Source: an uncultured Pseudomonadota bacterium
Lineage (GTDB): Bacteria > Pseudomonadota > Alphaproteobacteria > JACZXZ01
Assembly (NCBI GenBank): GCA_963749075.1
Contig: CAVVLJ010000021.1
Location: 96,001 to 160,000, forward strand
Direction of reading: 5' to 3'
Length of the DNA: 64,000 bases
Shown: positions 1 to 64,000 of the stretch, in pieces
Layout: the number at the start of each line of letters is the position of its first letter
Numbering within the stretch: position 1 is the stretch's first letter
Position numbers and translations under genes: made by a program
The notes under the pieces: generated by a model
The model's input: the letters and a program-made list of their open reading frames with translations, nothing else
The model's database searches: none
What the model was told of the DNA's origin: nothing

Positions 1-130
1 GCATTTGGCGGCACGTGTGGGCGACCGGCGCACTCGCGGTTGCCGTCGTCATCATTGCGCTGGTGGTGCGACTGCTGAGCGCTCCGCTGTGAGCGCGGCC
101 TAACGGCCTAGAACGCTCGCCCCGCCCCGC

Positions 131-1948
131 TCACCCCGCCTTGCGCGCTTCCTTCTTGCGCTCGTGGCGGTCGAGGTATTGCTTCCTGAGCCGGATGACC
201 TTGGGCGTCACCTCGACGAGCTCGTCCTCGCCGATATAGGAGATCGCCTGCTCGAGGGTGAGGAGGCGCGGCGGGGTCAAGCGCACCGCCTCGTCCTTGT
301 TCGCGGCGCGGATGTTGGTGAGCTGCTTGCCCTTCAAGGGATTGACCTCGAGGTCGTTGCCGCGGCTGTGCTCGCCGATGATCATGCCCTGGTAGACGCG
401 GTCGTTCGGATTGATGAAGAGCACGCCGCGCTCCTCGAGGTTCCAGAGGGCGTAGGCGACGGCAAGGCCGTCGCCGAGCGAGACGAGCACGCCGTTGCGG
501 CGGCCCTGCATCGGGCCCTTGAAGGGCGCGTAGCCGTGGAAGAGGCGCGAGAGCACGCCGGTGCCGCGCGTCTCGGTCAGGAACTGGCCCTGGTAGCCGA
601 TGAGGCCGCGCGCGGGCACCAGGAGCGTGAGCCGCGTCTTGCCGCCGCCGGAGGGCCGCATCTCGACGAGCTCGCCCCTGCGCTCGGCGAGCCCGTCGAT
701 GACGACGCCGGTATGGGCGTCGTCCACGTCGATCAGCACCTCCTCGATGGGCTCGAGGCGGGCGCCGGTCAAGGGATCGTCCTTGAAGAGCACGCGCGGC
801 CGGCTGATCGAGAGCTCGAAGCCCTCGCGCCGCATGGTCTCGATGAGCACGCCCATCTGCAGCTCGCCGCGGCCGGCGACCTCGAAGGCGTCGCGCTCCT
901 CGGACTCGCTCACCTTGATGGCGACGTTGCCCTCGGCTTCGCGCATAAGCCGCGTGCCGATCTCGCGCGAGGTGAGGCGCGTGCCGTCGCGGCCGGCAAG
1001 CGGCGAATCATTGACCGAGAAGGTCATGGCGATGGTGGGCGGGTCGATCGGCTGGGCCTTGAGCGCCTCCGTCACCTCGGGGGCTGCGAGCGTGTCGGCG
1101 ACGGTCGCCCGCGCGAGCCCGGCGATCGCGATGATGTCGCCGGCCTCGGCGTGCTCGATCGGCACGCGCTCGAGCCCGCGGAAGGCGAGGAGCTTGGTGA
1201 GCCGCCCCTCCTCGAGGACGCCGCCGTCGCGCGCCAGCGCTCTCACCGGCATGTTGAGCCGTGCGGTGCCTGAATAGATGCGGCCGGTGAGCACGCGGCC
1301 GAGATAGGAATCGTATTCCAGCGTGCTCGCCAGCATGGCGAAGGGTCCTAGGGCGTCGGCCTTGGGCTGAGGGATATGGGAGATGATGAGCTCGAAGAGC
1401 GGCGCCATGCTCTCGCGCGGTGCCTCCAGGCTGGCGGCGGCCCAACCCTCGCGCCCCGAGGCGTAGAGCAGCGGGAAGTCGAGCTGCGCCTCGCTCGCGT
1501 CGAGCGCGGCGAAGAGATCGAAGATCTCCTCGTGCACCTCGTGCGGCCGCGCGTCGGGCCGGTCGCACTTGTTGATCAGCACGATCGGCCTCAAGCCCAG
1601 GCGCAGCGCCTTGGAGAGCACGAACTTGGTCTGCGGCAGCGGGCCCTCGGCGGCGTCGACCAGCACCACCGCACCATCCACCATGTCGAGGATGCGCTCG
1701 ACCTCGCCGCCGAAATCCGCGTGACCCGGCGTATCCACGATGTTGAGGCGCACGCCCTGCCAGGCGACGGAGGTGCATTTGGCGAGGATGGTGATGCCGC
1801 GCTCGCGCTCGAGGTCGTTCGAGTCGAGCGCACGCTCGGCCATCGCCTGGTGGGCGCGCACCGCACCGCTCTGCCTCAAGAGCACGTCGATGAGCGTGGT
1901 CTTGCCGTGGTCGACGTGCGCGATGATGGCGAGGTTGCGGATGTCCAT
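131..1948 (-). CDS. typA: translational GTPase TypA/BipA
   Basis: [53 protein letters not shown] motifs. Confidence 0.97.
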
Positions 1949-2158
1949 GGGGCTCGCAGAGGTTCTCCGGTTGCGCCGTAACATAGTGATTGCGGCCTGC
2001 CGGAACAACCATCGCGGCCGTCGCCGTTAAAAGAATTGTTCAGCGCAGAGGACGCAGGGGATGCGCAGCAGACGCGGGAGATCCCGGGGACGTCCTGACT
2101 TTGCGCCCTCCGCGCATCCCCTGCGTCCTCCGCGCTAGTCCCTTCCTTACGTCCAGGG

Positions 2159-3169
2159 TTATGCCAGGCCTGCTTCGCGGGCGAGCTCGGCGAGCGGGCG
2201 CTCGGGACGCGCGCCGAGGTGGCCGATCGCCTCGGCCGCTGCCAGGCTTCCGAGGCGGCCCGCGCGCGCGAGATCGTAGCCGTGGGTGTAGCCATAGAGA
2301 AATCCGGCGGCGTAGAGATCGCCGGCGCCGGTGGTGTCCACCACCTGGGCGACGGGTGCCGCGTCGATGACGTGCACTTCGCTGCCGGCGAGGATGACCG
2401 AGCCTTTCTCGCTCCGCGTCAGGCAGGCGATCTCGCAATGGCCGCGCACCGCCTGGAGTGCTGCATCGAAGCTCGGCACCTCGTAGAGTGCCGCGATCTC
2501 GTGCTCGTTGGCGAAGAGGATGTCGACGTGCGCCTCGACGAGGTCTTGGAAGGCGGCGCGGTAGCGCTTAACACAGAAGGGATCGGAGAGCGAGAGCGCC
2601 ACCTTGCGCCCGCTCGCGTGGGCGACCTCGGAGGCCTTGCGGAAGGCCTCCTGGGCGCGCGGCGGGTCATAGAGATAGCCCTCGAGATAGGTGAGCTCGG
2701 CGGCGGCGACGAGCTCGCCCTCCACGTCCTCCGGCCCGAGCTCGATGCAGGCGCCGAGATAGGTCTGCATGGTGCGCTGGCCGTCGGGCGTCACGAAGAC
2801 GAGGCAGCGCGCGGTCGCCGGACCCACGGGTGCTGGCGGCGTCGGGAAATGCACGCCGAGCGCCTGGATGTCGTGGCGGAACACCCGGCCGAGCTGGTCG
2901 CTCTTGACCTTGCCGATGAAGGCGGCCCGCCCGCCTAGGGAAGCGATGCCCGCGATGGTGTTCGCCGCCGAGCCGCCCGAGCATTCGATGCCCGGCCCCA
3001 TGCGGCGATAGAGCGTCTCCGCCTCGCCTGCGTCGACCAGCGTCATGGCGCCCTTCTCGAGGCCGAGCTCGGCGAGCGCCTCCTCCCGCGCATGCGCCAG
3101 CACGTCGACGATGGCATTGCCGATGCCTAAGGCGTCGAAGCGCGCGTGGCCGGATGGAGTGCTGGCCAT
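2159..3169 (-). CDS. PfkB-family carbohydrate/adenosine kinase
   Basis: GIGNAIVD, SGGSAANT, VVDTTGAGDLYAAGF PfkB signatures. Confidence 0.9.
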   Translation of the reverse strand: MASTPSGHARFDALGIGNAIVDVLAHAREEALAELGLEKGAMTLVDAGEAETLYRRMGPGIECSGGSAANTIAGIASLGGRAAFIGKVKSDQLGRVFRHDIQALGVHFPTPPAPVGPATARCLVFVTPDGQRTMQTYLGACIELGPEDVEGELVAAAELTYLEGYLYDPPRAQEAFRKASEVAHASGRKVALSLSDPFCVKRYRAAFQDLVEAHVDILFANEHEIAALYEVPSFDAALQAVRGHCEIACLTRSEKGSVILAGSEVHVIDAAPVAQVVDTTGAGDLYAAGFLYGYTHGYDLARAGRLGSLAAAEAIGHLGARPERPLAELAREAGLA

Positions 3170-3541
3170 GGGGTCTTGCCTCTCGCTCGTTGCGGCTTTC
3201 GTGGGGGATCAGGCGTCGCCGGCAAGGCGCCGGGCGGCGCAGTATAGCGATGCCGCACTTGTCCGCAACAGGATGCGCGCCGCTTGCCCCGGGCGGTAAC
3301 GCATATGGCCGCCTCGCCCTTCGAGACGCGCGCTCTGCGCGCTCCTCAGGGTGAGGTGGCCCCCGCGGTTGGTGGATTTCCTCATCCCGAGGGGGGCCGC
3401 AGGCCCGTCTCGAAGGATGAGGAAATCCGCTCGGCGCCAATTGCGATTGCGCTGGCGCTTGCCGCGGGTGGCGGCGCTGAGCTAAGGAGAGGACGAGGAG
3501 CCCGGCCGCCGCCGAGCGCCGCAAGGGATCGCGCGAAAAGC

Positions 3542-4222
3542 ATGCTCGGCTATATAGCCTCGTCGCTCGCACAGCTCTCGGATGCGCGCATTCTCGCCGT
3601 GCTGCTCAAGAGTGCTGCGCTCACCGTGATCGTCATGGCGCTCCTCTTGGGCGGTGCGGCGCTCGGGCTCGCGCAAATTCCCTTCGCGCAATCCTGGCTG
3701 CATTGGGCGGCCGGCCTCTTGGGCGCGCTCGCCGCACTCTTCCTCGCAGCCGTGCTCTTCACGGTGGTGGCAAGCGTCGTGGTGAGCTTCTTCCTCGACG
3801 AGGTGGCGGATGCGGTCGAGGTGCTGCACTACCCCGAGGCGGGGCCGGCGCGGCGGCAGGGCTGGGGCGAGCTTGCCATGGCGGGGTTGCGCTTTGCCGG
3901 AACGAGCGTTCTTCTCAACCTCCTGGCACTCCCGGTCTATCTCTTCTTTCCGGCAATAAATCTGTTGTTTTTCTATGGCTTGAACGGCTATCTTGTGAGC
4001 CGGGCGTATTTCGAGCTGGTGGCCTTCCGGCGGCTTACGCCGCCCGAGGCGCGGCGTCTGCGCCTCGCCCATCCGGCTCAGATGCTCCTCGTGGGGGTAC
4101 TCACCGCCGTGGCGCTGACGGTGCCGGTGGTGAACCTGCTGGCACCCGTGTTGGCGACCGCCCTCATGGTGCATGTCTATCACGGGATGACGCGGGTGCG
4201 CCGGCCCCGCGGCATGCCATGA
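3542..4222 (+). CDS. EI24/CysZ-like membrane protein
   Basis: multiple hydrophobic helices, FLDEVADAVE..HYP and LNGYLVSRAYFELVA motifs; start inferred at MLGYI. Confidence 0.75.
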   Translation: MLGYIASSLAQLSDARILAVLLKSAALTVIVMALLLGGAALGLAQIPFAQSWLHWAAGLLGALAALFLAAVLFTVVASVVVSFFLDEVADAVEVLHYPEAGPARRQGWGELAMAGLRFAGTSVLLNLLALPVYLFFPAINLLFFYGLNGYLVSRAYFELVAFRRLTPPEARRLRLAHPAQMLLVGVLTAVALTVPVVNLLAPVLATALMVHVYHGMTRVRRPRGMP

Positions 4223-4298
4223 TGTCCGGCAGCGATGGCCTTGCGCCGCGGCGGGCTCCTCTTGCGAGGGTCCGCTCGGCTCGGGAGAGGGGGTTGCG

Positions 4299-4964
4299 AT
4301 GATCTTCAAACGCAGGAAGCCCGGCGAGGAGGGCGGCAGCGAGGCGCCCCGCGAAGAGCCGCCGCCGCCGCTCGATGCCGGCGCCGCCGCTGCCCGGCCC
4401 TTCACGCGGCCGGCCAGCTCGGAACTCCTTGCCCGGCCGTTGCCCGCCGTACCCAAGAGTGCGGTTGCGGTGCCGCCGCGGGCCGATCTCCCGCGCCGCG
4501 TCGTCGACATTCCTTCGCTGCCGCGCCGGGTCGAGCGCCCGGCAGCACCCGCGGCAGACAGCAAGAAGCTGATCGTCGGCCGCGAGATCTGCCTGAATGG
4601 CCATATTTCCGCGTGCGAGCGGCTGGTGGTCGAGGGCACGGTCGAGGCCGAGCTCAACGACTGCCGCGCCATCGAGGTGGCGGATTGCGGCACCTTCAAG
4701 GGGGCCGCCGAGGTCGAGGGCGCCGAGATCTCGGGCCGCTTCGAAGGCTCGCTCACGGTGCGCGAGCGCCTCTTGATCCGCAGTTCCGGCCGCGTCACCG
4801 GCAAGGTGCGCTACGGCCGCCTCGAGATCGAGCAGGGCGGCGAGATCAACGGCGAGGTGAGTAGCCTGGGCGCCGCCGCGGCGCCGGCCCGGCATCTCAC
4901 GGCGGCACCGGCGGTCGACAGCAGCTTCCTCGATAGCGCCGCCGCAGGCGGCGGCGAGGAGTGA
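4299..4964 (+). CDS. bactofilin (polymer-forming cytoskeletal protein)
   Basis: Pro-rich N-terminus followed by beta-helix repeats LIVGREICLNG..LVVEGTVE..ISGRFEGSL..GGEINGEV. Confidence 0.88.
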   Translation: MIFKRRKPGEEGGSEAPREEPPPPLDAGAAAARPFTRPASSELLARPLPAVPKSAVAVPPRADLPRRVVDIPSLPRRVERPAAPAADSKKLIVGREICLNGHISACERLVVEGTVEAELNDCRAIEVADCGTFKGAAEVEGAEISGRFEGSLTVRERLLIRSSGRVTGKVRYGRLEIEQGGEINGEVSSLGAAAAPARHLTAAPAVDSSFLDSAAAGGGEE

Positions 4965-5029
4965 CGCGGAGCGCCGCGCGTTAGATCGAGGGGTGCCGTC
5001 GGGGGCGGCGGACAAGGGGGGAGGTCGTC

Positions 5030-5668
5030 GTGAGGGGGGGCATGGTGCTGGCGCCGCGCGGCGGACCGCAGCTGTTGCGGACGGGCGCCGTGGCGGGCAT
5101 GCTGCTGCTCGCCGCCTGCGCCCAGCCGGGGGGGTACCCTGGCGCTGCACTCTCCGAAAAGGCTCCAAGCGGCTCAGGCGAAGGCCTTGAGGCGCACGCG
5201 GCGCCGCCGCCGCTCGCGGCCGGCGGCAAGTTGGCGCTGCCTGCGGCGGTGGCGCGTGGTGCCATGCTCGCGGCGATCCCCGTCGCGGCGAAGCGCACGG
5301 CCGGACCGGCAGGTGTTCCGACGCCCGAGGACCTCAAGGGGCTCGCCGCCGACGAGCTTGCGGCGATGCTGGGAGCACCCTCGCTCCTCAGCCGCGACGG
5401 GCCGGCGCAGATTTGGCAATATGCCGGCGGCGGCTGCGTGCTGCACGTCTTTCTCTATGACGAGCGCGGCACCTTCCGCGTGACCTATGCGGAGCTCCGC
5501 GTCGACGACCGCGAGGCGGCACGGCCGCCCTTCTGCGTCGAGCGCAGGCGGCGGCCGCAAGCGAGCGCCGGCATCAGCTTCGGCAAGACCACGCTCGGGC
5601 CCGGCGCACTGCCGGCGGGCTTCGCCAGGAAGGCGCCGCCAGGGCAGATTCTGACAGGGCGAATCTGA
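5030..5668 (+). CDS. putative lipoprotein
   Basis: LLLAAC lipobox; LGAP..RDGPAQIWQY..CVLHVFLY domain. Confidence 0.65.
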   Translation: MRGGMVLAPRGGPQLLRTGAVAGMLLLAACAQPGGYPGAALSEKAPSGSGEGLEAHAAPPPLAAGGKLALPAAVARGAMLAAIPVAAKRTAGPAGVPTPEDLKGLAADELAAMLGAPSLLSRDGPAQIWQYAGGGCVLHVFLYDERGTFRVTYAELRVDDREAARPPFCVERRRRPQASAGISFGKTTLGPGALPAGFARKAPPGQILTGRI

Positions 5669-5675
5669 GGCCCGC

Positions 5676-6320
5676 TTACGCCACCGTCTTCCCCTTGAAG
5701 CCGCAGAGATCGCGCACGATGCAGCGCCAGCACTCGGGCTTGCGCGCCTTGCACACGTAGCGGCCGTGGAGGATGAGCCAGTGGTGGGCGTGGAGCCTGA
5801 ATTCGGGCGGCACGCGCTTCAGGAGCTTCATCTCCACCTCGAGCGGCGTCTTGCCGGGGGCGAGGCCGGTGCGGTTGCCGATGCGGAAGATGTGGGTGTC
5901 GACGGCGATGGTGGGCTCGCCGAAGGCGATGTTCAGCACCACGTTCGCGGTCTTGCGCCCCACGCCCGGCAGCGCCTCGAGCTTCTCGCGCGCGCGCGGC
6001 ACTTGGCCGCCGTGCTCGCTGAGCAGGATTTCGCTCAGCGCGATCACGTGCTTCGCCTTGCTGTTATAGAGGCCGATCGTCTTGATGAAATGCTTGAGCC
6101 GCGCCTCGCCGAGCTTGAGCATCTTCGCCGGCGCGTCGGCTACCTTGAAGAGCGCGTCGGTCGCCTTGTTGACGCTGGCATCCGTCGCCTGGGCCGAGAG
6201 CACGACGGCGACCAGCAGCGTATAGGGATTGATGAAGTCGAGCTCGCCGCGCGGATTGGGCCGCTCGGCGGCAAGGCGGCGGAAGAACTCCGCCACGGCC
6301 TCCTTCCTCATGCTCGTCAT
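5676..6320 (-). CDS. nth: endonuclease III
   Basis: LVAVVLSAQATD, HhH LPGVGRKTANVVL, C-terminal 4Fe-4S motif CKARKPECWRC..C. Confidence 0.96.
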   Translation of the reverse strand: MTSMRKEAVAEFFRRLAAERPNPRGELDFINPYTLLVAVVLSAQATDASVNKATDALFKVADAPAKMLKLGEARLKHFIKTIGLYNSKAKHVIALSEILLSEHGGQVPRAREKLEALPGVGRKTANVVLNIAFGEPTIAVDTHIFRIGNRTGLAPGKTPLEVEMKLLKRVPPEFRLHAHHWLILHGRYVCKARKPECWRCIVRDLCGFKGKTVA

Positions 6321-6427
6321 GGCTTCATGCTCGTCATGGCCGCCACTCTATACGGGCAGGCGCGCCGCCGGAAGACGCGGCTCGCGGCACTTTACCGCGC
6401 CCTGAGCGCCACCCTATAGTGCCCGAC

Positions 6428-6967
6428 ATGAGTGCCCCGCCCGACCCCAACGCGAGCGAAACCGCCGAGCCCCTCCTCTTCGATGCGGTGCTCGTGCCGC
6501 ACCGCAGCCTGGAGCCGGCCGGCTTCTGGCTGCTCATGGCGGTCGTCAGCGCCGTGAGCTTCGTCTCCGGCATGTATTTCGTGCTGCGCGGCGCCTGGCC
6601 GGTGTTCGGCTATTTCGGGCTCGACGTGCTGCTGCTCTATCTCGCCTTCCGGGCGAGCTACCGCTCGGCGCGGTTCTGCGAGACGATCAGGCTCGGGGCC
6701 GACGCCCTCGTCGTCGAGCGCTTGGGTCCGCGCGGCCGCCGCGCGCGCTGGAGCTTCCAGCCCTACTGGCTCAAGGTCGAGATCGACGAGCCGCCGCAGC
6801 ACGGCAGCCAGCTGCGCCTCACCTCCCACGGCCGCTCGCTCGTCGTCGGCGCCTTCCTGCCGCCCGGCGAGCGCTACGAGGTCGCCCAGGCCCTGCGCGC
6901 GGCACTCAGCCGCCAGCGCGAAGGCCGCAATGCCGGCGACTGGGCCGCGGCGGCCGAGCACGGCTGA
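6428..6967 (+). CDS. DUF2244 membrane protein
   Basis: PHRSL..GF, GAWPVFGYFGLDV, GAFLPPGER motifs; usual neighbour of nth. Confidence 0.85.
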   Translation: MSAPPDPNASETAEPLLFDAVLVPHRSLEPAGFWLLMAVVSAVSFVSGMYFVLRGAWPVFGYFGLDVLLLYLAFRASYRSARFCETIRLGADALVVERLGPRGRRARWSFQPYWLKVEIDEPPQHGSQLRLTSHGRSLVVGAFLPPGERYEVAQALRAALSRQREGRNAGDWAAAAEHG

Positions 6968-7355
6968 GACCGCCCGGCGCGCGCCGGGCGAGACGACAAG
7001 GGCGATGGCCAAGATCGCACTCCCCGAGAACGCCGTGCTCATGGTCATCGACCTGCAGAAGGCGATCGACGATCCGCGCTGGGGCCGGCGCAACAATCCG
7101 GGCTGCGAGGCGAGGGTGGCGGCACTCCTTGCGGCTTGGCGCGCGCGCGGCATGCCCATCGTCCATATTCGCCACGATTCGCGCAAGGCCAACTCGACCT
7201 ACCGCCCGGACCGGCCGGGCCACGGTTTCAAGCCGGAGACCGCATCCCTCGCCGGCGAGACCGTGATCGCGAAAGAGACCAACAGCGCCTTCATCGGCAC
7301 CGAGCTCGAGCCCTGGCTGCGCAGCTGCGGCTACGGCACCCTCGTCGTCGCCGGC

Positions 7356-8110
7356 TACAATCGCGACAAGTTGCGCTATCCGAGCGATCTGACGGATGCG
7401 GAATGGCAGCATATCGAGCCGCTGATACCACCGGCCAAGAGTGGCGGCGGCAAGCGGAGCGTCAGACATGCGCGAGGTGGTCAACGGTGTGATGTATGTC
7501 CTGAGCACAGGGTGCCAGTGGCGCTACATCCCAAAAGACCTGCCGCCGCGGAGCACGGTGAACGGCTACTTTTGCCTATGGGGCTACAACGGCGCGTTGG
7601 AGAAGATTCACCACGCGCTCTACGTCAAATGCCGCGAGCAGGATGAAGCCGAGGCGAGCCCCACCGCCTGCATCATCGATAGCCAGAGCGTGAAAAGCGC
7701 AGAAAAAGGGGGGCCTGCATCGATCCCCATGGGTTCGATGCAGGCAAGTTGATCAAAGGCAAGAAGCGCCACATCCTCGTCGATACGCTGGGTTTGTTGC
7801 TGCACGCGCTGGTTACGTCCGCTGATGTTCAGGATCGCGACGGCGGGCTGATGGTCTTGGCCACGTTGTTCGGACAGTTCCCGTTCCTCAAGAAGCTGTT
7901 TGCCGACAGCGCCTATGCGGGGCCGGTGTTCCATGACGGCCTGGCGAACATCATGCCGGACCTCGTCACCGAAATTGTGCGCCGTTCGCGATCGGGCCAA
8001 GGCCTTCGTCGTTCTGCCCAAACGATGGATCGTCGAACGCACTATCGGTTGGCTGGGTCGTTGTCGCCGGCTGGCCAAGGACTGGGAAAATCTCAACCAT
8101 AACGCGCTCG
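7356..8110 (+). mobile_element. IS5-family transposase fragment, truncated at both ends and frameshifted
   Basis: [33 protein letters not shown], slippery AAAAAGGGGG at ~7703, [22 protein letters not shown]; extra frameshifts at ~7466 and ~7985; no IRs seen. Confidence 0.92.
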
Positions 8111-8189
8111 TTTAATTTATTAAAATATAATATTTAATTATTTAATATAATTAAATAAATTTAATTAAATAATAATTAAAAAAAAAAAT
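8111..8189. other. 79-bp tract containing only A and T
   Basis: no G or C between 8111 and 8189; ends in an 11-A run followed by one T. Confidence 0.95.
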
Positions 8190-8224
8190 GAGTTCCCGCG
8201 CGGGCTCGTGCGGGTCCTAGAAGA

Positions 8225-8443
8225 TTATGCTTTTTGGTTCTTGAGAAGACGCGCTCTGATTGCGTCGCGTCCGCGCTCAAGGTCGTCTTCCATGAGAAGA
8301 TTACCCTGCTGCATAGACACGTTGCCGCGCGTAAATCGGCGTATCACGCTGTCGGCAATCTCGTCGTCTTCGGCGGCGGCATCGATGGGCGTGATGCCGC
8401 GCTTCAGCAAGAGACGAATTGCAAGGGTCCGCTCATTCTTCAT
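8225..8443 (-). CDS. hypothetical protein (72 aa)
   Basis: ATG with GAGGGAG RBS upstream; protein-like composition; hairpin plus T-run downstream on the - strand. Confidence 0.55.
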   Translation of the reverse strand: MKNERTLAIRLLLKRGITPIDAAAEDDEIADSVIRRFTRGNVSMQQGNLLMEDDLERGRDAIRARLLKNQKA

Positions 8444-8665
8444 CGTAGCTCCCTCGGGTGATCAGCGTTTCTTGCCATCCGCCCGATGGTCGGTTGTACG
8501 CCCTACCCCGCGCCGCCTCGCGGTCTAGGGAGTTGCGCGCATCCTACTGCGACATTTTGTCACAGCCCCACAGATTGGCTAGACAGGGGTCTGTACGCTT
8601 GCGGGCTTCTCGCGTGATCATAGCGTGTCCTCGCGTACGCGACACCGCTAATACACCTGAGACGC

Positions 8666-8734
8666 CAACGATTTGTGGCCGGGCGCTAATCGGACCACAA
8701 CATGTTGAGCAAGGGCACCCTACTCCAACATATT
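8666..8734. promoter_or_regulatory. NrdR-box-like palindrome(s)
   Basis: ACCACAACATGTTGA at 8694-8708; degenerate copies CAACGATTTGTG (8666, 32 bp away) and CAACATATT (8726). Confidence 0.45.
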
Positions 8735-8895
8735 CGTTGAATTAAGCGTTTCTCGGCACTTCCTTCCCCCGCATCTCAATTCGTGGCAATGCGGGACCTA
8801 GCCGACTTGCGGGGCAAGAGTTAACCGGCGATGATGTTAAATAGGGGGGCGCGCGCCAACAACTAGGAGAGATTGCTCATACTAAGTGTGCGGCA

Positions 8896-9216
8896 TCAGC
8901 ATAGGCCAACACTGGCGCGGAATGGGCTGCTCCCATTCGCGCCAGAATACCGGAGATAGATTGATTTGGCGGTCGGCAACACCGTCACATTATCCCCCTC
9001 AATCGACCCGCGCCTTTTCCGGCGCTCTTCGTCGAATCTCTTTTTTAGCTCTGGCTCCGCCTTCAATCGTGCGTCGATAAATGCGCGCAGAGCGTCCGCG
9101 ATGATTCGGTGCTCGGGCGCGCCGCGATGGGCTTCGCAAAAATCGACAAGGTCGCTGGCGAGGGGTTCCCGCAGCTTCCACCGGCCTTTCGGCGGATTGG
9201 GGTCGGCTGTCACCAT
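8896..9216 (-). CDS. small RHH-like DNA-binding protein (putative)
   Basis: short beta-like segment (KGRWKL) then two helices LASDLVDFCEAH..IIADALRAFI; homologue at 41070-41261; GTTACCAG direct repeat (9236-9253) upstream. Confidence 0.6.
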   Translation of the reverse strand: MVTADPNPPKGRWKLREPLASDLVDFCEAHRGAPEHRIIADALRAFIDARLKAEPELKKRFDEERRKRRGSIEGDNVTVLPTAKSIYLRYSGANGSSPFRASVGLC

Positions 9217-9298
9217 GCTTCGGACAGTACCAACTGTTACCAGCCGTTACCAGATTTTGCTTGACGGCGCTGGCGGCAGAGGGGCAAGATAGGCGCAC

Positions 9299-9324
9299 AA
9301 AAAGAGCGCCCCCGAAGGGGCGCT
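9299..9324 (-). terminator. rho-independent terminator
   Basis: AGCGCCCC-UUCG-GGGGCGCU followed by CUUUUU on the - strand. Confidence 0.85.
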
Positions 9325-9597
9325 GAGTTGCCGGATCAGTTTCTACGGGTGGCCGCGTGTGAGGCGCGGCCATTTCCGTATGTGAGCTTCGATGGTTTCC
9401 CATCGTCCGCGTCTGCACCTGAGGTATCTCCTTACGGAGACCATCCGCCCCCAGGGCAGTCCGCACGCGAATGCATCCATGTGCTGCTCCGCCACGGTGG
9501 GCAGGTTTTGGCCTGCCGACCTCGGAGCGCCCGATGCGCCCCGCCCAATCAGGGCGCGGGCGCCGTCCTTAGACGGAGGGCCGGAGCATTCGCGGCA
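9299..9597 (-). ncRNA. candidate large structured ncRNA (unknown family)
   Basis: at least 8 helices; GAAA, GUAA and UUCG tetraloops and a G-U pair occur only on the - strand; TTGACC-N17 promoter-like sequence upstream; terminator downstream. Confidence 0.6.
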
Positions 9598-9635
9598 GAA
9601 AGGGAACCAACAAGATCGCGTCGGTCAATCCAAAG

Positions 9636-9678
9636 TTATCCACAAGAACTAGCGGTTTGTTAATATTTCTGTGGATAA
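9636..9678. promoter_or_regulatory. two perfect DnaA boxes in inverted orientation
   Basis: TTATCCACA at 9636-9644 and TGTGGATAA at 9670-9678. Confidence 0.75.
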
Positions 9679-9942
9679 CCTTCGTCGATCAAGCGCCGGT
9701 CATCACCAACAACTCGGTCGAGGCGACGGTGCGCATGGCGGGCAACCTCGGTTTCGCCACCTATGTCGTCGCCGACGGCTGCTTCACGGTGGACAAGCGC
9801 GATCTTTCAGGCGAGCTCCATCCCGCCGAGCGCGTCCACGCGCTCTCGCTTGCCAACATGCAGGGCGAATATGCCCAAGTGGTAGAGAGCCGCGAGCTCC
9901 TCGCGGCCCTCGCCCGCACGCCCGGCAGCTCGTCCTGAGCGA

Positions 9943-9961
9943 TAGTGCAACAGTTGCACTA
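9943..9961. promoter_or_regulatory. operator palindrome of the downstream TA-like pair
   Basis: perfect TAGTGCAAC-A-GTTGCACTA just upstream of 9973. Confidence 0.65.
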
Positions 9962-9972
9962 GGGCGAGACTT

Positions 9973-10200
9973 ATGGTAGCGCTCCACCGTGACGCCGATC
10001 GGAAAATTGCCGTCTACGGGCGCGAGCATGGCGTGCCCCATTTCCACGTGGAGGGCCGCGGATTTCGCTGCTCTATCATCATCGGAACGGAAGAGCCGAT
10101 CATCGGGACAGCTCCCCGCGCGATCTTGAAAGCGGCTTGCGCTTGGGCGCGGGAGAATCGCCAAATGCTGATGGCGAAATGGCAGGAGCTGAATTCATGA
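9973..10200 (+). CDS. DUF4160 family protein (HicA-like toxin)
   Basis: EHGVPHFHV motif, W..EN..LM.KW C-terminus. Confidence 0.8.
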   Translation: MVALHRDADRKIAVYGREHGVPHFHVEGRGFRCSIIIGTEEPIIGTAPRAILKAACAWARENRQMLMAKWQELNS

Positions 10201-10637
10201 GTGCCGAAGACAAGCTCCGCACGATCGCGGCGGTGAAAGCCAAAGCTCCCGCGGCGATCGCGGTCAAATGGTCCGACGGCACGCGTGCCGATCTCGACCT
10301 CGGCGCGCTGCTCAGCAAAAAAGCCTACAGCGCTTTGCGCGATCGAGCCGAATTCGCGCGCGTTCGCGTGGGCGAATGGGGTCACTCCGTCGAATGGCCG
10401 TCCGGAGCAGAGCTCGGCGCGGAGACGCTCTGGCTGGAGACCTTGTCGGCCACCGGCCGCGCGGATGCGCGAAGCTTCCTCGAATGGCGCCTGAGGCACG
10501 GCCTGTCTTTGAGCAAGACCGCAGAGGCATTGGGCCTTTCCCGGCGGATGGTTGCCTACTACTCGAACGGGGAGAAGCCCGTGCCGCGCCCGATTTTGCT
10601 CGCCTGCAAGGGCTGGGAAGTCAGTCACGCGGCATAG
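10197..10637 (+). CDS. DUF2442 + HTH antitoxin-like protein
   Basis: WSDG..DL..F..V.VGEWGHSVEWPSG, C-terminal HTH AEALGLSRRMVAYY; ATGA overlap with the upstream gene. Confidence 0.8.
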   Translation: MSAEDKLRTIAAVKAKAPAAIAVKWSDGTRADLDLGALLSKKAYSALRDRAEFARVRVGEWGHSVEWPSGAELGAETLWLETLSATGRADARSFLEWRLRHGLSLSKTAEALGLSRRMVAYYSNGEKPVPRPILLACKGWEVSHAA

Positions 10638-10657
10638 CGCCGAACGGTCGGCCTCGC

Positions 10658-11464
10658 TCAAAAGCCCAGCACGTCGCGCATGCCGTAGAGGCCGGGCGGC
10701 CTGCCCCGGGCCCAGAGGGCCGCGCGCACGGCACCCTGGGCGTAGATCTCGCGGCTCGCGGCGCGGTGGGTGAGCTCGAGCCGCTCGCCGGTGCCGGCGA
10801 AGACGACGCTGTGGTCGCCCACCACGTCGCCGCCGCGCAAGGCCGCGAAGCCGATGGCGCCCGCCGGGCGCGGACCCGTGTGGCCGTGGCGCGCAGGTAC
10901 TGCGACCGCATCGAGCTCGACGCCGCGGCCCTTGGCGGCGGCACGGCCGAGGCCGAGCGCGGTTCCCGAGGGCGCATCCACCTTGTGGCGGTGGTGCATC
11001 TCCACGATCTCGATATCGTAGCGCTCGTCGAGCGTCGCCGCCACGCGCTCGACGAGGGCCAAGAGGAGGTTGACGCCGACGCTCATGTTGGGCGCCAGCA
11101 CGATGGGCGCCTTGGCAGCCGCCCGGCGGATGGCGGCCTCGTCCTCGGCGCCGATGCCGGTGGTGCCGATGACGTGCACGGTGCCGCGCGCCGCGGCGAG
11201 CCCGGCGTGCTGCACGCTCGCCTGGGGCGCCGTGAAATCGAGCACCGCATCGACGCTTGCGAAGAGTGCCGCCGGGTCGTCGCCCACCGCCAAGCCGAGG
11301 GTGCCCAAGCCGGCGAGCTCGCCGAGATCGCGCCCGAGTGCTGCATGGCCCGGCACCTCGCTGCCGCCCGCGAGCCTGCAGCCCTTGGTGCGCGCCACCT
11401 CCGCCGCCAACGTCTGCCCCATGCGGCCCGCGCAACCGACGATGCCGATCCGCACCTCCGCCAT
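10658..11464 (-). CDS. dapB: 4-hydroxy-tetrahydrodipicolinate reductase
   Basis: GCAGRMG, IGTTG, EMHHRHKVDAPSGTA. Confidence 0.97.
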   Translation of the reverse strand: MAEVRIGIVGCAGRMGQTLAAEVARTKGCRLAGGSEVPGHAALGRDLGELAGLGTLGLAVGDDPAALFASVDAVLDFTAPQASVQHAGLAAARGTVHVIGTTGIGAEDEAAIRRAAAKAPIVLAPNMSVGVNLLLALVERVAATLDERYDIEIVEMHHRHKVDAPSGTALGLGRAAAKGRGVELDAVAVPARHGHTGPRPAGAIGFAALRGGDVVGDHSVVFAGTGERLELTHRAASREIYAQGAVRAALWARGRPPGLYGMRDVLGF

Positions 11465-11570
11465 GTCCGCTTCCTCCCCCGCTTTGACGGCCACGATAGC
11501 ACCGGGCCGCGCACCCGGACGAGCAAATCCGCCTCCCGGCGGAGGGCTGCGGCAAGAAATTCCGCCGACG

Positions 11571-13797
11571 CTATTGCCGCGCGACCGAGACCTTGCAGTT
11601 CCGCGCGTAAGGGCTTCGCCCCGGCCGCGGGATGCTCTCCGTCCCGCTCAGCTCGATGCGGCCGTCCCTGAGCTTGCCCTGATAGGCGGAATCGAAATGC
11701 CAATCGGGCCCCTGCGCGCCGCCCGTGAGGCTCATGGTGCCGTCCGCGGCGAGGCTGCCACTCGCCGTCTCCTTGCCCCTGATGCTGCTGCCGTCCAGGG
11801 TGAGGACCGAGCGCGAGAAGTCCGCGCGCGCGCCGCTCACCACCACGACCGCCTCGACGCTGACGGGGCCCATGGTGGAGTTGGGGATCTGCTCGCAGGT
11901 GATGCGGCCGACGTAGCGGCCATCGTTGGGCCCGGATTTGCCCGGCCCCGCCGCGGGTGCCGCAGCGGCACTCGGTGCCGAGGCGACCTTCTCGGGGGCC
12001 TGCGAGCTCTCTCTCTGCTTTTCGGCCTCGCGCTCGCGCTGCTCCTTCTCCTTGCGCGCCTGGAAGGCCGCGGGCTCCTCGAGCGCGATTGAAGCCACAT
12101 AGGCAAGCGTGCCGCCCTTGAGCTGGACGCCGTACCAGCCGCCCGACTTCAGCTTGCCGGCGACATGCACCGTCTCCCCCTCCTTGAGGCGGCCCACCTG
12201 CTTCGCCCTGATGTCGGGTGCCTCGCGCAAGGGGGCGGTATGCCCGGCGATCATGTCCGCGTCGAGCACCTCGAGCGCCGGCACGTTTTTGACCGCCGTC
12301 TGCGCCTCCTGCAGTGCGGCAAGGCGGGCGCGCGCGGCAGGTGCGAATTCGGCGTTCGGATAGCGCTCGACATAGGCCGCGAAGTCGGCGGCGCTCTTGC
12401 TGTCCTTGAGCGCCTCCCAGGCCGCGGCAGCCGCCTCTGCCTCCTTGAGCGCCGCCAGGCGGGCGCGCGCGGCAGGCGCGAACTCGCTCGTCCGGGTAGC
12501 GCTTGAGATAGGCATCGAGATCGGCCGTGCTCTTGCTTTGCTTGAGGGCGTCCCAGGCCGTTGCCGCGGCCTCGGCCTCCCTCAAGGCGGCAAGGCGCGC
12601 GTGCGCGGCGGGTGCCGACTCGGCTTGCGGGTAGCGCTGCAGATAGGCCTTGAGATCGGCCAGGCTCTTGGTGTCCTTGATCGCCGACCAGGCTGCCGCT
12701 GCCGCCTGAGCCTCCTTGAGCGCGGCGAGACGCTCGCGCGCGGCGGAGGCGAACTCGCCCTTCGGATAGCGCTCGAGATAGGCCTCGAGATCGGCCGTGC
12801 TCTTGCTGTCCTTGAGCGCATCCCAGGCCGCGGCGGCGGCCGCGGCCTCCTTGAGTGCAGCTATGCGCGCGGCGGCGGCGGCGGCGAATTCGGAGTTGGG
12901 ATGGGCCGCAAGATAGGCCGCGAGTGCCGCCTGGTCGTTGCTCTCCTTGAGCGGCTCCCAGGCCGCGGCCTCGGCCGCGGCCTCCCTGAGGGCGTCGAGC
13001 CGGCTGCGCGCGACCGCGGCAAAGTCGCCCTTCGGATATTTCTGCAGATAGGCCTCGAGCTCGACGGTCTTCTTGCTGTCCTTGATCGAATCCCAGAAGG
13101 CGATCTCGACCTGATGGTCGCGGGCGGCATTTGCCGCGACATCGCCGGCGGGCGAGCTGGCGGGAGCCGGGCTCGCCTCGCCGCCGGCGCGTCCGCTACC
13201 GCCGGCGAGGCTCGTGGGCGGCGCACGCACCTCCTCCTTGCCGCCATGGAAGAGGAGAAAGGCGATGCCGGCCGCGGCAATCGCGGCGGCAAGCCCGGCC
13301 AGCGCCAGGAGCTTGCGCCGCGGCAGGCCTGCCGCCCGGCCGGGCGTCTCCGGATGGGCCGCGGCGCGAGACGGCGGTTCCGCCACCTCCGCGGCTCCCG
13401 TTCCGGCCGCGACCTTCTCGACGAGGTCGGCCACGAGCTTGGCGCAGCCGCCGGAGGCACTGCGACCGTCCCACGAGGAGAGGTCGACCGTATGGACGTG
13501 GAGGAAACGCAAGGGGGGAGCCGCGTGGTCGAAGCGCACCGGCACCAGCTTGCTCTTCTCGAGCGCGTAGCCGGCCTCGGCGCGCACCCAGGACGAATCG
13601 ACGGAGTGCTGCGACCAGGCGACGATGACGACCTTGGCGTCGGCGATGGCCTTCTCGATGACGAGATCGAAGGAATCGCCCGACTTGATCCGCCGGTCCC
13701 ACCACACGGAGAGGCCGGCGCCCTCGAGCACCGCCGCCAGCGCCTCGACCCTGTCCTGGTCCTGCCTCGAGTAGCTGATGAAGAGGTCGCTCGCCAT
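11571..13797 (-). CDS. TIR domain + TM + six 45-aa helical repeats + SH3-like domain protein (frameshift near 12490)
   Basis: DLFISYSRQD..VWWD..SWVRAEA TIR motifs; W..K.S....L..YL..YP...FA..AR.RL repeat continues across two frames; LREAPDIRAKQVGRLKEGETV SH3b-like segment. Confidence 0.8.
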
Positions 13798-13925
13798 TCC
13801 CCCGGCCTCGCTCCGCCGCTCCCCCGGGCGGCATTTTGGGGCCTCTCGCACGCGTCTTTCGAGCTGCAATGCTATCGTGCTGAAATGGCTAAGACAACCG
13901 GAGGAGCGGCCGCAGGGGGCCGCCG

Positions 13926-14639
13926 TCAAGCGGCGGCGAAGAGCCTGGCAATGCGCGCCTGAATGGCCGCCGCCGCCTCATGCGGATCGCGGGCCGCCCG
14001 GATGGGCCGGCCGACCACGATGTAATCGGCGCCCTTGCGGAAGGCCTCCTCCACGTCGACCGTGCGCTTCTGGTCGTCGCTGTTGGCGACCGGACGGATG
14101 CCGGGAACCACGACGAGGAAGTGCGGCCCGAGCTCGGCGCGGAGCCGCTCGGCCTCGAGGCCCGAGGAGATGACGCCGTCGCAGCCGATGGCAAGCGCCC
14201 GCTTGGCCCGCGAGAGCACGAGGGCCGCGGCATCGACCGTGAAGCCGAGCGCCTCGAGATCGCCGTTGTCGAGGCTGGTGAGCACCGTGACGGCGAGGAT
14301 CTTGACCCCGCCCTTCTCGGCGCAGGCGGCGCGCAGGATCTCGTCGTTGCCGTGCACGGTGGCGAATTCCGCGGGATGTCCGCGGAGCTGGCGGACGGCA
14401 GAGGCGACCGTATTGGGTACGTCGAAGAACTTGAGATCGACGAAGCACTTCTTGCCGCGCCCGGCGAGCCAATCGATGAGCTCGAAATAGCCCCCGGCCA
14501 TGAAGATCTCGAGGCCGAGCTTATAGAAGACGACCTCATCGCCGAGCGCCTCGACGAGGCGCTTGGCCTCGGCCACGCTCGCCACGTCGAGGGCGAAGAT
14601 GAGCCGCTCGCTCGCCGGTATGGGCTTTTCGGAGAGCAT
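13926..14639 (-). CDS. pyrF: orotidine-5'-phosphate decarboxylase
   Basis: LIFALD, DLKFFDVPNTV, VTVLTS, VPGIRP, VVGRPI. Confidence 0.95.
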   Translation of the reverse strand: MLSEKPIPASERLIFALDVASVAEAKRLVEALGDEVVFYKLGLEIFMAGGYFELIDWLAGRGKKCFVDLKFFDVPNTVASAVRQLRGHPAEFATVHGNDEILRAACAEKGGVKILAVTVLTSLDNGDLEALGFTVDAAALVLSRAKRALAIGCDGVISSGLEAERLRAELGPHFLVVVPGIRPVANSDDQKRTVDVEEAFRKGADYIVVGRPIRAARDPHEAAAAIQARIARLFAAA

Positions 14640-15779
14640 CTACTCGGTGAGATCGTCCCACAGCTCGCGCACCTTGGCGAAGAAGCCGGCGGACTGCGGG
14701 CTGTTGGGCTTGCCGCCGCCCTCCGCCTCGCCGAACTCGCGCAAGAGCTCGCGCTGGCGCTTGGAGAGATTGACCGGTGTCTCGATCACCGCCTCGATGT
14801 ACATGTCGCCGCGCTGGTGCGAGCGCAGGACCGACATGCCCTTGGCGCGCAGACGGAACTGGTTGCCGCTCTGGGTGCCGGCGGGCACGTTGACGCGGGC
14901 GCGCGAGCCGTCGACCGTCGGCACCTCGATGACGCCGCCGAGCGATGCCGTGGTCATCGGGATGGGCACGCGGCAGAAGATGTTGGCGCCGTCGCGCCGG
15001 AAGAGGAGATGCGGCTTGAGCGAGAGGAAGATGTAGAGATCGCCGGGCGGCGACCCGCGCATGCCCGCCTCGCCCTCGCCCGCGAGCCTGATGCGCGTGC
15101 CGTCCTCGACGCCGGGCGGGATCGAGACCGAGAGCGTCTTCTCGCGCGCCACCCGGCCGTTGCCGTGGCAAGTGCGGCAGGGATCGCGGATGACGCGGCC
15201 CGAGCCCTGGCAGGTCGGGCAGGTGCGCTCGATGGTGAAGAAGCCCTGCTGGGCGCGCACGCGGCCGTGGCCCTGGCAGGTCTGGCAGCTCGCCGGCTGG
15301 GCGCCGCCCTCACCGCCCGTGCCGTGGCAGACCTCGCACATGACCGAGCTCGGCACGCGCACCTTGGCCTGGCTGCCGCGGAAGGCCTCCTCGAGCGAGA
15401 TCTCGAGATTGTAGCGCAGGTCGGCACCCCGCGCGGCGCCGCTGCCGCGGCGGCGGTTGCCGGTGAACTCGCCGAACATCTCGTCGAAGATGTCGGCGAA
15501 GCCGGCGCCGAAGCCGAAGCCGTCCGGGCGGAAGCCGCCGGCGCCGCCGTTGGCCGCGAAGGCGGCATGGCCGTAGCGGTCATAGGCGGCGCGCTTCTGC
15601 TCGTCCTTGAGGACGTCGTAGGCCTCGTTCAGGTCCTTGAATTTCTGCTCGGCCAACTTGTCGGCCGGGTTGCGGTCAGGGTGATGTTGCATGGCGAGCT
15701 TGCGGTAGGACTTCTTGAGGTCCTCCGGGCTCGCCCCGCGGCCCACGCCCAGGGTCTCGTAGTAGTCTGCCTTGGCCAT
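14640..15779 (-). CDS. dnaJ: chaperone DnaJ
   Basis: J domain HPD, four CxxCxGxG repeats. Confidence 0.98.
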
Positions 15780-15869
15780 CGTCCTGGCATCCGGACATGG
15801 CGCCGCCCCGGTCCCGTCAAGGGCCCGGGGCGGTGCCGAGGTTCACCTCATTGCGGTCATGCGCGCCCT

Positions 15870-17831
<1,962 letters not shown>

Positions 17832-17943
17832 GATGTGTCCCACCTCTTACGGCGGGCCCGCCGGACCTGCAACAGCGCCCAGAGGGCCCCCTCAATATGT
17901 GCCGGTTAGAGCATTGCTTGCGCTCGGCTAACCCCGGGAACTC

Positions 17944-17972
17944 ATATAGGGAGCCGCAAGCGGCGCTACAAG
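17944..17972 (-). promoter_or_regulatory. RpoH-like heat-shock promoter of dnaK
   Basis: CTTG..N..CCTATAT on the - strand upstream of dnaK. Confidence 0.55.
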
Positions 17973-18129
17973 CCGGGGAGGGCGCCATCCCGCCTCTCTG
18001 ACCCCCTCCGGCACGCGGCAGCAAGGCTGGCGCAGTCCGGGCGGGAAGTCGAGGAGGAAATGGCGCTTCCGCGGCCCAGGGAGCCCGCCCGGCCGGGCCG
18101 CGGCAGCCGCCATGCTATAAGCTCCCCTC

Positions 18130-19011
18130 ATGATCGTCTCGGCAAGCTATCGGACCGACATCCCGGCCTTCTACGGCCGCTGGTTCATGGCGCGGCTGGC
18201 GGCCGGCTTCTGCCGCACGGTCAACCCCTACGGCGGCCAGCTCCTCGAGGTGCCGCTCGCCCGCGAGGCGGTCGACGGCTTCGTCTTCTGGACGCGCAAT
18301 CCGGGGCCGTTCCTGCCAGCGCTCGAGGCGCTCAGGGAGCAGGGCTTTCCCTTCGTCGTGCAGCTCACCATCACCGGCTATCCCAGGGCGCTCGACGCCG
18401 CGGTGATCGAGGCCGAGCGCGCGATTGCGCTCGCCCGCCGCCTCGCCCGGGCCTACGGCCCCAAGGCGGTGGTGTGGCGCTACGACCCGATCGTCGTCAC
18501 GAGCATCACGCCGCCGGCATGGCACCTGGCCAATTTCGCGGGGCTCGCGCGCGGCCTCGAAGGTGCTGTCGACGAGGTGGTGGTCTCCTTCGCGCAGATC
18601 TACCGCAAGACCCGGCGCAACCTCGATGCCGCGGCGAGGCGCCACGGTTTCGCTTGGCACGACCCCGCCGAGGAGGCCAAGCGCGCGCTCCTGGGCGAGC
18701 TCGTGCCTCGCGCCCGCGAGCAAGGCATGCGGCTCTCGCTCTGTACCCAGCCGGGGCTCCGCGCGGAGGGCAGCGAAGAGGCGCGCTGCATCGACGCGGA
18801 GCGGCTCGCCGCCATAGCGGGCAAGCCCATCGCGGCACGCACCAAGGGCAACCGCCCGGGCTGCCTCTGCGCCGCGAGCCGCGACATCGGCGCCTACGAG
18901 AGCTGCCCCCACGGCTGCGTCTATTGCTACGCGGTGGCCTCGCGCGCGCGGGCACGGGAGCGCCAGCGGGCGCATGATCCGGCAGGCGAGTTCCTGCTCG
19001 CGCCAGGGTGA
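18130..19011 (+). CDS. DUF1848 family protein
   Basis: MIVSASYRTDIPAFY, VFWTRN, WRYDP, DIGAYESCPHGCVYCYA. Confidence 0.9.
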   Translation: MIVSASYRTDIPAFYGRWFMARLAAGFCRTVNPYGGQLLEVPLAREAVDGFVFWTRNPGPFLPALEALREQGFPFVVQLTITGYPRALDAAVIEAERAIALARRLARAYGPKAVVWRYDPIVVTSITPPAWHLANFAGLARGLEGAVDEVVVSFAQIYRKTRRNLDAAARRHGFAWHDPAEEAKRALLGELVPRAREQGMRLSLCTQPGLRAEGSEEARCIDAERLAAIAGKPIAARTKGNRPGCLCAASRDIGAYESCPHGCVYCYAVASRARARERQRAHDPAGEFLLAPG

Positions 19012-19015
19012 GGCC

Positions 19016-19650
19016 CTAGGTGCTGGTATCCGTGCTCTCGGCGGGTGCACCCGCCGCCGCGGCGGCGGGCGGCGCCTTGGCCACGCCGACCATGGCGGCG
19101 CGTAAGAGGCGGTCGTGGATGAGATAGCCGGGGACGAGCACCTGGACGACGGTGCCGGGGGGGCTTCCGCGGTCGCCACCTCGAAGAGGGCCTGGTGCAG
19201 GTTGTGGTCGAAGGGCCGGCCGAGCGCCTCGATGCGCGTAATGCCGTGGCGCTCGAGGATGGCGAGGAGCTCGCGCTCGACGAGCTCGACGCCCGAGGCC
19301 AGGCGCTCGAGGAGCGCGTCCGCCTGGCGTCCCTCGGGCGGGATGGCGTCGAGCGCTCTGCGCAGGTTGTCGGGTGCCGAGAGCAGCTCCTTGGCCAGAT
19401 TGGCGACCGCGTAGCGCGCCGTGTCCTCGACCTCCTTGCGCGCGCGCCGGCGCGTGTTCTCGGCCTCGGCGAGGGCGCGGAGGAGCTGGTCCCTGAGCTC
19501 GGCCACCTGCGCCTCGAGTGCGGCGATGCGCTCCTCGGGCCTCTCCTCGGGCCTCTCCTCGGGCCGCGGCTCGGCCGCGGCCTCCTCGGCCGCCGCGTCG
19601 GCGCCCTCGATGTCGTTCGTCTCCTCGTTCGCGTCCGGCATGGCGTCCAT
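19016..19650 (-). CDS. grpE: nucleotide exchange factor GrpE (apparent frameshift in a homopolymer near 19157)
   Basis: RALAEAENTRRR, FDHNLHQA, then GTVVQVLVPGYLIHDRLLRAAMVGVAK in a shifted frame. Confidence 0.92.
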
Positions 19651-19672
19651 TCCTTGCGGTTCTCGGCTCGGC

Positions 19673-20725
19673 TCAGCCGAGCATGCGACCGATCACTTTG
19701 GCGGTGTAATCGACCATGGGGATGATGCGGGCGTAATTGATGCGGGTCGGACCGATCACGCCGATGGCGCCGAGTATCTTCTCGCGGCTGTTGCCGAAGG
19801 GCGCGATGATCAGCGAGCAGCCGGCATGGGCGAAGAGGTTGTTCTCGGCGCCGATGAAGATCTGCACGCCCTCGGCGGTGCCCGCCGCCTCGATGAGGCG
19901 CAGCAGGCTCTCCTTGGTGTCGAGCACGGCGAAGAGCTCGCGGATGCGCTCGAGGTCCTCGACCGCGCGCACGTCCTCGAGGAGGTTCGACTGGCCGCGC
20001 ACGATGAGGACGCCCGACGCCCCCTCGCCAGCCGGCACGGCGAGCCCGGCCTCGACCACCTTGCGGGTGAGCTCGTCGAGCTCGGCGCGCCGCGCCTCGA
20101 GCTCGTCGAGCACGACCTTGCGCGCCTCCTCGAGAGTGCGGCCGCCGAGCTTGCTGTTGAGGTAATTGCCGGCCTGCACGAGGGCCGATGCCGGCAGGCC
20201 CGCCGGCAGGTCGATGATGCGGTTCTCGACCAGGCCGTCCTCGCTCACCAGCACGACGAGCGCCCGGCTGCTGCCGAGATTGACGAACTCGACGTGCTTG
20301 AGCGGGCTCTCGATCTTGGGCGCCACCACGAGGCCGGCGCAGTGCGAGAGGCCCGAGAGCATCGCCGTCGCCTCCTCGAGCGCCTGGGGCAGGCTGCGCC
20401 CGGCCGCCTTGCACTGGCTCTCGATCTGCCGGCGCTCCTCCTCGCCGACGCCGCCGATCTCAAGCAGGCCGTGGACGAAGAGGCGCAAGCCCGCGTCGGT
20501 CGGCAGCCGCCCCGCCGAGGTGTGCGGCGCATAGACCAGGCCTGAGTCCGTGAGGTCCGCCATGACGTTGCGGATGGTCGCCGGCGACAGTGCTATGCCC
20601 TTCTGGCGCGAGAGGGTGCGCGAGCCGACCGGGTCGCCGGTCTCGAGATAGCCGTCGATGATGCGCCGCAGGATCTCGCGCGCGCGCTCGTTCAGCGGGA
20701 TGTCGCTCGTCGGGGTGGCGTTCAT
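19673..20725 (-). CDS. hrcA: heat-inducible transcription repressor
   Basis: PVGSRTL, SPATIRNVMADL, PHTSAGRLPT, GVIGPTRINY. Confidence 0.97.
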   Translation of the reverse strand: MNATPTSDIPLNERAREILRRIIDGYLETGDPVGSRTLSRQKGIALSPATIRNVMADLTDSGLVYAPHTSAGRLPTDAGLRLFVHGLLEIGGVGEEERRQIESQCKAAGRSLPQALEEATAMLSGLSHCAGLVVAPKIESPLKHVEFVNLGSSRALVVLVSEDGLVENRIIDLPAGLPASALVQAGNYLNSKLGGRTLEEARKVVLDELEARRAELDELTRKVVEAGLAVPAGEGASGVLIVRGQSNLLEDVRAVEDLERIRELFAVLDTKESLLRLIEAAGTAEGVQIFIGAENNLFAHAGCSLIIAPFGNSREKILGAIGVIGPTRINYARIIPMVDYTAKVIGRMLG

Positions 20726-20883
20726 GTGGCGGTTTTGTCCAAAGCCGGCCTGAAATGTAGTGAGCGCCCCCCGGAGCGTCAACGCCGGCCGGCTACCGGT
20801 AGGCCGCCAGCGCCTTTGGCGGGGTGGACAGGGCCGCCCGCGCGACGATAGGTTATGCCCCCTTCCCCAAGCAGGATCCGCCC

Positions 20884-21600
20884 ATGCGACCCTCCGGCCG
20901 CTCTCCCGACCAGCTTCGCGCCGTCAGCCTCGAGCCGCGCTTCAACAAATACGCCGAGGGCTCCTGCCTCGCCCGCTTCGGCGACACCCACGTGCTGTGC
21001 ACCGCGTCGGTCGAGGAGCGCGTGCCGCCGCACCTGCGCAACAGCGGCACCGGCTGGATCACCGCGGAATACGGCATGCTGCCGCGCTCGACCGGCACGC
21101 GCACCGACCGCGAGGCGGCGCGCGGCCGGCAGAGCGGCCGAACCATGGAGATCCAGCGCCTGATCGGCCGCGCGCTCCGCGCCGTGACCGACCTTAGCGG
21201 CTTCGGCGAGCGCGCCATCCGCATCGACTGCGACGTGCTGCAGGCGGACGGCGGCACGCGCACGGCGGCGATCACCGGGAGCTACGTCGCCCTCCATCTC
21301 GCCTTCCAGCACCTCATCAAGACCGGCCTCCTCGACCGCGTGCCGCTCACCGACCAGGTGGCGGCGGTCTCTTGCGGACTCTATGCCACGATACCAGTTC
21401 TCGATCTCGACTATGCCGAGGACAGCAAGGCCGAGGCGGACGCCAATTTCGTCCTGACGGCGGGCGGCCGCCTCGTCGAGGTGCAGGCGAGCGCCGAGAA
21501 GCATCCCTTCGAGCGCCGGGCCTTCGAGGCCCTGCTGGCGCTGGCCGAGAAGGGCATTGCCGAGTTGGCGCTCCTGCAGCGCGCAGCACTCGGGCAATGA
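20884..21600 (+). CDS. rph: ribonuclease PH
   Basis: [34 protein letters not shown]. Confidence 0.97.
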
Positions 21601-21627
21601 CGCCGCCGAACAAGGACGGAGCAGGCC

Positions 21628-22227
21628 GTGTCGAGACGCTTCGCCGGCGCCAAGCTGGTCATCGCCAGCCACAATGAGGGCAAGGTGCGCGAGATCGCGG
21701 ATCTGCTGGCACCCTACGACGTGGAGACCGTAGCCGCCCGCACCCTCGGCTTAGCCGAGCCCAAGGAGACGGGTGCCACCTTCCTCGCCAATTCCGAGCT
21801 CAAGGCGCTGGCCGCCGCGCGCGCGAGCCAGCTCCCTGCCCTGGCCGACGATTCAGGGCTCGTGATCCCGGCGCTCGACGGCGCTCCCGGCATCAACTCG
21901 GCGCGCTGGGCCGGGCGCAAGCGCGACTTCGCCAAGGCCATCGCGCGCGTCGAGAAGGCGCTCGGGGGCAAGCCGGAGTGCTCCGCCCATTTCGTCTGCG
22001 CCCTCAGCCTGGCGTGGCCGGACGGCCACGCGGAGAGCTTCGAGGGCCGCGCCGACGGCGAGGTCGTCTTCCCGCCGCGCGGAGAGAAGGGCTTCGGCTA
22101 CGACCCCATCTTCCGGCCGACGGGCTATCAGGTGACCTACGGCGAGATGGAGCCGGCGGCCAAATACGCCATCAGCCACCGCGCCGACGCCCTGCGCAAG
22201 CTGATCGCCGCCTGCTTCGCGGCATGA
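21628..22227 (+). CDS. rdgB: non-canonical purine NTP pyrophosphatase
   Basis: [27 protein letters not shown]. Confidence 0.95.
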
Positions 22228-23426
22228 GCCCCAAGGCGCACGGCGAGGCGCACGGCGCGGAGACTCCCGGCGAGGACGAGCCCGGCTTGGCGGTCTACGT
22301 CCATTGGCCCTTCTGCCTCGCGAAATGCCCCTATTGCGATTTCAACAGCCACGTGCGCGCGCGCGTCGACGAGGCCCGCTGGCGCGCGGCACTCCTGGCC
22401 GAGCTCGACCATTACGCGGCCGAGACCGCGGGGCGCACCGTCACCAGCCTCTTCCTCGGCGGCGGCACGCCCTCGCTCATGGCGCCCGAGACCGTGGCCG
22501 CGATCATCGCGCGCGTCCTTGCGCGCTGGACGGCCGCCCCCGACATCGAGGTGACGCTCGAGGCCAACCCGACCTCGGTCGAGGCCGGCCGCTTCGCCGG
22601 CTATGCCGCGGCCGGCGTCAATCGCCTCTCGCTCGGCGTGCAGGCGCTCGACGATGCCTCGCTCGCCTTCCTCGGCCGCCGCCACTCGGCAGCCGAGGCG
22701 CTCGCCGCCGTGGCGCTCGCGGGGCGGCACTTCCCGCGCACGAGCTTCGATCTCATCTATGCGCGGCCCGGCCAGAGCGTCGCTGCCTGGTGCCATGAGC
22801 TCGCCCGTGCGCTTCCGCACGCACGCGGCCACCTCTCGGTCTATCAGCTCACCATCGAGCCGGAGACCGTGTTCGCGCAAGCCCATGCGCGAGGCGACTT
22901 CGTTCTCCCCGACGAGGGCACCGCGGCAGCACTCTACGAGGCGACCCAGGAGGTGCTCGAGCGTGCCGGCCTGCCGGCCTACGAGATCTCGAACCACGCA
23001 GCGCCCGGCCAGGAGTCGCGCCACAACCTCAGCTATTGGCGCTACGGCGATTACGTGGGCGTCGGCCCCGGCGCCCATGGGCGCTTGACGATCGACGGCA
23101 CGCGCTTCGCGACCCGCCAGCACCGTGCGCCCGAAGCCTGGCTCGAACGCGTCGAGCAGCACGGCCACGCCACGCGCACGCGCACGGCGCTCAGCGCGGA
23201 CGAGCTCGTGGAGGAGATGCTGATGATGGGCCTGCGCCTCGCCGAAGGCGTGAGCCGCAGGCGCTTCCGCTCGGTCACGGGCAGCGAGCTCGAGTCCGCG
23301 CTCGACGGCGCCCGCCTGGCGCGCCTCGCCGACGGCGGCTTCCTCGCGCTTGACGCCCGCGGCCTCCGCGCCACCGCCGCCGGCCGCCAGCGCCTCAACG
23401 CGGTGCTCGGGGCGCTCCTCGCGTAA
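22224..23426 (+). CDS. hemW: radical SAM heme chaperone
   Basis: [27 protein letters not shown]. Confidence 0.93.
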
Positions 23427-23440
23427 AGGCGCGATCCGTT

Positions 23441-23570
23441 AGAGCATGATCCGATCAGGTTGAAACACCCGCCGTCACCCCGCGAAAGCGGGGGTCCAGA
23501 CGCTGCTGGATTCCCGCTTTCGCGGGAATGACGAGGTGCATATGCGATTCAATTTGACTGGATCACGCGC
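23441..23570. repeat. nested palindromic element: RPE/REP-like hairpin inside an AGAGCATGATCC..GGATCACGC palindrome
   Basis: inner GTCACCCCGCGAAAGCGGGGGTCCAG..CTGGATTCCCGCTTTCGCGGGAATGAC (23474-23532); outer arms 23441-23464 and 23548-23570. Confidence 0.85.
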
Positions 23571-23580
23571 CTGCTACCCC

Positions 23581-25047
23581 CTACTGCCCCGCGAAGCTGG
23601 TGGGCGCCGGGCTCACCACCTTGGGCGCGTCGCGCTGCACCTCGAGCACGGCTAAGCCGCGCTCATTGAGGCCGTCGGGGCGGAAGCGGAAGATGCCGTC
23701 GAGGCCGCTGAAGCCCTCGTCGCTGGTGAGCGCGTGGATGCTGAAATCGGGGCCGCCCTGGGCATGGTCGAGGGCCAGCGCCAGCGCGGTGGCGTCGTAG
23801 CCGAGGGTGGCGATGCGCGGCGGCTTGGCGCCGTAGAGCGCGGCATAGTGCTGCTCGAAGGTGGCGCGCGCCGCGGGCTCGGGTGCGGCGTACCAGCCGC
23901 CGACGAGGGCGGGCTCCGTGGCGAGGTGCCTATCGTCCCACAGGCCGGTGCCGAGGAGCCGCACGCGCGCGGGATCGATGTCGTAGTAGGGGAGGAGCGG
24001 TGCCAGGGCCAGGAGACGCTCGCCGCCCTCGGGCAGCATGATGGCGTCGAAGCCGACGCCGCCCACCCCCTCGTCGGCCTCGAGGCGCTGGAGGGCCTGC
24101 TTCGAGACCTCGTCGTCCTTCTTCTCGAGGACCTTCTTCTGGGCGAGGTAAGCGGCGTGCCGGCTCTCGTAATTGCCGAGCTGGCGCACCACCTGCGCGG
24201 CATCGCCGGCCCCGGGGTCGTAGGTCGCGATCTGGTCGATGTCGCCGCCCGCGTCGCTCACGGCGTCGCGGAGGAGCGCCGAGATGGCGTCGCCGTAGGG
24301 CGTGTCGGGCACGATCGCGGCGAAGCGGCTCAAGCCCTGCTCGTGGGCGTAGCTCACCACGCGCCGCACCTGGCTCCTCGGCAGGAAGCCCATGAGAAAG
24401 ACGCCCTGGCCGGCCGCGTGCTCGTCGGTCGAGAAGGCCACCACGCTGACGCCGGCAGCACGCGCAATGGGTGCCGCAGCCGTCACCTCGCCGGAGAAGA
24501 ACGGGCCGAGGATGAGGCGCGCGCCGGCGTCGAGCGCCGAGCGCGTGGCGCGCGCGGCACCGTCGGGCGTGCCCCCCGTATCGCGCGGCAGAAGTGCGAA
24601 GTGATCGCCTGCGATATCGAAGAGCGCCAGCTGCGCCGCATTGAGGAGGGCATTGCCGAGGGCAGCTCCCTGGCCGCTCAAGGGCAAGAGCAAGCCGACC
24701 TTGACGGTCTCGCCCTCGGCCAAGGGCGGCGGTGCGAGGCCCGGAGCGGCGCCCGGCACCGGGCTCGTCCCGGACGGCACCGGCTCGACGGTCACGGGTG
24801 CGACCGGCGCCGAGGCGGCCGGCGGCGAGCTCTCGGCGGGCGGCGGCGGCGGCACGGCGGCGGCCGGCGGCGGCGGCGCGCGCCGTGCCGGCGGCGTGGG
24901 CATCGTCGGCGTCCATTGCAGTTCGTGACCGCTCTCGGCTAGGCTTCGGTTCTGGCAGCCATCGAATGCCACGAGCGCGAGCCATGCCACGAGCAAGGCG
25001 CAGGCGCGGAGCGGCAGCGACCTCCCGGCTATCGCAAGGCAGCGCAA
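23581..25047 (-). CDS. penicillin-binding-protein activator (LpoA/LppC-like) lipoprotein
   Basis: hydrophobic signal ending in Cys, Pro-rich linker, KVGLLLPLSG..AAQLAL, LGTGLWD, GLDGIFRF; start approximate. Confidence 0.85.
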   Translation of the reverse strand: MRCLAIAGRSLPLRACALLVAWLALVAFDGCQNRSLAESGHELQWTPTMPTPPARRAPPPPAAAVPPPPPAESSPPAASAPVAPVTVEPVPSGTSPVPGAAPGLAPPPLAEGETVKVGLLLPLSGQGAALGNALLNAAQLALFDIAGDHFALLPRDTGGTPDGAARATRSALDAGARLILGPFFSGEVTAAAPIARAAGVSVVAFSTDEHAAGQGVFLMGFLPRSQVRRVVSYAHEQGLSRFAAIVPDTPYGDAISALLRDAVSDAGGDIDQIATYDPGAGDAAQVVRQLGNYESRHAAYLAQKKVLEKKDDEVSKQALQRLEADEGVGGVGFDAIMLPEGGERLLALAPLLPYYDIDPARVRLLGTGLWDDRHLATEPALVGGWYAAPEPAARATFEQHYAALYGAKPPRIATLGYDATALALALDHAQGGPDFSIHALTSDEGFSGLDGIFRFRPDGLNERGLAVLEVQRDAPKVVSPAPTSFAGQ

Positions 25048-25050
25048 CGA

Positions 25051-25982
<932 letters not shown>

Positions 25983-25986
<4 letters not shown>

Positions 25987-26405
25987 GCGACGCCCGGCGC
26001 CAGCGCGCCTACCGGCACGGCCGCTTCTCCGAGGCGCTCTGCCGCATCGTGCTGCGCGTCAAGGGCTATCGCATCCTCGCCTGCGGCTTCCGCGTGAAGG
26101 CGGGCGAGATCGACATCGTGGCGCAGCGGGGACAAACGCTTGCCATCGTCGAGGTGAAGGCGCGCGCCACGCTCGCCGATGCGGCGGAGGCGGTGGGCGC
26201 GCGCCAGCGCCGGCGCATCGCGCGCGCGGCGAGCGCCTTCCTCGCCCGCCATCCGCCGGCGCGCGGGCTTGCCGTGCGCTTCGACGTGATGCTGGTGCGG
26301 CGCTGGCGCCTGCCGCGCCACGTGACGAACGCGTGGCGGCTCGAGGACGCCTCGCTGCCGCGAGCGCGCACCCCTCACACGGCGCGTGACCGCGCGCGAT
26401 TTTGA
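25983..26405 (+). CDS. yraN: YraN family endonuclease-like protein
   Basis: GEIDIVA..IVEVKAR, RFDV. Confidence 0.9.
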
Positions 26406-26467
26406 CGCTAAGAATCGGGGACGCTAGGAATCGGGGACGCTAGGAATCGAGGACGCCAAGAGTCCGC
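26404..26467. repeat. four 16-bp tandem units, each containing GANTC
   Basis: GACGCTARGAATCGGG at 26404 and 26420, GACGCTAGGAATCGAG at 26436, degenerate GACGCCAAGAGTCCGC at 26452. Confidence 0.9.
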
Positions 26468-26496
26468 GGGAGCGGAAAGCGGGGGACGGCATCCGC

Positions 26497-27363
26497 ATGG
26501 AGACGTGGTCGAGCCAGGGAACGGGCGAGCCCGACGATCCGCGCGACTATCTGCGGCGCGTAGGCGCGCTGCCGGACGAGGCGATCGACCTTGCCGAGGC
26601 CGCACTCCGCCTGGCGTCGCTCGACCGGCCGCATGTGCCGCTCGAGCGCTACCGCCATCACTTGGCACTCCTCGTGCGCGACGTGGCGGAGGCGGGCCGC
26701 GGCAGCCTCGCAGCACACGACACGCTCGAGGCGCGCATCGCGGCGGTCAATCACGTGATGTACGCGCGCCACGGCTATCGCGGCGACAGCCTGCATTACG
26801 ACGACCTGCAGAACGCCAACCTGATGCGGGTGATCGACCGGAGGCGCGGCCTGCCGGTGTCGCTCAGCATCCTCTACATCCACCTGGCGCGCGCGCAGGG
26901 CTGGCAGGTGGCGGGCATCATGTTCCCGGCGCACTTCATGGTGCGCCTCGAGCACGGCGGCAGGCGCGCCATCATCGATCCCTTCAACGAGGGCGTCCTG
27001 CGCGAGGTCTCGGAGCTGCGCGAGATGCTCAAGTCGAGCCACGGCGAGGGCGCCGAGCTCAGCCCCAGCCACTATGCGCCGGTCGGCAACCGCGACGTCA
27101 TCATGCGGCTCCAGGGCAATCTCAAACTGCGCCTCTCCCAATCGGGCGACCATGCGCGGGCGCTCGCCGTCGTCGAGAGCATGCTGCTCTTCGCGCCCAA
27201 GGAGGCGAGCCTGTGGCACGAGGCGGGCGCCTTCAACGCCAAGCTCGGCAATCTGCGCGCGGCGATCGCAGCACTCGAGACGTTCCTCGGCAGCGCCGGG
27301 CAGGCCGGCGCCAAGCATCAGGCGGCCGCCCTCCTCCAGCAGCTGCGCGCGCGGCTCAACTAG
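26497..27363 (+). CDS. SirB1/transglutaminase-like TPR protein
   Basis: Y.D..NANL.RVIDRRRGLPVSL, FPAHF, IIDPFN, C-terminal TPR. Confidence 0.88.
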   Translation: METWSSQGTGEPDDPRDYLRRVGALPDEAIDLAEAALRLASLDRPHVPLERYRHHLALLVRDVAEAGRGSLAAHDTLEARIAAVNHVMYARHGYRGDSLHYDDLQNANLMRVIDRRRGLPVSLSILYIHLARAQGWQVAGIMFPAHFMVRLEHGGRRAIIDPFNEGVLREVSELREMLKSSHGEGAELSPSHYAPVGNRDVIMRLQGNLKLRLSQSGDHARALAVVESMLLFAPKEASLWHEAGAFNAKLGNLRAAIAALETFLGSAGQAGAKHQAAALLQQLRARLN

Positions 27364-27386
27364 CGGCGCGCGGCGAGTAGCGAGCC

Positions 27387-28352
27387 ATGAGCCTAGCGGT
27401 CGCCATCCAGATGGACCCCATCGAGTCGGTCAACATCGACACCGACAGCACCTTCGTCATGGCGCTCGAGGCGCAGCGGCGCGGCCACGCGCTCTGGCAC
27501 TATCTGCCGCAGCACCTCATGCTGCGCGACGGGCGGCTCTATGCGCGGGCGCGCCGGCTCGAGGTGCGGCGCCGGCAGGGCAATCACTTCACCCTCGGCG
27601 GCTTCGAGACGCTCGACCTCTCGACCATGGACATCGTGCTGATGCGCCAGGATCCGCCCTTCGACATGGCCTACATCACGGCGACCCATCTCCTCGAGCA
27701 CATCCAGCCCGAGACCCTCGTGCTCAACGACCCCGCGCACGTGCGCAACGCGCCCGAGAAGCTCTTCGTCACCCACTTCAGGGAGGTCATGCCGCCGACC
27801 CTGATCGCGAGCGACAAGCCCGCGATCGAGGCGTTCCGCGCCGAGCACGGCGACATCGTGCTGAAGCCGCTCTTCGGCAACGGCGGCTCGGACGTCTTCC
27901 ACCTGACGCCCGCGGACGAGAACTTCAACGCCCTCATCGAGCTCTTCACCCGGCTCTACCGCGAGCCCATCATCGTGCAGCGCTACATCCCCGAGGTGCG
28001 CCAGGGCGACAAGCGCATCGTGCTGGTCGACGGCGTGCCGCTGGGTGCGGTGTCGCGGGTGCCCAAGGCGGGCGAGGCGCGCGCCAACCTCCACGTCGGC
28101 GCCGTCGCGGTCAAGGCCGGGCTCAGCGCGCGCGACAAGGAGATCTGCTCGGCGATCGGCCCCACGCTCAAGGAGCACGGCCTCGTCTTCGTCGGCATCG
28201 ACGTGATCGGCGACTACCTCACCGAGATCAACGTCACCTCGCCGACCGGCATCCAGGAGATCAACCGCCTCGACGGCGTCGCCCTCGAGATCCCGCTCTG
28301 GGAGGCCATCGAGGCGCGCTTCCAGGCGCGCCACCCGCTCCGGCCGATGTGA
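27387..28352 (+). CDS. gshB: glutathione synthetase
   Basis: QMDP, MRQDPPFDMAY, NAPEK, EINVTSPTG. Confidence 0.97.
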   Translation: MSLAVAIQMDPIESVNIDTDSTFVMALEAQRRGHALWHYLPQHLMLRDGRLYARARRLEVRRRQGNHFTLGGFETLDLSTMDIVLMRQDPPFDMAYITATHLLEHIQPETLVLNDPAHVRNAPEKLFVTHFREVMPPTLIASDKPAIEAFRAEHGDIVLKPLFGNGGSDVFHLTPADENFNALIELFTRLYREPIIVQRYIPEVRQGDKRIVLVDGVPLGAVSRVPKAGEARANLHVGAVAVKAGLSARDKEICSAIGPTLKEHGLVFVGIDVIGDYLTEINVTSPTGIQEINRLDGVALEIPLWEAIEARFQARHPLRPM

Positions 28353-28420
28353 GGGGCGCGTAGAGCGGCGTGCGAGCGACGCCTCTTCCAATTTTTGGAA
28401 TTTTGTGCCATGCTTCGGCA

Positions 28421-28732
28421 ATGTTCGTCATCGGCACGGAGGTCGTCGAGCGCTACTTCAGAACTCACGCTGGCCACAAAGGGATCAAAACCGCGCGGAT
28501 GCAATACAACGCCTGGCTTGCCATTGCGGGCGGTGCTCGATGGCGCAACCCGGAGAATGTCAAGGCGTCCTATCCAAAAGCGAGCATTCTCAAGGGCAGC
28601 CGAGTGGTGTTCAACATCAAGGGCAATGACTACAGATTGATTGCGGCCGTTCAGTATCGGGCAGGAGTCCTGGCAATTCGATTCTTCGGGACCCATTCCG
28701 AGTACGATAAAGTCGACGCGGAGACCGTGTAA
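28421..28732 (+). CDS. higB: HigB-family toxin
   Basis: RVVFNIKGNDYRLI..IRFFGTHSEYDKVD. Confidence 0.92.
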   Translation: MFVIGTEVVERYFRTHAGHKGIKTARMQYNAWLAIAGGARWRNPENVKASYPKASILKGSRVVFNIKGNDYRLIAAVQYRAGVLAIRFFGTHSEYDKVDAETV

Positions 28733-29133
28733 TGGATGCAACCCTGATCTTGATCGAGAACGATGCGGAACTCGCCCGCGCTCGCGCACTCGTCGACCAG
28801 CTGTGGAACTCGAACGATCCGGCCAACAACGCCCGGTTGGAGGCACAAGCGCGCCTGATCGCCGCCTATGAGGAGAAGAAATGGCCTCGCCGGCAGCCGA
28901 GCGCGGCTGATCTGATCCGCCACCTCATGGACCAGCACGGCCTCACGCGCGCGGACCTGGTTCCGATCCTGGGCACTCCGAGCCGCGTGAGCGAGGTCCT
29001 GCGGGGCAAGAAGGGATTGAGCATGGCGATGGTGCAGCGTCTGCGCGCTCGTTTCCGCGTGCCGGCCAACGTGCTCCTTCCGCCTTTGCGGAAAACATCG
29101 GGAAAGCGCCCGACGAAGCGTGCCGCTGCCTGA
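28732..29133 (+). CDS. higA: HigA-family antitoxin
   Basis: LIAAYE, LMDQHGL..DL..LG..SRVSEVLRGKKGLS. Confidence 0.9.
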   Translation: MDATLILIENDAELARARALVDQLWNSNDPANNARLEAQARLIAAYEEKKWPRRQPSAADLIRHLMDQHGLTRADLVPILGTPSRVSEVLRGKKGLSMAMVQRLRARFRVPANVLLPPLRKTSGKRPTKRAAA

Positions 29134-29327
29134 CCCGAGCCGTAGCCTTGGAGATAGCTCGGCAGGGACGGCTAAGCCAAGCTCGCGACGGTGCTCGAGG
29201 AAAAAAGCGTTCCCGGCTTGAGGCTGCGCGCATCATGGCTCCGGATCGAGCATGAGGCTCACGGCGGCCCTCATGGCGTTCTTGCAGTGAGTACTGAATA
29301 TCAGTATATTCAGGGCTGGGGCAAGCG

Positions 29328-29594
29328 ATGGACTTCGAGTGGGACGACGCCAAGGAGCACGCCAACCGGAAGAAGCACGGCCTCGACTTCTGAACCGCCG
29401 CCAAGGTGTTCTTGGACCCGCACGTGATCGAGTTTGACGATCGCGGTGCCGACGGCAAGCTGCGCTTCAACGCGTTTGGCTTGGTCGAAGGCCGGATGCT
29501 CTTCGTGACTTGCACGATGAGAGCGGCCGTCGTCCGCATCATATCCGCCAGAGGGGCAGAGCCGCATGAAAAAAGGAAGTACCGCGAGCTTTAG
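29328..29594 (+). pseudogene. brnT: BrnT-family toxin with an in-frame TGA at codon 22 (29391-29393)
   Basis: MDFEWDDAKEHANRKKHGLDF*TAAKVF..RIISAR. Confidence 0.88.
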
Positions 29595-29922
29595 GCTCAA
29601 TCCGAAGAAGCCGCCAAGGACCGATTGGCGGACCTTCGACGCCATGAGCGAGGAGAAGCGCCATCAGGCGGCACTCTCCGACCCCGACTGTCCGCCCGCG
29701 ACCGAGGCGCAGCTTGCCGGCGCTCGCCGCGTCCCGACTGTCCGTGCCTTGCGCAAGAAGCTGAATGTGACGCAGGAGGAGTTCGCAGCGCGGTTCCACC
29801 TGCCGCTCGGTACCGTCCGCGACTGGGAGCAAGGCGCCCATCGGCCGGACAAGGCGGCTCAAGTGCTTCTGACAGTCATCGCGAAAGACCCCGACGCCGT
29901 GGCCCGCGCTCTCGAAAGTTAG
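29566..29922 (+). CDS. HTH antitoxin cognate to BrnT
   Basis: TDW..FDAMSE..AALSDPD, TQEEFAARF..GTVRDWEQG. Confidence 0.85.
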   Translation: MKKGSTASFRLNPKKPPRTDWRTFDAMSEEKRHQAALSDPDCPPATEAQLAGARRVPTVRALRKKLNVTQEEFAARFHLPLGTVRDWEQGAHRPDKAAQVLLTVIAKDPDAVARALES

Positions 29923-30039
29923 GGTAGCGGGAAATTGGAGAAAATGGCGCACTCAGAGTGGATTTCCCCCTCCCGGCGCGCCACCCTCTCGGGCCGGTGT
30001 GAGGGGCGCTAGGATCGGCGCCGCAGCCGAGCCTTACCA

Positions 30040-30273
30040 TCAGAGCAAATCCCGGAAATCCTCGACCGTCATGCCGGCCTGCCGGATGATGTTGCGGAGC
30101 GTTCCCGGCTTGAGGCTGCGCGTGCCATGGTAGGGCACCGTCACGGCGCGCAGGGGATCGCTTGGATGAGCGAGAATGTAATGGCTGCCTGACGTGCGTG
30201 CGATGACGAAGCCGGCGCGTCCAAGCGCGCGCAACACCTCACGGGCGGTCGCGACCGGCAGCCGGCCGCTCAT
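30040..30273 (-). CDS. hicA: HicA toxin
   Basis: GF..RTSGSH, VTVPYH..LKPGTLRNIIRQAG. Confidence 0.92.
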   Translation of the reverse strand: MSGRLPVATAREVLRALGRAGFVIARTSGSHYILAHPSDPLRAVTVPYHGTRSLKPGTLRNIIRQAGMTVEDFRDLL

Positions 30274-30500
30274 GCGGCAATGGTGATCTTCCGTACCCTC
30301 GGAGACGCATCGGAAGGGACCGGAAGCCCATGCTCGCGGCGGTACTCGAGGACCAGCCGGATGGCGTCCTCCGCCATCCTGAGTGCTTCCTCCTCGGTCT
30401 CGCCTTCGGTCGCCACCTCCGGAAGGGCCGGCACCGAGACCGTGAAGCCGCCCTCGGGCTGCGGCTCCAGCACAACCGTGAAGTCCCGCATTTCAGTCAT
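30270..30500 (-). CDS. hicB: HicB antitoxin
   Basis: EGGFTVSVPALP..TEGETEEEAL..AEDAI. Confidence 0.9.
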   Translation of the reverse strand: MTEMRDFTVVLEPQPEGGFTVSVPALPEVATEGETEEEALRMAEDAIRLVLEYRREHGLPVPSDASPRVRKITIAA

Positions 30501-30667
30501 TGCTGTTCGGCTGCTCCACGCGAGTTTGGCCCTGAACGAAATGGATCATACCATGCGCCAGCCCGTGCCGATATCGAATGACCTGCGCGGCAACGATGCG
30601 AAAGCTGGCGCCGCCCGATGCCGAGGCCTAAGATCGCGCGTGGGTTGAGGACGGGGGATGCCGTTCC

Positions 30668-32191
30668 ATGGTCGCGCGCATCAACACGGTCGCCTTTCAG
30701 GGCATCGACGTGCTGGCGATCGACGTCCAGGTGCAGATGGCGGGCGGCCTCCCGGCCTTCACGCTCGTGGGCCTGCCGGACAAGGCGGTCGCCGAATCGC
30801 GCGAGCGTGTGCGCGCGGCCCTTTCCGCCATGGGGTTGGCACTGCCGAGCGGGCGCATCACCATCAACCTGGCACCGGCCGACGTGCTCAAGGAGGGCAG
30901 CCACTTCGACCTGCCGATCGCCTTGGGCCTCCTCGTCGCCATGGGCGTGCTGCCCAAGGAGGAGATGGCGAGCTACACGGCCTTGGGCGAGCTCGGCCTC
31001 GACGGCTCGCTGGCACCGGTGGCGGGCGTGCTGCCCGCGGCGATCACCGCGTCGGCCCAGGGCCGCGGGCTCATCTGCCCGGCGCAGCAGGGCGGCGAGG
31101 CGGCCTGGGCGGGCGAGCTCGAGGTGCTGGCGCCCACCGATCTCATCGCCCTCGTCAACCACTTCAAGGGCACCCAGGTGCTGCCGCGGCCGGTGCCGCG
31201 CTTGGCCGACGGGCCCGAGCGCCTCCCCGACCTCAAGGACATCAAGGGCCAGGAGAGCGCCAAGCGCGCCCTCGAGCTGGCTGCGGCGGGGGCGCACAAC
31301 CTCCTCATGATCGGCCCGCCGGGTGCCGGCAAGTCGATGCTCGCGGCACGCCTTCCCGGCATCCTGCCGCCGCTCGATCCGGCCGAGGCGCTCGAGGTCT
31401 CGATGATCCACTCGATCGCGGGCGAGCTGAGCGAAGGCCGTCTCCTCCGCGCGCGGCCGTTCCGCGATCCGCACCATTCGGCGACGCTGCCCGCCCTCGT
31501 GGGCGGCGGCCAGCGCGCGCGGCCGGGCGAGGTGTCGCTCGCCCACCACGGCGTGCTCTTCCTGGACGAGCTCCCCGAATTCGCGCGCCAGAGCCTCGAG
31601 GCGCTGCGCCAGCCGATCGAGAGCGGGCGCGCCACCATCGCGCGCGCCAACCATCACGTCGCCTATCCGGCGCGCTTCCAGCTCGTGGCGGCGATGAACC
31701 CCTGCCGCTGCGGGCATCTGGATGATGCCGCGCTGGCGTGCGGCAGGGCGCCCAAATGCGCGCTCGAGTACCAGGCGCGCATCTCGGGTCCCCTCTTCGA
31801 CCGCATCGATCTCCACGTCGACGTGCCCGCGGTGAGCCCGGCCGATTTGAGCCTGCCGCCGCCCGCCGAGGGCTCGGCGCAAGTGGCGTCGCGGGTCGCA
31901 GCAGCCCGCGAGCGCCAGCGCCGCCGCTACCGGCGCCTCGGCGACGGAAGCGTGCCCATCCGCAGCAACGCCGAGGCGGACGGCCGGCTTCTCGAGGAAG
32001 TGGCGGCACCGGACGCCGAGGGGAGAGCGCTCCTCAACCAGGCGGCCGAGCGCATGAAGCTCTCGGCGCGCGGCTATCACCGCGTCCTGCGCGTGGCGCG
32101 CACGCTCGCCGACCTCGAGGACGCCGAGCGGGTGCGCCGCCTCCACATCGCCGAGGCGCTCTCCTACCGGCGCATAGCACTCGGGCGCTGA
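30668..32191 (+). CDS. comM: YifB/ComM Mg-chelatase-like ATPase
   Basis: VGLPDKAVAESRERV, GPPGAGKSML, LFLDELPEF, AMNPCRCG. Confidence 0.95.
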   Translation: MVARINTVAFQGIDVLAIDVQVQMAGGLPAFTLVGLPDKAVAESRERVRAALSAMGLALPSGRITINLAPADVLKEGSHFDLPIALGLLVAMGVLPKEEMASYTALGELGLDGSLAPVAGVLPAAITASAQGRGLICPAQQGGEAAWAGELEVLAPTDLIALVNHFKGTQVLPRPVPRLADGPERLPDLKDIKGQESAKRALELAAAGAHNLLMIGPPGAGKSMLAARLPGILPPLDPAEALEVSMIHSIAGELSEGRLLRARPFRDPHHSATLPALVGGGQRARPGEVSLAHHGVLFLDELPEFARQSLEALRQPIESGRATIARANHHVAYPARFQLVAAMNPCRCGHLDDAALACGRAPKCALEYQARISGPLFDRIDLHVDVPAVSPADLSLPPPAEGSAQVASRVAAARERQRRRYRRLGDGSVPIRSNAEADGRLLEEVAAPDAEGRALLNQAAERMKLSARGYHRVLRVARTLADLEDAERVRRLHIAEALSYRRIALGR

Positions 32192-32235
32192 AGGCTACGC
32201 GGCCGGCGCGCCACGGCCAGCGCCGCCGGGGTGCC

Positions 32236-32655
32236 TCACTCCGCGGGGCCGGCGAAGCACAGCAGATTGCCGTCCGCATCCCTGACGATGAAGTCCCTGG
32301 CACCCCAGGGCTGCTTCTTCAGCGTCTGATGGAAACCGGCGCCCGCCGCCTGAAACTCGAGGAAGAGCTGCTTGATCTCTTCGGCGGTGCCGACGGTGAT
32401 CGCCGCGGACAGCAAGCTCTCGCGCTCCCTCACCTCGTTGTCGATCAACGGCGCCGCGACGCAACGGAGATTGAGCCGCGCCGCGTCGCGCGCGACCTGG
32501 CCGTAGAAGGGCGGCTCGCCGTAGACGAAGGCGACCCTGAAGCCGAGCTTTTGCGTGAAGAAGTCGCATGACGCCTTGATGCCGGCGACGAACAACTGGG
32601 GCTCGGCGCCAGCCAGGACGGGCTTTGCCAACTCTTGCGACGCTTGGTCGGTCAT
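32236..32655 (-). CDS. VOC/glyoxalase family protein
   Basis: FFTQKLGF, QPWGARDFIVRDADGN. Confidence 0.85.
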   Translation of the reverse strand: MTDQASQELAKPVLAGAEPQLFVAGIKASCDFFTQKLGFRVAFVYGEPPFYGQVARDAARLNLRCVAAPLIDNEVRERESLLSAAITVGTAEEIKQLFLEFQAAGAGFHQTLKKQPWGARDFIVRDADGNLLCFAGPAE

Positions 32656-32740
32656 GGTCGCGAGTCCTTCCTTGAGCGCCGGCCAGCTCGCGAGCCTGGA
32701 TTGCCGGCAGAGCCCGACGCTGTCAATGCGCCAGCGGCCT

Positions 32741-33106
32741 TTACGCCTCGGCCGGCCGGATCATGCGTCCGAGGTTCCTGCCGCCGAAGATGTGCACGTG
32801 AAAGTGCGGCACCTCCTGGTGGGCGTCGGCGCCGGTGTTGGCGAGGATGCGGTAGCCGCTCTCGGCTAAGCCGGCCTCGCGCGCGAGGCGGCCGACGGCG
32901 CGGAAGAGGGCGGCGATCTCGGCGTCCGACGCGCTCGCCGAGAAATCGTCCAGGCTCACGTAAGCGCCCTTGGGGATGACGAGGATGTGGGTGGGGGTCT
33001 GCGGCCGGATGTCGTGGAAGGCCAGCACGTGGGCGTCCTCATAGACCTTCTTGCACGGGATCTCGCCCTTGAGGATGCGCGCGAAGATGTTGTTGCTGTC
33101 GTACAT
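32741..33106 (-). CDS. HIT family nucleotide hydrolase
   Basis: NIFARIL, QEVPHFHVH. Confidence 0.93.
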   Translation of the reverse strand: MYDSNNIFARILKGEIPCKKVYEDAHVLAFHDIRPQTPTHILVIPKGAYVSLDDFSASASDAEIAALFRAVGRLAREAGLAESGYRILANTGADAHQEVPHFHVHIFGGRNLGRMIRPAEA

Positions 33107-33133
33107 GCCCTCTCCCTCTGCCCCTCCCGAGGC

Positions 33134-33472
33134 TCAGCCTCTGTCGGCGCGCGCGCGCTTCTCCTCGATGCCCGAAGTGCCCTCGCGGCGGGCGAGCTCG
33201 GCATAGACGTCCTCGGGCTTCAAGCCCATGGCCGACCACAGCACGAGGAGATGGTAGAGCACGTCCGCGCTCTCGTTCACCAGTTCGCCGGCCTTGCCCT
33301 CGACCGCCGCGATCACCGCCTCGACCGCCTCCTCGCCGAGCTTCTGGGCGATCTTGGGAATGCCGCGGTGGAAGAGGTGGGCGGTGCGCGAGACCGAGGG
33401 ATCGGCGCCCTTGCGGCTCTCGATGATGGCGAAGAGGCGCGCCAGGATGGCGCTGTCGCCGTCGTTGCTCAT
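33134..33472 (-). CDS. hisE: phosphoribosyl-ATP pyrophosphatase
   Basis: KLGEEAVE, ESADVLYHLLV. Confidence 0.95.
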   Translation of the reverse strand: MSNDGDSAILARLFAIIESRKGADPSVSRTAHLFHRGIPKIAQKLGEEAVEAVIAAVEGKAGELVNESADVLYHLLVLWSAMGLKPEDVYAELARREGTSGIEEKRARADRG

Positions 33473-33537
33473 GGCTCAGACTCCTTCCGGCCGAGGCCCC
33501 CCGGACGCTTCCTCCCTAGCAGATTTTTGCCGTCGGG

Positions 33538-34308
33538 TCACTGCTCTGGCACCGCGCGCACGGCGATGCCGTGCCGCGCGAGATACGCCTTGGCGGCGGC
33601 GAGCGTCGCCTCGCCGAAATGGAAGATCGAGGCGGCGAGGAGGGCCGAGGCATGGCCTTCCTTGACACCCGCCACCAGGTGATCGAGCGTGCCGACGCCG
33701 CCCGAGGCGATCACCGGCACGCTCACGCCGTCGGCGATGGCGCGCGTGAGCGCCAGATCGAAGCCCTGGCGCGTGCCGTCGCGGTCCATCGAGGTGAGCA
33801 GGATCTCGCCGGCGCCGTACTCGACCATGCGCTGCGCCCAGGCGAGCGCATCGAGGCCGGTCGCCCGCCGGCCGCCGTGGGTGAAGACCTCGAAGCGGCC
33901 GGCGGCCGTGCGCTTGGCGTCGATGGCGACGACGACGCACTGGCTGCCGAACTTCTCCGCCGCCTCGCGCACGAGCTCGGGCCGCTCGACGGCGGCGGTG
34001 TTGATCGAGGCCTTGTCGGCGCCGGCGAGGAGGAGCTTCCTGATATCCTCGGTGCTGCGCACGCCGCCGCCCACGGTGAGCGGCATGAAGCATTGCTCGG
34101 CGGTGGCGCTCACCACGTCGTAGAGCGTGTCGCGGTTCTCGTGGCTCGCGGTGATGTCGAGGAAGCAGAGCTCGTCGGCGCCGCCGCGGTCGTAGAGGCG
34201 CGCCTGCTCGACCGGATCGCCGGCATCGCGCAAGGAGACGAAGTTGATGCCCTTGACGGTGCGGCCGTCCTTCACGTCGAGGCAGGGGATGAGGCGGACC
34301 TTGAGCAT
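33538..34308 (-). CDS. hisF: imidazole glycerol phosphate synthase cyclase subunit
   Basis: [31 protein letters not shown]. Confidence 0.97.
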
Positions 34309-34325
34309 GGCTTTGGGCGTCCGGT

Positions 34326-35051
34326 CTAGGCGGCGAGCAGCGCCAGCGCCTCGGCAAGGTCGAGGCGGCCGTCGTAGAGCGCGCGGCCGGCTATGACGCC
34401 TGCGATGCCGTCGCTCTCGTGGGCCTTGAGCGCCTTAAGATCGGCGAGCGAGGCGACGCCGCCCGAGGCGATCACCGGCACGCTTGCTGCGCGCGCGAGC
34501 GCCGCCGTCGCCGCCACGTTGGGGCCGGCAAGCGCGCCGTCGCGCTCGATATCCGTATAGACGATCGCGGCGACGCCGGCATCGGCAAAGGCACAAGCGA
34601 GCTCGGCCGCACCCATCTCGGACGTTTCGGCCCAGCCGGCCACCGCCACCTTGCCGCCGCGCGCGTCGATGCCGACCGCGACGCGGCCGGGATAGGACTT
34701 GCAGGCCGCGCGCACGAAGGCCGGATCGCGCACCGCCGCGGTGCCCAGGATGACGCGCGCGACGCCCGCCGCGAGCCAGGCCTCGAGCGTCGCAATCTCG
34801 CGGATGCCGCCGCCGAGCTGGAGCGGGATTTTGACCGCCTGGAGGATGGCGCGCACGGCCTCCGCGTTCTTCGGCCGGCCGGCAAAGGCGCCGTCGAGAT
34901 CGACGACGTGGAGCCAGCGGCTGCCGGCCGCGGCGAAGGTGCTGGCCTGGGCCGCGGGATCGCGGTTGTACACCGTGGCGTCCGCCATGCGCCCCTGGAA
35001 GAGCCGCACGCAGGCGCCGTCCTTGAGATCGATGGCGGGGAAGAGGATCAC
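34326..35051 (-). CDS. hisA: ProFAR isomerase
   Basis: [30 protein letters not shown]. Confidence 0.96.
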
Positions 35052-35692
35052 GGCCGCCAGGTGAGGAAGTTGGCGATGAGCCTGAGGCCCGCCTCCTGGC
35101 TCTTGTCCGGGTGGAACTGGGTGCCGGCCATGTTGTCGCGGCCGATCACCGCCGGAAGCATGCCGCCGTAGTCGGCGCGCGCCAGCACGTCGCCCGCCTC
35201 GGCGCCGGTGATGGCGTAGCTGTGCACGAAATAAACGTCGGTGCCGGTCGCGAGGCCGGCGAGGAGCGGATGCTCGGCGCGGTCGATCACGAGATCGTTC
35301 CACCCCATGTGCGGGATCTTGAGCGAGGGATCGCGGGGCGCCATGCGCGTGACCTCGCCCTTGAGCCAGCCGAAGCCGTCGTGCACGCCGTGCTCGCGCC
35401 CGCGGCTCACCATGAGCTGCATGCCGACGCAGATGCCGAGGAACGGCCGGCCCTTTTGCACCACCGCCTCCTCGAGCGCCTGCCAGAGGCCCGGCACGCG
35501 GCGCACGCCGGCAGCACACTCGCCGAAAGCGCCCTGACCCGGCAGCACGATGCGCGCGGCCGCGAGCACGGCCTCGGCATCGGAGACGACGCGCACGGCG
35601 GGCCGCGGGTTAAGCGCCGACGCCGCGCGCTCGACCGCCTTGGCGGCGGAGCGCAGGTTGCCGGAGCCGTAATCGATGACGGCAACGTCCAT
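35048..35692 (-). CDS. hisH: imidazole glycerol phosphate synthase glutaminase subunit
   Basis: [30 protein letters not shown]. Confidence 0.96.
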
Positions 35693-35700
35693 CGTGCCGG

Positions 35701-36288
35701 CTAGAGCCGCCCCTTGGTCGAGGGCACGGCATCGGCCTGGCGCGGGTCGATGGTCACGGCCTCGCGCAGCGCGCGCGCCAGGCCCTTGAAGCACGACTCG
35801 ACGATGTGATGGCTGTTGTCGCCGTAGAGGTTCTCGATATGGAGGGTGACGCCGGCGTGCTGCGCGAAGGCCTGGAACCACTCCTTGAAGAGCTCGGTGT
35901 CGAAGTCGCCGAGCTTCTGGCGCGTGAAGGCCACCTTCCAGATGAGATAGGGCCGGTTGGAGGCATCGAGCGCCACGCGGGTGAGCGTCTCGTCCATGGG
36001 GATGAGCGCCGAGCCGTAGCGCTTGATGCCCTTGCGCTCGCCGAGCGCCTGGGCCACCGCCTGGCCGATGACGATGCCGGTATCCTCGGTCGTGTGGTGG
36101 TAGTCGATGTGGAGGTCGCCCTTGGCGGCGAGCTTGAGGTCGATCAGGCTGTGGCGGGAGAGCTGCTCGAGCATGTGGTCGAGGAAGCCGATCCCGCTCT
36201 TCACCTCGTAGCGGCCGCTGCCGTCGAGATCGACGGTGACCGCGATCTCGGTCTCGCGCGTCTTGCGCTCGATGGTCGCCTGGCGCAT
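35701..36288 (-). CDS. hisB: imidazoleglycerol-phosphate dehydratase
   Basis: [22 protein letters not shown]. Confidence 0.96.
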
Positions 36289-36439
36289 GGCCCGCTCCTT
36301 GAGCCCCCTAGCTGGAGATGGGCGCCCTTGTAGCAGGAAGCTCGGCACCATGCCAGCCGCCGTGCTGGCTCACGCCCACGTAAGGTTTGACGCCAGGCCG
36401 CGGAATCGGTTAAGGCAAAAAGGGGCTTTGAAGGGGAGG

Positions 36440-37255
36440 ATGGCCATGGCCGAGCGCCGCTACGCGCCCGGTGACGTGATCTACCAGGAGGGCGACAAGA
36501 GCGATTTCGCCTATTTCATCCGCCGCGGGCGGGTCGAGATCCTCAAGAACGAGGGCGGCCGGCACAACCAGATCACCGTCCTCGGCGAGGGCGAGGTCTT
36601 CGGCGAGATGGGCGTCATCCTCGACCAGCGCCGCTCGGTGACGGCACGGGCGCTCGACCGCGTGGACGTGCGCGCCATCAGCCGCGCGAGCTTCCTCCAT
36701 GCCGTCAACCAGCAGCCCGACATGGCGCGGCCGGTCCTGAAGACGCTGCTCTCGCGCCTCCACGCCGAGGAGGAGGAGCAGGGCGCCACGGTGACGTCTC
36801 TCGCCGGTGCCGAGGACGGCGAGGAGAGCGAGGCGGGCGAGGCGGACGGCGGGGACCCCCCGGCGGCACCGCGCGGCGGCCGCATCCGCCTCCTGCCGGG
36901 GAGCGAATATCTCGAGCAGCTCATGCGCTCGGGTGGCGTCGACGTGACCGAGCTTCCCTTCCGCGTCGGGCGCAACTCGGTCAAGGGCGAGCCGCCGCCG
37001 ACCGAGGACAACGACCTCACCTTCGAGGATTTCAAGCCCTTCAACCTCTCGCGCCGCCACTTCGCCATCGAGCAGAGCCGCCGCGGCCTCATCGTGCGCG
37101 ACTGCGGCAGCCACCTGGGCACGGTGGTGAACGGCGTGCGCATCGGCGGCAAGGCGGGCGTCAACGTCGCCATCCTGCAAGGCGGCGACAACGAGATCGT
37201 CGCCGGCACCGACAAATCGCCCTACCGCTTCATGGTGCAAATCGTGGCCGAGTGA
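36440..37255 (+). CDS. cyclic-nucleotide-binding + FHA domain protein
   Basis: GEVFGEM..RSVTA cNMP motif; [25 protein letters not shown] motif. Confidence 0.82.
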
Positions 37256-37369
37256 GCCCCGCCGGCGCGCGCGGCCCGGCCCTTGACCCGCGGGCCGTGC
37301 TTGCCCAAATGAGAGCGGCTGCCCCGCCGGATCTCCCGCTACCGGCATCCCCTACGCAATCGAGGACCC

Positions 37370-37918
37370 ATGGCCGAAGACACGAACAGCCTATGGCACG
37401 GCACGACCATCCTTTGCGTGCGCAAGGGCGGCCGCGTGGTGATCGCCGGCGACGGCCAGGTGAGCTTCGGCCAGACGGTGATCAAGTCGAACGCGCGCAA
37501 GGTGCGCCGCCTGGGCGATGGCTCGGTGATCGGCGGCTTCGCCGGCGCCACGGCCGACGCCTTCACGCTCTTCGAGCGGCTCGAGGGCAAGCTCGAGAAG
37601 CATCCCAAGCAGCTCACCCGCGCCTGCGTCGAGCTCGCCAAGGACTGGCGCACGGACCGCTACCTGCGCCGGCTCGAGGCCATGATGGCGGTGGCCGACG
37701 CCAACGCCTCGCTCATCCTCTCGGGCAACGGCGACGTGCTCGAGCCCGAGGACGGTCTCATCGGCATCGGCTCGGGCGGGCCCTATGCGCTCGCAGCTGC
37801 CCGCGCGCTGATCGCCCGCGACGACATGGATGCCGAGACCATCGCGCGGCGTTCAATCGAGATCGCCGCCGGCATCTGCATCTACACCAACACCAACATC
37901 GTGATCGAGGCCCTATGA
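37370..37918 (+). CDS. hslV: HslV protease
   Basis: [23 protein letters not shown]. Confidence 0.97.
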
Positions 37919-39252
37919 ACCGGCCGCTCCCCGCCTCCCAGAGTGCCAGCCTGACCCCGCGCGAGATCGTCTCCGAGCTCGACCGCTACATCGTGGGCCA
38001 GGGCGATGCCAAACGCGCCGTCGCGATTGCGCTGCGCAACCGCTGGCGCCGCCAGCAGCTCCCCGAAGAGCTGCGCGAGGAGGTGCAGCCCAAGAACATC
38101 CTGATGATCGGGCCGACCGGCTGCGGCAAGACCGAGATCGCGCGGCGCCTGGCGCGCCTCGCCCAGGCGCCCTTCCTCAAGGTCGAGGCGACCAAGTTCA
38201 CCGAGATCGGCTACGTCGGCCGCGACGTGGAATCGATCATGCGCGACCTCGTCGAGATCTCGATCGCCCAGACGCGCGAGCGCAGGCGCAAGGAAGTGGC
38301 GGCGCGCGCCGAGCTCGCCGCCGAGGAGCGCGTGCTCGACGCCCTCGTGGGCCAGACCGCCGGCCAGGACACGCGCCAGAAATTCCGCAAGATGCTGCGC
38401 GAGGGCCAGCTCGACGACAAGGAGATCGAGGTCCAGGTGCAGGGCCAGGCGGGAGGTGCGATGCCGACCTTCGAGATCCCGGGCATGCCGGGCGCGCAGA
38501 TGGGCATGATCAACCTCAACGAGGTGCTCGGCAAGGCGTTCGGCGGGCAGACGCGGCCGCGCCGCATGAAGGTCAGCGAATCCCACGAGGTGCTGATGGC
38601 CGAGGAGAGCGACAAGCTCCTCGACCAGGAGAAGCTGGTGCGCGAGGCGATCCAGGCCGCCGAGCAGAACGGCATCGTCTTCCTCGACGAGATCGACAAG
38701 ATCACCGCGCGCTCCGAGCGCATGGGCGCCGACGTGAGCCGCGAGGGCGTGCAGCGCGACCTCCTGCCCCTCATCGAGGGCACCACGGTCGCGACCAAGC
38801 ACGGTGCCGTGAAGAGCGACCACGTGCTCTTCATCGCGTCCGGCTCCTTCCATCTCGCCAAGCCCTCGGACCTCCTGCCCGAGCTGCAGGGCCGCCTGCC
38901 CATCCGCGTCGAGCTCAAGGCGCTCGACCGCAACGACTTCATCCGCATCCTCACGGAGCCGGAGAACAGCCTCATCAAGCAGTACAAGGCGCTTCTCGCG
39001 ACCGAGGAGGTCACCCTCGACTTCAGCGAGGACGCCATCGCGGCGATCGCCGACCTCGCGGCCGAGGTCAACCGCGGCGTCGAGGACATCGGCGCGCGCC
39101 GTCTCCATACCGTGATGGAGCGCTTGCTCGACGAGATCAGCTTCGCCGCGACCGACCTGCCGGGGCAGGCCATCGCCATCGACGCCGCCTATGTGCAGAA
39201 GCACGTGGGCGATCTCGCCAAGAACGCCGACCTCTCGAAGTTCATCCTTTAG
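37915..39252 (+). CDS. hslU: HslU ATPase
   Basis: [31 protein letters not shown]. Confidence 0.97.
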
Positions 39253-39595
39253 GGCGTTTCGCCTTAGGGCGCTTCGCCTTAGGGCGCTTCGCCTCTGGCG
39301 CCGCAGCCGCGAGCGGCCGCGCGCGCGTCACGTCGAGCGGGTGATCGATGAGCGGCTCCACGCGCCCGATGAAGTGCTGCGTATGGGGCAGGCCCGCGTG
39401 AAGCTCGAATGCGGCTTCGCTTTTCCAGCGCGAATGGACGTAGAAGAGCCGCGGGTCCCGGGTCGAGCGGAAAGCTGCGAAGCCGAGGCAGCCGGCTTCC
39501 GCGCCCGTCGGGCCGGCGACATCGCGCAGCGCCGCCTTAAGCGCGCTCTCGGCACCCTCGCGGGCATGAAACCGTCCGAAGATGAAGAGCTCCAC
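39242..39595 (-). CDS. antibiotic biosynthesis monooxygenase (ABM) family protein
   Basis: EAGCL.F..RS..DP..F..W..EAAF..H. Confidence 0.8.
39249..39293. repeat. 3 x 15-bp tandem repeat
   Basis: TTAGGGCGYTTCGCC x3, encoding AKRPK repeats at the ABM C-terminus. Confidence 0.9.
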
Positions 39596-39696
39596 CAGTC
39601 CCTCCCTCGCCTCGGCGCCGCAGCGTCTTCCGCCCGTCGGCGCCGCCCATTCTCATCGTCATTGACAAAAATTTCGAGCTATTCGTTGATGTCGCC

Positions 39697-40929
39697 ATGG
39701 CGCAGGCTCGATCGACGGCGGGCGAAGCGGCCCCCTCGCGCATCGCGGCGCTGATTGCGGCGCGGGAGCCCGGACGCGGCCTCGCCGGCGCCTTCTATGA
39801 TGACCCCGAGATCTACGAGCGCGACCTCGCGCGCATCTTCCACCGCCACTGGCTCTGCGCCGGCCATGCCAGCGCTGCCGCGGCACCGGGCGACTATTTC
39901 CTCGCCAACGCCGGCGGCGAGGAGATCATCGTCGCCCGCGGCCGCGACGGCGAGCTCAATGCGCTTCTCAACGTCTGCCGCCACCGCGGCTCGCGCATTT
40001 GCAGCGTGCCGGCCGGTCATGCCGACTTCTTCGTCTGCCCCTACCACGCCTGGAGCTACGCGCTCGACGGCAGCCTCGCGGCGGCGCGGCACATGCCGCA
40101 AGGCTTCGATAGGACCGCGCACGGGCTCAAGCGGCTGCATCTCCGCGTGGCCGAGGGGCTCGTCTTCGTCTCCTTCGCAAGCACGCCGCTCGATTTCACG
40201 CCGGTTGCCGGCGCGCTCAGCGGTTCCTGCGGGCGCTACGGCTGGGCTGCGGCCAAGGTGGCGCACCGCGAGCGCTACGCCATCGCGGCCAACTGGAAGC
40301 TCGCCGTCGAGAACTATGTGGAATGCTACCATTGCAGCCCGGCGCATCCCGAGTATTCGCGCCTGCATGCCCTCGAGCAGCCGCTGCCGCGCATCGCCGC
40401 CCTCAATGCGCGCATGGCCGAGCGCACCGCGGCACTCGGCATCGCGGTGGCGGAGTGCCACCAGTGGCGCACCTCCGAGCGTGGCGCCGAGGCGATCGAC
40501 TGCTTCCGCTATGCGCTCTACGAAGGTGTCGCGACCGGCAGCCCCGACGGCCGGCCGGTGGCACCGCTCATGGGCGATTTCACCGGCTATGACGGGGGTG
40601 TGACCTCCGTGCACGTCGGAGGTGCGAGCTTCCTCCTCGCCTATCCCGATCACGGCGTCGTCTACCGCTTTGCGCCCAAGGGGCCGGATGCCGTTGAGAT
40701 GGAGCTCGTCTGGCTCGTGCGCGGCGATGCCCGGGAAGGCGTCGATTACGACAAGGAGCGCCTCGTCTGGCTCTGGCAGGTGACGAGCGAGGCGGACAAG
40801 CGCATCATCGAGCGCACGGCCGAGGGCGTACGCTCGCGCTTCTTCGAGCCGGGTCCGCTGGCACCCATGGAATACAACGAGCGCCGCTACATCGAGTGGT
40901 ATCTCGCGGAGATTTCCGGTCTTATGTAG
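39697..40929 (+). CDS. Rieske non-heme iron oxygenase alpha subunit (GbcA/choline monooxygenase-like)
   Basis: CRHRG..CPYHAW, ANWK..ENYVECYHC..HPE. Confidence 0.9.
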   Translation: MAQARSTAGEAAPSRIAALIAAREPGRGLAGAFYDDPEIYERDLARIFHRHWLCAGHASAAAAPGDYFLANAGGEEIIVARGRDGELNALLNVCRHRGSRICSVPAGHADFFVCPYHAWSYALDGSLAAARHMPQGFDRTAHGLKRLHLRVAEGLVFVSFASTPLDFTPVAGALSGSCGRYGWAAAKVAHRERYAIAANWKLAVENYVECYHCSPAHPEYSRLHALEQPLPRIAALNARMAERTAALGIAVAECHQWRTSERGAEAIDCFRYALYEGVATGSPDGRPVAPLMGDFTGYDGGVTSVHVGGASFLLAYPDHGVVYRFAPKGPDAVEMELVWLVRGDAREGVDYDKERLVWLWQVTSEADKRIIERTAEGVRSRFFEPGPLAPMEYNERRYIEWYLAEISGLM

Positions 40930-41069
40930 CTGACGCACCGATTGACGGCTAATTATTGCGTATAACAAGAAAAACCCGCAATAAAACTGATAAATCCTTG
41001 AAGTAGCCAAAATTCGATCCCTTAATAATCCAGTCATCAAGCATTTTCCTTAAGCACAGGAGCGCTTGA

Positions 41070-41261
41070 ATGACTGACCTAGACCCCGATCTGGCATCCG
41101 CCTTCTGCGACGCTCATTTTGAGGGATCGGCAAAGAAGGTGATGCAGGGCGCCCTGCGCACGTTCATCAAGGATCAACTATCTAGGGATTTGGCGACGAA
41201 AGAGCGATCCGACGAGCTTCAGAAAAAGCGGAATGGCGGGAAGCCAGACGGCTCGAATTGA
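41070..41261 (+). CDS. small RHH-like protein, homologue of 8896-9216
   Basis: AGGAG RBS; LA..FCDAH..ALRTFI..L..KER.DE..KKR.G. Confidence 0.6.
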   Translation: MTDLDPDLASAFCDAHFEGSAKKVMQGALRTFIKDQLSRDLATKERSDELQKKRNGGKPDGSN

Positions 41262-41512
41262 CGGTATTCGGGCACAAATGGGACCAATCCCGAGTCGCAA
41301 TCATGCTCCTGTGTGGCAGTGCCACGATCATCGGCGAACGTGTTACGGGCGTCCTGCCTGTGCCAGGCCCTTAGGAAGGCAGCCGCTAAGCGATTCAAAC
41401 GACTCGGTTTTGTTATAGAAGGCGTCTACACTGCATCGAGTCGCTTGCCCGCTTGAGGCAGAGCGCTAATTCCTCTTGCTCCTTTGATTCCGAGAGAGTA
41501 GAGAGTTGTGTA

Positions 41513-41527
41513 TCAATATCTTGTGGT
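41513..41527. promoter_or_regulatory. NrdR-box-like palindrome upstream of pyrE
   Basis: TCAATATCTTGTGGT. Confidence 0.5.
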
Positions 41528-41608
41528 TGGGATGGGCTCCACCGCATACCCCTGGGCGACCTCGTCACGATTAGTCAGGCCTTGGGTATAAAACCTAGGG
41601 AAACGCAC

Positions 41609-42190
41609 ATGGCTCAGGTCGCCAGTAAGCCCGCTCGATTCGATCAGGACGGCCGCCGTGAGCGTCTGCGTCATATCATCGCAGATATGTGCTTCACGAC
41701 GGGGCCGACATTCCGGCTCGCCTCGGGAAGGGAAAGCAATTTCTATTTCAATCTTAAAAAGGCGATGCTCGACCCCGAGGGGATTGAGTTGTTGGCTGAT
41801 CTCATATTGGAAGAGACCGCTGGCATTCGTGCCGACTATGTGGGCGGTCTCGCAATGGGGGCAGTCCCGGTCGTCGTCGCGGTAGTTATGAAAAGCCGCG
41901 GAGGAAACCGGCCGCTGAGAGGGTTCTGGGTTCGCAAAGAGGCCAAGGGCCACGGGACTAACGACTTGACGGACGGCCATATCGTTGACGGCTCGCGAGT
42001 TATCATCGTTGATGACGTGACGACCACGGGCGGCTCTATCAAGCAGGCGATAGAGGAGGTCAAAAGGCATAACTGCGAAATCGCCGCTGTCATAACGATC
42101 GTTGATCGATTGGAGGGCGCTAAGGAAGCCCTTGCTAAGGATGGCGTCGAGCTTATTGCGCTGTATGATACGAACGATTTCCTCCCCTAA
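41609..42190 (+). CDS. pyrE: orotate phosphoribosyltransferase-like protein
   Basis: FRLASGRESNFYF, GGLAMGAVP, VRKEAKGHGT, IVDDVTTTGGS, IVDR. Confidence 0.88.
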   Translation: MAQVASKPARFDQDGRRERLRHIIADMCFTTGPTFRLASGRESNFYFNLKKAMLDPEGIELLADLILEETAGIRADYVGGLAMGAVPVVVAVVMKSRGGNRPLRGFWVRKEAKGHGTNDLTDGHIVDGSRVIIVDDVTTTGGSIKQAIEEVKRHNCEIAAVITIVDRLEGAKEALAKDGVELIALYDTNDFLP

Positions 42191-42244
42191 AGGTTCACCA
42201 GAGTTTGCGGGTTCCCCCTTAAAGGGAAACGGTGACTCGTGGGG

Positions 42245-42508
42245 ATGCATAGCGACGAGATCGCGGCAATAGCAACATTCGCCCTAGAGCACTCCACCGC
42301 TTATCCTGTCCTGTCCCTCGTGCTCCTCACCGTCGTTGATCGTATCGAAAACGAATACGACGGCGGCGCTATAACAGAAGATCGAGCGGCACAGCTTGAT
42401 GAGCTTGAACCGTTGATCCGAGCTGCCATGACAGCGCCCGGTGACTTTGCGAAGTTACAAACGATTTGCAGAAAATTTATGACGGTATTCGATATTGGCG
42501 CGCACTGA
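42245..42508 (+). CDS. hypothetical protein
   Basis: ~87-aa helical-looking ORF co-oriented with pyrE. Confidence 0.45.
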   Translation: MHSDEIAAIATFALEHSTAYPVLSLVLLTVVDRIENEYDGGAITEDRAAQLDELEPLIRAAMTAPGDFAKLQTICRKFMTVFDIGAH

Positions 42509-42716
42509 GGATCCGATTCTGGACCCCGGCTAGGTGCAAGACACCCACTCCGATGCCAAGGCCGGTCCCAATGAGAAACAGAATAATGGTGAGGTCGTCG
42601 CCTTGTGGCATAGCGCTACCCCCTGAGCACGCCCCTTTTGTATAGCAGGAAATGATACCGAGAATGGTGAGTCAGCTACATAAGGCCGGAAATTTCCTGA
42701 GCGCTCCCGCGTCCGC

Positions 42717-43088
42717 TCATCGCCGCTTTTTCCCTCCCGCCGGCTTCAAGTGCCTGACGAGCTCCGCGACCGTCGCCTCGGGGAGCGCGCGGATGCGCTC
42801 GGCGAGGAGATTGGCGAGCTCGGTCTTGGCGGGCGAGAGCCCGGCGGTATCGACCGTGACGCGCGGATGGGAGAGGCGGGCGAGGCCCCTCAGCTCCTCG
42901 GCATCGTCCCAATAGAGGCCGAAATAGTCGCAGATCTGGTGCACCAGGCCGTTGGCCGGCCGCCCGCGCCGGCCGTGCTCGAGGGCGGAGAGGTAGGCGG
43001 CGGAGAGCTCGAGGGAGGCCGCCATGTCGCGGAGCGTGACACCGCGCGCGAGGCGCAGCGCCCGCACCCGCTCGCCGAAGGGCGTCAT
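42717..43088 (-). CDS. XRE-family HTH protein
   Basis: MTPFG..LR..RG..MA..L..SAAYLSALEHG. Confidence 0.88.
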   Translation of the reverse strand: MTPFGERVRALRLARGVTLRDMAASLELSAAYLSALEHGRRGRPANGLVHQICDYFGLYWDDAEELRGLARLSHPRVTVDTAGLSPAKTELANLLAERIRALPEATVAELVRHLKPAGGKKRR

Positions 43089-43103
43089 GGCTCGCCCACT
43101 ACC

Positions 43104-43676
43104 TCAGCGCTGGCGGCGCAGCAGGAGATAGAGCGCGCCCGACCCGCCGTCCCTGGGCCTGGCGGCGGCAAAGGCGAGGAGGCGGGAGCGCAAGGGGGCA
43201 CCGTTGAGCCAGCGCGGCACCGCCGCGCGCAAGATGCCCTCGCCTTCTCCGCTCCGCCCCTTGCCGGTGATCACGAGAAGGGCGCGGCAGCGCCGCCGCC
43301 AGGCCTCTTCGACGAAGGCGATGAGTGCCCGGTGCGCCTCCTCCTGGGTATGGCCGTGGAGGTCGAGCCGCGCCTCGATGGCGAGCTCGCCCTGCCGCAG
43401 CCGCTCGGCCGTGCGCTTGTCGAGGCCCGGGGCGGCATCGCGGGAGAGCTCGGGCAGCGGCTGGGGCGCCGGCAGCGTGGCCGAGCGCGGTGCCGGCGGC
43501 GCTTGGGCCGGCGCCAGCACCGCCTGGCGCTCGCGGCCGGCCGCGGGCGGGGGCGGCGGCCGCTCCCCGCGCCGGGAGAGCGGCTTGGCGTCGCGCGTGA
43601 CATGGGCCCAGAGGGCGTCGTCGTCGCCCTCGCGGCCGGGCGCGTGCGGCTCAGGCTTCGCCTTGGCCATCGCCAC
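43104..43676 (-). CDS. Smr/MutS2 domain protein
   Basis: RLDLHG, LVITGKG, GGSGALY. Confidence 0.92.
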   Translation of the reverse strand: MAMAKAKPEPHAPGREGDDDALWAHVTRDAKPLSRRGERPPPPPAAGRERQAVLAPAQAPPAPRSATLPAPQPLPELSRDAAPGLDKRTAERLRQGELAIEARLDLHGHTQEEAHRALIAFVEEAWRRRCRALLVITGKGRSGEGEGILRAAVPRWLNGAPLRSRLLAFAAARPRDGGSGALYLLLRRQR

Positions 43677-44364
43677 CCTCCGCCACCAGGATGATGTGGA
43701 GGCGGCGCGGCCCGTGGGCGCCCATTTGGAGCTGCTGCTCGATGTCGGCGGAGCGCGAGGGCCCGGTGATGAGATTGACGGTGCGCGGCCAGGTGCCGGG
43801 TGCCAGCACCCCGCGCAAGCGGTCCCAGGCGTCCTCGTAAGGGCCGACGATCTGCGCCTCGCGCAAGACGACGAGATGGTTGTCGGGGAGGAAATTGAGC
43901 GTGGTCGGGCTGCCGGCTCCCGAGACGAGCATGAGCGTGCCGGTTTCGGCGATGCCGGCGAAGGCCGGCGTCAGGCTCGCGCTGTCGCTCGCCCGCGCCG
44001 GGCCCGTCTCGCGCTTGAGGAGCGGCCGGCTGGACCAGGGCAGTGCCGCAATTTCCGCGTCCGAAGCCACGCGGAGCGTGGCCGGCAGGTTCTGCGCGGC
44101 GAGGAAATCGGCGACGGCAGCCGGCACGTCCGCAAGCTCACGCACGCGTGCCACCGTGGCGGCGGCCTTCTCGGCCATCTCGACGAAGAGATGCACCTGC
44201 CCGGGGTGGTCGAGCTGTGCGCGCTTGGGCACGAGGTTGCGCGCGTGCCTGCTAAGACGCGCCTCGAGGGCCGCCTTCAGCACCTTATCGCCAGCGTCAT
44301 TGCCGGCGCCCTTGCCGAGGGCGCGGCGCACGCTCGCCAGGATCTGCTCGCGCGCCTCGCTCAC
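43651..44364 (-). CDS. lutC: LutC/YkgG lactate utilization protein
   Basis: GIAETGTL, LITGPSRSADIE..GAHGPR. Confidence 0.9.
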   Translation of the reverse strand: MSEAREQILASVRRALGKGAGNDAGDKVLKAALEARLSRHARNLVPKRAQLDHPGQVHLFVEMAEKAAATVARVRELADVPAAVADFLAAQNLPATLRVASDAEIAALPWSSRPLLKRETGPARASDSASLTPAFAGIAETGTLMLVSGAGSPTTLNFLPDNHLVVLREAQIVGPYEDAWDRLRGVLAPGTWPRTVNLITGPSRSADIEQQLQMGAHGPRRLHIILVAEGGDGQGEA

Positions 44365-45782
44365 GCTCCCTCCCCATCGTGATCGGCCGCCCACAAGGCG
44401 TGGAAGGTCGGCCCCTCGGGGCTCGGCATGTCGCGACCGGCGGTCCAGCCGCCCGCGAGCGGCAGGCGCCGGAAGCGCCCCTTGCCGCGGCCCAAGAGGC
44501 CGAGCGCCGCCATGGCCAGGCGGGCGCCCGTGTGGTAGAGGCCGGGGCGGCGGACGAACCAGGACCACAGCCTGAGGCCGAGGCGGAAGCGCTTCGGCAT
44601 GAGCCCCTTCTCGAACTCCCGCTCGCGCCAATGGCGCAGCATCTTGGGCAGCGGGATCTTCATCGGGCAGACGCTCTCGCAGCGCCCGCAGAAGGTGGAG
44701 GCGCCGGGCAGGAGGGCGCTGCTCTCGATGCCGATGATCGCCGGCGTCAAAACCGAGCCCATGGGCCCCGGATAGACCCAGCCGTAGGCGTGGCCGCCGA
44801 TCGAGGTATAGACCGGGCAATGGTTGATGCAGGCGCCGCAGCGGATGCAGCGCAGCATGTCCTGGAACTCGCCGCCGAGGAGCGCCGTGCGGCCGCCGTC
44901 GAGGATGACCACGTGATGCTCGCCCGGCCCGTCGGCGTCCTCGGGCCGGCGCGGCCCGGTCGAGAAGGTGGTGTAGACCGACATCTCCTGGCCGGTCGCC
45001 GAGCGGGCGAGGAGGCGGATGATGGTGCTGGCGTCCTCGAGCGTCGGCACCAGCTTCTCGGGCGTCGCCAGCACGATGTGGGCCTTGGGCAGCGTCTGGG
45101 TGAGGTCGCCGTTGCCCTCGTTGGTGACGATCACCGTGCTCCCCGTCTCGGCGATGAGAAAGTTGGCGCCGGTAATGCCCACGTCCGCGGCGACGAACTT
45201 GGCGCGCAGGATCTCGCGCGCCTCGGCCAGCATCTCGGCGGCGTTCCCGAGGCGGCGGTGCTTGCCGTACTGGGCGTGGTTCTCCTCGAAGCTGTCGGCG
45301 ATCTGCTCCTTGGTCAGGTGGATGGCGGGTGCTATGATGTGGCTCGGCGGCTCGTGGCGGAGCTGGATGATGTATTCGCCGAGATCCGTCTCGATCGGCG
45401 CGATGCCGTTCTTCTCGAGATGCTCGTTGATGGCGATCTCCTCGCCGATCATCGACTTGCCCTTGGTCACGGTCCTGGCACCCAGGCGCTTGCAGATGGC
45501 GAGCACGCAATCGCGCGCCTCGCCCGCCGTGCGGCACCAATGGACTTGCGAGCCGCGCTTCGCCGCCTCGGCCTCGTAGCGCTCGAGGTAGAAATCGAGG
45601 TTCTCGAGCACGTGATCCTTGATCGCGCGCGCGGCCTCGCGCAGTTTGTCGAACTCGGGCAGGCGCTCGACCGCGGCCGCGCGCGTGGCGGCGAAGCCGA
45701 GCTTCGAGATGGCGCGCTGCAGCGTGGCGTCGTTGAGGGCGCGGTGCGCGTTCTCCTTGAAGCTGGCGGTGGTCGACTCCAT
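44361..45782 (-). CDS. lutB: LutB/LldF iron-sulfur protein
   Basis: ETDLGEYIIQ, NEGNG, CIRCGACINHCP. Confidence 0.93.
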   Translation of the reverse strand: MESTTASFKENAHRALNDATLQRAISKLGFAATRAAAVERLPEFDKLREAARAIKDHVLENLDFYLERYEAEAAKRGSQVHWCRTAGEARDCVLAICKRLGARTVTKGKSMIGEEIAINEHLEKNGIAPIETDLGEYIIQLRHEPPSHIIAPAIHLTKEQIADSFEENHAQYGKHRRLGNAAEMLAEAREILRAKFVAADVGITGANFLIAETGSTVIVTNEGNGDLTQTLPKAHIVLATPEKLVPTLEDASTIIRLLARSATGQEMSVYTTFSTGPRRPEDADGPGEHHVVILDGGRTALLGGEFQDMLRCIRCGACINHCPVYTSIGGHAYGWVYPGPMGSVLTPAIIGIESSALLPGASTFCGRCESVCPMKIPLPKMLRHWREREFEKGLMPKRFRLGLRLWSWFVRRPGLYHTGARLAMAALGLLGRGKGRFRRLPLAGGWTAGRDMPSPEGPTFHALWAADHDGEGA

Positions 45783-45789
45783 GGCGCCC

Positions 45790-46542
45790 TCAGCGCCGCG
45801 GCACGCCGATGGCCGGCACCTCGGTCATGCCGGCGAGCACCTCGGCCACGTGGCGCACCTTGACCGCGGCACCCTCGCGCGAGAGCCGCCCTGCCATGTT
45901 GAGGAGGCAGCCGAGGTCGCCCGAGAGCAGCGTGTCGGCGCCCGTAGCCGTCACGTCCTTGGCCTTGTTCGCGGCCATGCGCGTCGAGATCTCGGGATAT
46001 TTGATGCAGAAGGTGCCGCCGAAGCCGCAGCACACTTCGGAGCCGGGCAGCTCGGCGAGGCTCAAGCCGGCGACGCTCGCGAGCAGCTTGCGCGGCTGCG
46101 CCTTGACGCCGAGCTCGCGCAGCCCCGAGCAGGAATCGTGATAGGTGACCGTGCCCTCGTAATGGGCGTCGACGGCATCGACGCCGCACACGTCGACGAG
46201 GAAGGAGACGAGCTCGTAAGTGCGCCGTGCCAGATCATGGGCGCGCTGCGCCCAGCTCGGCTCGTCGGCGAAGAGCTCGGGATAATGCACCTTGATCATG
46301 CCGGCGCAGGAGCCCGAGGGCGCCACCACGAAATCGTAAGCCTCGAAGGCGGCGATGACCTGGCGCGCGATCGCCTTGGCGTCCGCCTTGTCGCCCGAAT
46401 TGTAGGCCGGCTGGCCGCAGCAGGTCTGGGCGCGCGGCACCGCGATCTCGCAGCCCGCCTCCTCCAAGAGCTTGACCGCCGCGAAACCGACCGTGGGGCG
46501 GAAGAGATCGACGAGACAGGTGACGAAAAGCGCGACTTTCAT
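45790..46542 (-). CDS. lutA: LutA/LldE (CCG domain) protein
   Basis: LFVTCLVD, QTCCGQP, YHDSC, CCGFGGTF. Confidence 0.93.
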   Translation of the reverse strand: MKVALFVTCLVDLFRPTVGFAAVKLLEEAGCEIAVPRAQTCCGQPAYNSGDKADAKAIARQVIAAFEAYDFVVAPSGSCAGMIKVHYPELFADEPSWAQRAHDLARRTYELVSFLVDVCGVDAVDAHYEGTVTYHDSCSGLRELGVKAQPRKLLASVAGLSLAELPGSEVCCGFGGTFCIKYPEISTRMAANKAKDVTATGADTLLSGDLGCLLNMAGRLSREGAAVKVRHVAEVLAGMTEVPAIGVPRR

Positions 46543-46733
46543 GGCGGGCGTCCCCCGCTCGGATGAGGCCGCGGCCAGCATGAAGGCTCGGGCAAGGGAT
46601 GGCAACCCCTGTCGGGATACCCCGCTGCGGCCACGTGCAGAGCGATCGACACGTCCTGCCGAACCTCCCGGGTGCTCGCCATTAGCGAGCGCCTTTCCTT
46701 GACAGGCTGCCCCCCGATAGGGAGCATACGTCG

Positions 46734-46979
46734 GTGGCGCTGGTCATTCCACCTGACGTCGTCAAGCAATTGAAGGCGCTCTCCAAGGCGGACCGCCGGC
46801 GGTTGCTCGATGCTTTGGAAACGGTTGCGGCGGAGCCGGCCAAGCGTTTCCCTTTCGTTGCCCAGATGGCCGGGCATTCCGGCCTGTGGCGGTTGCGGAA
46901 GGGCCATTGGCGCGCGGTGTTCCGCATTCGCCACGGCGACGTCGTCCTCGACCGCGTGGGACACCGCGGAGAGATTTAG
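46734..46979 (+). CDS. RelE/ParE-like toxin
   Basis: K.LK.L..DR.R.., WRLRKGHWRAVF..RVGHRGEI. Confidence 0.78.
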   Translation: MALVIPPDVVKQLKALSKADRRRLLDALETVAAEPAKRFPFVAQMAGHSGLWRLRKGHWRAVFRIRHGDVVLDRVGHRGEI

Positions 46980-46981
46980 CG

Positions 46982-47734
46982 ATGAGCTCGATCAAGCCGC
47001 TTGCACAGACGAAGGACACCGTCACGCTCAGGCGGGCGGATTTTCTGGCCCTCCTCGAGACCGCCGGGGAGCGCAAGGATCTTGCGGCCGTTGCCGCGCA
47101 TCGCGCCTACGAGAGCCGCGTCGGATGGGAGCTCGCGCGGCGCAATTACCTGACGCGAAGCCAAGCAGAGCGGCTCCTCGATGGCGAGAGCCCGGTCCGC
47201 ATCTGGCGCCAGAAGCGCGGCTTCTCGCAACGCGCGCTCGCCGCGGCGGCAGGAATCGCGGCGAGCTATCTGGCGGAAATCGAGACCCTGAAGAAACCGG
47301 GCAGCAACGCCGCCCTCGTCAAGATCGCGGCCGCTTTGGAAGTTCCCCTCGAGATCGTCGCTCATTTGCCCGGCATGGCCCCGGAAGCCGGGCTGCGCCC
47401 GGTCACCCGATCTGAGGAAGCCGCGAAGCGGCTGTCGGAGCTCGCCGAGCGCGGTGCCGATCGAACGCGGATTGAGGAGGAGGTGCGTACGATCCTCTCG
47501 GAGTGGCGAGATATCGCGGAGAGGGCGGGAGCCCGCCACCAGCTGAAGGCGGCGATTTCCGCGTTGCGGGCGATTTTGACGGAGCGATCGGGCGGCTCGA
47601 CGCGGCGCGCCGAGGACAAGAAATGCGCCACGCTGCAGGTGGCGATCGAGGTCCTTCAGAACGAGCGCCGCAGCTCGCAGGGACAATTTCGCACACGCGA
47701 CGCCGCTCACTCCGTCCGCGGCAGCAGCAGGTAA
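46982..47734 (+). CDS. XRE-HTH antitoxin-like protein with C-terminal extension
   Basis: DGESPVRIWR..RG.SQ..LA..AGI..SYLAEIE..KK.G; about 100 extra C-terminal residues. Confidence 0.75.
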   Translation: MSSIKPLAQTKDTVTLRRADFLALLETAGERKDLAAVAAHRAYESRVGWELARRNYLTRSQAERLLDGESPVRIWRQKRGFSQRALAAAAGIAASYLAEIETLKKPGSNAALVKIAAALEVPLEIVAHLPGMAPEAGLRPVTRSEEAAKRLSELAERGADRTRIEEEVRTILSEWRDIAERAGARHQLKAAISALRAILTERSGGSTRRAEDKKCATLQVAIEVLQNERRSSQGQFRTRDAAHSVRGSSR

Positions 47735-48885
47735 TAGCTTCCCTTTGAGCGCATGCGGCCGGCCATCGCCTCGGCCTCGGCTCCGTGTCCCCAGAAGAGA
47801 TCGCCGCGCAAGGGGCCCTTGATGGCGGCGCCGATGTCCTGGGCCACGACGAGGCGGCGGATGCGCTGTTGTCCCCCTTGCGGGCTCGCGATGTCGAGCC
47901 AGAGCGGCAGACCCAGGAGGACGAACTTGGGATCGACCGCCAGGCTGCGGCCGGGCGTAAGCGCCACGCCCTCGGCGCCGATCGGCCCGTCGCCCGTAAG
48001 CTCGCGGAAGAAGACATAGGAGGCGTCGGCGTCCATGAGCGCCTTGGCGTCCTCCGGGTGCGCCCTGAGCCAGGCCTTGAGCGACTGCAGGCTCACGTCC
48101 TCGAGGCGCATGGCGCCGCGCTCGACGAGAAGCCTGCCGATCGAGACGTAGCGCCGCCCGTTGGCCCCGGCATAGCCGACATGGACGACCGAGCCGTCCT
48201 CGAGCACCACGCGCCCCGAGCCCTGGATCTGCAGGAAGAAGGCGTCGACGGGATCGGCGAGCCAGAGGAGCTCTGGCGCCTTGCCGTCGAGCCTGCCGGC
48301 CTCGATCTCGGCGCGCGTGGGATAGGGCTCGAGCGCGTGGCCCACGACCCGGCCGGTCACGTGCTTGCCCTTGAGGCTGTCGTCGAAGGCGCCGAGGTTG
48401 ACCGTCACGAGATCGCCCGGCTCGCCGTAGAGCGGCACGCTGAAGCCGGCGCTCTTCTTGCGCGCACCGCCGAGCTCGGGCTCGTAATAGCCGGTGAAGA
48501 GCCCCTCCTGGGTGCTGCCGGCACTCGCCCTGTAGGGCCGGAACCAGCTCTCGAGATAGCGCCGCGCCGCCGCCTCGTCGCCGTCCGGCACGGCGCCGAG
48601 CGCTTCGCAGGCGGGGCGCATGCCGGCGAGCCAGGTTGCCGCCTCGGGCGGGGCCACGGCCGGGCTCTTGCTCTCCGCCGCGAGCTTGGCGCAGGAGCGG
48701 CGGAGCGCCGGCAGCGCCGCGGCCGTATCGTCGTCGCGCCAGCCCGGCAGCTCGGCGAACTCGACGCGGGCGAGGACGAGCTTCTCGGGCGGCTTTGCGG
48801 GTGGAGGAGTGGTCTCGCAGGCGGCGAGTGCTGCCGCCGCGAGGACGAGGCAGAGCCGCAAGGCGAGCGTGGCGCTGCGGCGCAC
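47707..48885 (-). CDS. mltA: membrane-bound lytic murein transglycosylase A
   Basis: LAAC lipobox, FTGYYEP, FFLQIQGSG, AQDIGAAIKG..GDLFWG. Confidence 0.93.
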   Translation of the reverse strand: MRRSATLALRLCLVLAAAALAACETTPPPAKPPEKLVLARVEFAELPGWRDDDTAAALPALRRSCAKLAAESKSPAVAPPEAATWLAGMRPACEALGAVPDGDEAAARRYLESWFRPYRASAGSTQEGLFTGYYEPELGGARKKSAGFSVPLYGEPGDLVTVNLGAFDDSLKGKHVTGRVVGHALEPYPTRAEIEAGRLDGKAPELLWLADPVDAFFLQIQGSGRVVLEDGSVVHVGYAGANGRRYVSIGRLLVERGAMRLEDVSLQSLKAWLRAHPEDAKALMDADASYVFFRELTGDGPIGAEGVALTPGRSLAVDPKFVLLGLPLWLDIASPQGGQQRIRRLVVAQDIGAAIKGPLRGDLFWGHGAEAEAMAGRMRSKGSYYLLLPRTE

Positions 48886-48890
48886 CGGCC

Positions 48891-49583
48891 TTACTGGGAG
48901 CTGCGGGTCTCGACGAGCGCCCAGTTGGGATCGCGCGCGCGCGTGTTGCGCGCGAAGGTCCAGATGTCGGTGGTCTCGGTCACGTGGCCCGGGTCGCCGT
49001 CGACCGCCTTGCCGTCCGCGTCGCGCGTGACGTTGATCTGATCGGTGACGAACTTGACGGTCACGAAGGCGCTGCGGCCGTCCATCTGCGCCTCGAGGAT
49101 GCTCGCCTGCTTCACGTCGACGAGCGTCGTCTCGCGCGTCTGCTTGGCATCCTCGCGCGCCTTGATGGCGGCCGAGAAATGCTCGAACACGGCGTCGTTG
49201 AGGAGCGGACGCAGCGCCTGGCGGTCGCCCTTGGCGAAGGCCGCGACGACCATCTCGAAGGCGGCCTTGGCACCCTCGGTGAAATGCTCGGCCGTAAAGC
49301 CCGGGTCGGCCACGGCGATCTGGGTCAAGGCCGCCTCGAGCGGCGTGCCCTTGGCCGCAGGCGGCAGCGCCACGGCCGCCTCGCCCGCCGTCCGCTGGCC
49401 GGGGTCCGCCAGCGGAATGACCTTGTCGCCGGCACCCTCGACCGGCTTCGGGTGGAAGGGGTCGGGCCGCTGGCGCTCCTCGCCGGTGCGCCGGCCCAAG
49501 ACGCTCCTCAAGCGCAGGATGAGGAATGCCGCGACCATGGCGAAGAAGATGATGTCGATGAAGTGCACGTCCATCGCTCTCAA
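48891..49583 (-). CDS. Tim44/TimA family protein
   Basis: RLRSVLGRRTG, F..GA..AF, DIWTFAR..PNWAL. Confidence 0.9.
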   Translation of the reverse strand: MRAMDVHFIDIIFFAMVAAFLILRLRSVLGRRTGEERQRPDPFHPKPVEGAGDKVIPLADPGQRTAGEAAVALPPAAKGTPLEAALTQIAVADPGFTAEHFTEGAKAAFEMVVAAFAKGDRQALRPLLNDAVFEHFSAAIKAREDAKQTRETTLVDVKQASILEAQMDGRSAFVTVKFVTDQINVTRDADGKAVDGDPGHVTETTDIWTFARNTRARDPNWALVETRSSQ

Positions 49584-49740
49584 GCCGCCGGTGCAAGCTG
49601 GACCGGGCGGGGCCCTTGGTCTAAAGACAGCCTATGACAATACTCGAACGGAGCCGCCGGGTACAGCGCCCCTGCGGCCGCGGCAACGGCACCCGCAGGC
49701 GCCATCCTCTAGATGGGCAGCAGCACCCCGCCCTGCAAGC

Positions 49741-50214
49741 ATGGCGCTCCTGATTCTCCTGGCGCTGGCAGCCCTGCCTTTCCTCGAGATCGCGGTCTTC
49801 ATCAAGGTGGGCGAGCTGATCGGGGTGGCGCCAACGGTGGCGCTCACGCTCCTCGCCAGCGCCGCCGGCGTCGTCCTCATGCGCGCGCAAGGCCTTGCCA
49901 CGCTGGCGCGGGCGCGCGAGGCGACTGAGCGCAACAAGGCGCCGGTCGCGGAGCTCCTCGACGGCCTCGCCATCCTCCTCGCCGGGGCACTTCTCATCGT
50001 CCCCGGCTTCATCACCGACGCGCTCGGCCTTCTCCTCTTCGTGCCGCCGCTCAGGCGCGCCGTGCGGCGGCGCATCTGGACCGCCTTCGCGCGGCGCGCG
50101 CGGCGCGGCGAGGGCGTCGTCATCGAGACCGACTACACCATCGTCGAGCGCGGGCGGCCGCCGGCGGCCGGCGGCCGGGAGCGCCCCCGCCTCGGCAAGG
50201 GAGACGAGCCGTGA
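49741..50214 (+). CDS. fxsA: FxsA family membrane protein
   Basis: PFLEIAVFIKVG, LIVPGFITDALG. Confidence 0.9.
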   Translation: MALLILLALAALPFLEIAVFIKVGELIGVAPTVALTLLASAAGVVLMRAQGLATLARAREATERNKAPVAELLDGLAILLAGALLIVPGFITDALGLLLFVPPLRRAVRRRIWTAFARRARRGEGVVIETDYTIVERGRPPAAGGRERPRLGKGDEP

Positions 50215-50753
50215 TCCTGGTGCGCCACGGGCAGTCCTACTTCAACCTCCACTACGGTGCCACCCGCGTCGATCCGGGCATCCCGGACCCGCGGCTCACC
50301 GAGACCGGGCGGCAGCAGGCGCTCGCCGCGGTCGCACCCCTCGGCGCGCGGCGCCTCAAGCGGCTCATCGCGAGCCCATACCGGCGCGCGCTCGAGACCG
50401 CCGAGATCATCGCCACGGCCCTGGCACTGCCCGTCGCCATCGAGCCCCTGGTGCGCGAGCGCGCCGCCTTCACCTGCGACATCGGCACGCCGGCCTCCGA
50501 GCTGGCGCGCCTGTGGCCGGCGCTCTCCTTCGGCCATCTCGCCGAGCGCTGGTGGGGCCACGGCGAGGAGAGCGAGGCGGCACTCGCGGCGCGCGCGCGA
50601 GCCTTCCGCCAGGCCATGGCCGCGGCACCCGACTGGCCCGAGGTCGCGGTGATCACCCACTGGGGCTTCATCCGCGCGCTCACCGGCGAGACCGTCACCA
50701 ATGGCGCGCACCTCCCCTTCGATCCCACGGCACCCGCGTCTCTGCAAGATTGA
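50211..50753 (+). CDS. histidine phosphatase family protein
   Basis: LVRHGQS, SPYRRALETA, ITHWG. Confidence 0.88.
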   Translation: MILVRHGQSYFNLHYGATRVDPGIPDPRLTETGRQQALAAVAPLGARRLKRLIASPYRRALETAEIIATALALPVAIEPLVRERAAFTCDIGTPASELARLWPALSFGHLAERWWGHGEESEAALAARARAFRQAMAAAPDWPEVAVITHWGFIRALTGETVTNGAHLPFDPTAPASLQD

Positions 50754-50782
50754 GCGCAATTGCCCGCGAGGGGCAAAGCGTG

Positions 50783-50830
50783 TTAGCCACTGGGCCGCTT
50801 AGCCATTGGGCCGCTTAGCCATTGGGCCGC
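50783..50830. repeat. 3 x 16-bp tandem repeat upstream of secB
   Basis: TTAGCCAYTGGGCCGC x3. Confidence 0.9.
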
Positions 50831-50865
50831 AGCCCGCGGCGACCGCCTGCCGGAGGAGCGCTCCC

Positions 50866-51363
50866 ATGTCCGACGTGCCGACCCCCTCGAACAGCAACGC
50901 CGACGGCTCCGGGGCAGCGCCGCCGGCGCAGACCCCGCTCCTCGTCAAGGCGCAATACATCAAGGATCTCTCGTTCGAGAACCCGCGCGCGCCAGCGAGC
51001 TTCCAAGCGCTGCAAAGCCCGCCCGCCATCGAGGTCACGGTCCATGTCGGGGCCGAGCATCTCGCCGAGCAGGATTACGAGGTGACGCTCGTCATCACCG
51101 CCTCGGCCAAGAAGGACGACCAGGCGCTCTTCATGGTCGAGCTCACCTATGGCGGGGTGGTGGCGCTCGGTCCGGTGCCGCAGGAGCACATGCGGCCGCT
51201 CCTCCTCATCGAGGCGCCGCGCCTGCTCTTCCCCTTCGCGCGCAACATCATCGCGGACGCCACGCGCGAGGGCGGCTTCCCGCCGCTCCTCCTCCAGCCG
51301 ATCGACTTCGTCGAGCTCTATCGCCGCGAGATCGCCCAGCCGCAACAGCCGCGCCTGGTCTGA
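50866..51363 (+). CDS. secB: protein-export chaperone SecB
   Basis: QYIKDLSFENP, LLFPFAR, GGFPPL..PIDF. Confidence 0.96.
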   Translation: MSDVPTPSNSNADGSGAAPPAQTPLLVKAQYIKDLSFENPRAPASFQALQSPPAIEVTVHVGAEHLAEQDYEVTLVITASAKKDDQALFMVELTYGGVVALGPVPQEHMRPLLLIEAPRLLFPFARNIIADATREGGFPPLLLQPIDFVELYRREIAQPQQPRLV

Positions 51364-51382
51364 GCACCTCGCCGCCCGCCGC

Positions 51383-52054
51383 TTAAGCGAGCCAGACCGG
51401 GTCCTTGAGCTTGGCCACGAGCGTTTCGTGGGCGGCGAGCTCATCCTCGCTCGGCGCATGGGCGCGCGGCGGGCGGAACGGCCGCTCGGCAGCGCCGGCG
51501 CCCAAGGAGGCGCCCGCCGCCGCCGCGAGCTCGAGGGTCGCCTGGCGCCCGCCGATGAGCTCGAGATAGACCTGGGAGAGGAGATCGCAGTCGACGAGCG
51601 CTCCGTGGTAGGTGCGGGCGCTGGCATCGATCGCGAAGCGCCGGCAGAGGGCGTCGAGGCTCGCCTGAGCGCCGGGGAACTTGCGCCGCGCCATGGCAAG
51701 CGTATCCACCGCGCGCGCCGCAGCTAAGGCCGGCCGGCCGAGGCGGAGAAGCTCGGCATTGAGGAAGCGCAGATCGAACTCCGCATTGTGGATGACGAGC
51801 GGCGCATCGCCGAGAAAGGCGAGGAGCTCGTCGACGATGTCGGCAAACAGCACCTGGCCGGCGAGAAACTCCGCCGAGAGCCCGTGCACCGCCTTGGCGT
51901 CCTCGGGCACCTCGCGCTCGGGGTTGAGGTAGCGCTGGAAGCTGTTGCCGGTCGGCAGATGGTTCAAGAGCTCGAGGCAGGCGATCTCGACGATGCGGTG
52001 GCCCTCGGCCGGATCGAGGCCCGTCGTCTCGGTATCGAGCACGATCTCGCGCAT
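51383..52054 (-). CDS. dnaQ: DNA polymerase III epsilon subunit
   Basis: VLDTETTG, HNAEFD, HGALVD. Confidence 0.96.
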   Translation of the reverse strand: MREIVLDTETTGLDPAEGHRIVEIACLELLNHLPTGNSFQRYLNPEREVPEDAKAVHGLSAEFLAGQVLFADIVDELLAFLGDAPLVIHNAEFDLRFLNAELLRLGRPALAAARAVDTLAMARRKFPGAQASLDALCRRFAIDASARTYHGALVDCDLLSQVYLELIGGRQATLELAAAAGASLGAGAAERPFRPPRAHAPSEDELAAHETLVAKLKDPVWLA

Positions 52055-52067
52055 GGCGGTCCCCGGC

Positions 52068-52697
52068 CTATCCGCACCTTGCGGCCTCGGGCGGCCAATG
52101 CCGCCCGCGCCGCCGCTGCATCACTCTGACGATCTTGGCGATGCGGTGCAAGCTCGCGCGCTTGCCGAGCCCGCTCGGCACCAGGAAGTCGGCGCGGCGG
52201 CGCTTCTCGCGGTCCGGCATCTGCTGGGCGAGGATGGCGGCGAGCCGCTCGCGCGTCATGCCCGGCCGCGCCAGCACGCGCTGGGCCTGGAGAGTGGCCG
52301 GTGCGGAGACCACGACCACCGCGTCGTAGCGGCGTTCCGCGCCCTGCTCGAGAAGCAGCGGAATGTCGAGCACCACGAGCCGCGCGCGCCGTGCCGCCTG
52401 GCGGCGAAGGAAGCGCTCCTGGTCTCGCCGCACGAGGGGATGGACGATGCCCTCGAGCAGCACCAGCGCCGCCGGGTCGTTGAAGACCATGGCGCCGAGG
52501 CTGCTGCGGTCGACGGCGCCCGCCTTCACGGCATCGGGAAAGGCCGCGGCGATGAGCGGCACCGCGGCACCGCCCTTGGCGAAGAGGGCATGCACCGCCG
52601 CATCGGCGTCATGCACCGCGATGCCGAGACGGCGGAAGCCCGCGGCCGCCGTGCTCTTTCCCATCGCGATCGAGCCGGTCAGGCCGAGGATCACCAT
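52068..52697 (-). CDS. coaE: dephospho-CoA kinase
   Basis: GLTGSIAMGKST, DAD, DIPLL. Confidence 0.94.
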   Translation of the reverse strand: MVILGLTGSIAMGKSTAAAGFRRLGIAVHDADAAVHALFAKGGAAVPLIAAAFPDAVKAGAVDRSSLGAMVFNDPAALVLLEGIVHPLVRRDQERFLRRQAARRARLVVLDIPLLLEQGAERRYDAVVVVSAPATLQAQRVLARPGMTRERLAAILAQQMPDREKRRRADFLVPSGLGKRASLHRIAKIVRVMQRRRGRHWPPEAARCG

Positions 52698-52717
52698 GGC
52701 TCGCCCGGTGACGCGCG

Positions 52718-53368
52718 TCAGGCCGGGAGCATGCCGTGCTCGCGCAGAAAGGCGAGGAGCGGCAGGAGCGGCAGCCCGAGCACGGCGAAATAGTCGCCCT
52801 CCACGCGCTCGAAGAGCTGCGCGCCCAGGCCCTCGAGCTGGTAGGCGCCGACCGAGCGGCAGGCGGCCTCGCCGACCGCCGCGAGATAGCTCTCGATGAA
52901 GGCGTCGCTCAAGGGCCGCATGCGGAGGCGCGCGCGCTCGACGTGGTGCCAGAGACGGCTGCCGTCGCGCACCGCGACGACGGCCGAGAGAAGCTCGTGC
53001 TCCTTGCCGCCGAGCGCCTTGAGCTGGTCGCGCGCAGCCCCGAGGTCCGCCGGCTTGTCGTACCAGGTGCCGGCGCATTCCAACATCTGATCGGCGCCGA
53101 TGACGAAGGCGCCGACGTGGCGCAGCGAGAGCTTGCGCGCCTTGAGCTCGGCGAGCGTCAGTGCCGCCTCGGCGCTCGCGGCACCCTCGCTCTTGAGCGC
53201 CCGCTTGATCTCCTCCTCGTCGATGCCGGCGGCCTCGGCGATGCAGGCAACGCCGGCATGGCGGAGAAGTGCCGCACGGGTAGGGCTCGCGGAGGCCAGC
53301 ACCAGGCGCGGCGTCGCCGCCGCCCCTCTAGCCGCGTTCCCGCCCATGGTCATCTCGCCAGCGCTCAC
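52718..53368 (-). CDS. maf: Maf family nucleoside triphosphate pyrophosphatase
   Basis: LASASPTR, IGADQ, GAYQLEG, GLPL. Confidence 0.93.
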   Translation of the reverse strand: MSAGEMTMGGNAARGAAATPRLVLASASPTRAALLRHAGVACIAEAAGIDEEEIKRALKSEGAASAEAALTLAELKARKLSLRHVGAFVIGADQMLECAGTWYDKPADLGAARDQLKALGGKEHELLSAVVAVRDGSRLWHHVERARLRMRPLSDAFIESYLAAVGEAACRSVGAYQLEGLGAQLFERVEGDYFAVLGLPLLPLLAFLREHGMLPA

Positions 53369-54183
53369 TGCATATGTTTCCGCCGGTCGGCATGGAGCTG
53401 CATGATCGCCGCGGCGGTCTCCTCGATCGAGCGCCGCGTCACGTCGATCACCGCCCAGCCGTGCTCGGCGAAGACGCGACGTGCTGCGGCGAGCTCGCGC
53501 TTGACGGTGTCGAGGTCGGTGTAGTCCGTATCCTCGGACTCATTCAGCGTGCGCAGCCGGTTGCGGCGGATCTGCACGAGGCGGACGGGATCCTTGGTCA
53601 GCCCGACGATGAGCGGGTGGCGCGCCTCGAGGAGCTCGTGGGGGACGGCCACGCCGGGAACGATGGGCACGTTCGCCGCCTTGATGCCGCGGTTGGCGAG
53701 ATAGATGCAGGTCGGCGTCTTGGAAGTGCGCGAGACGCCGACCAGCACCACGTCGGCGTGATCGAGGTTCCAAGCCGCCTGGCCGTCGTCATGACTGAGC
53801 ACGAACTGCATGGCATCGATGCGGCTGAAATACTCCGCGTCGAGCTCGTGCTGCCGGCCGGGCAAATTGCGGCTCTCAAGGCCGAGATAGCTCGCAAGCG
53901 CCCCCATGATGGGATCGAGCACCGAGATGTGCGGCACCTTGAGCTTGCGCAAGCCGCCGATGAGCACCGTGTGCAGCGTCTTGTCGACGAGCGTATAGAC
54001 CACGAGGCCGGGCTGCTCGGCGATCTCCGCGAGGACTTTGTCGATCTGGCTCCTCGTGCGCACGAGCGGCCACATGTGCTCGTCCACGTCGATGCCTTCG
54101 AATTGCACGAGGCAGGCGCGCACCACGCTGTGCACCGTCTCGCCGGTCGCGTCGGAGACGAGATGGACGTGCTGCTTCTTCAC
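53365..54183 (-). CDS. pyruvate, phosphate dikinase regulatory protein (DUF299)
   Basis: HLVSDATGET, HDDG, GVSRTSKTPT. Confidence 0.93.
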   Translation of the reverse strand: MKKQHVHLVSDATGETVHSVVRACLVQFEGIDVDEHMWPLVRTRSQIDKVLAEIAEQPGLVVYTLVDKTLHTVLIGGLRKLKVPHISVLDPIMGALASYLGLESRNLPGRQHELDAEYFSRIDAMQFVLSHDDGQAAWNLDHADVVLVGVSRTSKTPTCIYLANRGIKAANVPIVPGVAVPHELLEARHPLIVGLTKDPVRLVQIRRNRLRTLNESEDTDYTDLDTVKRELAAARRVFAEHGWAVIDVTRRSIEETAAAIMQLHADRRKHMQ

Positions 54184-54600
54184 GGGTGCGCACCTGCTGT
54201 CATGGTATTCCGCCGGCTGTGGACGACTGGCTCCGAGCGGGCATAACCCGCGGTGCAAGCCGCCTCCTCCCCATTCGACCCCCGACATCGCTCGCGCCCA
54301 GGCCGACTTCTCAACCTGTGGCCGAGGCCGCAAGCGGCCTTGTGAATCCCGCGGCCGAAGAGGACGCACATTTGCGTTATCCCGGCTTTCCCCCTCTTTC
54401 AAATCCCCAAGCGGCCGGCCCATACTGCCACGTCCGCCGCGTTTGTCACAGGCGATCCACGGCCGAGCGGCCAGCATGGGCAAGAGGGGCCGGACAGGGG
54501 AGTAAGATTGGGGGTAGATTTTACTCCCCGTGCTTAACAGGGACCCACTACTACATCTACCTTTCTTAGTTGAAGAGTCTTAAGGAAGAGGGCGAGGGGA
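54184..54600. other. probable chromosomal replication origin (oriC)
   Basis: DUF299-hemE intergenic position, as for Caulobacter Cori; degenerate DnaA boxes (TGTGGACGA ~54218, TGTGAATCC ~54341, CGATCCACG ~54453); box + GC motif + DnaA-trio-like ACTACTACATCTAC at 54547-54560. Confidence 0.8.
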
Positions 54601-55671
54601 GTGAACTCGGCAAGCGAGCAGACAAACCCCGGACCGGCCAGGCAGAAGCCGCTCTTGAGGGCGCTTGGCGGCAAGGGGCCCGGAGCGGTGCCGCTTTGGC
54701 TGATGCGGCAGGCCGGACGCTACCTGCCGGAGTATCGCCGCGTGCGCGAGCGTGCCGGCGGCTTTCTCGAGCTCTGCTTTACTCCCGAGCTCGCCGCCGA
54801 GGTGACGTTGCAGCCGGTGCGCCGCTTCGGCCTCGACGCGGCAATCCTATTTTCCGACATTCTGGTGGTTCCCTTGGCACTCGGGCGAGCCGTGCGCTTC
54901 AGCGAGAAGGAGGGGCCGCAGCTCGATCCTCTCGCCGATCTGGCGGACATCGAGCGCTTGCGCTGTGAGGATCTCGACGAGCGCTTGGCGCCCGTCTATG
55001 AGGCGCTTGCGCGCGTGCGTATGGCATTGGCTCCGGAGGTGGCGCTCATCGGTTTCGCCGGTGCACCATGGACCGTCGCGGCCTACATGGTAGAGGGACG
55101 CACGAGCCGCGACTTCGCCGCCGTCAAGCTCGCCGCCTTCAAGCAGCCGGAGGAGTTCCAGCGGCTCGTCGATCTCATCGCCGAGGCAACGGCGCATCAC
55201 CTCGTCCGTCAGGTCGCCGCCGGCGCCGAGGTGCTGCAGATCTTCGACAGCTGGGCCGGCGTCCTTGCCGAGGCGGAGTTCGAGCGCTGGTGCGTGGCAC
55301 CGATCGAGCGCATCGTGCGCCAAGTCAAGGAGAGCTGTCCGACGGTCCCGATCATCGCGTTCCCGCGCGGCGCCGGCGTCGGCTACAGCCGCTTCGTCGA
55401 ACGCACCGGCGTCGACGGCATTTCGCTCGATCCCACGGTACCGCTCGGCTGGGCCGCGCGCGAGCTGCAGCCGTGGGCGACGCTGCAAGGCAACCTCGAT
55501 CCGCTGCTTCTCGTTGCCGGCGGCGAGGCGATGCGCGCGGCCGCGGAGCGCATTCTGCAGTGCTGGGGCTGGGGTCCGCTCATCTTCAATCTCGGTCATG
55601 GCGTGCTCCAGACGACGCCGCCGGAGCACGTGGCCCAGCTGGTCGAGATCGTGCGCGGCTGGCGGCCGTGA
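54601..55671 (+). CDS. hemE: uroporphyrinogen decarboxylase
   Basis: WLMRQAGRYLPEY, ILFSDIL, FNLGHG. Confidence 0.97.
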   Translation: MNSASEQTNPGPARQKPLLRALGGKGPGAVPLWLMRQAGRYLPEYRRVRERAGGFLELCFTPELAAEVTLQPVRRFGLDAAILFSDILVVPLALGRAVRFSEKEGPQLDPLADLADIERLRCEDLDERLAPVYEALARVRMALAPEVALIGFAGAPWTVAAYMVEGRTSRDFAAVKLAAFKQPEEFQRLVDLIAEATAHHLVRQVAAGAEVLQIFDSWAGVLAEAEFERWCVAPIERIVRQVKESCPTVPIIAFPRGAGVGYSRFVERTGVDGISLDPTVPLGWAARELQPWATLQGNLDPLLLVAGGEAMRAAAERILQCWGWGPLIFNLGHGVLQTTPPEHVAQLVEIVRGWRP

Positions 55672-56735
55672 GCGCGCAGGAGCGGATTGCCGTCGTCCTC
55701 TTCAATCTCGGCGGGCCGGACAGCCTCGCCGCCGTCGAGCCGTTTCTCTTCAATCTCTTCAACGACAAGGCGATCATCGGGCTGCCGCCCGTCCTGCGCT
55801 GGCCGCTCGCCAAGCTGATCGCCTGGCGCCGGGCGCCGGTCGCGCGCGAGATCTATCGCCATATCGGCGGCGCTTCGCCGCTCCTGGCCAATACCGAGGC
55901 GCAGGCGCAGGCGCTCGAGGCGGCACTCGCGGAGCTGGGCGAGGTGCGCAGCTTCGTCGCCATGCGCTACTGGTCGCCGTCGAGCGAGAGTGCCGCGGCC
56001 GCGGTCAAGGCCTGGGGCGCCGGGCGCGTCGTCCTGCTGCCGCTTTATCCGCAATTCTCGACCACGACGACGGCGTCCTCGTGGCGCGCCTGGCGCGAGG
56101 CGGCCGCGCGCGCCGGTCTCTCGGCACCGGCCACGCTCGTCTGCTGCTATCCGCGCGAGGCGGGCTTCGTGAAGGCCGTGGCAGCGGCGGTGCGCGAGGG
56201 GCTCGTCGAGGCGGCGGCGGCCGCCCGGGGAGAGCGCCGCGTGCGCGTGCTCTTCTCCGCGCACGGCCTGCCGAAGCGCATCGTCGAGCGCGGCGATCCC
56301 TATCAATGGCAGGTCGAGCAGAGCTGCGCCGCGGCGGTGCTGGCGATCGGGCGGCGCGACCTCGACTGGCGGGTCTGCTATCAAAGCCGCGTCGGTCCGC
56401 TCGAGTGGATCGGTCCGGCGACGGACGAGGAGATCGCGCGCGCGGGACGCGAGGGCATCGCACTCGTCGTGGTGCCGATCGCCTTCGTGTCGGAGCATTC
56501 CGAGACGCTCGAGGAGCTCGACATGAAGTATGGCGAGCTGGCGCGGAGCTCGGGCGTCTCCGCTTACGTGCGCGTGCCCACGGTCTCGCTCGCGGCGCCG
56601 TTCGTGGCGGGCCTTGCCGGGCTGGTGCGGGCGGCGCTCGCGCGGCCGCTCGAGATTTGCCCGGGCGGGGGCTTGCGCATCTGCCCGGCGGCCACGGTGA
56701 ATTGTCCGATGAACGGCAAGGGGAGCGGCGGGTGA
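55668..56735 (+). CDS. hemH: ferrochelatase
   Basis: [32 protein letters not shown]. Confidence 0.96.
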
Positions 56736-57178
56736 GCTGGCTCGTGCCCATCTACCCTTGGGTCAAGGCGTTCCACGTCATCAGCGTGATCGCCTGGATG
56801 GCGGGGCTTCTCTACCTGCCGCGCCTCTTCGTCTATCACTGCGAGGCGGCGGCCGGCGCGGCCGAGGACAAGCGCTTCCAGACCATGGAACGGCGGCTGC
56901 TGCGCGCCATCATGAACCCGGCGATGGTCGCGGCGTACCTCACGGGCGGGCTGTTGCTGGCGACGCCGGGGTTGGTCGATTGGTCGCAGGGCTGGATTTA
57001 TGTCAAGCTCGCGGGCGTCGCCGTGCTCACCTGGGCCCAGCATGCCATGGGGCGCTGGCGCAACGATTTCGCCGCGGGCGCCAACAGGCATCCCCAGCGC
57101 TTCTACCGCATCATGAACGAGGTTCCCACGGTCGCCATGATCGTGATCGTGATCATGGTGGTCGTGAAACCGTTCTGA
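56732..57178 (+). CDS. hemJ: protoporphyrinogen oxidase HemJ
   Basis: [29 protein letters not shown]. Confidence 0.95.
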
Positions 57179-57441
57179 GGGAAGGGCGCCTGCGCCCGGG
57201 TGCCGCACCTAAGGCGAGGGCGCAATTGAGCTTTCCCGCTGTCATCCGCATTTCGCTTGACGCGAGGGCCGCTTTGCGCGATCAATCTGGCGGATCTCCT
57301 CCAGCGACTCACGGCCTGCGTCCTTCCACGAGCTTGCGCCTGGTAGCTCCGCCTGCTCGGCGGGCATTATCCGATCATCCGGCCCGGCGCAGGGCGTCCG
57401 AGCGCTTCCCCTCCCCCCGATGCGACGCGAATAGGCGCGGC

Positions 57442-58782
57442 ATGAATCTTCAAGAGCTCAAGTCTAAGACCCCGGCGGATCTCCTGACCTACGCCGAGGA
57501 GATGCAGGTCGAGAACGCGAGCAACCTGCGCAAGCAGGAGCTCATGTTCGCCATCCTCAAGGTGCTCGCCGAGCGCGACATCGCCATCTTCGGCGACGGC
57601 GTGCTGGAGATCCTGCAGGACGGCTTCGGCTTCCTGCGCTCGCCCGAGGCCAATTATCTGCCGGGCCCGGACGACATCTACGTGTCGCCGAGCCAGGTGC
57701 GGCGCTTCGGCCTCCGGACCGGCGACACGGTGCAGGGGCAGATCAGGGCGCCCAAGGACGGCGAGCGCTATTTTGCCCTCCTCAAGGTCAACGAGATCAA
57801 CTTCGAGGACCCGGACAAGGTCCGCCACCGCATCAACTTCGACAACCTGACGCCGCTCTATCCCGACGATCGCTTCGTGCTCGAGCTCGAGCCCGATGCG
57901 CCGCCGCCGCCGGGCTCGAGCCCGACCGGCCCGGCGCCGCGCCGCGGCACCGGCTCGCGCGACACGGAGTTGCGCGACGTCTCGCGGCGCGACTTCACGG
58001 CGCGCGTCATCGACCTCATCAGCCCGCTCGGCAAGGGCCAGCGCGGCCTCATCGTGGCACCCCCGCGCACCGGCAAGACGGTGATGCTGCAGAACATCGC
58101 CCATTCGGTCGCGGCCAACCACCCCGAGGCCTACCTCATCGTGCTGCTCATCGACGAGCGGCCCGAGGAGGTCACCGACATGCAGCGCTCGGTCAAGGGC
58201 GAGGTCATCAGCTCGACCTTCGACGAGCCGGCGGTGCGCCACGTCCAGGTCGCCGAGATGGTGATCGAGAAGGCGAAGCGCCTCGTCGAGTACAAGCGCG
58301 ACGTGGTGATCCTCTTGGACTCGATCACGCGGCTCGCGCGCGCCTACAACACGGTGGTGCCGTCCTCGGGCAAGGTCCTGACCGGCGGCGTCGACGCCAA
58401 TGCCCTCCAGCGCCCCAAGCGCTTCTTCGGCGCCGCGCGCAACATCGAGGAGGGCGGCTCGCTCACCATCATCGCGACGGCGCTCGTCGACACCGGCTCG
58501 CGCATGGACGAGGTGATCTTCGAGGAGTTCAAGGGCACCGGCAATTCCGAGATCATCCTCGACCGCAAGCTCTCGGACAAGCGCGTCTTCCCCTCGATCG
58601 ACATCACGCGCTCCGGCACGCGCAAGGAGGAGCTCCTCGTCGAGCGCGACGTGCTCGCCAAGATGTGGGTCTTGCGCCGCATCCTCATGCCCATGGGCAT
58701 GAACGACGCCATGGAGTTCCTCCTCGACAAGCTGCGCCACACCAAGACCAACGCCGAGTTCTTCCAGTCGATGAACCAGTAG
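57442..58782 (+). CDS. rho: transcription termination factor Rho
   Basis: [38 protein letters not shown]. Confidence 0.98.
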
Positions 58783-58819
58783 GTCCGCGCGAAGCGGGCC
58801 GCACGCGCGGAGGGCGGCG

Positions 58820-60001
58820 ATGACCTCGGCGCAATCCCCCGCAGATGTGGAAGACCACCCGGTCGCCCGGCGCATCCGCCGGCCCGGGCCGAAGTACCTC
58901 CTTGCGCTCGACGGCGGCGGGCTGCGCGGCGTGGTGGCGCTTGCCTTCCTCCAGCGCATCGAGACGCTGCTGCGCGCGCGCTACGGCAACCGGCCGGACT
59001 TTCGCCTGCGCGACCACTTCGACATGATCGGGGGCACCTCGAGCGGCGCCATCATCGCGACCGGCCTGGCGCTCGGGCATTCCGTGGACGACATGCTCGC
59101 CGTCTACCGCGACTTCGGCCGGCAGGTGTTCGTGCGGCACATCTGGCGCCGCGGCCTTTTCGGCCCGCGCTTCTCGCTCAGAGCGCTCGAGGCCAATTTC
59201 CACCGCGAGCTCGGAGAGAGGACGCTCGGCACCCGGGAGATCACTTGCGCCCTCGTCCTCGTGGCCAAGCGGCTCGATACCGGCAGCGTCTGGGTGCTGC
59301 ACAACAATCCGTTCGGGCGCTATTACGGCGCGCCCAAGGACGAGCCCGCGGCGACGCCGAACAAGGATCTTCCGTTGCAGCAAATCCTGCGCGCGAGCAC
59401 CGCGGCGCCGACCTTCTTTCCCCCGGAATTCATCGAGGTGGCCAAAGGCCATTCGGGCTTCTTCGTCGACGGCGGCGCCAGCCCCTACAACAATCCGGCG
59501 CTGCTGCTCTTCCTCGTCGCCACCACGCCGTCCTACGGCTATGGCTGGCAGAGCGGCGAGCAGGCGCTCCACCTAACCTCGGTCGGAACCGGATTGGAAC
59601 GTCCGGCGCACGACGTGCGGGAGCTCCGCCACATGCCTTCCGCCCTGATGGCGACGCATGCACTGCGCTCGATCGTCGCCGATTGCAGCCGGCTGGGCCA
59701 TATGGTGCTGCAGTCCATGGCAGCCGTGCGCACGCCCTGGTCCATCGACCGGGAGGCGGGGGCGCTCGATCACGAGAAGCCGCCCGAGCGGCGGCTTCTG
59801 TCCTACGCGCGCTTCGACGTGCCGCTCGAGAGCGCGTGGATCGAAAGGGAGCTTCGCCGCCATGTGAGTGCTGCCGAGCTCGCGCCCTTGGGCGAGATCG
59901 ACAATGTCGCCGCGATCGAGCCGCTCTATCAGCTCGGTGCCGCGGCGGCCGAGCGCCTGGTGCGGCCCGATCTGCTGAGCTTCGCGGCGCCGCCCGCGTG
60001 A
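58820..60001 (+). CDS. patatin-like phospholipase
   Basis: LDGGGLRG, GTSSG, ASTAAPTFF, DGG. Confidence 0.9.
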   Translation: MTSAQSPADVEDHPVARRIRRPGPKYLLALDGGGLRGVVALAFLQRIETLLRARYGNRPDFRLRDHFDMIGGTSSGAIIATGLALGHSVDDMLAVYRDFGRQVFVRHIWRRGLFGPRFSLRALEANFHRELGERTLGTREITCALVLVAKRLDTGSVWVLHNNPFGRYYGAPKDEPAATPNKDLPLQQILRASTAAPTFFPPEFIEVAKGHSGFFVDGGASPYNNPALLLFLVATTPSYGYGWQSGEQALHLTSVGTGLERPAHDVRELRHMPSALMATHALRSIVADCSRLGHMVLQSMAAVRTPWSIDREAGALDHEKPPERRLLSYARFDVPLESAWIERELRRHVSAAELAPLGEIDNVAAIEPLYQLGAAAAERLVRPDLLSFAAPPA

Positions 60002-60011
60002 GTGCTGCCGC

Positions 60012-60989
60012 TTATGGGATCAGCACCGTCGAGCCCGTGGTCTTGCGCGCCTCGAGATCGCGGTGGGCCTGTGCTGCGTCGGCGAGCTTGTAGGTCTGGT
60101 TGACGCGGATCTTGACGGCGCCCGAGCGCACGGCGCGGAAGAGATCGCGCGCGGCCGCGAGGAGGTCCGCGTGCTTCGCCGCATAAGTCTGCAGCGACGG
60201 CCTTGTCAAGAAGAGCGAGCCCTTGGCGACCAGCATGCTGAGATCGAAGGGCGGCACCGGGCCCGAGGCGCTGCCGAAGCTCACCATCAGCCCCAAGGGC
60301 CTGAGGCAGTCGAGCGAGCGGACGAAGGTGTCCTTGCCGATCGAATCATAGACCACCGGCACGCCTTCGCCCTTGGTGATCTTCCTCACCGCGGCCACGA
60401 AGTCGTCGCGCGTATAGACGATCGGATGCTTGCAGCCGTTCGCCTTGGCGAGCTTGGCCTTGTCGTCCGAGCCCACCGTGCCGATGACGGTGGCGCCGAG
60501 CGACTTGGCCCATTGGCAGAGGATGAGGCCGACGCCGCCGGCCGCGGCGTGGATGAGGATGGTGTCGCCCTTCTTCACCCGGTAGGTGCGGCGGATGAGA
60601 TACTGCACGGTCATGCCCTGCAGCATCATGGCGGCACCCGTCTTGAAGTCGATCTCCTTGGGCAGCTTGAGCAGGCGCTCGGCCGGCATCACGCGCGCCT
60701 CCGCATAGGCGCCGAGCGGCCCCTGGCCGTAGGCCACGCGGTCGCCGGCCTTGATCTCCTTGACCCTGGGACCGACCTTCTCGACGATGCCGGCACCCTC
60801 GTAGCCGATGCCGCAAGGGTAGGCGGGCTGCTTATAGAGTCCGCTCCGGATATAGCAGTCGACGAAGTTGAGGCCGACCGCGTGGTTGCGCACGAGCGCC
60901 TCGCCCGGGCCCGGCTCCGGCAGCGCGAGGTTCTCCAGCCTGAGCACCTCGGGCCCGCCGGGCTGGCTGATGCGGATGGTCTCGACCAT
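60012..60989 (-). CDS. qor: NADPH:quinone oxidoreductase
   Basis: GGPEVL, GLNFVD, HAAAGGVG, KGSLFLTRP. Confidence 0.92.
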   Translation of the reverse strand: MVETIRISQPGGPEVLRLENLALPEPGPGEALVRNHAVGLNFVDCYIRSGLYKQPAYPCGIGYEGAGIVEKVGPRVKEIKAGDRVAYGQGPLGAYAEARVMPAERLLKLPKEIDFKTGAAMMLQGMTVQYLIRRTYRVKKGDTILIHAAAGGVGLILCQWAKSLGATVIGTVGSDDKAKLAKANGCKHPIVYTRDDFVAAVRKITKGEGVPVVYDSIGKDTFVRSLDCLRPLGLMVSFGSASGPVPPFDLSMLVAKGSLFLTRPSLQTYAAKHADLLAAARDLFRAVRSGAVKIRVNQTYKLADAAQAHRDLEARKTTGSTVLIP

Positions 60990-61029
60990 GGTCTCGCTCC
61001 CTTTCCCGATTGCTATTCGCTCCGGCGCC

Positions 61030-61725
61030 TCAAGCGAGGTGAGCCTTGAAGAAATCCGCGCTGCGCTTGTTGGCGAGCTCGGCCGCCGCCTTGTCGAAGT
61101 GCTGGCCGCCGGGCCGCGCGAAGGCATGCTCCATGCCGTCGTAGACATGGATGGTCACCTTCGCATTGCCGGCGAGGCCGCTCCTGATCTTGGCCTGGGC
61201 CTCGGGCGGGCAATAGGAGTCCTTGGCTGCGATGTGCAGCATGAGCGGCTTCTTGATGTTCCCGGCCTCCTCTAAGGCGCCCTCGATGCCGACGCCGTAG
61301 TAGCCCACGCTGGCGTCGGCGTCGGTGCGCGTGGCCATGAGGTAGGCGAGCTTGCCGCCGAGGCAATAGCCGACCGAGCCGACCTTGCCGCTCGCGCCCG
61401 GGATCGCGCGCGCATAGGCGAGCGTCGCCTTGAGGTCCTCGACGCCCTTGGCCTCGTCGAAGCCCTTGTAGAGGGCGAAGGCCTGCTGCCACTCGGCCTC
61501 GGTGCGGTCGCTGATCTGGATGCCCGGCTCCTGGCGCCAGAAGAGGTCGGGGCAGATGGCGAAGGCGCCGGCGCCGGCCAAGCGGTCGCACACGTCGCGC
61601 ATCACCCGGTTGACGCCGAAGATCTCCTGGCACACGACGATGCCGGGTCCCTTGCCGGAGGCGGGCTTGGCGAGATAGGCGGTGAATTGGCCGCCGTCGC
61701 TGGCGGCGATCGTCACGTCGGGCAT
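61030..61725 (-). CDS. dienelactone hydrolase family protein
   Basis: QEIFGVN, GYCLGG, HAF. Confidence 0.92.
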   Translation of the reverse strand: MPDVTIAASDGGQFTAYLAKPASGKGPGIVVCQEIFGVNRVMRDVCDRLAGAGAFAICPDLFWRQEPGIQISDRTEAEWQQAFALYKGFDEAKGVEDLKATLAYARAIPGASGKVGSVGYCLGGKLAYLMATRTDADASVGYYGVGIEGALEEAGNIKKPLMLHIAAKDSYCPPEAQAKIRSGLAGNAKVTIHVYDGMEHAFARPGGQHFDKAAAELANKRSADFFKAHLA

Positions 61726-61810
61726 GACCCCTCCTGTCGGGCGGGAGCTTTCTACGGAAGTGCGCTTGTCCGTGCTCGCCGCGCGAGAGTAGCGCGGGGA
61801 ATGCCGCTTG

Positions 61811-62272
61811 TCACGGGGACGCCTCCGGCAGATCCGGGTTCTCGAGCTCCAAGAGGCGGCGCTTGATGGCGATCCCGGCGCCGCCTGAATAGCCGCCGAT
61901 GCCGCCCACCGCAACCACCCGGTGGCAGGGGATGATGATGGGGATGGGATTGCGCCCGCAGGCGCCGCCCACGGCGCGCGGCACGCTGCCGATGCGCGCG
62001 GCGAGCTCGCGATAGGTGCTGAGCGTGCCGTAGGGAATGGCGAGGAGGGCCTGCCAGAGGCGGCGCTGGAACGGCGTGCCCTCGGGCTCAAGCCGCAATG
62101 CGAACTCGCGCCTCAGGCCGGCGAAGTAGCCGCCGAGCTGGGCCGCCGCCTCGGCGAGGAGCGGCGTCGCATCCTCGCCGCCGGCGCCGCCGAAGTCGAG
62201 CGCCACGATGGCGCCGCGGCGCTCGCTCACGGTGAGCGGCCCGAGCGGGCTAGCGAGGGTGAGGCTCGCCAT
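61811..62272 (-). CDS. ogt: methylated-DNA-protein-cysteine methyltransferase
   Basis: IPYG..Y, RAVG.A..NP..IIPCHRV. Confidence 0.93.
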   Translation of the reverse strand: MASLTLASPLGPLTVSERRGAIVALDFGGAGGEDATPLLAEAAAQLGGYFAGLRREFALRLEPEGTPFQRRLWQALLAIPYGTLSTYRELAARIGSVPRAVGGACGRNPIPIIIPCHRVVAVGGIGGYSGGAGIAIKRRLLELENPDLPEASP

Positions 62273-64000
62273 GGCGCTTCTCTCGGTGGGGCTCGAGCGC
62301 GGCGCGGAGGCCTGCGGGCGTGGTGATGGGCAGCGAGCAGGTCATGGCCGTGCAGACATAGGCCGTGGCGGCACCGTTGGCGAGGCCCTTGCCGTGGGCC
62401 GGATGCTCGGCGGGGAGTGCCGCACCGGGGGCGAGCACGGCGAGGAGCCGGTTCGGCTGCGAGACGGCGTAGGCCGCCTGGCGGAGCGCCTGGAAGCCCG
62501 CGTCCCGCGGCTCGCCGATGATGACGACCTGGACGGCGTGGGCGAGGAAGTCAGCCGCCGAGAGCAGGGTCGCGAGGGGGAAGACGTTGCGCGCGAGCTG
62601 GCCCGCGAAGGCGCGCAAGACGGCCTCGGCGCGCTCGCGGTAGAGCGCCTTGCCGGTGAGATAGTAGAGCCGTGCCAAGGCTTCGGCGGCGACGCCGTTG
62701 CCGGCAGGTGTCGCGTTGTCGTTGGCCGTCTTGGCGCGCACGATCACGTCGTCCACGTCGTCGGCGGTGGTGAAATAGCCGCCCGCCTCGTGGTCGGCGA
62801 AATGGCGCTGCAGCGCCTCGGCCCAGGCCTCGGCGCGGGCGAGATAGCCGCTCTCGCCGCTCGCCTCGTAGAGTGCCAGCGCGGCGCGGATCATCGCCGC
62901 ATAATCCTCGAGGGTGCCGCGGTGCTTGAGCGTGCCGGCGCGGTAGCTGTGGAAGAGGCGGCCGGAGCGCTCCATGTGCGCGGCCACGAAGGCGAAGGCG
63001 CGCCCGGCCGCGGCGAGCCAGGCGGGCTCGGCGAAGACGCCCGCCGCCTCGGCGAGGCCTGCTATCATGAGCCCGTTCCAGTCGGCCAACACCTTGTCGT
63101 CCCAGCCCGGGCGCACGCGCAGCGCGCGCGCCGCAAGGAGCAGCTCGCGGCAGCGCGCGAGGGTCGCCTCGTCCCCGTCGTCGAGCGGAGTGGCCTTGCC
63201 GCCGCTGCGGTTGAGGATGTTGCTGCCCTCCCAGTTGCCTTCCGCGGAAACGCCATAGGCGGATTTGAAGAGCGCCGCGTCGGCGCCGAGGAGGCCGTCG
63301 ATCTCCGCCTCGCTCCACACGTAGAAGCGGCCCTCGTGGCCCTCGCTGTCGGCGTCGAGCGTGGCGGCGAAGCCGCCGCCCTCGGCTACCATCTCGCGCA
63401 AGACCCAGCCGACGGTCTCGCGCGCGCGCTGGGCGAAGAGCGGCTCGCGCGTCGCCTGCCAGGCGGCGGCGAGCAGCTCGAGGAGCTGGGCGTTGTCGTA
63501 GAGCATCTTCTCGAAGTGGGGGACGAGCCACACCGCGTCGGTCGAGTAGCGCGCGAAGCCGCCGCCCAGGTGGTCGTAGATGCCGCCCTCGCACATGCGC
63601 GCGAGGGTCACCAGCACGGCGTCGCGGTATCTCGCCTGGCCGCTCGCGTGCCAGGCGCGCCAGAAGAGCTTGAGGAGGGGTGCTTGCGGGAACTTGGGCG
63701 CCGGGCCGATGCCGCCCCACTCGATGTCCATGTGGGGCACGAGCTCGCTTGCGGCGGCGAGGAGGGCGGCGGGCGGGATGGCCTCGCCGGGCGCCGAGCG
63801 GGCGAGGCGCTCAAGGCCCTGGCGCAGCGCATCGGCATTGTGGCGGACGGTGTCCTTCTCGTCGCGGTAGATGTCCGAGACGCGCTGCAGGATGTCCCGG
63901 AAGCCGGGCCGCCCGTAGCGCGCCAGCGGCGGGAAATAGGTGCCGCCCCAGAAGGGCTCGCCCTCGGGCGTGCAGAACATGGTGAGCGGCCAGCCGCCCT
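62250..64000 (-). CDS. YyaL/DUF255 thioredoxin-domain protein (5' end outside the window)
   Basis: GGWPLT..PFWGGTYFP, GGIYDHLGGGFARYS, PHFEKMLYDNAQL, DDKVL..WNGL. Confidence 0.92.
   Translation of the reverse strand, partial: GGWPLTMFCTPEGEPFWGGTYFPPLARYGRPGFRDILQRVSDIYRDEKDTVRHNADALRQGLERLARSAPGEAIPPAALLAAASELVPHMDIEWGGIGPAPKFPQAPLLKLFWRAWHASGQARYRDAVLVTLARMCEGGIYDHLGGGFARYSTDAVWLVPHFEKMLYDNAQLLELLAAAWQATREPLFAQRARETVGWVLREMVAEGGGFAATLDADSEGHEGRFYVWSEAEIDGLLGADAALFKSAYGVSAEGNWEGSNILNRSGGKATPLDDGDEATLARCRELLLAARALRVRPGWDDKVLADWNGLMIAGLAEAAGVFAEPAWLAAAGRAFAFVAAHMERSGRLFHSYRAGTLKHRGTLEDYAAMIRAALALYEASGESGYLARAEAWAEALQRHFADHEAGGYFTTADDVDDVIVRAKTANDNATPAGNGVAAEALARLYYLTGKALYRERAEAVLRAFAGQLARNVFPLATLLSAADFLAHAVQVVIIGEPRDAGFQALRQAAYAVSQPNRLLAVLAPGAALPAEHPAHGKGLANGAATAYVCTAMTCSLPITTPAGLRAALEPHREKRHGEPHPR

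What the first reader, a model, noticed from the sequence alone, without database searches (positions are those of the whole stretch)
9299..9678. Unannotated ~300-nt structured RNA behind a pair of perfect DnaA boxes
Seen: a long-range helix CGCGAATGC/GCATTCGCG (9466-9474 / 9586-9594) closes a multi-branch domain (GCTCCG/CGGAGC, GGCAGG/CCTGCC, CGCCCG/CGGGCG, GCGCCC/GGGCGC, CCGTC/GACGG). On the - strand it is followed by a long stem capped by GUAA (9432-9435), a CGAUGG-GAAA-CCAUCG hairpin (9390-9405), the TGGCCGCG/CGCGGCCA hairpin (9344-9380), then GGCAAC and a UUCG terminator (9305-9324). The GNRA and UUCG loops and a G-U wobble appear only on the - strand. Upstream lie TTGACC (9628-9623)-N17-TCCCTT and the inverted TTATCCACA pair (9636-9678). 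Established: GNRA/UUCG loops mark functional RNAs, and TTATCCACA is the consensus DnaA box. I see no RNase P, tmRNA, tRNA or group I/II intron signature, and the overlapping ORFs look like shadows. Inference: a possibly novel, DnaA/cell-cycle-coupled large ncRNA carried on a mobile cassette.
Basis: partly seen in the sequence, partly recalled or inferred. Interest (0 to 1): 0.85.

Follow-up and report, generated by a model that had tools for sequence, protein, structure and literature searches.

The report
Mini-protein gene inside a hyper-folded mRNA
The supposed 300-base non-coding RNA is the tightly folded messenger of an unannotated 45-residue basic protein carried on mobile DNA, with two DnaA-type boxes in front of it; the fold is real, but it is not a new stand-alone RNA.

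Summary
All quoted helices, loops, the terminator and the inverted TTATCCACA pair are at the stated coordinates. The minus strand folds far better than shuffles (z = -6.9).

The interpretation needs correcting. One "shadow" ORF is real: minus strand, AUG 9480 to stop 9343, 45 aa, preceded by GGAG.
- G003 keeps the same length and stop (pN/pS 0.40).
- 27 metagenomic mini-proteins match it.
- 11 further genomic loci carry it, with codon-position identity 0.56/0.64/0.32.
- All 12 loci tested have a Shine-Dalgarno motif.

So the unit is an mRNA of roughly 320 nt: a 105-nt multi-branch leader that buries the ribosome site, a hairpin-filled mini-ORF, and an intrinsic terminator. Unusual foldedness is a family trait (z -2.1 to -9.5 in 12 of 12 loci; flank controls -1.3 to +0.6).

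The unit is mobile. It lies in a 2.3-kb insert splitting an isochorismatase gene here, and inside an IS1595 transposon in G003. The DnaA boxes occur in only 2 of 13 loci. No Rfam, Pfam or PDB relative was found.

Best reading: a translation-gated mini-protein gene, type-I-toxin-like in layout, possibly DnaA-modulated. The protein's function is unknown.

The parts
7356..9698 (.). 2343-bp composite insert that splits an isochorismatase-family gene (N-part ends at 7355, C-part resumes at 9699)
   Evidence: Pfam PF00857 matches profile positions 2-122 on the N-part and 122-173 on the C-part. Intact alleles in 5 of 5 congeners give the junction ...GTCGGC|GTCATC.... An intact allele is also seen as a loose end in run X1.
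7356..8103 (+). Internal fragment of an IS5-family element, with both ends missing
   Evidence: DUF4096 and DDE_Tnp_1 matches. A full copy at G000:C16 aligns only to window 7351-8110, and that copy's ORF starts upstream and ends downstream of this stretch.
9679..9698 (-). Last 20 nt of the conserved module. Homology to G003 starts here, at the insert boundary.
   Evidence: Alignment; junction.
9632..9682 (.). 13-bp inverted repeat holding two perfect TTATCCACA boxes (9636-9644 on the plus strand, 9670-9678 on the minus strand), 25 nt apart
   Evidence: (pair I16). G003 has three boxes with 0-1 mismatch at the same place.
9600..9628 (-). Promoter-like TTGACC-N17-TCCCTT. The -35 element is conserved in G003; the -10 is poor. 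The transcription start is not determined.
   Evidence: It does not pass the consensus scan.
9496..9600 (-). Structured 5' leader: a multi-branch domain with closing helix P1, P2 with two hairpins, and P3. It is the best-conserved segment (86% identity to G003).
   Evidence: Folds; segment identities. A G-C to A-U double change at 9512/9505 in a third natural variant keeps the P3 hairpin.
9487..9490 (-). Shine-Dalgarno-like GGAG, 6 nt before the AUG. It is base-paired in helix P3 (CGGAGC with GCUCCG).
   Evidence: Probability of being unpaired is <= 0.02 in the window, G003 and G191 transcripts. A purine-rich SD motif is present in 12 of 12 loci.
9343..9480 (-). Mini-ORF of 45 aa plus stop (MDAFACGLPWGRMVSVRRYLRCRRGRWETIEAHIRKWPRLTRGHP). 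An in-frame GTG lies at 9495-9493.
   Evidence: ORF list; conservation; 27 homologues; alignment A5; coding signature; AlphaFold2 model with four beta-strands.
9305..9324 (-). Intrinsic terminator (8-bp stem, UUCG loop, U-run)
   Evidence: An equivalent terminator with a different sequence sits at the same place in G003.
9603..9609 (-). 5' arm of a predicted 5'-3' closing helix that pairs with 9324-9332, just before the terminator
   Evidence: Helix 1 of the two-sequence consensus: 7 pairs, 1 double change, 4 wobble changes. The evidence is weak because there are only two sequences.
9261..9290 (+). Convergent promoter-like site TTGACG-N18-CAAGAT. It points back into the 3' end of the mRNA and could drive an antisense RNA.
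   Evidence: Conserved in G003 (TTGACG-N17-CAGGAT) and G191 (TTGACG-N17-CATTCT). A custom scan found such antisense sites in 5 of 13 loci against 1 sense-strand hit. No transcript data exist.
8896..9216 (-). Downstream 106-aa ORF, preceded by three GTTACCA-like repeats at 9227-9252. It is not homologous to the downstream ORFs in G003 or G191.
   Evidence: no Pfam match, no BLASTP similarity. The 'ribbon-helix-helix-like' impression is by eye only.

Best explanation
Window 9300-~9625 (minus strand) is one transcription unit. It is the mRNA of an unannotated 45-aa, strongly basic, beta-rich mini-protein, not a stand-alone non-coding RNA.

Layout of the message:
- A leader of about 105 nt forms a closed multi-branch domain. 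Helix P3 pairs with the Shine-Dalgarno GGAG. Closing helix P1 reaches into codons 8-10.
- The coding part is itself stacked into three hairpins.
- An intrinsic terminator ends the RNA.

Inferred mechanism: the full-length RNA is a stable but poorly translatable form, and the mini-protein is made only when the leader is opened by processing, an antisense or protein partner, or co-transcriptional timing. This is how type I toxin mRNAs are gated.

The two DnaA-consensus boxes just upstream probably let host DnaA modulate or insulate the promoter in this lineage.

The 445-bp unit (9255-9698) travels as cargo of mobile DNA.

Shown: the structure, the coding status, the terminator, mobility, and the presence of the boxes.
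Inferred: translational gating, the antisense RNA, DnaA control, and any toxicity. What the protein does is unknown.
For: **Fold**
- z -6.94 on the minus strand.
- 88 of 88 consensus pairs are kept in G003, with 6 double and 9 wobble changes. With partners slid by 1-3 columns, 41-46% of cells pair and there are 0-3 double changes.

**Strand**
- The terminator is on the minus strand in both homologues, with different sequences.

**Coding**
- The G003 ORF has the same length and stop position (TAG versus TGA).
- Over the 50 sense codons counted from the upstream in-frame GTG/ATG, 10 codons differ synonymously and 12 non-synonymously, and the stop codon also differs. pN/pS is 0.40, and the permutation P for this many synonymous changes is 0.013. 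The frame stays open in only 35% of permutations.
- In a third natural variant, 5 of 9 changes are synonymous third-position changes.
- Exhaustive phmmer finds 27 proteins with E <= 1e-3, most 42-57 aa long, and four (P0001, P0010, P0018, P0019) start exactly at this AUG.
- Alignment A5 gives the motif V.VR.YLR.R.G.WETV..H.RKWP.
- The profile finds 11 more genomic loci.
- Nucleotide identity by codon position is 0.56/0.64/0.32 over 10 pairs of 5 loci.
- An SD motif sits 5-10 nt before the start in 12 of 12 loci.
- AlphaFold2 gives four beta-strands with core pLDDT 84-94.

**Gating**
- P(unpaired) of the SD is <= 0.02 in the window, G003 and G191.
- The leader is more conserved than the ORF (86% versus 77%).
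- A G-C to A-U covariation occurs in the leader hairpin.

**Family trait**
- All 12 loci that could be folded have z between -2.1 and -9.5. Six flank controls range from -1.3 to +0.6.

**Mobility**
-.

**DnaA boxes**
- They are conserved between the window and G003 although the neighbouring small regulator-like genes are unrelated. That favours a host factor over an element-encoded repressor.
Against: - No transcript data exist. No RNA run holds the region, so the strand, ends and translation are all inferred.
- The close-homologue statistics rest on one full sequence plus fragments of two variants. The pN/pS P-value of 0.013 is uncorrected for my having looked at six frames.
- Single-sequence MFE structures transfer poorly between the window and G003: 17 pairs kept against 18 broken, and 13 against 31. 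Parts of the drawn structure, especially the 3' half and the 5'-3' helix, are therefore uncertain.
- SD sequestration is not uniform. Mean P(unpaired) of the SD region is 0.03-0.59 across 12 loci, and it is below the transcript mean in 8 of 12.
- No acceptable sigma-70 promoter was found on the minus strand.
- DnaA boxes are absent from the other 11 loci.
- The mini-protein is not hydrophobic, unlike most type I toxins.
- The covariance model of the leader does not recognise the distant loci. The leader fold is therefore lineage-specific or too diverged to recognise.
Confidence: 0.72

Rival explanations
1. A type I toxin-antitoxin-like module. This is a more specific form of the best explanation. 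The mini-protein would be a growth-inhibiting effector. Its compact mRNA would be translationally inert, and a short antisense RNA fired from the convergent TTGACG promoter (9261-9290, plus strand) would pair with the mRNA 3' end to control it, as in 3'-overlapping systems.
For: - A small ORF sits in a hyper-stable mRNA.
- The SD is buried.
- A predicted 5'-3' closing helix exists.
- A convergent promoter-like site lies 78-98 nt past the stop in the window, G003 and G191.
- The unit lies on mobile DNA and next to defence-type genes: DUF499 in G191 and a UvrD-like helicase in G089.
- It has a patchy, roughly 2% distribution.
Against: - The peptide is Arg/Trp-rich with net charge about +8 and has no hydrophobic helix (sequence).
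- The antisense promoter-like site is seen in only 5 of 13 loci, and no antisense terminator passes the scan.
- There is no PADLOC hit for the neighbours and no Rfam toxin or antitoxin RNA match.
- Toxicity is untested.
Confidence: 0.25
2. A genuine stand-alone structured ncRNA. On this reading the 45-codon frame is an accident of a GC-rich, conserved RNA.
For: - Very stable fold with GNRA loops on the minus strand.
- Compensatory changes.
- No protein-family match.
- The word-indexed protein search found nothing.
- Gene callers did not call the ORF in G000 or G003.
Against: - 27 homologous mini-proteins at 38-65% identity, with a protein-like conservation pattern.
- Third-codon-position identity of 0.32 against 0.56 and 0.64 at positions 1 and 2 across distant loci.
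- An SD motif in 12 of 12 loci.
- Start and stop kept in G003.
- The nucleotide-level RNA model does not find the distant loci, while the protein profile does.
Confidence: 0.06
3. The leader (9496-9600) is a ligand- or protein-sensing cis-regulator: a riboswitch, a thermometer, or an autoregulatory operator bound by the basic mini-protein itself.
For: - The leader is the most conserved segment (86% to G003; 3 changes in 60 nt in variant 4, two of them compensatory).
- It has a three-way-junction architecture enclosing the ribosome site.
- Long structured leaders occur in the other loci.
Against: - No Rfam riboswitch match even at E <= 10.
- No sequence or structure match of the leader in distant loci. 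A ligand pocket would normally be conserved.
- Only three close variants are known.
Confidence: 0.12
4. A guide or scaffold RNA of a mobile element (IS110 bridge RNA, IscB/TnpB omega-RNA, retron ncRNA), or a single-stranded-DNA structure (oriT, ssi or sso) at an element end.
For: - It lies about 70 nt from the end of the insert, behind a terminal inverted repeat.
- An IS1595 transposase lies within about 1 kb in 4 of 13 loci.
Against: - No recombinase, nuclease or reverse-transcriptase gene accompanies it in the window or in G003's module.
- No Rfam match to HEARO or related families.
- No systematic complementarity (k >= 8) to the flanks or element ends.
- In G003 the module is 430 bp inside the transposon end.
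- In G666 the IS, as defined by a second copy, ends 118 nt before the mini-ORF.
Confidence: 0.03
5. The TTATCCACA pair is the functional element and the RNA is incidental. It would be a DnaA-titrating or DnaA-reactivating (datA/DARS-like) site, or the remnant of a plasmid-type origin carried by the element.
For: - Two perfect boxes here and three near-perfect boxes in G003.
- Only 9 perfect boxes occur in the whole genome.
- An 85-bp pure A/T stretch lies 1.4 kb away.
Against: - No replication initiator gene is present.
- The boxes are absent from the 11 other loci.
- The A/T stretch is not part of the DNA shared with G003.
- The boxes sit exactly where a promoter for the unit is expected.
Confidence: 0.05

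Closest known systems
Type I toxin mRNAs (hok/sok; aapA1/IsoA1; bsrG/SR4 and txpA/RatA with 3'-overlapping antisense RNAs). These names and properties are recalled from the literature, not from a call.
   Same: - A tiny ORF inside a compact, very stable mRNA whose ribosome-binding site is base-paired.
- A predicted long-range 5'-3' pairing.
- A convergent promoter-like site at the 3' end.
- Location on mobile DNA.
- Missed by annotation.
   Different: - The peptide is Arg-rich, beta-structured and lacks a membrane helix.
- The antisense RNA is not shown and is not predicted in most loci.
- There is no toxicity evidence and no sequence or Rfam relationship.
Structured translational leaders and operators (ribosomal-protein leaders, RNA thermometers, riboswitches), recalled.
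   Same: A conserved multi-branch leader encloses the SD and start codon. The leader is more conserved than the coding part.
   Different: No match to any Rfam cis-regulatory family. The leader fold is not recognisable in distant family members. The whole mRNA is hyper-structured, including the ORF, not just the leader.
DnaA-box-controlled promoters (dnaA, nrdAB and mioC in E. coli; sda in B. subtilis: recalled). uvrB and iraD appeared only as title and abstract lines in the search listing.
   Same: Consensus 9-mers TTATCCACA are placed at or over a promoter region.
   Different: Here the boxes sit on mobile DNA in front of a mini-protein gene, as an inverted pair that also forms a 13-bp palindrome. 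Binding and regulation are untested. The boxes are not a family-wide feature.
   Same: About 300 nt long, multi-branch, with GNRA loops, no annotation, and associated with mobile elements.
   Different: It contains a conserved translated-looking ORF and matches no Rfam model.

Membership tests
Any Rfam 15 family (RNase P, tmRNA, 6S, riboswitches, HEARO, ptaRNA1, etc.) | Covariance-model score at or above the family's gathering cut-off | tested here: not met
   There were 0 matches in the whole 64-kb window at gathering thresholds. At E <= 10 on 8100-9800 there were 9 weak matches, all far below their cut-offs and none spanning the structure.
Stand-alone non-coding RNA | No conserved, translatable reading frame | tested here: not met
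   The 45-aa frame is conserved with excess synonymous change, homologues and an SD motif.
Type I toxin-antitoxin | Small ORF (<60 aa) in a stable, highly structured mRNA | tested here: met
   (z -2.1 to -9.5 in 12 of 12 loci).
Type I toxin-antitoxin | Ribosome-binding site sequestered in the full-length mRNA | tested here: inconclusive
   P(unpaired) is <= 0.02 for the SD in the window, G003 and G191. Across 12 loci the SD region averages 0.03-0.59 and is below the transcript mean in 8 of 12. This is prediction only.
Type I toxin-antitoxin | Cis- or trans-encoded antisense RNA antitoxin | tested here: inconclusive
   A convergent promoter-like site occurs in 5 of 13 loci, and it is TTGACG-type in 3. 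There is no transcript evidence, and the runs found are DNA only.
Type I toxin-antitoxin | Hydrophobic, membrane-active toxin peptide (the usual case) | tested here: not met
   The sequence has 11 Arg/Lys against 3 Asp/Glu and no hydrophobic stretch. The AlphaFold2 model is four short beta-strands.
Type I toxin-antitoxin | Toxicity on expression, neutralised by the RNA | not testable with these tools
   This needs an experiment.
DnaA-regulated promoter / DnaA-box cluster | Consensus 9-mer TTATCCACA (recalled consensus) in two or more copies | tested here: met
   There are two perfect copies in the window. G003 has one perfect copy and two copies with 1 mismatch. Only 9 copies occur genome-wide.
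DnaA-regulated promoter / DnaA-box cluster | Boxes conserved wherever the regulated gene occurs | tested here: not met
   None was found within 400-450 nt upstream in the 11 other loci. One of those loci holds withheld N bases.
DnaA-regulated promoter / DnaA-box cluster | DnaA binding and an effect on transcription | not testable with these tools
   This needs EMSA or ChIP and reporter assays.
Mobile-element guide RNAs (IS110 bridge RNA, IscB/TnpB omega-RNA, retron msr-msd) | Adjacent cognate recombinase, nuclease or reverse transcriptase, and loops or guide complementary to target or donor DNA | tested here: not met
   No such gene is present. There is no systematic complementarity and no Rfam match.
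IS1595-family transposon cargo | Located between IS1595-type terminal inverted repeats flanked by a target-site duplication | tested here: inconclusive
   This is met in G003: 15-bp perfect TIRs at C177 4161 and 8873, an 8-9 bp duplication, and empty sites in G001 and G005. It is not met in the window, where no TIR lies near 7356-9698. In G666 the IS ends before the mini-ORF.
Known protein families (Pfam, NCBIfam, PHROGs, PADLOC, PDB) | Significant profile or fold match for the mini-protein | tested here: not met
   Pfam gave 0 matches at E <= 1. The PDB profile search gave a best E of 0.03, a chance match to the PTH receptor. Foldseek against PDB gave a best E of 4.2. The ESM Atlas returned only unnamed clusters. 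NCBIfam, PHROGs and PADLOC were run on the neighbouring genes, not on the mini-protein.

The most novel reading that the evidence does not exclude
The unit founds a new class of mobile, RNA-gated effector genes. A non-membrane, arginine-rich beta-hairpin mini-protein of 25-45 aa is kept silent by an exceptionally folded mRNA. In this lineage it is released under control of the host replication initiator DnaA and a 3' antisense RNA. That would be a type-I-like addiction or defence module coupled to the cell cycle, widespread but invisible to annotation in soil Alphaproteobacteria.
Probability: 0.15. Interest if true: 0.75.

Novelty: new variant of a known kind. Interest (0 to 1): 0.42.

Why it matters
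This finding corrects a tempting call. GNRA loops, a large negative folding z-score and compensatory changes did not make this a non-coding RNA. A 45-codon frame hidden in the hairpins is the conserved payload.

The positive result is a previously unnamed mini-protein family. All database members that I looked up are labelled 'hypothetical protein' or carry no name. Its messages are consistently hyper-structured, and it rides on transposons and island DNA.

If the gating and DnaA link hold, it would give a testable example of a mobile element tying expression of a small effector to the host's replication state. If they do not, it remains an ordinary, if neat, unannotated small gene with a structured leader.

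Tried and rejected
**Database and homology searches**
- Rfam at gathering thresholds and at E <= 10 gave nothing usable.
- blastn in distant mode of 8150-9700 against plasmids and phages gave no match.
- The covariance model R1 of the 194-nt core found only G000 and G003 among 11 genomes of the order and 151 of the class. It did not detect the distant mini-ORF loci even with filters off.
- The pattern GAGCAGCACATGGNTGCAT gave 6 hits in genome contigs, of which only the G003 record was real. It gave 23 hits in metagenome contigs, none real. Its 15-mer core gave 69 chance hits in viral contigs.
- A better pattern from the GUAA stem gave 0 hits in viral contigs. In 401 class genomes it hit only G000 and G003, even with 3 mismatches allowed.
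- The word-indexed protein search found nothing for the plus-strand 111-aa ORF or for the mini-ORF. Only the exhaustive HMMER search found relatives.

**Coding tests on other frames**
- The plus-strand 111-aa ORF is open in G003 too, but it shows no coding signature. In variant 4, 1 of 12 changes falls at its third codon position (my count). Against G003, non-synonymous changes dominate.

**Expression data**
- No RNA holder was listed among the sequencing runs. Four soil-metagenome DNA runs from 3 studies hold parts of the region.

**Guide-RNA idea**
- There is no systematic complementarity to the flanks.

**Neighbouring small ORFs**
- The 'ribbon-helix-helix' labels for the downstream small ORFs are unsupported. 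There is no Pfam, PHROGs, PADLOC or NCBIfam support and no pairwise similarity.

**IS boundaries**
- The inverted-repeat search gave no terminal repeats for the IS next to the mini-ORF in G692 or G666.

**Earlier notes of this scan**
- There are none for this genome or sequence.
- The word search returned unrelated genomes with 'structured RNA behind DnaA boxes' claims, which I did not test.

**Literature**
- Three searches found nothing on such a mini-protein or on a DnaA-boxed small gene on IS1595 elements. I saw only the search listings and abstract openings. I read no paper text, and supplements were closed.
Full report
**1. Observation**

- the long-range helix 9466-9474 / 9586-9594;
- the inner helices;
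- GUAA at 9432-9435 (minus strand);
- the CGAUGG-GAAA-CCAUCG hairpin at 9390-9405;
- the TGGCCGCG/CGCGGCCA hairpin at 9350-9372;
- the UUCG-capped terminator at 9324-9305;
- TTGACC at 9628-9623;
- the inverted TTATCCACA pair at 9636-9678.

The fold is well beyond chance. The minus strand of 9299-9630 folds at -175.4 kcal/mol against -138.8 +/- 5.3 for shuffles (z -6.94, 0 of 100 shuffles as good). The plus strand gives z -5.24.

No Rfam family reaches its cut-off anywhere in the window. A permissive scan of 8100-9800 gives only noise.

**2. Context**

The region lies at the right end of a 2343-bp insert (7356-9698) that splits an isochorismatase-family gene.
- Pfam matches profile positions 2-122 on one side and 122-173 on the other.
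- All five congeners have the uninterrupted gene, which gives the exact junction.

The insert is a mosaic:
- an IS5-family fragment lacking both ends (7356-8103);
- an 85-bp stretch of pure A/T (8105-8190);
- 1.5 kb holding two small unassigned ORFs and the structured region.

The structured region is single-copy in its genome.

**3. The close homologue and the unit's limits**

Among the window's genome plus 60 relatives, one other genome, the congener G003, has an 81%-identical copy. Its record title is 'MAG: Alphaproteobacteria bacterium'.

Homology is confined to window ~9255-9698, about 445 bp. Nothing else is shared between the two loci (blastn and tblastx). The unit comprises:
- 20 terminal nucleotides;
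- the DnaA-box region;
- a conserved TTGAC;
- the structured part;
- a terminator;
- a conserved TTGACG...CA(A/G)GAT motif on the other strand.

In G003 the unit sits 430 bp inside a 4.74-kb IS1595-family transposon. That transposon has 15-bp perfect terminal repeats and an 8-9-bp target duplication, and it has inserted in an MFS transporter gene. Empty sites exist in G001 and G005. The unit is therefore mobile cargo.

Soil-metagenome DNA runs hold at least two further variants. No RNA run was listed.

**4. Structure and strand**

The two-sequence consensus keeps 88 of 88 pairs, with 6 double and 9 wobble changes. When partners are slid by 1-3 columns, 41-46% of cells pair and there are 0-3 double changes.

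This is weaker than it looks. The consensus was fitted to both sequences, and structures predicted from one sequence alone transfer poorly:
- window structure tested on G003: 17 changed pairs kept, 18 broken;
- G003 structure tested on the window: 13 kept, 31 broken.

Independent support comes from variant 4, seen in runs of two studies. Its changes at 9505 and 9512 turn a G-C pair of the leader hairpin GGCAGG/CCUGCC into A-U.

The minus strand is indicated by three things:
- an intrinsic terminator at the same place in both homologues, with different sequences;
- the GNRA loops;
- the gene described next.

**5. The turn: a real mini-gene**

Testing all six frames over the aligned region showed no coding signal overall. 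One frame, however, had more synonymous changes than the others. It contains a minus-strand ORF with GTG at 9495, AUG at 9480 and stop at 9345-9343.

Evidence from the close relatives:
- G003 has ATG where the window has GTG. It also has the same AUG and a stop at the same codon (TGA against TAG).
- Among the 50 sense codons, 10 differ synonymously and 12 non-synonymously, and the stop codon itself differs. pN/pS is 0.40.
- Permuting the 32 substitutions gives as many synonymous changes in 1.3% of trials. The frame stays open in 35% of trials. This P-value is not corrected for the six frames I inspected.
- In variant 4, 5 of 9 changes inside the ORF are synonymous third-position changes (P = 0.11 on its own).

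Evidence from wider searches:
- An exhaustive phmmer search of 1.84 billion representative proteins found 27 hits with E <= 1e-3 (best 6.8e-10). Most are 42-57 aa long, and four (P0001, P0010, P0018, P0019) begin at the residue matching the AUG at 9480.
- I aligned 24 of the 27 with the window and G003 proteins. I left out P0008, P0009 and P0014, which are long or repetitive. The motif is M.AF....GR.V.VR.YLR.R.G.WETV.SH.RKWPR, with invariant V, V, Y, H and P.
- The eight members I looked up are labelled 'hypothetical protein' or carry no name.
- The profile found the gene in 6 of 301 class genomes (including G000 and G003) and in 8 of 401 phylum-sample genomes (including G000). That adds 11 new loci.
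- Across five distant loci (10 pairs; G003 dropped out through my regular expression), nucleotide identity is 0.56, 0.64 and 0.32 at codon positions 1, 2 and 3.
- All 12 loci examined have a purine-rich Shine-Dalgarno motif 5-10 nt before the start.

Searches for known relatives of the protein:
- AlphaFold2 with the alignment predicts four short beta-strands (mean pLDDT 73.6; core 84-94).
- No Pfam, PDB-sequence, PDB-fold or named ESM Atlas relative was found.

**6. What the RNA structure does**

Helix P3 pairs CGGAGC with GCUCCG and so covers the GGAG. The probability that the GGAG is unpaired is <= 0.02 in the window, G003 and G191 transcripts.

Closing helix P1 pairs leader nucleotides with codons 8-10. 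The GAAA loop is simply the Trp-Glu-Thr codons, UGG GAA ACC.

Identity to G003 by segment:

| Segment | Identity to G003 |
|---|---|
| Leader | 86% |
| Start region | 93% |
| ORF | 77% |
| 3' UTR plus terminator | 39% |

High foldedness is a family trait.
- Twelve of the 13 loci could be folded, and all have z between -2.1 and -9.5. One locus holds withheld N bases and was skipped.
- Six flank controls range from -1.3 to +0.6.
- Burial of the SD is a tendency, not a rule.

I therefore read the unit as a translation-gated mRNA. Gating itself is inferred.

**7. The DnaA boxes**

- The two perfect 9-mers are 2 of only 9 in the genome.
- G003 has three boxes with 0-1 mismatch, one of them in the 'loop' of the palindrome. 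That fits protein sites better than a hairpin.
- The boxes are conserved although the neighbouring small ORFs, with their different repeat 'operators', are unrelated. That favours a host factor over an element-encoded repressor.
- None of the 11 other loci has such boxes within 400-450 nt upstream.
- No good sigma-70 promoter is detectable on the minus strand.

DnaA control is a reasonable but untested, lineage-specific add-on.

**8. Neighbours**

- A convergent promoter-like site (TTGACG, 17-18 nt, CANNNT) lies 78-98 nt past the stop in the window, G003 and G191. Weaker ones occur in two more loci, giving 5 of 13. It could fire an antisense RNA into the mRNA 3' end.
- In those three loci a small ORF follows on the same strand. 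The three ORFs are not demonstrably related to each other or to any family.
- G079 carries, downstream, a homologue of G003's 155-aa ORF (E 3e-19).
- An IS1595 transposase lies within about 1 kb in G003, G089, G666 and G692, which is 4 of 13 loci. In G666 the IS, as defined by a second copy, stops 118 nt short of the mini-ORF.
- Defence-type neighbours occur elsewhere: DUF499 in G191 and a UvrD-type helicase in G089.

**9. Verdict**

The 'novel large ncRNA' reading is replaced by 'hyper-structured mRNA of an unannotated mini-protein on mobile DNA'.

In layout it works most like a type I toxin message. It does not qualify as a member, because the peptide is not hydrophobic, the antisense RNA is unproven and toxicity is untested.

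Interest is moderate. The protein family and its consistent RNA foldedness are new as far as my searches show, but the kind of thing is familiar.

Noticed in passing
window 40926-42690: A cassette without a transposase, bounded by IS1595-type terminal inverted repeats (CTTATGTAGCTGACGCACC... / ...GGTGAGTCAGCTACATAAGGCC). It carries a 245-aa pyrE-like phosphoribosyltransferase (TIGR00336, E 6.9e-41; weak PADLOC PRTase_III-A and ShosT matches) and an 89-aa ORF. It may be a mobile insertion cassette with defence-like cargo.
   Followed up: partly
window 8105-8190: An 85-bp stretch of pure A/T in a 60-70% GC genome. It joins a doubly truncated IS5 fragment to the 1.5-kb DNA that bears the mini-gene. 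It could be a recombination scar, a strong nucleoid-protein site or an assembly artefact. It was not covered by the reads I laid.
   Followed up: no
L124 (G003:C177) 4151-8894: A 4.74-kb IS1595-family transposon with an 8-9 bp target duplication, GCTTTTGC(A), inside an MFS transporter gene. Besides the mini-gene unit it carries five ORFs without any family match (73, 155, 121, 201 and 245 aa).
   Followed up: partly
L142 7366-7749 and L124 5311-5778: A 127-155-aa protein family with an AIRIFDP motif and no Pfam match recurs next to the mini-gene in two unrelated genomes (35% identity, E 3e-19).
   Followed up: partly
window 9973-10637: Two small overlapping ORFs (75 aa and 166 aa) lie just after the isochorismatase remnant. 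By eye they look like a DUF4160/DUF2442-type pair. I did not search them.
   Followed up: no
P0009: The mini-protein motif recurs six times in a 1840-aa phage-type polyvalent protein that also has Mu-F, ADP-ribosyltransferase, poly(A)-polymerase and HD domains. This hints that the 25-residue beta-hairpin unit is a reusable nucleic-acid-binding repeat.
   Followed up: no
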